Assembly: GCA_000320545.1 (NCBI GenBank) | Contig: ADNK01000778.1 | Span: 62,001-126,000, forward strand | DNA from: Bigelowiella natans CCMP2755 | Lineage: Eukaryota > Protista > Cercozoa | Length of the DNA: 64,000 nt | Reading direction: 5' to 3' | In this document: in pieces, positions 1 through 64,000 of the stretch | Layout of the letters: each line of letters begins with the position of its first letter | How positions within the stretch are numbered: position 1 is the stretch's first letter | The notes under the pieces: model-generated | Told to the model about the DNA's origin: nothing | The model's database searches: none | What the model saw: only the letters and a program-made list of their open reading frames with translations | Program-made: the position numbers and the translations under genes

Positions 1-49
1 CCCTTCGTGTACTGATCTCGCTGCTGCTGCCTCTTTTGTTAATCTGCAG

Positions 50-5643
<5,594 letters not shown>

Positions 5644-6327
5644 TGATCGATGCAATGAGATCATGCGCATAGAACAAAATACGATACATCAGAATGCTTG
5701 AACATTGATGATGAACCGCAAACGCAATGACGCATGAATGTACATTGTTGCGCATGCACATCTAACATGCTAGCATGCGCTTGCTAGCTTGTGTGCGGTG
5801 TATCGCAGCTGTCTAGCTGTGCAAACCCACGCACCACATGCATGCAAGCTGGCAAGCCACATCGGCAAGTGCGCCACGCGTGCTCACATCTTAGCACACA
5901 AATGAAACAATGCACATGCATGCAAGCAACACGCACGTCAGAATTGAAAATCAATTGATCGGCAGCGTGTTGGTTGCGGAAACGCACAAGTGCACATGCG
6001 ACAAGGTGATGCGCATGCATGCCAGCATGCTAGCATGTGCAATGCTTGTGCTGTCAATGTGAGTGAACGAACAAGCCTGGAAGCGAACAAGTGAATGAGT
6101 GAAGCAGTCTAGCAGTCTAGCAGTGCCAGGTGCAGCTGAAAGATCAAGCATGGCTAGCTAGCCAGCTAGCTGGCTAGCTGGGTGGGTCACTGCTGGATCG
6201 ACTGGCTCATCAATCACAAGCTAGCAAGACCTCCAGAAAAAGTTGTGAGATTCGCATTGCTAGATTGGCAATGACAATGAATGAATGAATGAAGCGATTC
6301 AGCAGGAGCGGTTGACCCAGTGATGGT

Positions 6328-6753
6328 CTCGTGTTGACATTGAATCATTGTTGCACGAACATGAACACGAACGTGAACGTGAACAAAGCATTGATCAAAT
6401 CATCACGCGCCAGAACCACATGGGAGACAGCTAGACAGGCGTGTGCACGCAGCAGAACCTCAACAAAAATGTTTCGAGGACATACATGAGATCCGTGAAC
6501 AATGAACAATGAACAATGATGAAGAACTACATCTCCAAAGTGAATTGAATTGAATTGAATTTGATGATGACTACATCCCCAAAACATTTCATGATGTTTG
6601 CAACGTGCGAGTGTGTGACAGGGCCACGTACTTGCAAACCGTGTGTTGCATCGAATGTGTTGAATCATTGTCGCGTGCTGAGATCCGCATGGAATATGGC
6701 CTCGTGTTGATATTGAATCATTGTCGCGTGCTGAGACCCTCATGGAACTTGGC
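6328..6753 (+). repeat. Local imperfect direct repeats upstream of the Rho gene (53-bp period duplication plus a third partial copy)
   Basis: TTGAATCATTGTCGCGTGCTGAGA at 6660-6683 and 6713-6736. CTCGTGTTGA(C/T)ATTGAATCATTGT at 6328-6351 and 6701-6724. Confidence 0.85.
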
Positions 6754-6818
6754 AGCGAAATGAGCGACTTGCATGAAGAGATCTATCACAGCGTACCGGC
6801 GTCACTCTGAATGGATCT

Positions 6819-7388
6819 ATGCGCAGCTTGAAGTGTGTCGTAGTCGGTGATGACGGTGTTGGTAAGAGCTCCATGCTGATCACCTTAAAAACCAAAGCTT
6901 TCCCTGGCCTTACAACAGAAATCCCAAGCGTGTACGAAGGTTCAACCGCCAACCTTCTTGTCGACGGAAAAACTACCAACCTCTGTCTTTGGGACACAAC
7001 CAGCCATGAAGACTTCAAGCACCTACGCGTGATCTCATATCCTCATACGGATGTCTTCTTGATCACCTTTTCTATTACTTCTCCGGCTTCTTTTGAGAAC
7101 GTCAAGACCAAGTGGATCCCTGAGATCCAGCAGCACTGCCCTCATACTCCATTCATCCTAGTTGGAACAAAGTCTGACGCTCGGAATGACAAGGCCCAGA
7201 TCAAAGCCCTTGAGTCTCAGAACATCGAGATGGTTAATAATGAAAAGGGCGAGCAGTTGGCAAAGGAGACTAATGCAAAAAAATACTTGGAATGTTCCGC
7301 TCTCACTCAAGATGGCTTGATGACTGTCTTTGACTCAGCAGTTCGTGCTGGGAGGAAACCCCCAGCTCGCAATTGTGTAATTCTTTGA
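6819..7388 (+). CDS. Intronless atypical Rho/Rac-family small GTPase
   Basis: LKCVVVGDDGVGKS P-loop, LCLWDT, LRVISYPHTDVFLITFSITSPASFENVKTKWIPEI, LVGTKSD, Rho insert, YLECSALTQ and C-terminal CAAX (CVIL). Confidence 0.95.
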   Translation: MRSLKCVVVGDDGVGKSSMLITLKTKAFPGLTTEIPSVYEGSTANLLVDGKTTNLCLWDTTSHEDFKHLRVISYPHTDVFLITFSITSPASFENVKTKWIPEIQQHCPHTPFILVGTKSDARNDKAQIKALESQNIEMVNNEKGEQLAKETNAKKYLECSALTQDGLMTVFDSAVRAGRKPPARNCVIL

Positions 7389-7900
7389 ATGATTTTTCAG
7401 TCATAGCAACATGTGATAAAATACATCACATTGTTTCGTTCCGAAAACCTAAAAAAAAATGTTTAGAATGTGACAGGGAAATCGCGATGCAGAGGGTATG
7501 ATGCTTCGCACACCATGCTAGCATGCTAGCAATGCCGCCATTGGCGGTTGCAACAATTTATTGTGTTGCTCGGACATCACACACGCAAGTTTAGATGTGC
7601 AGAGGTGTTGCGAATCAAAAGCTAGCCAGTGCGCAAAGCCATGTTTGGTCATTCACGCGCGCAAGCCTAGCTTGTAGCTAGCACGCATGAGCTACAGTGT
7701 CGAGCACAACTGACAAGCTCATCATGCCTGGATGTACATCTCTAGGTAGTCTAGTAGTAGTTCAGGCATCAAGCTTTTACGTGAGTAACATATCTAGACA
7801 TCTTTGGTACGTCATTGCATTTTTGCATTTGCCACGGTATAAAACGAGTACGTACAGAATTAGCATAGAATAATCGAGTAATTCTCACTGCTGTTCGTTG

Positions 7901-7934
<34 letters not shown>

Positions 7935-8133
7935 AGGAGGACTGCTAGCTACCGCTACTACTAGTGCCAGAGACTGATGCATATTATATTATTTGATGGC
8001 GAAACAAAGAGGGGATAACAATGCATTACTTCCTCAATCGCTTTTGCTATATTGATGATCTTCCTGTAAGCTAGAACAAGACTAGCTTGATCTACTACTT
8101 CTCCCCCCCCCCCCTGCAGCTCCAACATCAGCG

Positions 8134-10849
8134 CTAATAGTCATTGGCCACCTTTGTGAGAAGCCTTACCAGTTCCGCTGGCTCGTACACATAGAACTTA
8201 GCAGGTGATGGGCGCCGTCCCACGCAACAGGTGATAGTGGAACGTGGGTCAAGCCTCACATTATCAGGCACAGTCTGGGAAAAGGCGGCACGACGATAGA
8301 GCGACGACTTGTTCTCATCTTCTTCTCCAGAGGCCAGTCTGAGCGCATGGAACATTCTTTCGTCTGAGGCCTCGTCTCCTGCTGCAAGCACCAATGACTT
8401 CGATACATCCACGATCTGGACAAATAGTGATGATAGCAACGTTATTTAGTGGTGATGGTAACAATTTAGTAGCAATAGTGGCATTTCACGATGTTGTCAG
8501 CAAGCACATGATTTAGCACAAAAAGAGAGGAAGGGCTTCTCCTCTTTCCCCCCCTTCGGAAGATGATAAATACAACAAGCAGCCTCTACGAAACATGCGC
8601 GCACATACGAACAACACCACATAATCACCACTATTCACCCACCTTCGCACGGGCAAGGCGGCTAAGGATATTGAGGATGGTTGAGCCCTTATCAACACCT
8701 TTCGGCTTGACCTCCAATATTCGATGATAGCTGTACTGTGTGATGTCTACCACGGAGGAAGACACAATCTGATGATGGATCGGTCACAGGGAGGGGGGAG
8801 GAGGAGGAGGAGGAAGAGGAGGAAGATAGATCAGCATCAGTATCACAGTTGTCGTTGTCTTGCATCGTCGTCACATTAGCCACCATATGATTGTCATCAT
8901 AGCTATTTATCTTTCCACCATCACTGTCGTCCCTCGGAAGGAGTAATAGTAATCACACAGAGATGATACAACGTAACTACTTGCCTGTCCTCGCTATCCA
9001 CTTATTCATTTATTTGTCCATTTAGTAGTAGTAGAAGTTGTTGTTGTTGTTGTTGTTGCTTGCGTACCTTCTCGATATAGCGATGCAACTCGATAGCTTG
9101 GTTGTGGCCAAAGACCGGGTCAGCAGCATCATAGTGCCAGCTCAGAGACATCTTATTATTGGTGGATAATATGGACGATGGGAAAGGAGGATGATGAGTG
9201 ACGATGGGTATGCATACGGTTTATTATATTTGTTGTAACGACAACGATAACGATCATCAGGCTAAGGAGTTGCTGCTGCAGCGAAAAGAGCACCTACCTC
9301 TTTTGTTTCGATGTAAGAGCCATCCGTTCGCTCTGTATAAGCCTGTTTCATAAAAAAGATAGCAGCAACCGACCCGTGGATATACATCAGTGGTGTGAGT
9401 AGTAGCCAACCTACTATCAGCTACATAAAACTCTCCCTCTCTCTTTCTCTCTTTCTCTCTCTCTCACACACACACACACACATACACGCACATTATGAAT
9501 TCCTTTCGTCATCCAATAAAGCAGCGGTACATACTATTCCCAATTTTTTACTTAAGGAGATTATGATTATGACTATGATTACTATTATTATGATTATTGT
9601 TAATTCGCAATAGTAGTGGTAGTAGTGTAGTAGTAGTAATCATAATTTATACCTGCAAAAGCCTCAGTACATCTGTCTTCCACTCACTACTCGTCTCCAT
9701 TGCATTTTCCCAGGTGGTCTGTGGTTGCAGTCAGAAAAGGTGGTTGGTTGTTACACGTCAGGGGAAAGAAAGACCACTCGCAGGAAATTTGCTGGTTTAA
9801 ATCATCATCATCGTCGTCCTCGTCATCATGATTCATCACTACCTTCAACTCAGCATTTCGCCCTCTAGTTGTCGTTGATGACGCCTCAGAGGTACTCAAT
9901 AGCTTCTCTTCCATGCTTTGTGGCCAGCGAATGAAGCAACCCTTCTCGGCAGCGATTCTGGAGTTGAGAAAGGATTATGTCACAGTAGTGCGACGAACCT
10001 ACTATTACTACACATCGGGCCATTATTTCTCACTAACATACCCGAGATTTTTGACTTCTGCGAACCAGGAGTCGAGCTGACATTTCTCCCTCCCGCTTAC
10101 TACAAACACTATATTTCTCTTGTCCTAGGATGAGATAAAAAGAAAAACAAGAACAGGAACAATATAACAAGAAGATTAACATAGAAACGATGATGATTAT
10201 GATGATGATGAGGACAACTAGGAACTGTGCGTGGACTACAGGCAGCAGCCCTGTTACTACTATATCAAATGACCACCACAATCTTAGCAGAAGCAGTAGC
10301 AGCAGTAGCGGCAGCACCTTCGTGAGGGCCGACAGTGTACTGAGCAGCGCCGAGCTCGGTCGCATATTTCGTGTGTAGTCTTCCGCAGCTTCCTCGTCAT
10401 CGACCTTTTATTAAGATATTAATAAAGCAGTTAGTATAAAAGCGTTTTTTTTTTTTTTTGGAATTGTAGGTCATAGATAGCAAGCAACGAATGGCAACTA
10501 TAATACGGACATTTTCCAAGTTTTCTTCAGCCACCAGCGTCCCATCGTAGTCAAGGAAAAAGACGCGGTGAGTTGCACCCCCCCTCAATTGCTTTTCGAA
10601 CATATCTGCAGAAGAGGAGGAGGAGGAGGACGTAGCCCCAGCAGTACTTTGCTGTGAGGGGGGGAGTAACGAAGAGGAGGACTTGCTGGATTGTGGAGAT
10701 GACGGTGATGACGACGACGACGAAGATGATGATGATGGGAGGGTCAGCCGCGTAAAGTTCTTGCGGAAGCCCACCAGATCGTTGATCTAGCGTAGTTTAG
10801 GAGAGGAGGAGGAGAAGGAGGAGGGGGAGGGGGAGGGCGCAGTTGTAGC

Positions 10850-10890
<41 letters not shown>

Positions 10891-11435
10891 GAGCAGCAAC
10901 GGTAACAGCAGCAGCAGCAACAACAACAACAGCATGGGGACGAAAAGGCAGGGGGATGGAGGGAAGAGATGGACGACGAGGAGAAAAGATGATAAGAGTG
11001 AGAAATAGGAATGGAAGGCGCAAGATATCATTATCATTATCATCGTCGTCAATCATAAGAAAGCGTTATTATTATCTGTGCACGCTGATCATTGCTACTA
11101 CTTGTATTTTTGTTGTTCTTCTAACTTTACTACTACCCCTGCTCCGCGCTCAACATGAACGAAGCTAAGGTCTCTCTGCAGCGACTTAGCACAATCAAGA
11201 TCCTCGAGGAATTTACGTGCCCATCGCTGTGTTATTGTGGTTGTTGTTATAGATAGATAGATGAAGGTCGGAAAAATATACAATACGTAGTAGCTATGAA
11301 GTCGCAGTAGTAGCAATAGTAGTAGTCGGAGGAAATGCAAGCAGAGAACACCACCAATTCTTAATACATCTATTTGTTGAGAAAAATACTAATATTTATT
11401 GCTCCCTCCTGTTCCTATCCCCCCCCCCATTTCCA

Positions 11436-11470
<35 letters not shown>

Positions 11471-11856
11471 TCAACCTGGGTTGTATGTCCCAACACGTAG
11501 CGGCCGCGCTTCGCATGTTGTGCTTTACGAGCACTGAGTTTCATCCCGAGCGCTGCGTGATTAGGATGTTTGCTCGGTGAGATTCATCAACAATCTATAT
11601 CTATATTCGAATAACTGAGCAATAATAGACAGACGCATTCACCGACACAATATCGCTTATTCTATTGGCTGCAACCAAAGGGGGAGAGAATTAACGACCA
11701 GTAAGTTGTTGCGTATACGTGACGAACTACATTACCACACTCCAACTACTACTACTATTAATTTACTACAAAACGAAGTTTCTATTTACTCCCAACCTGT
11801 GTGAAGCTTATCGGCAACATCCTGAAGTGACCTGGAAAACCACGAATTAACATCTA

Positions 11857-11896
<40 letters not shown>

Positions 11897-14800
11897 ACGC
11901 TAGTACATGTATGGCTCTAAATGCCATCACTTGAAGAAATGTTAACGGTGTATTGAAAACATCGAAATTTGTTCGGAATTCTCATTATCGCGACACGGAA
12001 ATTGATCATATCGCAGAGAAAAAATTGTTATGTTTATTGTTATTGTTATCGTGGCCTACCAGGGATTGACCATGAGAGCGCCGGAGAGTGAGCGAGAGCA
12101 CCCCATAAATTCAGATAAAATCAGCACCCCAGGACGCTCTGGATCCTGTAATAAATAGATGCAAAGAAACGAATGTTGTTTATCAATCAAGAGATTATCT
12201 TCATCTTCATCATCGTCCATATCCATGTATATCTGAGAGGAAACACTAACACACTCCTCCACCACCACCACCACCACCACCACCACGTGCAGAAAGACGA
12301 CAGACGCATTCACGCACGCACAAGACCACCGGCTGCTACCTGAGACGCTGTGAATTCGTAGGGAACCAGGTTGAGGCCATCCCAGAAGGTGGAGACGAGA
12401 GCCGCGTCAGCCGCTCGGTAGTACGCAATCGTTTGGTTCACGGACAGGTTCGTCTCTGCTGCGTCAATCAACTACGCAAGGAACAGACGAATATCATCAT
12501 CCATGATGGCGGCAGCGATAAAATGACAGTGTTTATGGTGACCACCCCTGCATCGCTACTAGCATCTCATTACTATCATCAGAAGCAAGCGACATAACAA
12601 CATGATGTTATTATCCTCCTAAGAAACTTTGACGGCCTGAAAACATGAATGACTTCTCCCTACTACGAAGGCAGTGCTTTGGCACTAGAAAATCATCATC
12701 GGTGTTTTCGCTTTGCCATATCTCGGAATCATCACCACATATGCTAGGTTTCCTACGAGGAGAGCGCCATTTTTAGAATACAACCTTGATGCACCCCGGG
12801 CCGAAGTTTTCCTTGATGGACTTGACGACCGAGAAGACTGAAGCTCGGATTTGCTTCTGCTCCTCTGGAGGGTTCCATGAAGGGAGCAGCACCTTCAATC
12901 AAAACAACAATCAATACAGCAACGTAGTAGCACACGAAATATACGCGATATAGAAGACAGGAGAAGACACCAACAAGGTGTTACTTTCCTCAAGCCCCCC
13001 CCGCCCTTCTCCCCTCTAATTCTCTCACAGTGAGCAATAGATACCTGTATAAGAACTACTCTATCTTTCCAGTCGTCGTGAGTCTTCATCGGAGGAGGGG
13101 TAGTAGAGATAATAGATAAAGAAGATGCAGATAAATTATGCATATAAATGGTTAGTTCATACGATCGATTTGCAGGCATCCACGCACCCCCCTCTAGCAC
13201 TAGATAGCAGAAAATAGCTACTACCACTACTAATAGCTACCTCAAGGAATCGGTGATATGCCTGCAACTTTATCAAGGTACCCTTTACCAAATCCAGGTG
13301 GTCTATTCCGATCACGATCTTAAATACACAACACACGATAACCAACACAGTGTGAGACGACCAAGACCGTATACTTACCAAGAAGTCATTATGACCGGCA
13401 AACGAATGACACGTAGCAGCAGCATTAGCAGCAGCATTAGTAGTAGGTATTAATACCTGTCGGTCTTTGTGCTCCGCTTTCGCAGCTGCCACCATCTTCT
13501 TGACCTCTTCTCCTTTGGCCAAATCGTGGAAGAACACGGAGTTGATACCAAGATGCGAGATCTCCACCAGCACCGTTCTCCCACTCTGCGTCTGCACCCC
13601 GAGACGCCCCCCCTCCACCGTTGTGAAATCTAACCCACCGATCCGTCGGCACGCCGATAGGAAGTGGCGAGCGTAATCATAGGTGTGAAAACCAACGATG
13701 TCGGCGCTCAGCATCGCCTGCACAATGCGTACACGTTCTGGGAGGCATCGAACCACGTCGGTGGTTGGCCAAGGAGTGTGGATGAACACCCCAAGTTTGG
13801 AAAGGGGAAGCGCGGCTCGAACGAACTCTGGAACTAGCAATGTTGGATACCCATGAACCCCTGTTATATTGTCATCATCGTCGTCATCATCACCATCATC
13901 ATTATCCCATCCATTAGCACCAGCTGTTAGCATCAACATCTAGCATTACATATATATTGTTTCAAAAGCAGCATTAAAAGAGCACTATGAGAACATACAT
14001 ATCGCAGCATTCTCAGGGCTGGAGGAAGCCGTCTTCACCACATCGTTGGCAATGAGCTTGTTTACCTTGAAAAAATATTAATAATACACCAAAGCCATTG
14101 AAATACATCAGATATGAATCTTCCACAGTACCCCATCATCATCATCCCCTGCATCATCAATCTTCCCATAGAAGAATTCTAAAAATATCATCTATCGGTC
14201 TGTCCATGAGGAGGACACAGGCGTCTGGAATTTCATTGATCTCATTCCCGTATTCCGATAAACAATTCCGCAATTGTCCTGACAGATTTTGTTATGTTCA
14301 AACACCTGAATGTACGCTTCCCAACGTTTTTCCCACTTTTTCCCGAAATCTGGGTCTGCTTGTGGCATGACATAATGGAACAGCCGCCATAGCACTTTCT
14401 GTGTATCATTAAGATGATGATGATGACGATGATAATGATGATGATGATGATGATTATGTCGATGGCAATTTCATACAAGTCACGAAAAGTGTGAACCTTT
14501 TAAAAAAAACTTGTGACCGACCTTGCAGAAACCATGGAAGAATTCTTGACGAAGTTTCCTTTCCTGTTTTACGTGAAACAAAGAGGAAGAAGATACACTA
14601 AGGGTATGAGTTTTACTTAAAATATCGTACAAATACGCGTATTCAAGGATAAGACATATGCATGTAAATACGTGGTAAGATATGCATACCTCGATCCACA
14701 CTGGCACACAATTGTGTTTTTTCAGCTCTTCCTCTATTTCTTTGATTTCCTCTAATCAAAATAGCAGGGGTTCTTTCATGAGATCAAGCACCTTGTCCGC

Positions 14801-15654
14801 ATTCCATGCTTGTTAAATTGGAATCATATAGCATAAACGTGCGGCAAGTAGAATCGACAATTTTTGTTGTGCTCCCAGCCTATTTATGATGCAAAAGTCT
14901 TATTGGCACCTTTTTCGAACTTAAAGGCGTCGACGCAGCCCACCCATGTCACCTCCAACTTATCCTACAAATGCCATATTTAATTGTTAATGCAACGGTA
15001 CGAAAAGAATCCCGAATTGGTCTTACCTCCTCAGAGTTCTGTAGCATTCGCATTGCAGCTAGCCAATTACGTGAGTCATCCCATTTCACAGCCCACTTTC
15101 CACTAAATTGATAAATTCAACGAAGAAAGAAGAGAATACGAAATGCACTTGTTTTAGCTTTTAAAGTTCCCATTTTCTCTCTCTTATCCGATCCGATAAC
15201 CTGGTACTGCATTTCTTTATATGGACCGGTAGAGAGTGCGCTACAATGATAACTCGCCTGAAGAGTAAATGTCGTATGAAAGTTTTTCCGCGAACATTTT
15301 ATTTGTCCTATAGCGCTCAAGATTGCGTTCTCGATAAATTAAAAATTGACATACTCTGTGGTGCTTGACGGGGCAGAATCCTGTTCACCCCCACGGATCA
15401 AGCTCGTCAAGTTCCGCATCATTGGTGGGGGATTTAAACTGGATTTTACATCGTCGGCTTCGCTTCGTTTCTGTGTGGTGCTGCTTGACTTCTTACCTAG
15501 GAAGTAAACAAGGTTCAATCTTTCTTGCTTCTACCCTCCCTCTCTAACGTTCGTGGGTACCGATGTTGCCCATAAGGTACCCTCCAACCGCAGCCACCAC
15601 CAGACTGAAGATATAAAGAGGAAGATTCTCGACGATTAGCGAGATATCCACCAT
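8134..15654 (-). CDS. Trehalose-6-phosphate synthase/phosphatase fusion (GT20 + HAD TPP), multi-exon, with hydrophobic N-terminus
   Basis: Exons give RVIIVAHSLP, TWVGC, FFHGFCKKVLWRLFHY, GVFIHTPWP, LSADIVGFHTYDYARHFLSAC, GIDHLDLVKG, DGLNLVPYEF, LILSEFMGCSRSLSGALMVNPW. The TPP part gives FFLDYDGTLV, YTERTDGSYIETKE, EVKPKGVDKG, AAGDEASDERMF. The ATG at 15654 (MVDISLIVENLPLYIFSLVVAAVGGYLMG) is inferred. Confidence 0.92.
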
Positions 15655-16536
15655 TTTGTCTCTATCCTCCTCTCACCACAAAGACCTAACAAACAAATTT
15701 ATCAAGACGGCAATGAGCACCGACAAGCATTGACGCACATTCTTCAGATACACAACACAGATAAAGCCAATAACAACCTTGCAGTCCTAGAGAAGGTGAA
15801 AACAATTCTTCGAATAATCGCTTCGATATCGGTGGGTGCAGCAGACGGAAGAGCTACAACAGTGGAAGCAGAAAGGTGGGGAGGGAAAGTGTGGTACCTT
15901 TCAGATTTTAGATGCACTAAAATCATAGCACTATTTTTCCAAAAAATAGGGCAATACACAGTGACGATAAGGATTTCGACCACTTTACTGCTACTCTGGT
16001 TTTTGGCAATAAATTTTTTAACCTAATGGCCTCATCGTTAAATTAAGTCATGAGTCGAAATCCCAGACACTTTTCCATTGTCATGTAGAGAAATGTTGTC
16101 GTAGATAGATCCTTTACGGTATTTCTTCCGCCATGAAAACGAATATATCCTAGAGAAATCTTGTTATTTGTTTTCTGATACACTTCGACTAGATGAGACA
16201 AAGTCTACAGTATGTCGTACATGAGATATCTCCTCCATTACAGATGGTTATCATGATAGCCATCGGAAAGTTGCCGATTATTGCAAGCGAGGAAAAATAT
16301 ACCGCACTAACCACCCAAACCAGTCACAAAGTAGTGAAACAACAATTGTAACAACAATAGAGACTAGAGACTATCTAAGATGTATATCCGATCAAAAATA
16401 GACTTGTAGGAGAACAACACGCTACAGCAGCGTCCTCGTAGCAACACCCCCTCCCATGTCCCCAACTTTTGCTCCCCCGTCATCCTAAAACGGGCGGTGC
16501 AGGCGTGCAGAATTGGATCGACTGAACATTTATTGG

Positions 16537-18783
16537 ATGGTGCAAAGCACTTCTTCGAAACCATATGTCTGTCGAGGGGCGGGGAGCTCTCGTTCTAGGA
16601 GGATATGGTTGATTTTGGTTTTGCTGACCGCATCGCATCTGGGGCTGTCATCCGCGGTTGTGACGCGGGCATTGCACAACCGATTCTCGCGTCATTCCCC
16701 ATTAGCAATTTCACATTCAAGATTACCGACGACACGAACGCCAGAATTAGGCGGGACACAGTTCTTATCGACCGTGGGGCGAAAAAGTAAGGAGAGAGTT
16801 GTTGGTGGCGACCACCTCACAGCAACAACCGCTGTAGTGGCGTCTCTGGCATCTGCGGCATCATGGCGTTCGAGGATATCAATGAGAGAACAATTAATAA
16901 ATAGATTCCGCTCTTCAGCCCTTGCTTTCCCTCTGGATGCTGCTGCTTCGGGGAATGTTGCAGTAGGTTTGTTGGAAATGGCCCAGAGTGCATGGAGCAT
17001 AGTGATTGACGCTGCAGCTTTGGTAAAGGCCTCTGGCCTACAACTCACTGGTCTGCTCGTCCTTGCATGTTTCTTTTCACTCTCAGAAACTGCCATTACA
17101 ACCTTATGGCCATGGAAAATCAAGGAGATGGCACTGAAAGAAAAAGGCTCCGGAGGAGCACTTCAATCCCTCCGCAGAAATATTACTCGATTTTTGACAA
17201 CAATCCTGATCGGTGGTACCCTGGCAAACATAGCAATTGGCGCATTAATCACAGAGATATCAACAGAGGCGTTTGGACCGTTTGGCACTAGCGTGGCGAC
17301 GGCAATCTCAACCATCCTCATTGTGCTGTTCTGCGAGATCACTCCCAAAGCTATCGCCGTGCAACATCCTCAACAGATTCTTCGTGCAGTCGTAAGACCT
17401 TTGAATCTCATCGCAATTGTGCTATATCCTCTGGGAAACCTTGCGACAATACTTTGCACGAACATCCTGAAGCTGTTTGGTGTTACAGGCCCGGTTGCGC
17501 CCACCGTAACTGAGTTAGAGCTCAGGATGGTGCTTGAGGGCGCTGAGGACTCGGGCCAGCTCAAAGCGGAGGATGCAGACATGGTAGAGAACGTTTTGGA
17601 ACTTGGCGACACGACCGTGGAAAAGGTGATGACCCCCCTCGTCGACGTGGTAGCTGTAAATCAGAACGCCACGCTGAACGAGATGGTTGAACAATGGAAG
17701 AAGCACCAATACTCCCGTTTCCCTGTTTACTCGCAAAGGGTTGATAATCTGGTGGGTGTGGTATTTACCAAAGACCTCCTCAATTTCGCAGAGAAGCCGA
17801 TGAGTGTTCTCCAGAAGGCGAAGGTTAGACACATCATGGTGCAACCTCCATTTTTTGTTCCTGAGTCGATGATCGTAAGAAAGCTTCTGCAAGAGTTTCA
17901 GACGCGGAAGTTTCACATGGCAGTTGTAGTCAATGAGTACGGGGGTGTTGCGGGCGTGGTGACGCTAGAGGATGTGCTTGAGGAGATTGTTGGGGAGATC
18001 TTCGACGAAACTGACCACCCCCACCCCAGTGAATCAGCCAGCATTGTGATGTGGGGACCGGGAATATGGTATGCCAAGGGAGAGAGCAGTATAGATTCGG
18101 TAGAGGAAACATTGAAGGTCAAAATACCGCGAGGCTCTTCGGAGACGATCGCTGGCTTTGTCACCGCGAGGTTCGGTAGGATACCGATGGTTGGCGAGAC
18201 CTTCGAGACGCACTTGCAGCCCCTGGACGACAACTTCGACGAGAAACACGATGAGTACGCAGCTGATAGCCGCGGCCGTCCGGATTTTGAGATCGTAAAA
18301 CCATCGAACAAGTATATATTTAAAGTGGTTTCGACCAACGAACGACAGGTCATCGAAGTACGCATTACCTGCCCGGATCAAGCATCGGAGAGGGCGAGTA
18401 GCAGCGGTGTTGTTGCGGCAGCAGCCAAGCCGATACTCCGTCTTTCGTCGCAGGAACATAAGGAGGAAGGAGCTACTACTGATGCTGTTGCTGCTACTGA
18501 GAAAGAGTTTGGGGGGGGGGTGGAAAAAGAAGAAGGATGTTCCCAACAAGAGGAGACCGCTCAAACTGCTACCACTACTAAAACTACTACTACTACCACC
18601 ACCACCACTACTACACCTATTAGTACTGCTACTACTGCAGGAGCAGACCTGGAAGCACCACGTGAGTCTCCTGTTGACGAAAATGAACCATCACGTAATA
18701 ATTCGCCAGATCCCCAAATCGAATCGGCCGCTGCTAGTGTGATCTCATCGCAAGTAACCAACAAATCGGGGCCATCCAGGTGA
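16537..18783 (+). CDS. Intronless CNNM/CorC-family (DUF21 + CBS pair + CorC_HlyC) Mg2+ transporter with signal + transit-peptide-like leader
   Basis: FFSLSETAITTLWPWK, RFLTTILIGGTLANI, LFCEITPKAIAV, VMTPLVDVVAV, YSRFPVY, FVPES, HMAVVVNEYGGVAGVVTLEDVLEEIVGEIFDETD, ETIAGFVTARFGRIP. First ATG is 16537; the ORF track used an upstream TTG. Confidence 0.95.
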   Translation: MVQSTSSKPYVCRGAGSSRSRRIWLILVLLTASHLGLSSAVVTRALHNRFSRHSPLAISHSRLPTTRTPELGGTQFLSTVGRKSKERVVGGDHLTATTAVVASLASAASWRSRISMREQLINRFRSSALAFPLDAAASGNVAVGLLEMAQSAWSIVIDAAALVKASGLQLTGLLVLACFFSLSETAITTLWPWKIKEMALKEKGSGGALQSLRRNITRFLTTILIGGTLANIAIGALITEISTEAFGPFGTSVATAISTILIVLFCEITPKAIAVQHPQQILRAVVRPLNLIAIVLYPLGNLATILCTNILKLFGVTGPVAPTVTELELRMVLEGAEDSGQLKAEDADMVENVLELGDTTVEKVMTPLVDVVAVNQNATLNEMVEQWKKHQYSRFPVYSQRVDNLVGVVFTKDLLNFAEKPMSVLQKAKVRHIMVQPPFFVPESMIVRKLLQEFQTRKFHMAVVVNEYGGVAGVVTLEDVLEEIVGEIFDETDHPHPSESASIVMWGPGIWYAKGESSIDSVEETLKVKIPRGSSETIAGFVTARFGRIPMVGETFETHLQPLDDNFDEKHDEYAADSRGRPDFEIVKPSNKYIFKVVSTNERQVIEVRITCPDQASERASSSGVVAAAAKPILRLSSQEHKEEGATTDAVAATEKEFGGGVEKEEGCSQQEETAQTATTTKTTTTTTTTTTTPISTATTAGADLEAPRESPVDENEPSRNNSPDPQIESAAASVISSQVTNKSGPSR

Positions 18784-19588
18784 TCGATTCAACGATGCAA
18801 AAGGCATTATCAGCAAGTTTAGAAATTCTCCATCTTTGCCCTGCACACTCTTTGCCGGATTTGATAGCCCGAGATTTGCCGTGCACGGCTCGTGGCAAGT
18901 TGCCATAGACTCCATCTTCTACTTATTAGTTATAGTCAATAATGAATTATCAAGTTATTATCTCTATGTAACATAGAGCATCACGCTATTTGCACACGTA
19001 CCTATCCTTCTACACGCGCAAATGCGATGCATAAATAAAGCTTGCATGTAGACTGAATGCACAGCATTCGCATTGTCAAATGAACAACGCATGCTCGTGC
19101 ATCGGGTCGATCCATGTCTCCATGTCTAGACTCGCTGCACTTGCAGCATACGTTCCTTCGTACATATAATACACACCTGGTACTTTGCACACGCAACTGC
19201 ATGCTGTGACATTGGTCATGTGCTGATTGAATATGCATGTGACGCCTGCATGTAATCTTAGACACCTTTGTAATATGAATAGATGCCATTCTGCATGGTG
19301 CTGGCCAACACCCATAACCCATAAACCTTTGGCATGTGCTCGCGGCAGGAGGACACACAAAAAAATGCGATTCGCAAACTTGCCCACTGCGGACCTGTTG
19401 CTGAACTCAATTGCTGAAATGACTTGCTAGCTTGGCAAAAATCATTGCTAGAGCACATGTCACTGTCAAATTACATGGCAAAAAATCATTGCCTGAGCAT
19501 TGCCAACATGCGTGTACATACAATTTTATATATTATTTATACTTAATAATTTTTATGTATATTATTTGCGGCTTATTGCAGCACTTTA

Positions 19589-20825
19589 TTATAAGGTATC
19601 TTTAAGTTCGTCATCCACATTATCATCATCAGCAGCTGCACCACCATCGTGAGTGTCGTCGTCGTTGCCATTTACGATTTCTGATCCTGGCACAGCGGCT
19701 GTTTGCATAGCAAGCAACGCGGCGTAATCATCAAGCAAGTCGTCATTGGGGGCTCCTGATCGAGTACACTCCTGCTGCCATTCATCCTGGGTGAGAATAT
19801 AATATGACATATAGTCTCGGAATTCCTGCAGTTTGGGGGAGCAGAGAGGGAGGAAGGGGGAGAAGAGGATGGTGAACGTAGATCTATAAATATGCGTGTG
19901 ATATATACAACACCTGTTAGTGTACTCATCGTTCAAAATTTTGAGAATCATAACTATGTAATATGGAGGGAAGCAGTCTACAGCTTGTTTGACTATAAGT
20001 TTCACACACATCGAGAGTGTTCCAGAAGCCGTCCATGAGCAGCTGTTCCGAATTGTTGTACAACACGCGAACGTAGTACTCGCTCGTCTTTACATCCTGA
20101 GGAGGAGGAGGAGGAGGAGGAGGAGGAGGAGGGGTGTTGACAATACCGCACGATGATGAATGAACAATCACATTGAAATCTGATGATAGGGGAGCGAGTA
20201 GCGATGATATGACATCATGTTCGTCTATTTTATTAACTAAATAATCGTACAACAACAATATTTGTTATAGCGAGACCTGCGCAAGCTCGATGACGATATT
20301 GCTTGCGTATGGAGGCCAGGAGCCATCGTATATTCCAAGGGCGGATAGAATTGGCACAAGGGTGCTGTCGTGTCCCGCATAGCTAATGGATTTGTTTAGT
20401 GGACAATGAGTTAGGATAGAGCAACACTCCCCTCTATCTCTCTCTCTATCTCCATTTCTTCTTATAAGTATATATATTTTCCCAAGAATAGGTGTGGAAC
20501 GTACACAGAGAGTCTAGAGAATCCCTCCTCTTCTTCTTCGCCATCGCCACAATCATCAACTAGAGCGTACATGTCATCAAACACCTCGGAGAAGATCCCT
20601 GTGAGTAAAAGGAAGATAAATGAGCAAAAGTGCCAGCGACGTAACCACCATTCGAGCATCTATCTTTTTAATAATCAACAGAGGTCAGTTCTGAAATCTA
20701 TCCGCGCGCTTATGATGGTGTATGTAGGTTGTTTGTTTTGTTTAAAGTTGTTTGTTGCAGTGATATTGTGATGTCGTACGCCCAGTGGCAAGGCGTCCGC
20801 AATCCATATCTCCATACTGAGTACC

Positions 20826-20862
<37 letters not shown>

Positions 20863-20911
20863 TAGGATTCGTTGTAGTGGCAGTTATATACGTGTATAAA
20901 TACAATATATA

Positions 20912-20956
<45 letters not shown>

Positions 20957-22107
20957 CTAGTTGTCCCGTCGTCTGATTGTGCGATCGAAGAAGGAGGAGG
21001 AGTTAACGCACCCCATAGGAAGCCGTTGATGGCTCCGAGTCGGTCAATTGTATCCGATGTAATACCCTCAGGAAGCTGCAGATTGTCGCCTTGCAGCAAA
21101 TAGCACGTTAGCACTTCCCGTGCCTTCGTTAATTTGAAAAGCGAACAGAAGGATTATTACGCTTTCTTCATTCATCATCAGAGGGGAGTTAGAATGCTTC
21201 CTGGCGTTGACTTCGACAAGGCATGATGATATAGGATGTTTTGTATCTTCCGAGCAATACGACAAGATCCGAGGAGGAGAAATATGCGAAGATGTGATCG
21301 TACACACACACACACACATACACACATACACACATTCACAACACACACACACACACAGGCAACCCTAACTACAGTATCAATACTACGCTATCAACGATAT
21401 TTCAATGATGTTCGGAAAGCACCACTACCACCACCACCACCACCTGCGCCCACTTCGCATTGCCCTTCGGATAGCCAAGGCCTCTCATGATCTAATCCGC
21501 AACAATAAGAACAACAATAACGTGCTGAATGAAACGGCTGCTGCAGCCACAACATCTATCTATCTCCCAACTTGTAATCGCGAAACGCATGGAAGAGGAG
21601 AGAGAGAGAGAGAGGGAGGGGAAGATCTGGTGAGATCGGGAACGTATTTAAATGATATGAGAAAGACAAATAAAACATAGAGAAAACTGGGATTGAATCT
21701 CCTATTCTCTTACCTCTCTTTCCGCTTTAATAATTCTCGTGCTTTGTCGAGCTTCCGCAGCCAGTTCTCTCGCTGCAGAGATGAAGCAAGAACAACGTCA
21801 TTGGTACCATGAAACAACCTTTCGAGGTGGTTACAATGCATGTAGAAGAGAGAAGAGGTAGCTTCTGATTGCGAATGCGGTGATAATCATGATGATGATG
21901 ATGATGATGATAAAAATCTCCAGGACTCTTTCCGCTTTTCCTCCTAATCTAGCCGCACACTACTACTGCTACTACTACTACTACTACTGCTGTTCCTGCT
22001 ACTTAATCGGGTGAGAGCTGGGCAGCCGTGGCCGGAGTCGGGTACGAGTGTCTCCTCGCGAATATCACAAGTTGAGATTGGAATCTTCGTGGCTCTGGTG
22101 CGTTTGG

Positions 22108-22146
<39 letters not shown>

Positions 22147-22493
22147 CTTCAGGAGGGTAAAGACCGAGCAAGAAATTCTGCGCTGTTTGTTGTGTCCTGC
22201 GAAGATTTGTCGTTCGTGCCTTCAGCTGGCCTGGCACTGGCGTGTATCTAGAGGGAAGAGTATGCGAGAAAGAGAAGGGGAGGGGGGGGGGGAGGGGTGT
22301 AGAAATGTGTTGCTGTTGTTGTTGTTGATGATGATGATGACGATGATGATACGTTGGTCATGATCATCATCCGAGTAGTCGTCTCTCTCTCCCCCCTTCT
22401 TCCTCCCTCCTTTTCGGGTTCTTCTTACCCTAGCAGCTTCTGATTCTCGATGTACCGACGACGAAAATCTTCGCCGACCTGAAAGCAGCCGTC

Positions 22494-22534
<41 letters not shown>

Positions 22535-22610
22535 CAACAACAACAGGAGAGAGAAAGTAGTGGTAGAAGAAGAAACAGCGTGACTCTCATCCTCAAATAA
22601 ATATTATATG

Positions 22611-22644
<34 letters not shown>

Positions 22645-22974
22645 TTGTGTATTCTTTTCGCTATTCATAGATACTGCTGGTATGAATGAATTGGTGAAAG
22701 TTATGATGATGTTGTGGTTGTGATCACCCTTCGGCATTCCATGGCTCCTTGTTGCGTGAGCTGGCCAAAGGGCGCCTTTCCAAGGTCCAACGGTCGTTTC
22801 GAGACCTCCTGTGGTACTACTGGGTGAAGCTCATCCCACATACTTGCTTCCTGTGGAGGGAGGGAAAAGCGAATGACAAATATATGTATTTATATATTTA
22901 TTATTTATTTGTATATCTTTGCGTCAGTAGGGACGGCGGGGGTAGAAGCAAAAGGAATGATGATGATGTGCTTT

Positions 22975-23011
<37 letters not shown>

Positions 23012-23061
23012 ACATATCTATTAGTAAATGTTGATGGTTTTTACATATATTGGATACATCG

Positions 23062-23092
<31 letters not shown>

Positions 23093-24433
23093 AATCATAA
23101 TCATCGATAGCAACAAATAATATTATCAACTACTCATACAAGAGTACTTACTTCCAAATTCGGCAGCAATGAAGCCCAGTAGTCAAGATCCTCGGATGCG
23201 TTCAAAGCAGTGCCTACGGTACGTGATATAAAGTCGCCGTCAGTATCATCGTATATCAATATCTTTATTCTCATCTTCAAATTCATCTTGGCCTTCGTCT
23301 CTACACCATGTTTTGATACTTGTCGCTTCATCTAAGCACCAACCAACTGCTAGTACCTACCTACGGTCTGTGATATAGGTGTGCGATCTCCATGCCTCAA
23401 GAATATCGACACGTGCTGGACCTATCCACGATGGGGTAATGATGATGATGATGATGATAATGATGATGATGATAACGTTGAAGTAAATCCCCCACACTCA
23501 GTACAAGTAGTTCCGCAGGCTACCACCTCGAAGTTCTCCGGGGGGGGAGAGTAAGGGCTGTACTCCGGACTGTACGAGTGCTTCCCACGGAGTCCGTCTC
23601 TCTCTTTTGCAATGCTACCTAGAATCAGTTCGACGTTTTCTCGTTATAATCAAATGAATGTGTTAACAGGGGGTGGGGGGGGTAGACTGGATTTGATTTG
23701 ATGTTCCGGACTACCTTCCTCATTCCCCTCAAAAACTGTCTCCACCTGGGGGGCAGTGCAAAATAACAATAAAATAAATTGAAAAGGGGAGGAAGCAAAG
23801 TGCTGTATGATACGATACTTACACCGTTCAGTAATCTAATCTAAATGCAGCTAATCTCAGTGTGTGTGTGTGTGTGTGTCGTCTACTCTCCAGCAACATT
23901 ACCATCACTAACTCTATTACAATACTTCGCTCTAAATAGGCTACAACAAAACTTTACTTACCATTCCTTTTCTGTCTGGATTTTCAATCATACTAGCGAG
24001 CTCGTCCTCAAGGCCTCTGGGTGCGCGCAAGAGGGTTCTCTGTCCGATTTTCATCCGTGTGGCCGCCGATGCTACTGGTACCTCGATATTAGCTCTGCAT
24101 CCCCTCCACACTCCACTATGCTGCGGGATTATGGAGTTGCGAATAATAGAACGACGCACGTTTGTAAGTTTTGTTGCAGTAGCGGTCGTCCATACCGCCA
24201 CCAAGACCGCCGCGGCTATGAGAGTGAATGTAGAAACCTGAATATTTTGGTGATGTTACTATCCGTATAATCCTCCCTCTTCTCTCTGTGTTTTCGCATT
24301 TGCAAGTTTGAATCGTTGGAATGGATGACTCGCAACTACTGCACCACCCAAAAAATCGGCTGTTCTTCAAGCCCTACTAAGTTCTAAATCAACACACGTA
24401 TGCGAGCAGCGGTTTCTTCACGCGCCCGAGCAT
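19589..24433 (-). CDS. Histidine acid phosphatase (branch 2, ACP6/lysophosphatidic-acid-phosphatase-like), multi-exon, bipartite N-terminal leader
   Basis: FLRHGDRTP catalytic motif (about 23375-23405), GQLTQQG, RTTNLRRTQQTAQNFLLGLYP, YAGHDSTLVPILSALGIYDGSWPPYASNIVIEL, YYVRVLYN. First exon 24433-24398 (MLGRVKKPLLAY) splices in phase to VSTFTLIAAAVLVAVW. Confidence 0.9.
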
Positions 24434-24890
24434 ATCAGATGTCATCTAGGTCCCTCGAGTAAAAATTCCTTGACCCCCTCCTCCTTCTTCATGCACTCAA
24501 AACGATGTAAGACTCCTCCTCCCTACTCCAGGAAACGTGAGTAGTCCCCCTCTCTGCTGGCTCTGGCTGAATGCCAAAGATGCCCAACTTCCGCCATTTG
24601 CGCAAGTCAAAAATTTATCGATAAACTTTCCTGGAAAGATACTTTTAAGGCGATAAATTATGAACACAGGCGATTAAAATCCTGAGTCTTAGCACGAAGG
24701 CAGTCGTAGGATTAAAATACAAGGGATAGCCCGAGATAGTACCAGTATTCTGCCGAATGGAGCGCTGGGAGGAGGAGGGGAACAATACAACGAAATATAT
24801 AACTACGTGGGAGAGGGGATAGAGGACCGCAGCGAAGATGACGGGAAGAGACGGATGAGAAGTCAAAGTTGATATTCTTCCTTGGTTTGA
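24434..24890. promoter_or_regulatory. Putative bidirectional promoter (acid phosphatase / unknown gene)
   Basis: Divergent start codons 457 bp apart, SSR-poor. Confidence 0.5.
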
Positions 24891-26356
24891 ATGGAGTGCA
24901 AGCAGAGAATCAACGACCTCAAAGTGCGTACGACTCGGCATCATCGGCACGGTGTGGTCGTCGTCGTGTCCATCGTCTTGACATCCATAATCTGCCAGCT
25001 CTTCACTAACGGATCGTTGCGAACCAGGAATTTGACAAGTAGTAACCCATCATATATAACACACTCTCCATGCAAACACGAGGGAACCCGCCTCCAGCTG
25101 ATTTGCTGAGCGTGCGAAACCTAAACGACTTACTCGCGCCTGGAGAAACATGGCCCCACCTCAGATGTGACTGTTGACTTAGGTTCGAGCGATCATTCCT
25201 CGAAACCAACGCGTGAGTCTTCATCATCATATAAGTATCCTGACTTCAACGGCGAATTCAAAGCACCTAAGCTTGACAAGTCCATAACTCGGGGCCTTGG
25301 TGTGTTTGATCGAAGAAATCTTCACGCCGCAAAGGAAGTAATCATTTTTGTTGGATCTCCCGTCACATTGCCTGTGCTCTATTTCAAATTGTCACTTTAG
25401 CTTGTAGTATCAGGATAGATACACACACACACACACACACACACACTTACACACACGCACGCGCGCGCGTGCGGCAGATCACACATATGCACACCCTGCA
25501 CACCCATGCATATACGTGTTTACGTGGATTCGATCCCTTCGCATCAGAGCCAACATAGTGGGGACAGCGATATGCCTCCTGTGCCTGAGATGCAGAGTTT
25601 CATCAAGTGGATGCAGCACCAAAAGAAGCAGGTCATTGCAACAACTCAGTTTGTTTTTAGTGATCAAAGCAGCCAGTCTGTTGGTCACAACGACGGTGCA
25701 GTCTTCTCATACCATAGTCGTTGGTGTCGCCGTCGTCTATCTGCTCATTCGAATAGGCAAATTATAAGGATCCATTCAGGGGAAACTTGACCAAGGAGGT
25801 AACAGCTGCTTTTCGGAGATACGATCATCATCAAATTCCGATGTGAAGTTGAATTCGTAATCAAGATACAATCGAAACACTGCTGTATATGCATGTGTGT
25901 GTGTGTGTGTGTGTCCGTCTTAGGAAGAGGAAAAATATCTCCAAGAGCTTGAAGCTCTGAGGAAGGTCAAGTACGAGTCGCCGCTCCAACTTGCGTACAA
26001 GCTTCAACGCGAAGAAGTCAGCTCTTTACAGCGAGAGAAGAAGAAGAAGAAGAAGAAGAAGAAGAAGAAGAAGAAGAAGAAGAAGAAGAAGAAGAAGAAG
26101 AAGAAGAAGAGAATACTGTTGTTGGAAAGGAAGGGGGACGATGATGCTAGGCAGCTGCTGATCAACATCTGATTATTCCATTTTGGTTTGCAGTCTGTCT
26201 ATCTGTGCGCCCCTTGCTCATCCCCGCCCCCTTATTACTGTTAATAATGAAAATATTAACTTACTACTTATTATGCTGTGCATGATTATTAGCGGAGGAA
26301 GCTGGTTCCAGAAGGTTGGAATTACACGCACAACCCAGGTAGAGATTCGGGTAAAG

Positions 26357-26398
<42 letters not shown>

Positions 26399-26843
26399 AA
26401 GAGAGAGGGGCGCTCTTCTCTGTTCCAGCTGCTGCGACGAGAAACGACTACTACTACTACTACTACTACTACTATTAATGATGATGATAATTATTACTTG
26501 TTCATTCTCTCACTCACTCGCTCACTCACTACCACCTACTAACTACGACAGGTCTTGAGTTTGGAGGCAACCCTATGAAGGATGAGCTCTACACACTTCG
26601 ACCAACGGGCTTCGAGGCGTTTGTACCATCAGAATCTCTCCCATCATCTGACCAGGTATCTGCCTGGTTTTCTTTTTCCCGCTCTCCCCCCCCCCCCCCC
26701 CTCCGCGCTATGTTTCTTTCCTCCGTTATAATCCCCAAAATACATAATCGATAGAACGTTTTACAAAAATGAACATCATCACAATATATGTGTAAGAACC
26801 ACATGGCGCTGGCCTGAGCTGCAACTGATATATGAACATATGG

Positions 26844-26886
<43 letters not shown>

Positions 26887-27472
26887 TTTGTGTGTATGTT
26901 TGTGTACTATATGTATACCGAATATAGATATCAGAGGAGGTGGAGGAGTTTCTGCGAGAGCAGGCCAAGAAATTGCACAATGAGGCGAAACTAGAAGCCA
27001 ACAGAACCCAGGAGTATCAGCGTGAGCGAGTTACTGCCGAGATGGTTGTTTGAGTAGAAGTCCTGGAGGAAAAGAATGAATTATCACCCTCAGAAAATAT
27101 TACTATTTTAAAGAAATACTAACACAAAATGGCATCGCAAAAAAATGTGATTGTGTTTATGCTGCATGTTAAGTCTTTTTCTTCTTCGTTCTTCATCACC
27201 ATCTCCTCCTCCTCCTCTGATTCTTACTCATAACTAGCTTTCTCCTCCTCCCTTCTGGTTGGTTATGGCATTGCTGTCGTTAATAATATCGTCGATTAGA
27301 TGTACAAGGCTAACATCGATGACTTTCTCAATGCTACTGAATGGCGTGAGGTGACGCGACCAAGGTGGCGGCTGATTGATGATGATACTTCCTGTATATG
27401 TCGTCATCTCATCACAAATCCAGTAATCGTCGTATTCACAGTCTTTTCTCCTTCCTCTCCCTCTTTTTTTTT

Positions 27473-27510
<38 letters not shown>

Positions 27511-29066
27511 TCTTCTTTGTGTAGATATCATAGCAGAGCATTGGCGTGGCTCGGGGAGGAGCTGTATAACCGAACGTTCCACAAGCAGCAGGTGCTACTT
27601 CTGCTGCTACTGCTGCTGCTGCTGCTGCTGCTGTGGCGATTCAGTAGTTGCGAGCTGCTGTCTCTGGAAAACAGGGGGTGGTACAGGGCTCCTACTGATG
27701 CCGGCGGATGATGATGATGTTGATATTAATCATGATATGATGACGATGATGATGATGATGATGATGATAACGACGAAGATGGTTATGAGAGAGAAGGATG
27801 GAAGGCTTGTGGTGCAGTTGCTTTCATTGATCTTGAGGGGCTATTGTACCTGCTACTACTAATACTGCTACTATGTCACCACAACACAACAGATCTTACG
27901 TCAACTGGAAGCACATCGAGCAAACAGGACTTTCCTAAGGAATAATACAAGTAAAAACACCAACGTCGGTGCTGCTAATGATGGTATCATCCGTATGAGT
28001 GAAGGGGGTTATGAGACGCTCGTGCCGTTGGTGGACTTGAGCGAATATCGGTAGTATCTTCTCCTCCTCCTCCTCCTCCTTGCTGTTGTTCTTCTTGTTG
28101 TTGTTGTAACTGTTTCATTCACCGACAATCCATAACCCAAAGAAAACGACAGCTTTCGCTTGAAATCACCGTTGTTGTCGACGGAGGAAAAATAGACAAT
28201 TATTCGACAAATTATTACACGACTGACTGCTCTCAGCGACGACACGTGCGACGAGTACAACACAGACCGCAGTCATTTTCAAACACTGTATTATTATACG
28301 GCAATAATGCAACGATTAGGGTTCGTGATTCTCCTCTCCCCAACGACGTGGTTCACCACCGTTTCTTCCTGCCTGAATACACGTTCTACGAGCTACTGCT
28401 CTCATTTAACGTTTCAGAGGACACTGTCGCTGAGTTTGGGTCCTACATCAAGTACTCGGAAGGTATAGCCAATATTTGTTGTCACATCAACGACACCCAC
28501 TTATGATGAACACGCACACACGCACACACATTCACATATTCACGTATTCAGAATTAACTCACTCTAGTGGGATATTTCTCGAACAAATAACAATGCTTTG
28601 TCGCCGAGCAATGTCCCTCTTCCTCCTCATCATCCTCTCTCTTCACCCTACTCCTCCTCCTCCTCCTCCTCCTCTTCCTGATGAATTCCAACGTGCTGCT
28701 GCTCAGAGAAGGACTTGATCGAAGACCTTCATTTGAACGGAGTCACCATAGAGCAATGCAGTGATATACAAAATCACCTCCGCCAAGTGGCTGAGCAGTC
28801 GGTGGATTTTTTCCCTGGGGTCAAGCTTCCTAAGGTAGTGGGTGTTTCTTCATAAGAACAATAATAATAATATACACATGTGTGAACAATACGCGCGCGC
28901 GCGCACACACACACACACACACGCACATACTCATCATGAGATAGAGGATTTAGAAGAAATAGACAATGTTTAGTATAAACTGACGCTGGTAACCTGTTTG
29001 CGTTGTTCTCGTCAAACACTCATTCTCCCCCCCCCCCCCCCCTCCTTTTTTTTTTTTTTCATATGG

Positions 29067-29097
<31 letters not shown>

Positions 29098-30331
29098 ATA
29101 TCAGAGAGCCCTATATAAAGATCCTGGCAAATGCTCGGAAAGCCAAGAGTGTCCCAACTTCGAGGGCAATGGTTGTTGATTGTGTGCATTATTATGTGTA
29201 GTAGTAGCTGTGGGATGATGATGATGATGATGATGATGTCGTGTGCCCTGTTTGTTGTCTTAGGAGAGTAGTACACTATTCTACTACCTCCTCCTTCTCT
29301 CCCCCTCCCCCCCTCTTCCTGGTTTCTCTTTAGTTGTGCATGTGTAAATCAACGTACATCTGCATCATCACAAATCTGAGTAGTAGTGTCAACTCTATAC
29401 TTAGTTGTCTGTCTCTTTCACTCTGCTGTCTTCTGTACTCTCTCTCACACACTTTCTTTCTCTCTCCCTTCTCTCTCTCACCGCTAAAAACACTGATGAT
29501 CTACCTAGGATGGGTGGTGGTACTACCATCGTCACTACAACCCGAAAGGCACCCCTGTGAAAGTGGACTACGACAGGTTCATCATGCTGCAGTTTACGAT
29601 CCGGTGAGAGTGAAGAGGAAACAATAGAGGAGGAAGACTATTCATGTGTTTGTTGCGCTGCTTACGTGTGCCGCTACTCACATCTTTTAGCATAAGCAAG
29701 TCTTGTATCAACATGATACATTCTGCGCGTATCCCCCTCCCCCCCCCTGTTTCATGCTTAGCTATAGCCACACACATAGTAACCGTATCGACTATATCAT
29801 CGTATTATATCAGGTGGAGGGACTATGAATGGGAGAGGTTCGCAGAATGGGTACTATCATTTTATACTTTGTCGTCAATGATGGTGTTGGATTTCTCTTT
29901 GATTTTGTTTGCAGTTGCAGTGATAGTGGTGGTATTAGTTGAGCTGCTGCCCTCCTTGTTCTCTTCATATTCATACAACTGATGCCCTCCTCCCGTCTCT
30001 TCTTCCCTGATACTAAGGAAAAAGCTCGATTGGACGTCGATGCACCTATGTTTATCGAGCAGTTTAACTATTCTGAGGCTGACTCAAGTGAAGGAATTGT
30101 TTCTGCTTATTCGATAAAGGTATGGTAGTGATGGTGGTTGTGATAGTTCTTGCCGTTGTTATTTTCTCAGAGCGAGGAGGAGATTTTCTTGCTTCTGCTG
30201 TCTCGTAGTATCACTCAAATGCCTTCTCTTTTTGATTTATCATCCATGTTCTTCTCACATACATCATCTTCCACACCGTGTAGTAGGGACGACTACCTCC
30301 CTTATTTTCTTTTTCTAAAACAAGTAAATAA

Positions 30332-30367
<36 letters not shown>

Positions 30368-30380
30368 CATCTGTGCGTTT

Positions 30381-30420
<40 letters not shown>

Positions 30421-30710
30421 ATAGGAGCAGAATAGAATGCTGGAGAGTATCAAACATGACAAAGGGCCTCGTGCTTATCGCTCCACGGCATTGTTACAGG
30501 TACGGCTTGCTTGCTCTCTGAGCCTTTAATAGTGTTATTTTCATCATCATAAAATCAGACAGTTGATATCAGCTGTTCAATCTTCTCATCTTCGTCTTGT
30601 TTGCATTGTGTTCATTCTTTTCTCAGGATGATGCTGCGGCCCTAGATGATGATGATGAGGATGAGGACGATGGTAGTACCTACCGACCGAAACTTGAAGA
30701 TTTTACATAG
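24891..30710 (+). CDS. Multi-exon protein of unknown function with N-terminal hydrophobic segment and acidic C-tail
   Basis: About 17 GT-AG exons join in compatible phase, e.g. MQSFIKWMQHQKKQ|ANYKDPFRGNLTKE|EEEKYLQELEALRK, DGWWYYHRHYNPKGTPVKVDYDR|WRDYEWERFAEW, ending DDDDEDEDDGSTYRPKLEDFT*. No family recognised. The junction between the first exons is unresolved. Confidence 0.7.
26037..26110 (+). repeat. (GAA)n microsatellite, about 24 units, intronic
   Basis: Uninterrupted GAA run, one of the longest pure SSRs in the window. Confidence 0.95.
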
Positions 30711-31008
30711 GGCTATATCCAAGCCCCTCAGATCTCATCACTCCTCAATGTTGTCGATCGAAGTGGTAACTTTTGATTGGTGTACTTTGCTATGTTGGAG
30801 GAATCACAGCCAATCACAGGCCTATTATTGTGTACGATGCAATAACACGCATACATCTTTACCGACATGCAATGCAAGTAGCACGTTGCGAATTCATGGA
30901 TATATACACGCAGCAGTAGCGGCCCACGTTTTGCACACTTTTGCTACATTGTACCGACATTCGATTCGTCGCTGCGTCGCCTCTTTATCCAGATATGAGA
31001 CGGATATA

Positions 31009-31206
31009 AGACGGATGTAATCAATTAAATTATAATTAAATTCTTTCAATGGTCATCCTAATGCCGTAGCTATTCAAAGTAACGGCTACAGCGCATATGT
31101 TGCATTGTATATGAATCCGGATATATGTGAGACGGATGCAATTCAATTAATCAAGTAAATTTGCTCAACAGTCATCCTTATGTAGCTGTGCAATGCAGCG
31201 GCTACA
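31009..31206 (+). repeat. Two tandem diverged copies of a roughly 80-90 bp dispersed repeat
   Basis: AGACGGATG(T/C)AAT...GTCATCCT...GTAGCT...CGGCTACA at 31009-31095 and 31129-31206. A related inverted copy lies at 60359-60436. Confidence 0.75.
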
Positions 31207-31852
31207 TACACGTGGCCGACGATTCTACATCAGAGCTTATTTCATTATAGGACAAATAGTGAACATTTGCGCTATACAAAGGAACTAGCGGGCTGTGTTG
31301 TGCGTCGCACATAGCAACTGCACATTCGCTGTGGAGGTTTTACATAACATCTACGTGAGCGCGAAAAAAACCTGTGCTATACCTAGCTACGAAATCACAC
31401 ATCACCAAAAACGGTGACAAAAGAATACTGTTTAATAGTAATGTAGCAACATTTCGGTATTGGAAATGCATGACAACAATAAAAGCAGTCATAGGCAGTG
31501 GTCCTGACTGTGCATCTATTTATCCAGGAAACATCACATTACTCAATTACGAGAAAATCTTAGCTATATCTTTGAAATTTTTATCATAGACACAATCGAA
31601 ATATGAAGTCCTCTCAACTGGATGAACGATGGGATGAAAAATTTGTGCAGTCATTACCGGGGTGAGTGTGGTGGATCCGAACGTAAAAAATTAATATAAT
31701 TCACTCGTATTACCAACTTGTAAGGTTGTTGTTGTTGCTGGTAGGACTAACACTAGTATGGGATGATGATGCAGTAGTTCCGTTCTTGCTGAGATTGTAA
31801 AGAATGGATAACAACTATTCTTTGGAAGAGCGACCGACCAAATTAGCAATGA

Positions 31853-32844
31853 TCACTGTCGGAAAATAGCCCAATGATGTAATTTTCTCATCAATTCATC
31901 ATCTAATTCCTTCTTCTCCTGAAAAGCGATGATATTTCGCTAATTTTATCATTTCTTTGACTTGATCCTATAAAATTTCTGTGGTTTAAAAATAAAAAAG
32001 TAGCATCATCAGAGATACTCACTCTAGCTGTGACAATGTATGAATTGGCACATCATACACGTGATCAAACACATTAATACCCTTTCCTGTGTTACACGCT
32101 GACGGGATCTCTTCCACGCTTTATCGCTTACGTCGAAGGCCACTAGATGAGCCATCTAGATTGTAATGAACGGCAGTTGTTAATTTATGATGGGGGCTAA
32201 GACAATAACAAACACCCTATTGTCACAAACGATGACTTCTACTATCAGAGGTGCAACTACCCATGAGCCGTTGAATGGATCCCCATTCTGACTACTCATT
32301 TGTTTTCCTAAATGGTAGTAGCAATCAAGCAGCAGTTAAGTCCTCCTCATCCATGATCGTAATGACCATGTCCGCACAACAACAATGACAACAACGGCGA
32401 CAACGGAGGAACAGCTGGAAGTCATCTACGATCTGCTGCTTGTCAAGTGCTTGTGATGTTGATTCCTCTAACATCTAGTACCAGCTTTCAGCTGTCTCTT
32501 GCTAACTCGTTTCTTGAACTTTGCTGCGTCGGTGTTTGCCTGTCACGTGAAGAACAAGCCTCATCACAAATACTACTCACCAGAGGGAATCAGTATCTGA
32601 GTCTTTGAATGCATACAAACGGATTAGTCCTCAGAGAAACATGAAGATTAGGGCTCTGCTAAAGTTATTCATCGCGACGACATTATTGCTACACTACTAC
32701 GACTACTTTTGTCCTTATGCCGCTCATGTGCTCCCTCATAAGGTGCAGGGATACGTGCACAAACCGACTTACTGAGAGCTCAGGACTGGAAAAAGATACA
32801 TCACACACAAACACGTACAATATGAGGAAGGAAATGTAGAGAGT

Positions 32845-32894
<50 letters not shown>

Positions 32895-33343
32895 GGGAGA
32901 TAGAGAGGGAGAAGGGAGAGTAAGTTTTTACAAACTATTGACTCTATATTGTAGGAGTTCCCTCAAGCATTCAGGCCTGCTCCTACCGCTACCGCTCTTC
33001 TTCCCATTGCAACCACCCCTCTTCATCCCTTACTCACTCTGTGTACTCCTCGAGGTATCTGAGCGCAATCTGAAGTTCTTGGAACGACATATCTTTTCCT
33101 TGACCTAAGTAACGTCAGCAGCATCATCGAATTAACTGGTCAGAGTTACGATTTTTGTGCCTTTGGCCATTTGCAAGCACTACTATATATTATTTTCATG
33201 CACTTTTCCACCTTTGCCCGCCAATGCGCGAAGATACTTTTCGAACTTTTTCCGGGGGAGTCGCCGGCCTTCTTCTGGGCGGAGTTCCATAAACCGTGCC
33301 ACCATGGCCGTCTACACATCGATGACGATGAAATATTATACAT

Positions 33344-33418
<75 letters not shown>

Positions 33419-34412
33419 AACCCGGACCTGGAGCCACATGCTGAACTCGAAAACACCAAGGAATTCGGGGCTAAAATAAAAGAAGCAGAAGAGAATATTT
33501 AGCGTCAGCTGTAATTAAATCGATCTTCGACTTCTTTGAACATATTGTTTCAGAGAAATTTTTTGTCCATTCTTCTGTCTCTCATTGTGGCCTTACATTG
33601 CTTTTTTCTCATCCGTTACAAATGCTCGATCGATAATCTGAGGGCAAGAGATCAATTCATCTGTGGAAGAAAGTTTTCATGTATGATTTTGAATGTGTTT
33701 TTTATCCAGGTATATTTTGCTACAATGTTGACACTATCTTCGATGCGCTGAAAAAGTTTCAGTTTCTTTTCCTTCCGTGGAGTTTGATACTCAAAATACT
33801 AAATAAAACTGGTACCCTATCAAGTTTTTGGTGGTACGTTCCCTCATCCCACTTGCTTTGCTTTAAGAAGATGACTTTCAGGAAGGTTCGCAACTAAATA
33901 ACAGCCACACACGCACAGTAGGATATTAAGAATCAAATCTTTGAATGCGAGAAGTTTCGCTCTCTTACACACCTCTGCTGAGTTTATCTTGCTGGAATCG
34001 TTAGCATCAAATTTGCTGAAAGTGAAGGATAAGATGTGAGATATCCTCTGATGTGAGAAGTACTGAGTGATTTCTGGTTTTCCCTTTACATTCTACGTAC
34101 TTGAAAATGGTCTTGATCATTTCGTGATTCTCTTTCATTAGGATCAGCATCTGAAAAGAGACGTATCAAAAGATCTGTGGAGTGCTGTGAGTTTTGGAGG
34201 GTTTCTTTCCGCCCAAAGCATACCTTGTCTCCATCGGCGAACTCCCGTATGTCGATCTCATCAGCCCTTCTGCACAGAGGGAATTGCAGGTAATGATTTT
34301 AGATACACATCCGTTTCTTTTTCAAGTTTCAAAGCCGTTGGAGATGGTGGACAAACCTGTCTTCGCTATCTTCTCCTCCAGGAGCCACTTTGGTGGCCAT
34401 GCATATTCCCAT
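31853..34412 (-). CDS. Small multi-exon EF-hand protein with N-terminal acylation motif (MGIC)
   Basis: MGICMATKVAPGGEDSEDR|RADEIDIREFADGDK|MLILMKENHEMIKTIFN|KFDANDSSKINSAE|LRTFLK contains a canonical DxNxSxxIxxxE EF loop. Downstream exons and the stop (AIFRQ*, 31853) are less certain. Confidence 0.6.
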
Positions 34413-35415
34413 AGTAACGGCCTAGGCTTTCGTTCGCAATGCGCGAAGATAGCCAAGGGTGGAGGGAGGTGGATGGAGACTTGCACTTTTCGCAACAAGG
34501 CTACAAAAGTTCGGATGGAATTTTTTCCCCCCTTCTTCGAACGATGCTAACACTCACCGCACGTACGTGGGGGAAGGTGCAAATGTTACGAATTCTGTCG
34601 GTTCCATGTCGTTAATAAACCTCAACAATCACCATGCATTTTTTATTTTATCTAGTCATTTTGCATGTCGCAGAGGCAATTCCTAGTTTGTTGCTCCAAT
34701 CTCGGGGAGTTGACGAAACAGCCCATATCACGCTTCTGAGACAATAAAAAGGCATGTCTCTAAAGAGAAAACGTACCTGTCTTCTCAAGTCTATTTTCTA
34801 TCGAGGTAATTTCCATGGATTGGCGCAACAAGTGGCGCCTGGCACAAAAAACAATGAATGTGAAGCGCAGCGCTCCCGCAATGTGCTGGTGCGGAGCGCT
34901 GGATGACGTGCATGCAAATACGATCGATGAAGCGCAGGTCTGCGAGGTGCGACCACGCTAGCACGCACCGCCACGGTCAGACAAACGACAATGAGCTCGA
35001 GGTCGAGCTAGAGCACACAATCGTTGCACGCACGCACACTGCTAGACTGCGCCAACATTGCACACTGCTGTCACACAGCTGCGGACAATCTAGCAATGTG
35101 CATGTGTCCGCATCGTCAACGTGCGACTGGCGCTGCTAGCGCTGCATGCTGTCGCACGATGCATGACGCATGTGCATGCATGCACAACTCCACGCTAGCA
35201 CGTGAGCGCGACAATTTTGGAATTGCAATCATTGTGCATGCGGCACATCTTGACATGTTCCATTTTGCATCTAGCTTGTTACATCACTTTTCGGTGGCAA
35301 CGTCGTTGTCATTTGGGGGAGGTGCAACGATCAATTTCCCCTTGTGATTCAAGCTCACAGTTACCTTCACCTTGAATGTGACAACATGAACACATTCACA
35401 ATTAGAACAATTAGA

Positions 35416-38400
35416 TCAAGAAATTTCAACAATCTTTCGATTGACCTTGGGCCCCATGCCTTTTTCTTCGCTGACCTCTTTCGCCAACACAGTTGGGTCC
35501 TAAATTTGGTTGAGTGTGCTTCCAGTAAACTAGAGCCACATCTAGCTACAAGTTGAGTTGTACAATGCAAACCTTGAGGAGCTCTTTGACCGCAGTGTTG
35601 AACACTTTCTTCTCTGCAGTTGATATTACTCCCATCTTGTAGTCTTTCTTAAGAGCCTGCAGGCAAATATAATTGGAGGTGGGCGATAGCTTCCAGGAAC
35701 ATCCACTCTTTAGACAGAGAAATTAAATTAACCACCTTTTTTAATTCTCTTCTCTCGTCCTCGTCTTCTCTCTCAGAAACTGTCGCGATCAAACTCTGCG
35801 AGTAACGCATCCCAAAAGTTTGTTCATTGTAGTTCGTTACAAGAAATTATTTCAAACGATGAGCACACAAAAGCGTTCCTTTTGTCATCACGAAAAACAT
35901 CTGTTCTCAATTTAGAAAGAAAGAGAATTACAATGTGAAAGGGAAGGGATACTAATTAATGTGTGTCAGTGACCTTTCCATCAAGCCCGTGAAACTTGAC
36001 GTACGATTCTAGGTGCTTTCTAATCTGAAATGTAGCTACGTGAAATTGGGTATTCGAGAAACATAACTTATTGAGTGAGTGGGGATGATGCTTGCTTACC
36101 TCAGCGGTTTGCAATGATATTATTGGGCTTTTTCCAACCCATGCCCTCACCTAAGGGTCATTTTGAGTTTACTTTCATACCAGGATTGTCCCTTTCCAAT
36201 GTAAAAGTTTTATATACACACCTGCTCTTTGGACCATAACATTACTGGAAAGTGCCATTCATTCTTGTAATCCCATAGGTCTTTCTGAACAATGCCAGCA
36301 AACGCATGAGCAATATCTAAAAATATTGCCTACGTACTATATTTCACTCTTTCTCTCTCTCTTTCCATCCCCCCCCCTTTCTCTCGCTCTCTATCTCTAC
36401 TCCTCGACCACGTCTTCCCCTATCTTTTTGCACAAACATGTACATCCTAATCACCCAAACTACCTCGCTTTCAGTAGCTAATATAAACTTACACACGAAT
36501 TTGCAAAATTTTAATATGCACCACGCCGCATTTGGTACACAGTACTAATCACCTTTGATGCAAATTCTTTTGATGGAGGTTTGGACTCGACTTCAAACTC
36601 CTCGACCACGTCTTCCCCTATCTTTTTGCACAAACATGTACATCGGAACAATTCACCTAACGCTACTGAACAGTTTTCTATAACTACCTTTGTGACCGTG
36701 GGGTCCAACCACTTCGTTGTTGAGACATGACCTATACCTGTCGTGGTAAAGGAATTTCAAAGTGTACTTAAGATACATCTTCCTCTAGGTTATTATTGGA
36801 GGGAATCTCAGACCTATGACTGTGTGCTGGGTTTCTACTTTCGGAGCTTCTTCCTCTCTAGAGCATATCAGACAAGATCATCATCGTAAAACTTCATTCC
36901 ACTCGAAAAGTACTGTTTCCGACTTCTTTTCTTCTTCGTCATTTTTTCCCTCTTCTTCCGGTACCAAGCTTGTGGTTATTGTGTCCTTCCTAAAAACGAC
37001 ACACGGTAAGAAGTTCCCCAATGTCAGGGGAAAATACCGCTTTCAGGGACTACCTTACCAACGTGATGTCTATTCCAAGTACTGCAAAATACCGATACCT
37101 AATCGGTAGTGGCGGAGAGGAGTTTATTTATTATAGGATGCAAGGTGCTTGTGTTTTTTTCATATGTTTTGAATCTCTGGCATCACTACCATCGAAGATC
37201 AGGTTTAAATTCCGTCCTTCGTTCTTCTTGGAATTCGATGTCACCTGCGGAGAATGTGAACCCATTCAATCCCTTTCAAAATTCCTCGCTAGTTCTCCGT
37301 GTCTAAAACTTCAACTTTGGTAAAAGTTGGCAAAACTACCTTCTTCAGGGTTGTGCACCATTGCCTTAGTTTCGAACAGATCTCCATTCCCAAGCCGTAC
37401 AATAGCGAGGAATTCCGAAGTGACATCAGTCTATGTTATTGCAATGTTTAATGTATGGAGAAGATGTGGGTTCTGTCTTCTCTAAAGCTCTGTTGACCTG
37501 GTAGCCCTCAGGCGGCTCTGGGGCCGTATATTCGAGAAGATTTTCTGGTATACTCGATATAGTCTTTATCGCAATTGAAAAGCTTGCCTATAGTTTGGAA
37601 AAAAGAGAAACAGAAGTAACCCAATCGCTTAATTTCTGTCTGAAGAATTTCGCTTGGAATATACCGTAGATGCGATGCCCGTGCTAAGTTCCTGTGCACC
37701 ATCCGACCCGTGCTTGCCCTCACCACTCTGTATCTCATCGACTCCTGAGTGATGAAGGGACATGGTTTTATTTTCGACGCCAGCAGCAGATATACTAGAA
37801 TCGCGTTTATCTTAGACGCACCCTCCCCCTTGCCACTCTTTTCATCCGCTTTATCAGCATCCTCTGCGCTTGATTCTTCCTTCTCTGACTCCCTCTTTTG
37901 CTCCGCTGCCTCTGCATCGTCGTCGTAGATTTTCTTCGTCTTCACGCCATCCAGTAACTGCCAATGTTGGTGTAAAATCAGAAGCTACTCAGATTATCTA
38001 GTTATCACAAAAGGCTGAGAATCTTCTGAACATACGGTGAGGGTGGGAACTGCCTCTCTGATGGCTTTATAGTAATGGGGAAGCAAGCAAATTGGATTTC
38101 CTAAGGGTGGTTGATGAAGGGTTGAAAAGATATTGAGAAGACATCGGTCCTTTATTACACCGAGGGTTGAACGAGAATTTGAATTGCTTTGTACCGATGA
38201 GGAATAAGTGCCGCAAGCTTGTAAAGCTTTTGAGTTCCGACACCACATGTTCTGTGAGCAGGTAAAGGATGATTCACCATTAATAAAATTGGAAAGAAAC
38301 AAAGGTGTAGAGATCGGAGGGCTCATAGAGTCTTGACACAACCTAGATCTGTGATATTGTTGAAGCTGAGGTCTAAGGACAACAGCGATTCTCGTGCCTG

Positions 38401-39921
38401 TGAAATTGTGCAAGTGGAGAAAGAGGCGTGCGTTAATGTGCGTATGTAATTGAAAGCAGTGGTAGAAGGTCTGTATGAGATATTCAACCACCTGCCTCAG
38501 TTGATTCAGATGCGTAATCTTATTATAACCTAAACCTGTTGTTCAAAGACGTAAGTTAGAACTACGTTTTGTAGAGTCATACACTGAAGTAACTCACCCA
38601 GGTGTAAAACGGTCGAGGGGCTTGGCAGGAAAACATCCGTAATGTGATTATCGTATGCTTGTAAGATCTAACAGATGCATTGCTGTTAGGTCAGATTAAT
38701 ACAGCAAACTATTTCTATAGCTTTGGTGAGTATTTGACCGAGATCTTGTTGGGGAGATTGTCCACTAATTCGAGGTCGTTGTGGCTAACATCCAACTCTG
38801 AAACATGTCAGGATGAATTGAACGATGAGTCATGAGTCTCGTCTATCAAAGATAAGCAAATAAAAAAGTAAACTCTGCACCAATAAGGAATTCTGTACAC
38901 TACAACCGGAAAGATTTATGAGCTCTGAAAGTCCTGAGTCTAATCGTGTCAACTCGTGCGACGAAAAGTCGACTTGTTTGAAGAAGGACAGCAGATACTC
39001 ACTTCCGCGCCAAGTGACCTGCATGAAAGATACTTTTTATTTCATGCCTTAGTCTCGTGCGGAAAATGTTAACTGATAGGTAATTATCGTACCGGTGGCG
39101 CTGATTTTGCCTTAACAATTCTACCCAATGCTTTTTCTCGGAGGTACCGTATGTGTCTGCATGAGAAGAACTATCACAATTGATGACTCATTTCTGCATA
39201 TCTACATTCACATATGCGACCTGAAAACCATATGGGATTCTAGATGTAATGATCTTTGGAGTTTTACGGCCTATGACATGACAGAACGTAAATGAAAAGT
39301 ATATTCAGCATTGTTGCGGATTTATTGATCTGCTTAGTGGCTTTGTACCTGTTTGCTAAAACTGTAGTCTTCCTCATCAGCATCCTCCTGAGCACGGAAA
39401 AAAGTTTTTCGAAAAGAGAAGCTTATTATGAAATGAAAATATGCTGAGCGAGGTTCGCCTTACTTTTCTAGTCTCGTCGTACGCAAACTTCGGGCCTGGT
39501 CTTGGTTGTTTGACACCTCGAATCCTAGCACAGAGCAGTGACGTAAGAAAATTATGAACTTGAGAACTTGTTTGGAGTATGCTTCCACCTTTCATTCGGG
39601 ATTCTATCGTCCACATCGACGATGCACAAGCCATCGATCTGACAGCAGAGCGATAATATTACGTTATGACTTTCGCTAATGAATCGCCATAACATTGATA
39701 TTTCACCTTCTTCCATAGAAGATGGCCAAAGGTCACCTCCATGTTACTTTGTTTGTCGAATGGGACGTTCGGATACACAAAGCAACTCGCTTTCAGAAAG
39801 CAAATAGTGCCTGTCTCACACCGAGGCGCTGTGTCAGTTATGGTCGACGTGTATGTAACGGTTAACTCTGTAATCCAGAATCCATCGGGGGAACATCATC
39901 TTCCAACTTGGAAGAAGTCAT
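35416..39921 (-). CDS. LRRC43: Leucine-rich repeat protein, LRRC43-like, multi-exon
   Basis: YLLSFFKQVDFSSHELTRLDSGLSELINLSELDVSHNDLELVDNLP..ILQAYDNHI..LHLGLGYNKI..LLSLDLSFNNITDL..LILIGNPICLLPHYYKAIREAVPTLTLLDG follows, from memory, the LRR order and LRRcap of animal LRRC43. Start codon is approximate; ends VNRKIVEIS*. Confidence 0.75.
36399..36644 (-). repeat. Exact 48-bp duplication (exon copy plus intronic copy)
   Basis: ACTCCTCGACCACGTCTTCCCCTATCTTTTTGCACAAACATGTACATC at 36399-36446 and 36597-36644. Confidence 0.95.
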
Positions 39922-40366
39922 TATTCGGGAAGCAAAAAGTTCTTCTCAGTTGGCTTTCACCAAACTTGTCCAAAATATATCCTGAGAATATCTTACATCT
40001 ATATGGACGGTTTTCTCCGAAGCAACTGCGGTTTGCCAGAATTTCCAGAATTGTGTTGTTCTTGTTGTTTCACTGCCGCAAACCTGGAGAAGACAACCAG
40101 TAGAACACAGGCTTAAAAAAAATGTGCAATCTTTTAGCATTTTGTTGGATATTTCCAGCTCACATGGCTACCGACTATTCTTAGACACCATTGATTTTTC
40201 CACATAATAAAACAAATAGGCTGCACATGTATAGATAAAATGCCTAATATTTCTTGACAGAAGACTCTTAATTCACATAAGCCAATATCTATCTCCACTC
40301 CCTCGATCGCTTCATTGGCAAAAGACAAGCACTCCAAAAGGGTGCACCCCTTACGTGGCATCTAAG
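39922..40366. promoter_or_regulatory. Putative bidirectional promoter (LRRC43-like / TBC gene)
   Basis: Divergent start codons about 445 bp apart. Confidence 0.45.
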
Positions 40367-43300
40367 ATGCAGAAAGTCCGAAGCATCTTCGGAACTCTTT
40401 TAGGCCGCAAGAGGACCTTCACCTTTAAGAAACAGGATGTGGAAAAGGAGAACCAGAGGCAGGCACAAGTAAGAAGCCGGCTACGGTGGCAGGAAGATCA
40501 GTTCTTTACAACTTCTGCTTCTTGTAGGTGTGGAAGGACGTTGTCGAACCGATGATGAAAATATTCGAGACTGGAGACTACAAACGTAACTTGTGACCAC
40601 TCTCACCTCTCGCGCTCCTCGAGAAATCTCATTCTTCTATCATATTTAGATGATGGTATACCGGATAATCCCTTGAAAGATGATAACTCCGAATCCACTA
40701 GTAGCAAGGACAAATCTGATCATAGAAGGAGCTCATTCAGAAGCAGTAGATCGAGTGTTTCCCTTCCCTCGAACGAGTTGGATCTTGAAGTCACGGCAGG
40801 AAGCAACCCCACTTCATGGGTTCTACTTATTGGCGATATACAAACTATGATAGTTGTACTATGACTTGTTGCCATTTTACTTGCAAAAGCTCTGCTACAA
40901 TAGTTACAAAATTGAAGTAAATAATAAGCTTTGGTGCTTTGCTCAGAACTATGAAGATCTCGATTTTTTTCCTCCATTCAATTTATTCCATCATGCCAGA
41001 CACCTGAAGAAAAGCTCCAAGAATACTTGAAGCACAACGAGGAGGTAAACTTTATAATAAAATTATACGAGATTTAGGAATACTCACGATTTACTTTCTT
41101 GCGCGCGCAAATTTTAAGATCGAAGAAGTCAACGCCAAGATAGAAGTGGCTTTTTACACACCCCAAGACCCACAGGTTCACACAGACAGCAAGACTTTAG
41201 AGGTGGGGAACGCATATAATCACAGTTGTGCAATGATATCTAACAGCAAACCTCAAATTTTGCCCAACGTATCAACTTCAGGCAATGCATAACAAGTTGA
41301 AAGAGTTATCTCTGGCGCTGGTGAACACTCAGGAACAAGTCTACGAGGCCCTTTGTTCGCGATATCCGCTTCTTTACAAGTCAGCCTCCTTTTCCTCCCC
41401 TCTTCTTCGCACTCTATATTCAATATTATTCTAATCGAAGCAAGGATTCAATGAGAATATAATTTCAGGCATAATGTACACCCTTCACGGATGGTCGTTT
41501 ATCACTTCGCGAAGAAGTATCGCTTCCTATATCGCCAAGGAGGAGAATGTGCATCACAGGTCTGCCAGGCGACACAAGAGAACTACATTGCATGTTTATG
41601 GTGATCACGGATATATGATCCCCCCCCCCCCCTTCATATTGTCAGATTCGAAGTCTTCTGTGGGAAGTGTGCAGTCTCTCTGAGGTTGAGAAAACGAAGT
41701 ACAAGTCTTTTGAATTTGTGCCTACCGGCGCTGGTAAAGATGGTGGAGCTGGAATGAAGACTGGGCCCTCCGCATACTTTGAATCTCTTCTAGCAGAGTC
41801 AAAGTACTTCCCATGTGCTGCGGATATTAATGATAATGGTTATGAATGGCAGCGAGTGATGTCACGCTATGATATATTACAACGAAGCTTTGATCTTTTG
41901 TCATGCGTTGGAACGACTTAATTAATATGTCCTTCTCCTCGCCAATAACAACTTAGAAAACATGAAAATGACACGGACCTTCAGTCGAAGCAGAGGCTAA
42001 TACTAGAGCAAATCGACAAGGACATTCATAGAACCCTGGCTGATGAAAGGTTCATCATCTTGCGTGCGTCCACACAATCCCCCCACCCCACCCTACCTTT
42101 CTATATAAAATATATGACATATATTTCTTCCTCCCTTTTCATTTTCTGTAACAATAAATCATGCGGCACGTCAATGAACATACAACACATAATGACAGCT
42201 ACTTTGGGGAGCACGAGGAGAATAACCTGAAGCTTCGTAATGTGCTAAGAGCATTCTCAATTCACCATCCAAAAATTGGCTACTGTCAGTCTATGAACTT
42301 TGTTGCTGGAGGTAAGTCTTTCTGCATTCAATCCAATATCTCTTACACTTTCTGATACTGACTTCTTTCGTCTTCTTCTTTGTCCTTTCCTTCTAATGCT
42401 ATCTCTTTCTTCTCTTTCTGTTCCCTTTTGCGTGCTCACTTTTCGCTGGATAGGACTCCTGATGATCTTTGATGACGAAGAAAGGACATTTTGGGTCTTG
42501 TGCCGACTGGTATTTTGAGCTAGTTTCCTCACGGGAGAGAGAAGGGGAGAAGTAAGATAATGATGCAATGCTAATAGGAGTATTGTGTGAAAAACTTAGA
42601 TTCTTGAAATCATGCCAACGGACTATTACTCCCTTTCGATGTCAGGGGTTGTAACAGACGTACAGGTAGCGCAATCAATTCAACAATATGGATTCTTCCA
42701 TAATCATTTCTAACATAATTTCTATCATCATTCTCTGAAACGAAAGCTTAGTTGCATTACTTGCAAAAGTTTCATACTACAGCTGATCTATGTCATTGTT
42801 GTTGACCTTGTACTGTTTCTTTTCCTTCGTTTCTTCCTTTTATGATAAGGTACTGGGAAAACTTCTAAAGCAACATCATCCTGCTGTGGATTCCTTGCTT
42901 GAGAGGCTCGAGGTTACATGTTGTTCTTGCTACATGATCAAAAAGATGTTCAAACACACATCCACACCTGCACGCACATTTCCATCATCTTCCTGGTTTT
43001 ATGTCTGATTTTGTTAATATCATCCTTGCTATCATCATCATCTTGCTTGGCAATACTAATGATAACTTGCAGCTGCAAGTACCGACATTTATCCATAATA
43101 ACAATTATGGCGACAACATCAACAAAAATAGCACAACTCCTGCACCTACTACCGCTTACGATAGGTGAAGTTGGAGATCTTGTGCTGCCACATGCTGATG
43201 TCGCTGTGTTTTGGAGCTGCGCCCCTCCCAGTTGCACAGCGCTGCATGGACCTGGTATGGTGTGTGGGAGAGTGATTTGGGATGCGATTGGAAGTGACTC

Positions 43301-46300
43301 ATAGAAATAGCAGAGCTTTCATGGAGGTCTAGAAGGAAGAGAGACGAGAGGAGGATAACATCGGCGACGTCATCAAAGTTAGGATAATGTGGGAGCCAAC
43401 AGCTATGTGATGGTTCAGCATTGTCGTAGTCTGCCAAGGACTAAACGCAAGTACACACACACTTTCACCACATACACACGCAGGTGCTTGTCGAGGGATC
43501 CTTCGTCCTCGTCGCAGTTGTTTTGGCTATGATTGTCGTATGTAAGGGCCAAATCCTCGCCCAGGATGATGCTGGGGACATGATGCTGCTTCTTGCAAGT
43601 AAGTACTACTTATGTTGTCGTTGTTATTGTTGCCAAACGCGAACTTTCGTACTCTGCTCCTATATGTGATCGTAATCATCACCACCACCATCATCATCAC
43701 CATCATATTTCATAGGTATTGGACGCGACTTGGAAGAGGAGGTCTGGGAGGAATTCTTCGCTTGTGTTTACTTCTACATCGAAGTTACTGGGAACGAGAT
43801 CAAGAAAATGAGTGCGTTGTTGATCTAGATTATTACCACCACATTTTACGCCACACTCACTAGCATCGTGATGGTCGTATGGCTTCATGTTTTTTGACAT
43901 AATCATTATTATCATGGATGTTGTGATTTAATATCTTGCTGACCCTCAGGAGCTGAGTTGGCCGATAGCGTTCGCAAGGCGCAGAAGAAGCTCCTCGCCA
44001 AGTGCTTCATCGGTGTCGATATCCCACCGTCTGATGATGACGAGCATAACGACGACGAAGATGACCTGGACGACGACGATGATGATGATGATGAGGCTGT
44101 ATTAACACCAAGACACTCATCGTCCGGGACTTCATCTCCAAAAAGAATAAGGAGGAGGAGAATGGAGTCAGCGGATGTGTTGTTAAACTCGCCTTCTACC
44201 CCCCCGTTAGCAAATAGAGGGATCAGAGCGACGTCGCTGATGTTGCCGCCCTCTTCATCCAGCAAACGCCGCGCGCGCTCTTCGGATATGTCAAAGAATA
44301 GAAGCAGGGATGGTAGCAAAGGCGGCAGCGGTCAAAGGGGCAGGAGCAGCAGAAGCAGAGGGCTCGACTCAAGAATTAGCGCTTCTCGTTCGCGGTCGCG
44401 ACGGCGTAGAAGGGAGAGAAAGCAAAGGTTAAAGCAGCAGAAACAACAGCAGAGGCGACAGCAGAAGTTGCCCCCTGACCTTGCATGGATGAAGAAAGTT
44501 AAGCGCATCCCCGTAAGACACATGCAGGTTCTTGTTGGCATGGGATTCTCTCCGCCTGCTGTACAACGGGCGTGCGTGGAGACGTTGGGACAGCCCCTCC
44601 AGGCAAGATTACAGTGATGATGATGATGATGTTGATGTGTTGATGATGATGATAGTAGTAGTGCGCAAAAATGATAATAATGATGATAATACAGCTGTGA
44701 AGAATAGAAAAGCAAAGGGCTAGAATCCCTATGACTCGTTGCATGTTGCTTGTAATGTATTAGCCATCCCTGTCTCTTGCTCGTTTTTATTCTTGCTCTC
44801 TCTTACCGACGGCTCATTCTCCGCACTCCACCCCTATGATGCATCTGCCTGCTTAGCCACGAACGACGATACCTGATCATCACGATAATGAAAACATATT
44901 TTAGACTACACTAGACTGGCTTCTTAGGCACGTCACTGAAGCAAAAGGAGCGGTCATACAACAACGCTTTTTTGTTGCTAACAATCACTCACTTGGTGGT
45001 GCTATCGTCGTGTAGCTGTTCATTCTATTTTTCTTTCGGTAATATGTGTTCCATTTGTTGTGTTGCTTCATTATTGTGTTGGTGATGCTAATACCAGGAG
45101 GTCGCCCAACGGCTGTCAAAGGGCACAGATGAGAAGCTGGAGCGAAGTAGTAATAGTAGTAGTAGTAGTAGTAATAATGATATTAGTAGCAGCAATTGAG
45201 CATTATTATTCGTGAGAACTCTTCGCACATTTGCAAAAATAAGATGGAATAAATCTAATCAACGCGAAACGACCTGCTCTCATCGATTTGCTCTTTCCTC
45301 TTCGTTCCGTCTGTTCAATGATCTCCTTTTCTTTCTTTCAGGCAAAAAAAAACAGCAAATGTTGAGTGTGAGGGTGCCTCCTGGAGTTGGCTCTGGGCAG
45401 TTGATTCAAGTACATAATATCTCCATCGACGGATCGCAGAAAGATCCACAATTCGCACAACCTGCACACACGCGCGCGTACACACATACATACATACAAT
45501 ACATAATGACAGCGAAATATGTGACTCGCCTATTACATTGTTTGCATGCGTGTGCTACGACTGCATTACGTGGCGTCCCTCTTGTCTCTCTGTCAGAAAT
45601 ACACCCATCATCGCTTGTAATTCTTGAATAATTCTCCGTGTAAGTAAGTATTATGATCGATCGGGGACATGATGGATATGCTCTGTGTATGAATTATGTT
45701 GAAATAATCAGGTTAAAACGCCATACGGAAGGCTTCTCCGGGTTCGCGTACCTCATGGTAGTATGATATAATTGAGAACGAGTGGTGGTAGAGAATGCTG
45801 CTGGGAAATTGTTTTGCACCTGTGGTAGCAGCAGCAGCAGCAGCAGCTGTGCAGAAAATAGAGAAAGTTTTGATCATAAAAGGGAGGAAGTATGGGTCGT
45901 AGCCGTCGATTTAGTGTTCTGCGTGCTCCTTATTCTCCTCTCACCCTCCGCTCCTCATACTGCTTTACCATTCTATACAAATAAACACACATGAATACAC
46001 GCACACCCATACACACATTGACAGGCTATCGATCTGGCATGCAGTTCTTAGTGGAGTACAATGATCGAAAGATTCCGTCGTCGGATGAGACTAAGGTAGT
46101 AATCAGCTGAGACTGTCCTGCCTTCCTTCATCCCAGTAGGAAGAAGGATGAGAAGGAGTAGTAGTTGTTGGAATAAGAAAGAAGAAGTGCGAGGATTGGC
46201 AAGAAAAGGAGACGATGACGAATAATGATGAGATAGTGAGAAAGAGAATGATGTCATATTTTCATTCATATCAGCGAAGGAAACCCGAGCGCAAATCCGG

Positions 46301-46799
46301 CGGTAAGCAATCAGAACATTATGTGATTCTTGAAGTACTGATGCTGCTGCTGCTGATGATGATGATGATGATAGTGAGAGACGATGATGATGATAATGAT
46401 GATGATGATGATGATGAGGATAATGCCGTAGGTGCTAGTGAGCTGGAGGCAGGTGAAGGAGAAGGAGGAGGAAGAGGAGAGCTGAGACTGAAGTTTCGGG
46501 TTCCTGCCAACGCCAAGCCAGGACAAACAGTGTTTGTTAAGACACCAGAAGGGTGTGTTTCTACTCAAAGAAGAAGAGAATAGATTAAAGAAACAATTTA
46601 AGATGGTTTTGGGAGGGAGTGAGGGAGTGAGGGGGGGTCTATTAACACACACGGGGGGTCTATTAACACACACTTGAATTCTTGCTTGCCTGCTAAAATT
46701 GAAATGACAAACTCTACTAAATGTTGTCACATATAGTACACACGTGTGCACACACACACACACACATACAAATATATATTTTATGGAAAATATATATAC

Positions 46800-46838
<39 letters not shown>

Positions 46839-47243
46839 CCGATGGATTCGTCGTTGTGTGTTCCCCCTTGTCCTCCTCATGCATCTGATCTGACCTATTA
46901 TGGGCGTTGTTGCTATCATCACATACCCCCACATCGAAGGCAAAGACTGAAGGTGATACTACCGAAGTCAGCATACCCTGGGAAGCAACTCAAGGTTAAC
47001 TATACACTCACATCGTCGCCTGCGCCATCGAATAGAACAAATAGATCGGTGGGAGAAGGTAAGCCAAAAGGGCAGCAGCAGCGCCCTTCCTCCGTCCCTC
47101 CTCGTTCTGCCCCCGCTCCTCCGTCAACGGAAAGGCGGGAGGTGTCCTGCCAGCAAAAACCCTTCGGCCTCAATATAGAAGGTGGCCACTAATACAGTAA
47201 CACAACGCGTTTCTTGTCGTCCACTTCTTCATTAACAGTATTT

Positions 47244-47279
<36 letters not shown>

Positions 47280-48610
47280 GAAGCTACGTTACGTATCAGA
47301 TGGCACGTTGATGGTCTCGAAGGTCAGAGGGATTGCAAAGCAGATGGGGGTATGTACTATAAAGATGTATTTTCCGAAAGGGGGGGGGAAAGTAACTTTG
47401 AGGGATAAAAGCACCATACCTCTCTAACTGATCTCTCGAAGTAATGTTGACCAATATCACCATATTATCATTATCATCATTTTTTCATTTCTTTCTGGCG
47501 CAACATCTTCAGATCCAACCCGGAGACGTTATCGAAAGCATCGCTGGAAGCAAAGTTACGCCTTACTCTTGGAAGAAGGTCATATTAGTCCTAGCTCTTC
47601 GTGAGTGAAAGAGAGAGAGATGGGAAGAGGGAAGGAAGAAGCATTTGATGCCTCGCATAACTAAGGGATTCATAACACTTCTGTTCTTGTCTAATTATTG
47701 TAACTGAGAATAAATGGTTCTTTGAACGAAGAAGATACATTCTCAAACAGATTTAGTTTTATTGGCTTTTATTGGCTTTCTATCGTCACCCCTCCCTCTT
47801 ATGACTCCCCCCTCCTTCTCTTTTCAGGCATATATCGAGGCGATTTGTCCTTTCCCAATAGTCCTTGTGACTTCTACTCAAAGAAGGCACAATAGTAGCA
47901 GTAGTAGCATCATCAACCATCGTGCCGTTGAAAATACAGGCGATTCTTCAACCTCTCGTCAATCACTACTACAACGACGCAAAGTAACAGTGTGGAAGAC
48001 CCCGTTTGGAATGACATGTAACCAGGTAAAATGTGTTGTCTGTCTGCTTACTTACTAGCAGCCAAATCCTTGTCGATGATAAATAATACTTTGCATTCTT
48101 CATCTTACTATTGTTGTTGTTGCTCAAGGCTTATGGCAGTGCAGTGGTGGTGTCGAAGGTGGAGGGAGAGGCTGCTCGGTGCAATGTGTGTCCCGGAGAT
48201 AGATTAGAAAAAATCGCCGGTCAACGTGTCCAACAAAATACGTGGAAAGAGATATTCGAGTCGGCCTGCAAGCAGCTGCCTTTCGAGATCGTGCTTCTCC
48301 CTGCTGCTGCCACTGCTAATGCAGCTAGTGCTACCACTCCTCCACCCTCGTCGTCGTCTTCGACTTCCACCCACGCTCCTATCCATCGCAAGCAGCAGCA
48401 ACAACAACACAGATTACTACAATCAAGGACCTCTCCTATTGGTCAAGACGGAACGATATCCCTCAGCTTTGATGCCACGAAGCCAATTGGCATCGAACTC
48501 AAAGAGTCAGTGCTAGTACTACTAGTAGTTGTTGAACTAATAGTAATACTTTTTATTGTTGTTGTTGCAAAATGAACACGATGAAATTTCATCTTCCACG
48601 CGATGATAGG

Positions 48611-48643
<33 letters not shown>

Positions 48644-49614
48644 AACTACAACTACTACTACAGCAATAGCTGTTGCCACCATGAACATCACAGAAACCCA
48701 TTTTCCACTCTGAATTCCGAATCGTTCGTCATTCTTGTGCATCACAATGAAGGTCCGATGGACGCTTACTGGTTCTCGGAACTGAGCCGGGAAAGCAAGC
48801 AGCAGGTCGCGTAAGCAACGGATGGCAGCTTCTCAGTATTGCAGGCGTATCTGTTAAGACGCAGCGGGAAGTAGGAGCTGTAATGCGGAAGCATAGGCGC
48901 CAAAACGCACCTCCAGTGCAGATGGTGTTCGATATTTGCTTGCCGGTATCGCGTAGAACTTCCATAGCTCCCCCAAAAGGCCCCCCACCCCCCAGTGCAA
49001 AGTGGGCCTCGGAGCTTGAGACACTGGTTGGTGTTGTGAGTGCATGTGAGGAGGGTAGATGTGCCGGACGAAAGCTTGGCTCTGTCTAATTACTGTTGTT
49101 GGTGTTCTTTGTCGCACCTGTCGCACGCATTCTTGTCTTAGACATGCAACATTGCTGTGGCGAGTAGCGTGGGAGTCTCTTCATCTCCTTTTTCCTTACC
49201 GAGATGCATGAATGCCATACCACTCAACAACGATGATATGTGCATGTTCAGGTGGATATGGGGCTCACAAATACCAGCGCAAACATCGTGGCTTTAGAGA
49301 AAACCAACGGGCAAATCAACGATGCAATTTCCATGTTACTTTCATCTGCTGATACCAAACGCTCAAGCAGTAGCGGTGGTGGAAAACGGAGCAGTGCTGA
49401 TTCCGGCAGTTTTAGCTCTTCAAGGCCAGGACAAGGATCAGCGTCTTCGTCAAGAAGAGCTTCGAATGAAAATGATTACCGTCACAAAATGGCCCAATTG
49501 CGTGGAATGGGATTCGACAATGATCGACAGGCTGCTGCAGCACTAGCAAGTGCAAATGGGGACGTAAATGCTGCATGTGCGATGCTGATTAGCGAACAAA
49601 GTGCAAAGAAGTAA
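40367..49614 (+). CDS. TBC (Rab-GAP) protein with UBA, two VP-x-G/PG repeat modules, three PDZ-like and two C-terminal UBA domains
   Basis: IRSLLWEVCS, EQIDKDIHRT, LRNVLRAFSIHHPKIGYCQSMNFVAG, EERTFWVL, MPTDYY (TBC). LVGMGFSPPAVQRAC..TTLDWLL (UBA). KPFGLNIE, TPFGMTC, KPIGIELK (PDZ). LVDMGL..ALEKTNGQINDAISMLL and LRGMGFDNDRQAAAALASANGDVNAACAML (UBA). Stop at 49612-49614. Confidence 0.85.
46632..46673 (+). repeat. 21-bp tandem duplication in an intron
   Basis: GGGGGGTCTATTAACACACAC repeated twice. Confidence 0.9.
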
Positions 49615-50728
49615 TGACATCTTATGTCAAAAATCGATGCATCTTATTCCCATTGTAGCCATGCGAACATTGAATCATTTGTGGCATTTGCTGTTTGCAA
49701 TTGAGAACATTGCAAGTTGTCAAGAAAGACGAACACGCACGTGCACGCTGGCGCGTGCTGTTTGTGTTGTCTGGCTTCGATGACTTGGTGCGGCGAGGAT
49801 GCGTGCCACGCCAGCACGTGCGTGCGTGCAGTGCACAAACGTGCATGCCACATTGCTGCAATGAGCGGCGCAGCTGCACGCTAGCTGTGTGCGAACGTGT
49901 GTTGTTGCTGATGCCAACAACATTGCACGACGCTGTTTCATTGAACAGCAAATCGTTGCACGTGCAGAGCTGTCGTTGCATCGCACCGCTTTCGATTTTG
50001 CTTGTTGCTGTCTAGCTGTGTGTGTTGTTTCAAAACGGCACTTTGCTCCGAAACTGCATTTTGTGCAATGCTTGCTTGGTCATGATCCTCATCGTCGTCG
50101 CAAACCGATGCTTCTTCGGTGGTGTCGCACTCCTGGACTTGCAGGTTCAAGCACGAGGTGGTTGGCGATGGAACCTGTGATTTCCTGATTTCTCTGCTCG
50201 TACAACACATCTTAAATGAAAACGTGAAATACGCAATGCAATTGTGACGTGCGACAAGAAAGTTACACATCGTTGGTCTTCACGTGATAATGTTGCATAG
50301 CACATTCAGAGCAATAGGAAGGAACCTGCTAGCTTTGTGGAGAGGCGATAGCGAAAGTGAAGGCTATTTTTTGACAAACAGAAACGACACTTGCCTCAAC
50401 AGAAAGTTATCAGCTTCTGGGTGGAAAATTGGTGGCACTGCTTTCGACTGAGTGCCCATTGAAATTTTGGGTGAGTTCAAGGAGTTTTGTGGGGACGACA
50501 CGCGACAATCAAAGGCTTATCCAAACGTAATACCTGGATTTAAACGGCATGTGTTCATTCACATTTAACTTGATTGTATCAGTCGTATAATAAAAACGTT
50601 CTGTACATTATGATTCTTTTGCTACCCAAATCGTTGAAATTCATCTGAAATCGCTGTTGAAGAAATCCTGATCAAATCGGTACTCTCTGCAGCCCCTTTC
50701 GCCCCCAGAGAAGTGCCTTAGTTGGAAC

Positions 50729-51748
50729 ATGCGTACTTTGCTCATCCTCACCGTATTTACGGCTCAGGCCTATAGCGTACTGAATGCTCAGGCACAACAT
50801 GCAGTTATCGCTGGAAGGCACGTAGGGAAATTTAAGACAAAAAAAGAGGCTGTAGTCATCGTAGGCGCTAGATTCGGTGAGGTTCCTCAAAGGACCATCG
50901 CCATGCTGGAGAAGCTAGATCGTGATCACTTCGCTCCGTTTTTATTCTATGACGGAGATGTAAGGAACATTACTGATTGGCTTCCAAATACATCATTTCC
51001 ACAACTCCCCATGCACCGCAGAAAAGAAATGACTTTCCTGAAACAAGCATATAGAAGATTTAGCGGCATGTGGAAGTGCCCATCAAAACCCTTTCAAACT
51101 CGATGGCTGGCATCGCAAAACGATTTTGATCGCGCATGGTTCATTGAAGAGGATGTTTACTTCAACGTAATACTAATACCCATTTACTCATGGTTTTCGT
51201 CCTGGCAGCACGCACAGCAACAGTCTCATTTGTTCTTTTTTGTTCGAATTAATAGGGCAACTGGAACAAATTTCTCAAAAGCTTACACAAACGACGACTC
51301 CGATCTACTTGCTTGTGGCTTCAGGTACAATACAAATAATCCTAGAAAAGATCCTTTAGTAGAGGCATGCGAAGTGTGCCATGGCAAACACGTTCATGGC
51401 TTGATCTCCATCCATCGCCTTTCGAAGAACTTGGCAAGGAAAACCATCAAGACACTACTTGCAAATAAAACCGGCCACCATGAATACTTTATGCCAACTG
51501 TATGCTATCTCGATGGCGAATGTAACCTGAGGACGATTAGTAAAGATAAATGGATTGGGTCATTCCACTTCCGCCCCGCAATAGATCCTTCAAGCATGTA
51601 TAAGGACAAACTCTACCATCCAGTGAAACACTGGATTGAAGCAGATCCAAAACTTGAGCTAGTTGAGGACTATGACGATTTGAAGGAGGAAATAGAAAGG
51701 ACATGGAAGTCAGAACCCATTCAGAAGATTCCTGCAGGATATGAATAG
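50729..51748 (+). CDS. Secreted glycosyltransferase-like protein (GT-A/DUF3405-like); one intron and an apparent 1-nt frameshift
   Basis: Signal peptide MRTLLILTVFTAQAYS. FDRAWFIEEDVYFN|GNW, DDSDLL, IHRLSKNL, GHHEYFMPTVC and LYHPVK resemble the WxxExDVxFxGxW...RLS...E...PT...HPVK pattern. GT-AG intron at 51167-51255. Confidence 0.6.
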   Translation: MRTLLILTVFTAQAYSVLNAQAQHAVIAGRHVGKFKTKKEAVVIVGARFGEVPQRTIAMLEKLDRDHFAPFLFYDGDVRNITDWLPNTSFPQLPMHRRKEMTFLKQAYRRFSGMWKCPSKPFQTRWLASQNDFDRAWFIEEDVYFNVILIPIYSWFSSWQHAQQQSHLFFFVRINRATGTNFSKAYTNDDSDLLACGFRYNTNNPRKDPLVEACEVCHGKHVHGLISIHRLSKNLARKTIKTLLANKTGHHEYFMPTVCYLDGECNLRTISKDKWIGSFHFRPAIDPSSMYKDKLYHPVKHWIEADPKLELVEDYDDLKEEIERTWKSEPIQKIPAGYE

Positions 51749-52363
51749 ATCGTATCGTAAGCTGGTCATGTACGTGGTGTCGTTCGTGGATACTGACTAC
51801 CGCACATCAATCTAAACACAGTGCTTTATAGCATCTAGCATAGGGCTCGCAATATTAAAGTATGCAAGGAAAAGTAGCGGCACAGGCCCAATAATGCTAA
51901 TTCTGGAATTTTGGCACAGCGTCTATTATTTAAGCATTTTGTGTATCGTAAATGTCGTGCATATCGTAGTGTATGTACATTTTTTTTTGCATCGGATCTC
52001 ACATCGCAGCTAATGCAATTATTGCTTGTGTGGCACCGCACGCTTGCGTATTTGCAAGCACATGTCATAGAGATCCATGCGATGTTGGTAAATGTTGTGA
52101 ATCATCGACCAATTTTATAAATGCAATGTGTCATGGATTTAAGATGTTATATCAACATGCACGCTGCACAGCTAGTCGTCATGTAGCTGTAGTGCAACAA
52201 TGCCGCCAATTGAGCAACGTTTAACAATTCTACATCATTGGTGTCATGTGCTAGCTAGCTACCGCTAGGCCGAAAGCGACACGACAACCACATGATCAGA
52301 TAACTTTCTTCATCAAATGTTGCTTTCGCAGCACTACACGTTCGTGATTATTCACAATAATTC

Positions 52364-54680
52364 TCAATCAAATCTAGCGACAACACATGTGATGTCATCA
52401 TGGTAGGCCTTGTTTGTCTTGAGGTCCCACATCTTACGTGCTTCTTCAACCAGGGTTTCTCCTCCCTGCAACGCATACGATTATTGTGATACACGGTAAA
52501 CGATTCCAAGATTGGAATATCTAAACATCTTTCTCTATGGCAAACCTTCGAGATCTCGCCAAGATTACGGTAAAGAATACGAGCAACTGTTGAATTGGAG
52601 AGCCACTCCCAAATACCTATGCAGCAGTGTGCGAAACAGAGATATTGGGAGTGTTTACAAGTGCTATGCGATATGCCTCCACATACATTTGCACGAGTTG
52701 CATGTACGCATGAACGTAGTACCGTCTGATGCCCACACAACGAATAAGTCGGAGCTGGTAAGTTCATGAGATTTGAATTCAGGGATGGCTTTAAGACCTA
52801 AGATGATGATGATGATGATGATGATGATGATAACGACGCGAAAAACCTTCAAATAACTATTTTGAGATCAGTCGCAATACCAATTCCTTCTCCCCAGAAG
52901 TCACCAACAGTGCGCGTAACAGCCAACCCAGGGAAATCAGCATATCGCGGAAGCACACGCATCGGTTGGTTCGGTCCAAGCTTGGCACACCTATTATTTC
53001 GTGTAGTGATTATCGATAATGCTTATAGAGCTATTCTCTTCTGATCTCTCACCTGCCTCCGGAGGTAATTATTCTCTCCCTCTCTGAAGGGTCAGTAGGC
53101 TTATGATCACGCGACAGGGGAAGCGAAGATAGGGTGCCTACCATACCACCGTCTCCCTCTTCTTTACCATCCTCATTTTTCTTCTTCTTTCTCATCACTT
53201 TACGAATCAGCACCGCGCGTGAGTCCCCGACGTTTGCGGTGTGGAGAACGTCGCCAACTCGCAGCGAAACGCACATCGTTGTTCCTGTTCATAGATAGCA
53301 GTTATGTGTTTGCTCTGCTGCTGCTGCTGCTGCTGCATCTGCGAAGCGTTGCACTTACATTCATATATCATAGTGGCGCGAACATGTCCAAAGCTCCATT
53401 CAGAGGGGAGGGGCGTCAATGTATGTACATAGTTGTGTGTGTGTGTGTGTTTATAATTTATCACCAGAAGTGCTGACGTCGAATCTTGGCGTCTTGGATT
53501 TGTCCTGGGACTTGCCGTTTGCCTGCACTGTTTTGAGTTCCGCAATGACTCTGCTGATCATCTCCTTGATCAAAGGCTTCGGATCCACCTTCACAACAAA
53601 CAAACAAACAACAACGGCACGCAGCAGCGTCCAACACCATCACAATCGAATTCAACGCAAAATGAAGTCAGTAGAATGATATATCGGTCATCGATCTTCT
53701 TTCGACTCCAAACGAACGCCACGCTAATCTCTACTACTACTACTACTAATGATGATAATGATCATGACCATGATGATAGTCTCACAGCAGCAGCAGAATG
53801 ATAATTGCGTGGGTATAAATCTACCCTAAATTTCTGCTCTTTATCCGCCTTGACAAGATCCGCAAGAATGTCGGGGAGAAGGCTCTTGACGTACTCTGAC
53901 ACCTCGTGACCGTCATCGCCATGGCCATCAAGAACACCGAACATGTCCACGTCTTCCAGCCCAGCGATATTCCGAATGATAATACCACGATCCTGTGAAA
54001 CAACGAAATGATGACGACAACGACGACGATGACGACGATGATGATAATTGATGAATAACACGTGAAGCAGTAGTAGTAGTGGTAGTAGTAGGAAGTAGCG
54101 CTAATAGTAGAAGTCATTATAATCAGGAAGGAGGAGAGAAAAGAGTTCTCTCCTCCCTCCCTCCCTCCCTCCCTCCCTCCTCGATGATAAAAAAGCAATC
54201 CTTCGTTACCTGATTTCGCTTACGTTTGGTGGGGTCTGTCTTGTTTGCCATGAAGCCTGCACGCGTACACAGGGAGGTTGCGATGCCGCCATGTCCTTGT
54301 CCACCGCCTTCACCACCTCCATGACGCACAAAGATGTGAGCTGCTTCGATGAGTTTCAGCTGTCTCAACTGAGGCAACATGATCTTCACTTTGGAGGCGT
54401 CTGGTGCTGCTGGTTGGAAGATGACCCCCGCGGTCATGATCTACAAACAATGGTATTATTCGGAAGCAAAGAGGCGTCTGTTAAGTCACGTAGAACGACA
54501 AGAGAGGAGTTATTGTTGAAGGGGGAACAGCGGCGGAACCAAGAAAATCTAGGCATCCTCTTCCTCCTCCTCCTCCTCCTCATAATCATCATATTCATCA
54601 TGCAGCTATTGGCATAGCTGCGCTTCGCTCCAATCCTCCATTTTCACAAGCACGCCCTCCGGAAATAGTAATCTATAACA

Positions 54681-54720
<40 letters not shown>

Positions 54721-55613
54721 GCATGAACCTTCTGTTCTGTGAGCCAGACCCACACCTCATCGGACTTCTTAAGCGACGAAAGATCATCAGGTGTTTTCTT
54801 CAGCTTGACCAGATGCTCAACCTTGGCTTTGAATTCGTTGGTGCCGGACCTCGTGTTGATGGGCTTCACAAGTACCATAGTCGAAGAGGAGGAACCTTTA
54901 GACTCCTCGTCGTTGCTTCCAGCGATTACTTCGCAGGGAGATGGACCAGCACTTGTCAGCTTGGAGTCTGAAATGATGATGATTGAAGATGAGGATGATG
55001 ATGATGATGATGGGGGTGATGAGGATGGGGATACGTGGGGGAGGCAGATAGATAATCGATATTGAAATTAACGATTTCACAATTGAATAATAATAATAGA
55101 AATTAAATGGGGAGGGGGAGGAAGCGGTGGAAAGTTTTTATTTCAGGCGGAGTTGATGCTGCAGTGGCAGCTGTACATAAAGTTTGAAAATGACAGTTCA
55201 ATATAGGAAGAACATGCACAGATCAACGTCTCATCACTGTCATCCTTTAGCTCCTCCTCTTTATCCTCTTCTCCCTTTTCTGTTCTTCTTACCGAATAAA
55301 ACTTTATCTCCGACAGTGAAAGATTCTTGCTCCTCGATGTCCACTTGCTCCTCTCCCTCCTCCAACGCATCAGCAGCATCTGCAGAAGTAGAAGTAGCAG
55401 TTCCACTGTCACCCTGCTGTTGCGATCCTGCTCCGCCTCCCTGCTGCTGCTTCTCCTCTTCCTTGGCCTTCTCCTCCTCACCTTCTCCCTTTTTCATCGT
55501 TTCGCTGGCAGTGTTTGCAGCTGCTGCTGCTTGTTGGGCTCCCCCTTCCACAGCCCTGCTATGTCGCATAATGATACGAATTAGGAACAAGAAGAGACTC
55601 TATATCTGGGAGT

Positions 55614-55646
<33 letters not shown>

Positions 55647-55922
55647 CCAGAGGAGGTGATGTTGCTGGTGATTTAAGGGTTGTTATTACATTTGCGAGGC
55701 CTGCTCCTCAGGTATGTTCATTCGAATGTACGCACGCTCTAGCTTCTCCTCGTTGCCGTAGCCTGAGTACTTTACCAGGTACCTTGGAGGAAAGAATACG
55801 GAAGAGGGGGAAGGAGGGGAGAGGTATGACGAGCACGGCTTTAAAAAGGTGGTGGTTCCTCAGATACACCAATCGAGATCAGTAGAAGGTGATGAGGGTT
55901 GATGCTGATGTAATTACGTGAA

Positions 55923-55955
<33 letters not shown>

Positions 55956-57096
55956 CTGAATGGGTGCTCCTTGACATCGGGAGCCTTCTCTATTTCGATG
56001 ATCTCGCATGGGTACCTTGGCCACAAAATTATTGTTCAGTCCGCTCATTCTCCTGCGCACAGCACAATACTCCCACCACCGCAACCACCACCTCACCCTC
56101 ACTGCGTGCGTGCATATGCAGAGCGAAATATTACCAAATCTTGTCAACTTGGAATTGCCCAAAGCAGATTGTTCCCAGCTCCAGCATCTCAGACAATGGC
56201 GGTTCTTTTCGTTTTTCCCCTTGATGGTAGGCGGTGGACACAACTTGGCCATCCTTCATAGTCACACGGTGATAATCACCACTTTGTTCGGTGGGAACGC
56301 CATCCTCCCACGCGCGCCGAGTGCTGGTAGTAAGGATCACAGTGCCGTCTCGCTTTGCCATGGCCTTTCTATATGCTACCATCTGAACATCAAAAGAAAG
56401 AGGAGAGGGGGTGGGTAGCGTGGAGTCTTAGACCGTTTGATATCTATACGTCATGCACAACAAAGCGACGACGCAATGTTGTCATTCAGGGCTTTAAAAA
56501 AACGTGAAGAGCCGCAAATGAATACCTCCAGCTTTGTCATGATTCCCATGCGAGTGTGCTCTTCTTCGTTTCCGTACTTCGGATAACGAACGAGGTAGCT
56601 GGTTATTTTGATCGGAGCACACCCAAGTTAATGACCAATTGATGCGAAAACATAAGTAATATATAATTGGGTTGGATCATATTTACAGCTACGGCCCATA
56701 ATTCTCGAAACATAGTTAAGTTTTGAACGAAATTACAGTTAGCACACGCCCCCAGTTTGTGTGATGCAAGCTGTGCGCAACGTAAAGCGAACATTATGGT
56801 ACCTAAAGCCGCCGTCTTTATTAGAGGCTGGTTCAGCATGAACGACCACAGCCTCATACCATTGCCCGTTTCCCGAATACTTAGCAAAGCATTGAGTTCC
56901 CGGACGAATGAAACTCTGCCGACATCAGATTACGATGAGCGTTATTACACATTATATGATTGGGAAGGACACGAGTATAAAATACCAAATTGCTCAACGA
57001 ATATAGCTCGCATACGCGCCTTCGTACCTTAGAGCGCTTAATTTTTGGTTCCTCGGGCTGAAGATTCCCCCCCAAGGGTCGCTTCGTGCTGGCCAT
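52364..57096 (-). CDS. PP2C/PPM protein phosphatase with N-terminal NLS, two SMN-type Tudor domains and two further Tudor-like barrels
   Basis: Phase-consistent exons: MASTKRPLGGNLQPEEPKIKRSK|SFIRPGTQCFAKYSGNGQWYEAVVV..GFS|YLVRYPKYGNEE..; ICFGQFQVDKIW|YPCEII..FR|YLVKYSGYGNEE. PP2C motifs NQDR, FGVLDGHG, ANVGDSRA, SRDHKP, GLAVTRTVGD, WASDGIWE, HDDITCVV. Confidence 0.9.
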
Positions 57097-57622
57097 CTCT
57101 CACGCACAGTTCTGCTCGCTGTCAAAGCTTAGGAATTCCGAATTTCAGATAAATTATTTTAGATATTATCACAATAAAAACATGGTTCTTCGACGAAGTA
57201 CGGCCCACACAAAATTCGCTTTCCGACCGAAGGAATCTTGAAGCCAAACGATGTAGATAAGCGAGAAACATCTATCGAAAGATTGTCTGACTAGGGTGTC
57301 CTACGACAACAAGTCGCGACAGGCAAATCTGGAATGTCGGAAGATAAAAATCACCAGAAGCCCGCATAATTTGTTGCAGATTGTTCCACGAGCTTTTTCC
57401 CCTTCGTCATCTTGCACTAGAGTACCTATTCTTACGATGTATTTGGCTGTTACATGTAGTTTCAGACTGCTTCTAAGGAAAGAGGCGATCATAAAATAGA
57501 ATCCGACTTACATGAAAACATTATTTTTGATACGTAAATATCGTAATATAAGTGTCTAATTTACAACATCTGCACTCTCTGTCATCAAAGAGAAGCAGCG
57601 CAAATAATACGCCCCCCTCTCC
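57097..57622. promoter_or_regulatory. Putative bidirectional promoter (Tudor-PP2C / ARL5)
   Basis: Divergent start codons 526 bp apart. Confidence 0.5.
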
Positions 57623-58132
57623 ATGGGGATCTTCTTCAGCACAGTGTGGAAGTCTATCTTCTCATCCTCCAAAAAGTAGTATTCTTTCTAGGGTAGGATA
57701 GATAAATAGGGGAGAGGTGCAACCTGAAACGAATCTAATGGCCTTCGCGACCGGCTACGTCGTTTGATCGAGATGATTAGACGTGAGCGCTCAGCCGAGC
57801 ACCATTGGATAATGATTTTTTGTTGGACTTATGTCGAAGGAAGGGGTGCTCTTCGAAACCATAACTCTTCTTGGGAGCTGCTAAAGACTCTCGATAATCA
57901 TCTTATCCCTGAATCTAAAAAAATGATTTAGTGCGGCGATTCGATGATGTTTTTGTTCTCTTTATCAGATACAAGATCTGCATGCTGGGGCTCGACAACG
58001 CTGGGAAAACTACGATCCTTTTCAAATTGTAATATTTACTGAATTGAAGATATACGATGCCTATGAAGTACACTACGTACAATTATGTGTCCTTGCTGTA
58101 AGGAAACATTCCATAAGAGCGTGAGTGTGTAT

Positions 58133-58171
<39 letters not shown>

Positions 58172-58435
58172 CTCAACGCATTGTTGCCATCTTCGTTTCC
58201 ATAAGGCATCTAGGAGATGTCGTAGAAACACAACCAACAATTGGCAGTAACGTAGAAGAGATAAAGGTACTTTACATTACTCGACTGATTGGACACAAAC
58301 GACCTACAACTGACTGGATGCGTACATGGGTGCATGCATGCATCATCACGTTACTATAGACAAGATTTATTCCTTGGGACAACGTTTTCTTTTTTGTAGC
58401 ATTAAGATGAAATTGTTCCTATTGTACGTGTAAAC

Positions 58436-58484
<49 letters not shown>

Positions 58485-59764
58485 GTGTGTGTGTGTGTGT
58501 AAAGGTGAAAAACTTGCGGTTCGTGTGCTGGGACCTAGGAGGGCAAACAGCCTTAAGGAAAAACTGGGGAGACTACTTTACAAACACATCGGTCAGTATT
58601 CGTTCCCCAGCAGTAGATCTGGAGGGTGGGGGACTTAATAAACCTTCCTGCAAAAATATCATTCGACGACTCTGGTGCTGTGGCGCATGATGCTGATATT
58701 GACTATCTATCTGCTCTCTCAGGCTGTATTGATGGTCATAGATAGCAGTGATCGGAAGCGAATAGATGAGGTGGGATCATGACGATAGCTTGGCGGCATC
58801 TGCCTCTGTTGTGTCTGCATCGCTCTCCCCTTTCACTTCCATCCTCCTCCTCCACAATACCTTACTGTCCCCCTTTCTTCTCCACCTCAGGTGAAGAAGG
58901 AGTTCTATAGAGTACTAGCCGATCCGGTAATGAGTAAGAGAGAATAGGAGCGAATGCATTACAAATGAAGTAGCATAGGGAGCAGAAGGCGGAGAAGAAA
59001 GAAGAATGTTAGTGATAAGATTAAACACTGGTTTGGTGTCCAAATTTTCTCCTCTGATTACATTGTTATGGATGCGTGTTTGGAGTTTCGTTCATGGTTT
59101 CCCTAAACTTGGGTGATTTAATCGCTGAATGACGGTACATATGTTGTTATATCTTCGTCCTCAGAACCTTAAGAACGCCTGCTTCCTCGTTCTGGCGAAC
59201 AAACAAGGTAATCATCCACCATAAGCCAATATTTTCTTTGTGATGAAATATTCAGTTTGCAATACTGTAAACGTGTGTGTGTGTGTGTGTGTGTTGTGAT
59301 GACGAAGAATTGCTGTTGTTTATCTTCTACAAGATTGTTCGAACAAGATGGAGGCCGCGGAGATAGCCCAGAAACTGAATTTAATGGCTTTAAAATCGCA
59401 CAGTTGGCACATACAGGTAGTTGGTAGTAAGGACTGTTACATTTTTGCCGAACATGCGAGCGACAATCTCTTAAATTTTGTGATCCTCGTCGAACATCTG
59501 CATATTTTCTATTCTAATTATCTTCAAGGCGACTTGCGCTCTCACTGGGAAAGGCTTGACGGAGGTGGTCAAACTAGAGAAAAATATGTCGATTTTTTGA
59601 CGCGACCGTCGTATTTTTGCCTTCAATTTTGATTGCAAGCCGAATTTGGCATTGGTGTTCGTTTATGTTTTTGGGCCATGTTTATCCTTAATAATCTCAT
59701 TCTCATCATCATTCACAAGGGAATGGATTGGGTCAGTCACCAGATAACAAAGAGCAAATCGTAG
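57623..59764 (+). CDS. ARL5: ARF-like GTPase, ARL5-like, 10 exons
   Basis: MGIFFSTVWKSIF (myristoylated amphipathic helix), [72 protein letters not shown]; stop TAG at 59762-59764. Confidence 0.92.
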
Positions 59765-60358
59765 CAGAATCAATCAGAGCGACACCGTCCAGAAATCTAG
59801 GTGCACCAACTTGCGTGTGAATCTCGATAGAAAACTACAGGAATAAGTACCGCTCTAAATTATTCGGTTGGCCTAGTATCGTAGCAGAACTCTAGAAATC
59901 TCCGCACTACACAATGCAGCGTGCAATGCATGTGACACGTACAATGTCGTACGTGTCATCATAAGATTCACAATTCTCTCAATAAGTTACCAATAATTTG
60001 TACTTGTGTAAAGTCCAAATTTTTTCTGTGCGTAGGAAGAATTGGCCAATGTTTATTAGCTTGTTCAAGAGTTTATGCTGCATAGTTTTGGTTTGTAATG
60101 TTGCAATGCGCTAAATTCATTCACTCGCCTCTACCTGGTATGCATGTGTTTCGCAGTTTATTGATCGCGTTCACTTTAACACTATAGCTAAAATGTGGCG
60201 CGACTCTTCCATCCGCTGGGGTGAGTTAGCGATCGAGGGGAGAAAATAGAGAGTCACAGCAAAACTTATGAGCTTCTCTAGTGCGTGTTCGTAGAAGTTG
60301 TTATATTGTGTCATTAGATGTTAGATGCAACTATTAGCAAACATAATCTTCTCACGTT

Positions 60359-60436
60359 TGCGCTGTAGTCGCTGTTCTGCATAGCTACATATTAATAGCG
60401 ACGATTGAAACTTCAATCATTAATTACATCCGTCTC
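60359..60436 (-). repeat. Inverted copy of the dispersed repeat at 31009-31206
   Basis: Reverse complement reads GAGACGGATGTAAT...TTCAATCGTC...TAATATGTAGCTATGCAGAACAGCGACTACAGCGCA, matching 31009-31095. Confidence 0.7.
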
Positions 60437-60775
60437 GTATGCAGCTACGTACTGGCTGACGTTGATAGCTTGCAAGTGAACCCATAAGTTTCTGACACAC
60501 TGACGACCGATACAGCCCATATGATCGCCATGCTGCATGCATCACACGTACGTACGCATAGCGAGATAGGTATTATGCGCGTCATCTTCTAAATCTTTGA
60601 CTGCCAACTCGTATATCGCGATCTATAATACGCATGCATACTGCAGCTGCTCGCTGACTTTGCGCTTGTTACGATGCTAGGACTGCGCTGCTGAGGGCTT
60701 GAAACATGTCCACCACCCGGTCGTGCTTGACTAAAATAATTCACCACAGTGCGGACGCACAGCTGGCTGTACTCT

Positions 60776-62631
60776 TCAGGACGATAACGTTCTACATCGG
60801 GAAGGTTCGACTTTCTTTACATCGGCACCGCCTCCTCCTGTACCAGAAGCGGCCTTGTTCGCTTTTCGGCGAAACTCCTTCCTTTTGACCCACATGCATA
60901 TCTCGCCACCCCGCGTCCACCCTCTCGCGAGTGGGTCTTGCCCAGGCGCAAACACCTGCTTGACCTTGAACTGGGTGCTAAAGACAAGTCCCGCCATGTG
61001 CATCAGCTGCTGGCGGTTGTCTTCCTTCGGAATAATGACGGGAACCTGGAGCTTTATCGCGTGATCAGTCGTTTCATAACTGGCGCACGAGATCATCCCA
61101 TGGCAGCGCGTGGCGTTCCCCCCCAGCACGTAGACAACCTCCGGAGGTCCATATATGTCGTGGAATTTTTCCGCCAGCTTGTTTATGGAGGACTGCAGGC
61201 GACGTGTCCAGACCCGCGTGGCATCCTTCATGTCCAGAGGGGGCTGAATCGACTTGTCTAAGTGCGGGTTCCTCCCCATGAATCGCAGCCACGTGTTGTT
61301 GTCAAGGGCGAATCTGATCCGCGCCTGGCGGTGAGGGATCTTGTGCGCGCTCGGGGGCTTGACCACGATGCGGCCGGTCTGTTTGTCGGTCTTGATGCCC
61401 CCACAATAACCGTACGGGTCGTCGAGCTGAATCTTTGAAAACCACACCCACGATTGCCAGATGCCAGTCTCGATGTACTTGTCCTTGCCACTGGGGTCTC
61501 GGAAAAACGTCGCTACCGCAGGAGCCGTGCCGAGGACGAGCACGAGGCCGCACTTTACCTTTGGGCTCATGCATGCGACTCCAAGGGCTGCGCCCATGTT
61601 GTCGGAGAGAGCACTGATTTTGGAGCCGGGGAACGTCGATTCAAACGTCTGAGAGAAGAAGAATAGCAGAGTTAGTTCAGAGAGCTGGGTTACAGCAGGA
61701 TCGGAGGAGGAGGAGGGGGTGGGTGGGGGGGGCGAGTTGGGGAAGTAGAGGAAAGGCATCTGCCTTACACAAGATAAAACATATGTATTATCCTCCTTTC
61801 TGCGATGATGGAATGCCGGTGTTTCTCCCACTTCCTCTGTTGTGGTCTATTTATTTCCTACCTACCTTCCTACATTGATCTACCTAGAAAGCTGTCATGC
61901 ATGCATACATGCGTCGATCCCCTCCCTCTCGCTCTCCCCCCTCATACCTTTTGAAAGTCTAGACCCCGGAACCTTCGGCTGAATGAGGGCATGTTCTTGA
62001 CAACCTACGTCCGGCAGCATGAGGTCAATAGAGGAGCAGAATTGCAACATTGTATCATATTAGAAAGGACGCCAGCGATAAGTGGATGTAATAATAGCCC
62101 GTTCTATTCTATTTTGCGTCTTTTTGCCAAGTAATCCTCCGAATTCGTGAAAACGTCTAAGACGAGGAACAGATGATATCTGTTCCGCGGCGACCACTAG
62201 ATGTGTTGCATGACGAATCCGCCAGTACTCGGGTATCATTGAAAACTTCGTATATATCTTCGATCATTGTTCTATCGCACTCAATTCATTATTTCTGATC
62301 AAGAATTCTTCTTCCTCTTCACAAAAAAATAACCCCCATGATCATCATCATATCTCTTTCTTTTTCTTCATACCGTTAGTCTATCACGGGAGACTCCAGC
62401 AAGTTCCACCGTCCCAGGAACCGAGAAAACCACGCGATGAACCTAAAAATGATCATAAGAGCATCAGTTGGCATTGCGTTATAATATCACCCTTAGCAAA
62501 TCAGAAAGTCGTAGCGTAGTAGGTAGCACTGCAGAGTACTCGATTCCGCTACTGAAACACCAATGATCCTATTCTGTGATGTGGCGTCGTGAAGTATGAT
62601 GCATTGTCATTCTATGTTTGAAAAATATGAT

Positions 62632-62664
<33 letters not shown>

Positions 62665-63992
62665 ATATTAATTAATACCGGGTTATTATTATTATTTATA
62701 TTATTACCTTGGTACAATCAATCTGATGTCTCTCGAGGTGGGATCGAATACGCTCCGCCACAACCACTGTGTCAAATGCCGTGGAAGGGGATATTGACCC
62801 ACCATTCGCATCCCCACTCTTTTTGTCCTCCCTTAAACACCAGAAGAAACAAATAGCGATAAAGGGCAGAGAGTGAAAATCAGTACAAGCACAACGTTTA
62901 TGAACTATGTGAAAGAGAACATTTATGAACTATATGAAAGAGAACATTTATGAACTATATGAAAGAGAATTGGAAGACGGAGGAGGGGTTAGGCTGCTAC
63001 CATAAATCCGAAGAGTTTAGTGCAGGCATCAGCTTCATACTCCCGTCCACTTTTATCTTATCGATGCTGGTGAAGATATCAGACCACTGCCGAGCGACTA
63101 GAAACTTCGTTCGAGTTCCTTTAACATCAGCACCACCATTGCAATCAGGCGCATCAGAGAAGAGGAAGAGAAAGAGGAGAAGTACGTTCAAAGAGGAAAG
63201 CAGAGCTATTACCTCCGATGTCGATGGCGACAATATTCTGGGGACTATTCGGGTGTCGCTCCACTACATTAACCTGTAGTAGGCATTATTCTCACGATTC
63301 ATTGCAACCACTTTTCTCTGCATCAACATGATTTGAAGTGTTTCTTCCGTGCCGACGACTGTAAACAGATCTAGCCGCCCACAATTTACCTGAGCTGGGA
63401 TGTCAGCCTCTGCTGCTATTTCAGTCGCGAAGGAGAGGAGATCCGCGAGCCTGTGCTTGGAGAACTCGTCAAGCTGCAGGAAAACATATTTTTCATCGTA
63501 ATTTTCCCGATCTTTGGAACCGCAGGTCATATGGAATAATTGATGGGAGGTGTGGAGGGGAGGGGGGGACGTTACCTGTGATAGTTCCTCAGAGGAGAGG
63601 TATGATAGGGCACCTTGGATTTTGGATCCCACCAAGTAGCGAGTCAGCCAGAGCCGCGACACCGACTTCAATTCCATCTGAAGAGTATGTGATGATATTG
63701 TTACAAGTAAGAAAGAAGAAAACTTATAGCCAGGGTGAGCAGAAGCTCTCCACATCACACACAACATAAGATCGCACACCGAACACCCAAGAGTCTTTTG
63801 TCTCCGTTTTTGCGAAAGAAGAAAATTGTTTAATCTGACCGGAACATCAGCTCCGAGTCTCACAGCCCCGAGAGCTAGTACGACCCCCATCACAGCCGCA
63901 ACAACGACACATAAGAGCAATCCAGGGAATTTCAGAGCAAGGCCTGAAATAGCTACTCCGGCGAAAAATGAGACGATAGGCGTCATCCTCAT
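60776..63992 (-). CDS. ROK/ASKHA-fold sugar-kinase-like protein with N-terminal transmembrane segments, multi-exon
   Basis: IVAIDIG|GTRTKF (phosphate-1 motif), VVFSVPGTV, LSDNMGAALGV, LVLVLGTAPAV, VVYVLGGN. Hydrophobic N-terminus FFAGVAISGLAL..LLLCVVVAAVMGVVLALGAV. The start is at the window edge and the gene may extend beyond it. Confidence 0.75.
62893..62967 (+). repeat. 25-bp minisatellite x3, intronic
   Basis: AAC(G/A)TTTATGAACTAT(G/A)TGAAAGAG three times head to tail. Confidence 0.95.
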
Positions 63993-64000
63993 CTCTATTT

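What the first reader, a model, noticed from the sequence alone, without database searches (positions are those of the whole stretch)
52364..57096. Nuclear multi-Tudor PP2C fusion: a possible methyl-arginine-reading phosphatase hidden by introns
Seen: exons 57096-57028, 56915-56803, 56598-56526, 56382-56135, 56015-55956 and 55782 onward splice in phase. They encode a bipartite NLS-like KRP..KIKRSK and two Tudor domains (CFAKYSGNGQWYEA..YLVRYPKYGNEE; CFGQFQVDKIWYPC..YLVKYSGYGNEE). Two more Tudor/SH3-like barrels follow (FTVGDKVLFD..; LKKSDEVWVW..), then a PP2C domain with its metal-binding Asp motifs intact. The ORF track does not show this. Known: the aromatic-cage pattern W/Y/F..Y..Y-x-x-Y-G-N-x-E is that of SMN/SPF30/TDRD3 Tudors, which bind dimethyl-arginine, and in animals a separate PP2C (PPM1G) dephosphorylates the SMN complex. 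Inference: reader and eraser are fused in one protein, coupling Arg-methyl recognition (Sm proteins, histones, Pol II CTD) to dephosphorylation in a very intron-rich nucleus. I know of no described protein with this architecture.
Basis: partly seen in the sequence, partly recalled or inferred. Interest (0 to 1): 0.85.

Follow-up and report, generated by a model that had tools for sequence, protein, structure and literature searches.

The report
Two-Tudor PP2C phosphatase fusion, Bigelowiella
A 16-exon Bigelowiella natans gene, confirmed by spliced transcripts, fuses two SMN/TDRD3-type Tudor "methyl-arginine reader" domains to an intact PP2C protein phosphatase; public databases list the protein only as a PP2C, three chlorarachniophyte genera have it, and I found no paper on it.

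Summary
On the minus strand, 57096-52364, sixteen exons with fifteen GT..AG introns join in phase. Spliced contigs from two studies carry the Tudor and PP2C exons on one molecule, so the "two genes" refutation fails. The genome is Bigelowiella natans.

The product is already public: 756 aa from a JGI transcript contig and 757 aa as gene model Bigna1/131538. Both are annotated with PP2C only. Orthologues exist in Amorphochlora and Lotharella.

- **Tudor domains.** Residues 27-82 and 152-208 are homologous repeats (hhalign 98%). The four aromatic cage residues and the Asn of TDRD3/SMN are kept. Tudor 2 in the model matches TDRD3 (Z 9.8) and SMN (Z 9.5).
- **PP2C.** Residues 437-756 match Pfam at 9e-31 and PPM1K at Z 26.8. 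The metal-binding Asp residues are present.
- **Third and fourth barrels.** Barrel 4 looks Tudor/SH3-like (Z about 6), barrel 3 is poorly modelled, and neither has a cage or a sequence match.
- **Paralogue.** A second B. natans protein, Bigna1/85133, also joins two Tudors to a PP2C.

Methyl-arginine-guided dephosphorylation is plausible but untested. I rate this a new variant of known kinds and of moderate interest. The scan earlier noted a different Tudor fusion gene elsewhere in this genome.

The parts
52158..57135 (-). Transcribed span of the gene (short 5'UTR, 16 exons, about 200 nt of 3'UTR)
   Evidence: Depth and contig pieces: depth is zero from bin 57136 up, and X13 record 2 reaches 52158. 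An in-frame TGA lies two codons upstream of the ATG.
57028..57096 (-). Exon 1, residues 1-23, with the bipartite NLS-like motif KR-x11-KIKRSK (57084-57028)
   Evidence: K5 and R6 and the basic cluster are kept in Amorphochlora and Lotharella. There is no hydrophobic signal peptide.
56535..56906 (-). Tudor 1 (residues 27-82; exons 2 and 3 with intron 2). Cage Y36, Y43, Y66, Y69 and N71
   Evidence: PDB sequence hits are TDRD3 (E 0.006-0.017), TDRD1 and SPF30, and every cage position aligns (cage residues from PMC3281842). pLDDT is 72-84 with five strands. VIA gives Z 8.2 to the MRG701 chromo barrel. The orthologue P0092 passes the Pfam TUDOR cut-off.
55722..56184 (-). Tudor 2 (residues 152-208; end of exon 4, exon 5, exon 6, with introns 4 and 5). 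Cage F162, Y169, Y193, Y196 and N198
   Evidence: hhalign of Tudor 1 against Tudor 2 profiles gives 98.1%, E 8e-14. VIA gives TDRD3 Z 9.8 (rmsd 2.0, 60/60), SMN1 Z 9.5 (rmsd 1.7, 57/58) and Tbtudor Z 9.5. The cage is conserved in three genera.
55293..55555 (-). Exon 7: low-complexity acidic and Gln/Ala-rich linker (residues 219-297) and the first strand of barrel 3. The acceptor is a NAGNAG (55558 or 55555)
   Evidence: pLDDT is below 50.
54804..55320 (-). Putative barrel 3 (residues 298-361; exons 7/8 with intron 7)
   Evidence: Four predicted strands, but pLDDT is only 44-58. Only tandem-barrel structures such as SHH1 SAWADEE span it (Z 6.5). No Pfam, Atlas or profile hit.
54324..54767 (-). 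Barrel 4 (residues 374-425; exons 8/9 with intron 8): Tudor/SH3-like small beta-barrel without an aromatic cage
   Evidence: Five strands at pLDDT 74-78. VIA gives TDRD3 Tudor Z 5.8 (rmsd 2.1, 60/60), with PHF19, MTF2, LBR and SMN Tudors at Z 4.4-5.2. MAFFT aligns it with the second Tudor of paralogue P0020, but hhalign gives only E 0.024.
52367..54290 (-). PP2C/PPM catalytic domain (residues 437-756; exons 9-16)
   Evidence: Pfam PP2C 9e-31, and exon 12 alone 3.8e-11. Foldseek gives ABI1 4.9e-16 and PPM1K TMt 0.82. VIA gives PPM1K Z 26.8, rmsd 2.6 over 251 residues. The motifs RKRNQD464, D485-GHG, GDSR, D699-G and D746-D747-IT are invariant in orthologues and aligned to PDB PP2Cs.
52364..52366 (-). 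Stop codon TGA

Best explanation
This is one nuclear gene of Bigelowiella natans (JGI Bigna1/131538). Its 756-aa product has, in order:
- a conserved bipartite NLS-like N-terminus;
- two canonical SMN/TDRD3-type Tudor domains, each with a complete four-aromatic cage plus the conserved Asn;
- an acidic low-complexity linker;
- one or two degenerate, cage-less Tudor/SH3-like barrels;
- a PP2C (PPM) Ser/Thr phosphatase with its catalytic acid residues in place.

Shown here: the exon structure, the single transcript, the two folds, the conservation of the motifs, and the presence of the same protein in three chlorarachniophyte genera.

Inferred mechanism: the Tudor pair docks on dimethyl-arginine marks of RG/RGG-rich nuclear proteins, such as Sm proteins, other RNA-binding proteins, histone tails or the Pol II CTD. 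That docking raises the local concentration of the Mn2+/Mg2+-dependent PP2C domain, which removes phosphates from the marked protein or its neighbours. It would be a cis version of the link seen in animals between the SMN complex and the separate PP2C PPM1G.

The confidence given (0.5) is for the whole statement including the inferred mechanism; for the architecture alone it is about 0.97.
For: - **Gene model and single transcript:**. L001 is a public 2343-nt intronless contig that encodes the whole protein.
- **Identity and orthologues:**
- **Tudor identity:**
  - Exon-wise Pfam hints fall at the right profile positions.
  - The whole protein scores Tudor-knot 23.7 bits against a cut-off of 20.8, and the Lotharella orthologue scores TUDOR 27.6 against 23.
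  - PDB sequence hits for Tudor 1 are almost all Tudor-type or chromo barrel domains, led by TDRD3, TDRD1 and SPF30.
  - The nearest Atlas clusters are nearly all Tudor-clan.
  - Tudor 1 and Tudor 2 are homologous.
  - Structural matches to TDRD3 and SMN reach Z 9.5-9.8 over the whole domain.
- **Cage:** the residues align with TDRD3 Y566/Y573/F591/Y594/N596 (with PMC3281842).
- **PP2C:**
- **Paralogue:** B. natans P0020 also joins two Tudors to a PP2C (SMN_Tudor 25.1 bits against a cut-off of 22.7; SPF30 E 2.7e-4). It is the closest PP2C paralogue in the genome. The combination is therefore retained, not accidental.
- **Animal parallel:** PPM1G acts on the SMN complex in animals (PMC4294665).
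Against: - No binding, activity or localisation data exist.
- Each Tudor on its own is below Pfam cut-offs. It scores no better for SMN_Tudor than for Agenet or Tudor-knot, which are families of chromatin methyl-lysine readers.
- Tudor 2 alone has no PDB sequence hit.
- The AF2 model rests on five sequences (mean pLDDT 56.7), so the cage geometry is not established.
- The first acid of the R-x-x-x-E-D motif is Gln (NQD).
- The check for a PRMT5 in the genome was not specific.
- The family was found only in chlorarachniophytes.
Confidence: 0.5

Rival explanations
1. The architecture is the same, but the Tudors read methyl-lysine on histones. The protein would be a chromatin-targeted PP2C, for instance one that erases histone or chromatin-protein phosphorylation next to a methyl mark.
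For: For each Tudor alone, Pfam scores Agenet and Tudor-knot at least as high as SMN_Tudor. Tudor 1 in the model matches the MRG701 chromo barrel (Z 8.2), and Tudor 2 also matches SAWADEE, LBR, ARID4B and MRG15. A Chromo-PP2C fusion exists elsewhere (P0154). SMN Tudor itself has been reported to read H3K79me1 (title of PMC9993015, seen).
Against: The Y-x-x-Y-G-N motif with four aromatics and the Asn is the signature of the methyl-arginine binders TDRD3, SMN, SPF30 and SND1 (PMC3281842). The best sequence hits and the best structural hits are TDRD3 and SMN.
Confidence: 0.2
2. The Tudor domains are methylation-independent protein- or RNA-binding scaffolds, for example for condensate or oligomer formation. 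The PP2C acts on substrates chosen by other means.
For: Many Tudor-fold domains have no methyl ligand. Barrels 3 and 4 lack cages. The long acidic low-complexity linker suggests condensate behaviour.
Against: All ten cage positions (4 aromatic + Asn, twice) keep an aromatic residue or the Asn across three genera that are only 45-50% identical overall. This argues for selection on the cage.
Confidence: 0.2
3. The PP2C domain is a pseudophosphatase (TAB1-like), and the protein is only an adaptor.
For: The E of the RxxxED motif is Q in all family members. TAB1 is among the structural matches (Z 23.5).
Against: D464, D485-G486, the GDSR motif, D699 and D746/D747 are invariant and align with catalytic motifs of active PP2Cs. 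The best matches are active enzymes (PPM1K, PP2CA, PPM1A).
Confidence: 0.05
4. The Tudor exons and the PP2C exons belong to two separate genes, and the fusion is an artefact of annotation or assembly.
For: In run X13 the transcript is assembled as two contigs that break at exon 7.
Against: Single spliced contigs span both parts in X1 and X9, which come from two studies, and in the JGI contig L001. The same fused protein comes from an Amorphochlora transcript contig and an NCBI genome model, and from Lotharella transcriptomes. The X13 break coincides with the NAGNAG acceptor.
Confidence: 0.01

Closest known systems
Canonical single Tudor domains of TDRD3, SMN and SPF30/SMNDC1 (methyl-arginine readers)
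   Same: A beta-barrel of about 60 aa. Four aromatic cage residues plus the conserved Asn in the Y-G-N motif. The best sequence hits (TDRD3, E 0.006) and the best structural hits (TDRD3 Z 9.8, SMN Z 9.5).
   Different: There are two copies in tandem, separated by about 70 residues. They are fused to a phosphatase rather than to UBA/OB-fold, Gemin2-binding/YG-box or splicing-factor regions. Each copy is below Pfam cut-offs on its own. Ligand binding is untested.
PPM1G (PP2C-gamma), the nuclear PP2C that dephosphorylates the SMN complex in animals
   Same: A PPM-family catalytic domain with a probable nuclear location. It has a functional connection to a Tudor protein (PMC4294665, citing Petri et al. 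2007).
   Different: I did not test whether this PP2C is an orthologue of PPM1G.
B. natans paralogue Bigna1/85133 (P0020) and its Amorphochlora relative P0096
   Same: Tudor domains directly upstream of a PP2C. It is the closest PP2C paralogue in the genome (41% identity).
   Different: It has only two Tudors, at the position of barrels 3 and 4. They are recognisable by sequence (SMN_Tudor above the cut-off) but have imperfect Y-G-N motifs. The N-terminal cage-perfect pair is absent, and the gene is intronless over residues 31-600.
Other PP2Cs that carry a targeting module (the Chromo-PP2C P0154 and the ankyrin-, LRR-, kinase- and FHA-PP2C proteins seen)
   Same: The same principle: a PPM catalytic domain with an N-terminal recognition module.
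   Different: The module is different. None of the closest PP2C relatives outside chlorarachniophytes that I scanned has a Tudor.

Membership tests
PPM / PP2C phosphatases (Pfam PF00481) | Significant match to the family profile over the catalytic domain | tested here: met
   PF00481 E 9e-31, 107.9 bits against a cut-off of 20.3, residues 460-720. Exon 12 alone gives 3.8e-11. 46 PDB PP2C sequences match at E<=1e-5.
PPM / PP2C phosphatases (Pfam PF00481) | PP2C fold (central beta-sandwich flanked by helices) | tested here: met
   VIA gives PPM1K Z 26.8, rmsd 2.6, 251/257 residues. Foldseek gives 4.9e-16 and TMt up to 0.82.
PPM / PP2C phosphatases (Pfam PF00481) | Metal-binding acidic residues (RxxxED, DGHG, DG, DN/DD motifs) | tested here: met
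   R459..Q463-D464, D485-G-H-G, D699-G and D746-D747 are invariant in five family members. The DGHG, GDSR and DG motifs align to those of 2i0o and HAB1. One deviation: Q replaces E before the first Asp.
PPM / PP2C phosphatases (Pfam PF00481) | Mn2+/Mg2+-dependent phosphoserine/threonine hydrolysis | not testable with these tools
   This needs an enzyme assay.
SMN/TDRD3-type canonical Tudor domain (Pfam PF06003/PF00567, Tudor clan) | Profile match above the curated cut-off | tested here: inconclusive
   Tudor 1 and Tudor 2 alone score 12-18 bits for Agenet, Tudor-knot, SMN_Tudor and TUDOR, all below the cut-offs. The whole protein scores Tudor-knot 23.7 against 20.8. Orthologue P0092 scores TUDOR 27.6 against 23 and Tudor-knot 23.9 against 20.8.
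SMN/TDRD3-type canonical Tudor domain (Pfam PF06003/PF00567, Tudor clan) | Five-stranded beta-barrel of about 60 residues superposable on solved Tudors | tested here: met
   Tudor 2: TDRD3 Z 9.8 (rmsd 2.0, 60/60), SMN1 Z 9.5 (rmsd 1.7, 57/58). Tudor 1: chromo/Tudor barrel Z 8.2. pLDDT is 64-84. Caveat: the alignment behind the model is shallow.
SMN/TDRD3-type canonical Tudor domain (Pfam PF06003/PF00567, Tudor clan) | Four-residue aromatic cage plus the conserved Asn | tested here: met
   Y36/Y43/Y66/Y69/N71 align column by column with TDRD3 Y566/Y573/F591/Y594/N596 (residues from PMC3281842). F162/Y169/Y193/Y196/N198 are the equivalents in Tudor 2. All are conserved in three genera.
SMN/TDRD3-type canonical Tudor domain (Pfam PF06003/PF00567, Tudor clan) | Binding of symmetric or asymmetric dimethyl-arginine peptides | not testable with these tools
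   This needs ITC, a peptide array or a pull-down.
Tandem Tudor-like barrels (SAWADEE / TTD type) for residues 298-425 | Sequence or profile similarity to Tudor-clan families | tested here: not met
   No Pfam family at E<=10. No usable Atlas hit. hhalign against Tudor 1, Tudor 2 and the paralogue Tudors gives probabilities of 2% or less.
Tandem Tudor-like barrels (SAWADEE / TTD type) for residues 298-425 | Small beta-barrel fold matching Tudor/SH3-like structures | tested here: inconclusive
   Barrel 4 has pLDDT 74-78 and barrel 3 has 44-58. The best matches are SAWADEE Z 6.5, TDRD3 Z 5.8 and many Tudors at Z 4.3-5.2. All are below the Z 8 that the tool calls informative.
Classical bipartite nuclear localisation signal | KR - spacer of 10-12 residues - basic cluster | tested here: met
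   K5-R6, an 11-residue spacer, then K18-I-K-R-S-K23. The pattern is kept in both orthologues. Function is not tested.

The most novel reading that the evidence does not exclude
A natural fusion of a methyl-arginine reader with a PP2C phosphatase. It would be retained in two paralogous forms across chlorarachniophytes and would physically couple arginine methylation to dephosphorylation. It would also serve as a 'Rosetta stone' showing that the Tudor (SMN-type) to PPM link seen in trans in animals (SMN and PPM1G) is a general, ancient functional module of snRNP or RNA-polymerase regulation.
Probability: 0.3. Interest if true: 0.65.

Novelty: new variant of a known kind. Interest (0 to 1): 0.45.

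Why it matters
Cross-talk between arginine methylation and phosphorylation is usually studied as separate readers and enzymes. A conserved single-chain reader-phosphatase would give a direct, testable example of methyl-mark-guided dephosphorylation. Its substrates could be found by pull-down with the Tudor pair. The limits are that the family is so far confined to chlorarachniophytes, that new combinations of common domains are frequent in protists, and that nothing functional has been measured.

Tried and rejected
1. Exon-by-exon Pfam and PDB searches gave only PP2C for exon 12 and weak Tudor hints for exons 2 and 6, because the introns split both Tudors. The full-length sequence used later is the public protein P0001 and the public transcript contig L001, both returned by tools.
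2. The search for homologous proteins on region 24-218 returned only the query from 179 candidates. It did not even return the known orthologue, so it says nothing about spread.
3. The Atlas search on residues 292-432 gave no usable hit.
4. Tudor 2 alone against PDB sequences gave no Tudor hit.
5. Foldseek on the full model was filled by PP2C chains. VIA-align wide was needed to see the Tudor matches.
6. I scanned ten long PP2C relatives of the paralogue for hidden Tudors and found none.
7. The PRMT5 family search in the genome gave one weak hit. The model also rings in two prokaryote control genomes, so the search is not informative about sDMA in B. natans.
8. Literature searches (Tudor domain + PP2C; Bigelowiella + Tudor; phosphatome + Tudor) found no description of such a fusion.
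9. The raw-read RNA run X21 gave only 60 reads, mostly at the 3' end, which is too few to quantify expression.


Full report
**Observation.** I read the minus strand of 52000-57400, translated it in three frames and located the splice sites. Sixteen exons result:
- 57096-57028, 56915-56803, 56598-56526, 56382-56135
- 56015-55956, 55782-55690, 55558-55293, 54967-54729
- 54440-54210, 53992-53825, 53588-53465, 53284-53053
- 52990-52881, 52797-52723, 52616-52546, 52465-52364

All fifteen introns are GT..AG and 62-325 nt long. The phases are consistent, and the CDS is 2274 nt.

**Transcripts.** Twenty public runs hold about 0.31-0.38 of the sampled words of the 4.7-kb stretch, roughly its exonic share. 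Four runs were laid on 51900-57500.
- Ten of my introns appear in the joints table. Two more (8 and 11) follow from pieces that abut in the contig records.
- Introns 5 and 13 are not in the printed rows. For intron 5 the record coordinates leave exactly the room for exons 5 and 6. All sixteen exon translations lie in the transcript-derived P0001.
- Single spliced contigs of 2312 nt (X1) and 2405 nt (X9), from two studies, carry pieces from exon 4 down to the PP2C exons. The same contig in each run gives the joints of introns 1-3.
- A contig that lacks the introns can only come from spliced RNA, although these runs are only guessed to be RNA.
- One correction: intron 6 uses the NAGNAG acceptor 3 nt downstream, so exon 7 starts at 55555 and the protein has 756 aa.
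- The 3'UTR runs to about 52158, and depth is zero from 57136 upward.

The stated refutation, that the Tudor and PP2C exons are separate genes, therefore fails.

**How the spliced protein was searched.** Exon 12 alone matched PP2C (3.8e-11). Exon 2 matched TUDOR weakly (E 0.27, profile positions 53-75). Exon 6 matched SMN_Tudor weakly (E 0.058, positions 35-54). These are the correct halves of the profile.

A search of the 1.84-billion-protein library with exon 12 returned P0001, 756 aa and 100% identical. All sixteen exon translations lie in it colinearly, one residue apart at each split codon. P0001 comes from a public 2343-nt JGI contig, L001, with CDS 22-2292, which is an intronless transcript copy. 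Domain-level references were taken from L001.

**Identity.** Cluster look-up names the organism as Bigelowiella natans. The 757-aa variant is JGI gene model Bigna1/131538 (EukProt EP00466_P003984). The assembly has 91.4 Mb.

Orthologues:
- Amorphochlora amoebiformis GAB5362068.1, 709 aa, 45% identity over 98% of the query.
- Lotharella globosa A0A7S3YQ64 (758 aa) and A0A7S4DM74 (736 aa).

Their names are only 'hypothetical protein' or 'PPM-type phosphatase domain-containing protein', and the precomputed Pfam is PP2C alone. The gene is therefore not hidden from public annotation, but its reader half is unannotated.

**PP2C.**
- Pfam PF00481 gives 9e-31 over residues 460-720.
- 46 PDB PP2C sequences match at E<=1e-5, with the DGHG, GDSR and DG motifs aligned.
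- Foldseek gives 4.9e-16.
- VIA-align gives Z 26.8 to PPM1K over 437-756.
- R459, D464, D485-G486, D699 and D746/D747 are invariant in the family.
- The only deviation is Gln in place of Glu before D464.

I take this to be an active PPM enzyme. That is inferred, not assayed.

**Tudor 1 (27-82) and Tudor 2 (152-208).**
- Whole-protein Pfam gives Tudor-knot at 23.7 bits, above its 20.8 cut-off. Agenet, TUDOR and SMN_Tudor fall below their cut-offs.
- Each domain alone scores 12-18 bits for the same four Tudor-clan families.
- The Lotharella orthologue passes the TUDOR cut-off (27.6 against 23).
- Tudor 1 against PDB sequences finds eight TDRD3 Tudor constructs (E 0.006-0.017), then TDRD1, with SPF30 weakly.
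- In that alignment Y36, Y43, Y66, Y69 and N71 fall on TDRD3 Y566, Y573, F591, Y594 and N596. These are the cage residues and the conserved Asn described in PMC3281842.
- Tudor 2 has F162, Y169, Y193, Y196 and N198 at the same positions. It is homologous to Tudor 1 (hhalign 98.1%, E 8e-14, on three-genus profiles).
- All ten positions keep an aromatic residue or the Asn in the three genera.
- The nearest Atlas clusters for residues 24-218 are nearly all Tudor-clan, with scores of 0.84-0.89, so this is only a lead.
- In the AF2 model (five sequences, mean pLDDT 56.7, but 64-84 in the two domains), Tudor 2 superposes on TDRD3 (Z 9.8, rmsd 2.0, 60/60), a trypanosome Tudor (Z 9.5) and SMN1 (Z 9.5, rmsd 1.7, 57/58). 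Tudor 1 superposes on a chromo barrel (Z 8.2).
- Both domains carry an intron at the same place and phase. It lies after the second base of the codon between F and the YLV(R/K)Y strand (exons 2/3 and 5/6). This fits a tandem duplication of a unit that already contained the intron.

**Barrels 3 and 4.** The region 290-435 was folded alone.
- Barrel 4 (374-425) has five strands at pLDDT 74-78. Barrel 3 (298-361) reaches only 44-58.
- Structure search gives SHH1 SAWADEE Z 6.5 across both barrels and TDRD3 Tudor Z 5.8 on barrel 4. A long list of Tudor, PWWP, chromo, KOW and SH3 barrels follows at Z 4.2-5.2.
- These matches are consistent in kind but fall below the level the tool calls informative.
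- No Pfam family, Atlas hit or profile similarity to real Tudors was found. The cage positions are not aromatic.
- MAFFT puts the two true Tudors of paralogue P0020 on these barrels. A local SL(K/E)(K/R)SD..VW motif is shared, but hhalign gives only E 0.024.

My reading, at low confidence, is that these are degenerate descendants of an ancestral Tudor pair next to the PP2C.

**Paralogue and spread.**
- P0020 (Bigna1/85133, 622 aa) is the closest PP2C paralogue in the genome (C3619, 41% identity, E 3.5e-51). It is intronless over residues 31-600.
- Its residues 122-245 pass the SMN_Tudor cut-off (25.1 against 22.7). They hit SPF30 (2.7e-4), TDRD3 and Tudor-SN, and, for the second repeat, Drosophila Tudor.
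- P0096 (697 aa, from an NCBI record; organism not looked up) is its full-length relative.
- Other relatives share only the PP2C half. Ten long ones that I scanned have no Tudor.
- One unrelated protein, P0154, is a Chromo-PP2C fusion.
- No N-terminal Tudor-pair copy exists elsewhere in the genome at E<=0.001.

**Mechanism.** Shown: the architecture, the folds, motif conservation, expression as one mRNA, and a conserved KR-x11-KIKRSK bipartite NLS-like start with no signal peptide. Inferred: the cage-bearing Tudor pair binds dimethyl-arginine on RG-rich nuclear proteins and brings the PP2C to phosphosites on them or on their partners.

The animal precedent is the separate nuclear PP2C PPM1G acting on the SMN complex (PMC4294665). 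Rivals are methyl-lysine or chromatin reading, methyl-independent scaffolding, and a pseudophosphatase. The cage signature and the best matches favour methyl-arginine. Pfam cannot tell the sub-families apart, and nothing has been measured.

**Novelty and verdict.** Searches of 8.4 million papers for Tudor domain with PP2C, Bigelowiella with Tudor, and phosphatome with Tudor found no description of such a fusion. Both domains are well known, the protein is already in public sets, and the family is so far confined to chlorarachniophytes. I class this as a new variant of known kinds, with interest 0.45.

Noticed in passing
window 55555-55558 (acceptor of intron 6): NAGNAG acceptor. JGI gene model Bigna1/131538 uses the upstream AG (757 aa). 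The transcript contigs in X1 and X9 and the JGI contig L001 use the downstream AG (756 aa). The X13 assembly breaks exactly here, which may reflect both forms being present.
   Followed up: partly
window 56803/56598 and 55956/55782 (introns 2 and 5): Both Tudor repeats carry an intron at the same position and phase (codon split AG|N between F and YLV(R/K)Y). This suggests the intron predates the Tudor duplication.
   Followed up: partly
window introns, e.g. 55925-55955, 55615-55650, 54680-54712, 54140-54185, 53305-53330, 52800-52832: Almost every intron holds a microsatellite: (GTA)n starting right at the donor of intron 5, then (CTA)n, (GA)n, (GGGA)n, (GCA)n and (CAT)n on the gene (minus) strand.
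   Followed up: no
window 53957-54143: This bin shows very high contig depth and an A>G at 54019. Reads there come from repeats elsewhere, not from this gene.
   Followed up: no
window 50729-51748 (+): A convergent neighbour: an uninterrupted 339-aa ORF with a signal-peptide-like start (MRTLLILTVFTAQAYS...). Run X13 has depth over 51900-52086, between the two genes' 3' ends.
   Followed up: no
L002 (G000:C3619:5500-10500), minus strand, about 1420-3220: Paralogue Bigna1/85133 (P0020) has two sequence-recognisable Tudors followed by PP2C. It is encoded without introns over residues 31-600, in contrast to the 16-exon gene in the window.
   Followed up: partly
protein P0154 (496 aa, Logan assembly; not in the window): A Chromo (PF00385, E 1.4e-12) + PP2C fusion from an unidentified organism. 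It is another methyl-mark reader fused to a PPM phosphatase.
   Followed up: no
G000:C777:69890-70021 and G000:C1335:7365-7496: The two best SMN_Tudor profile hits in the B. natans genome (41.6 and 30 bits) lie in long open frames of 768 and 780 aa. They were not identified.
   Followed up: no
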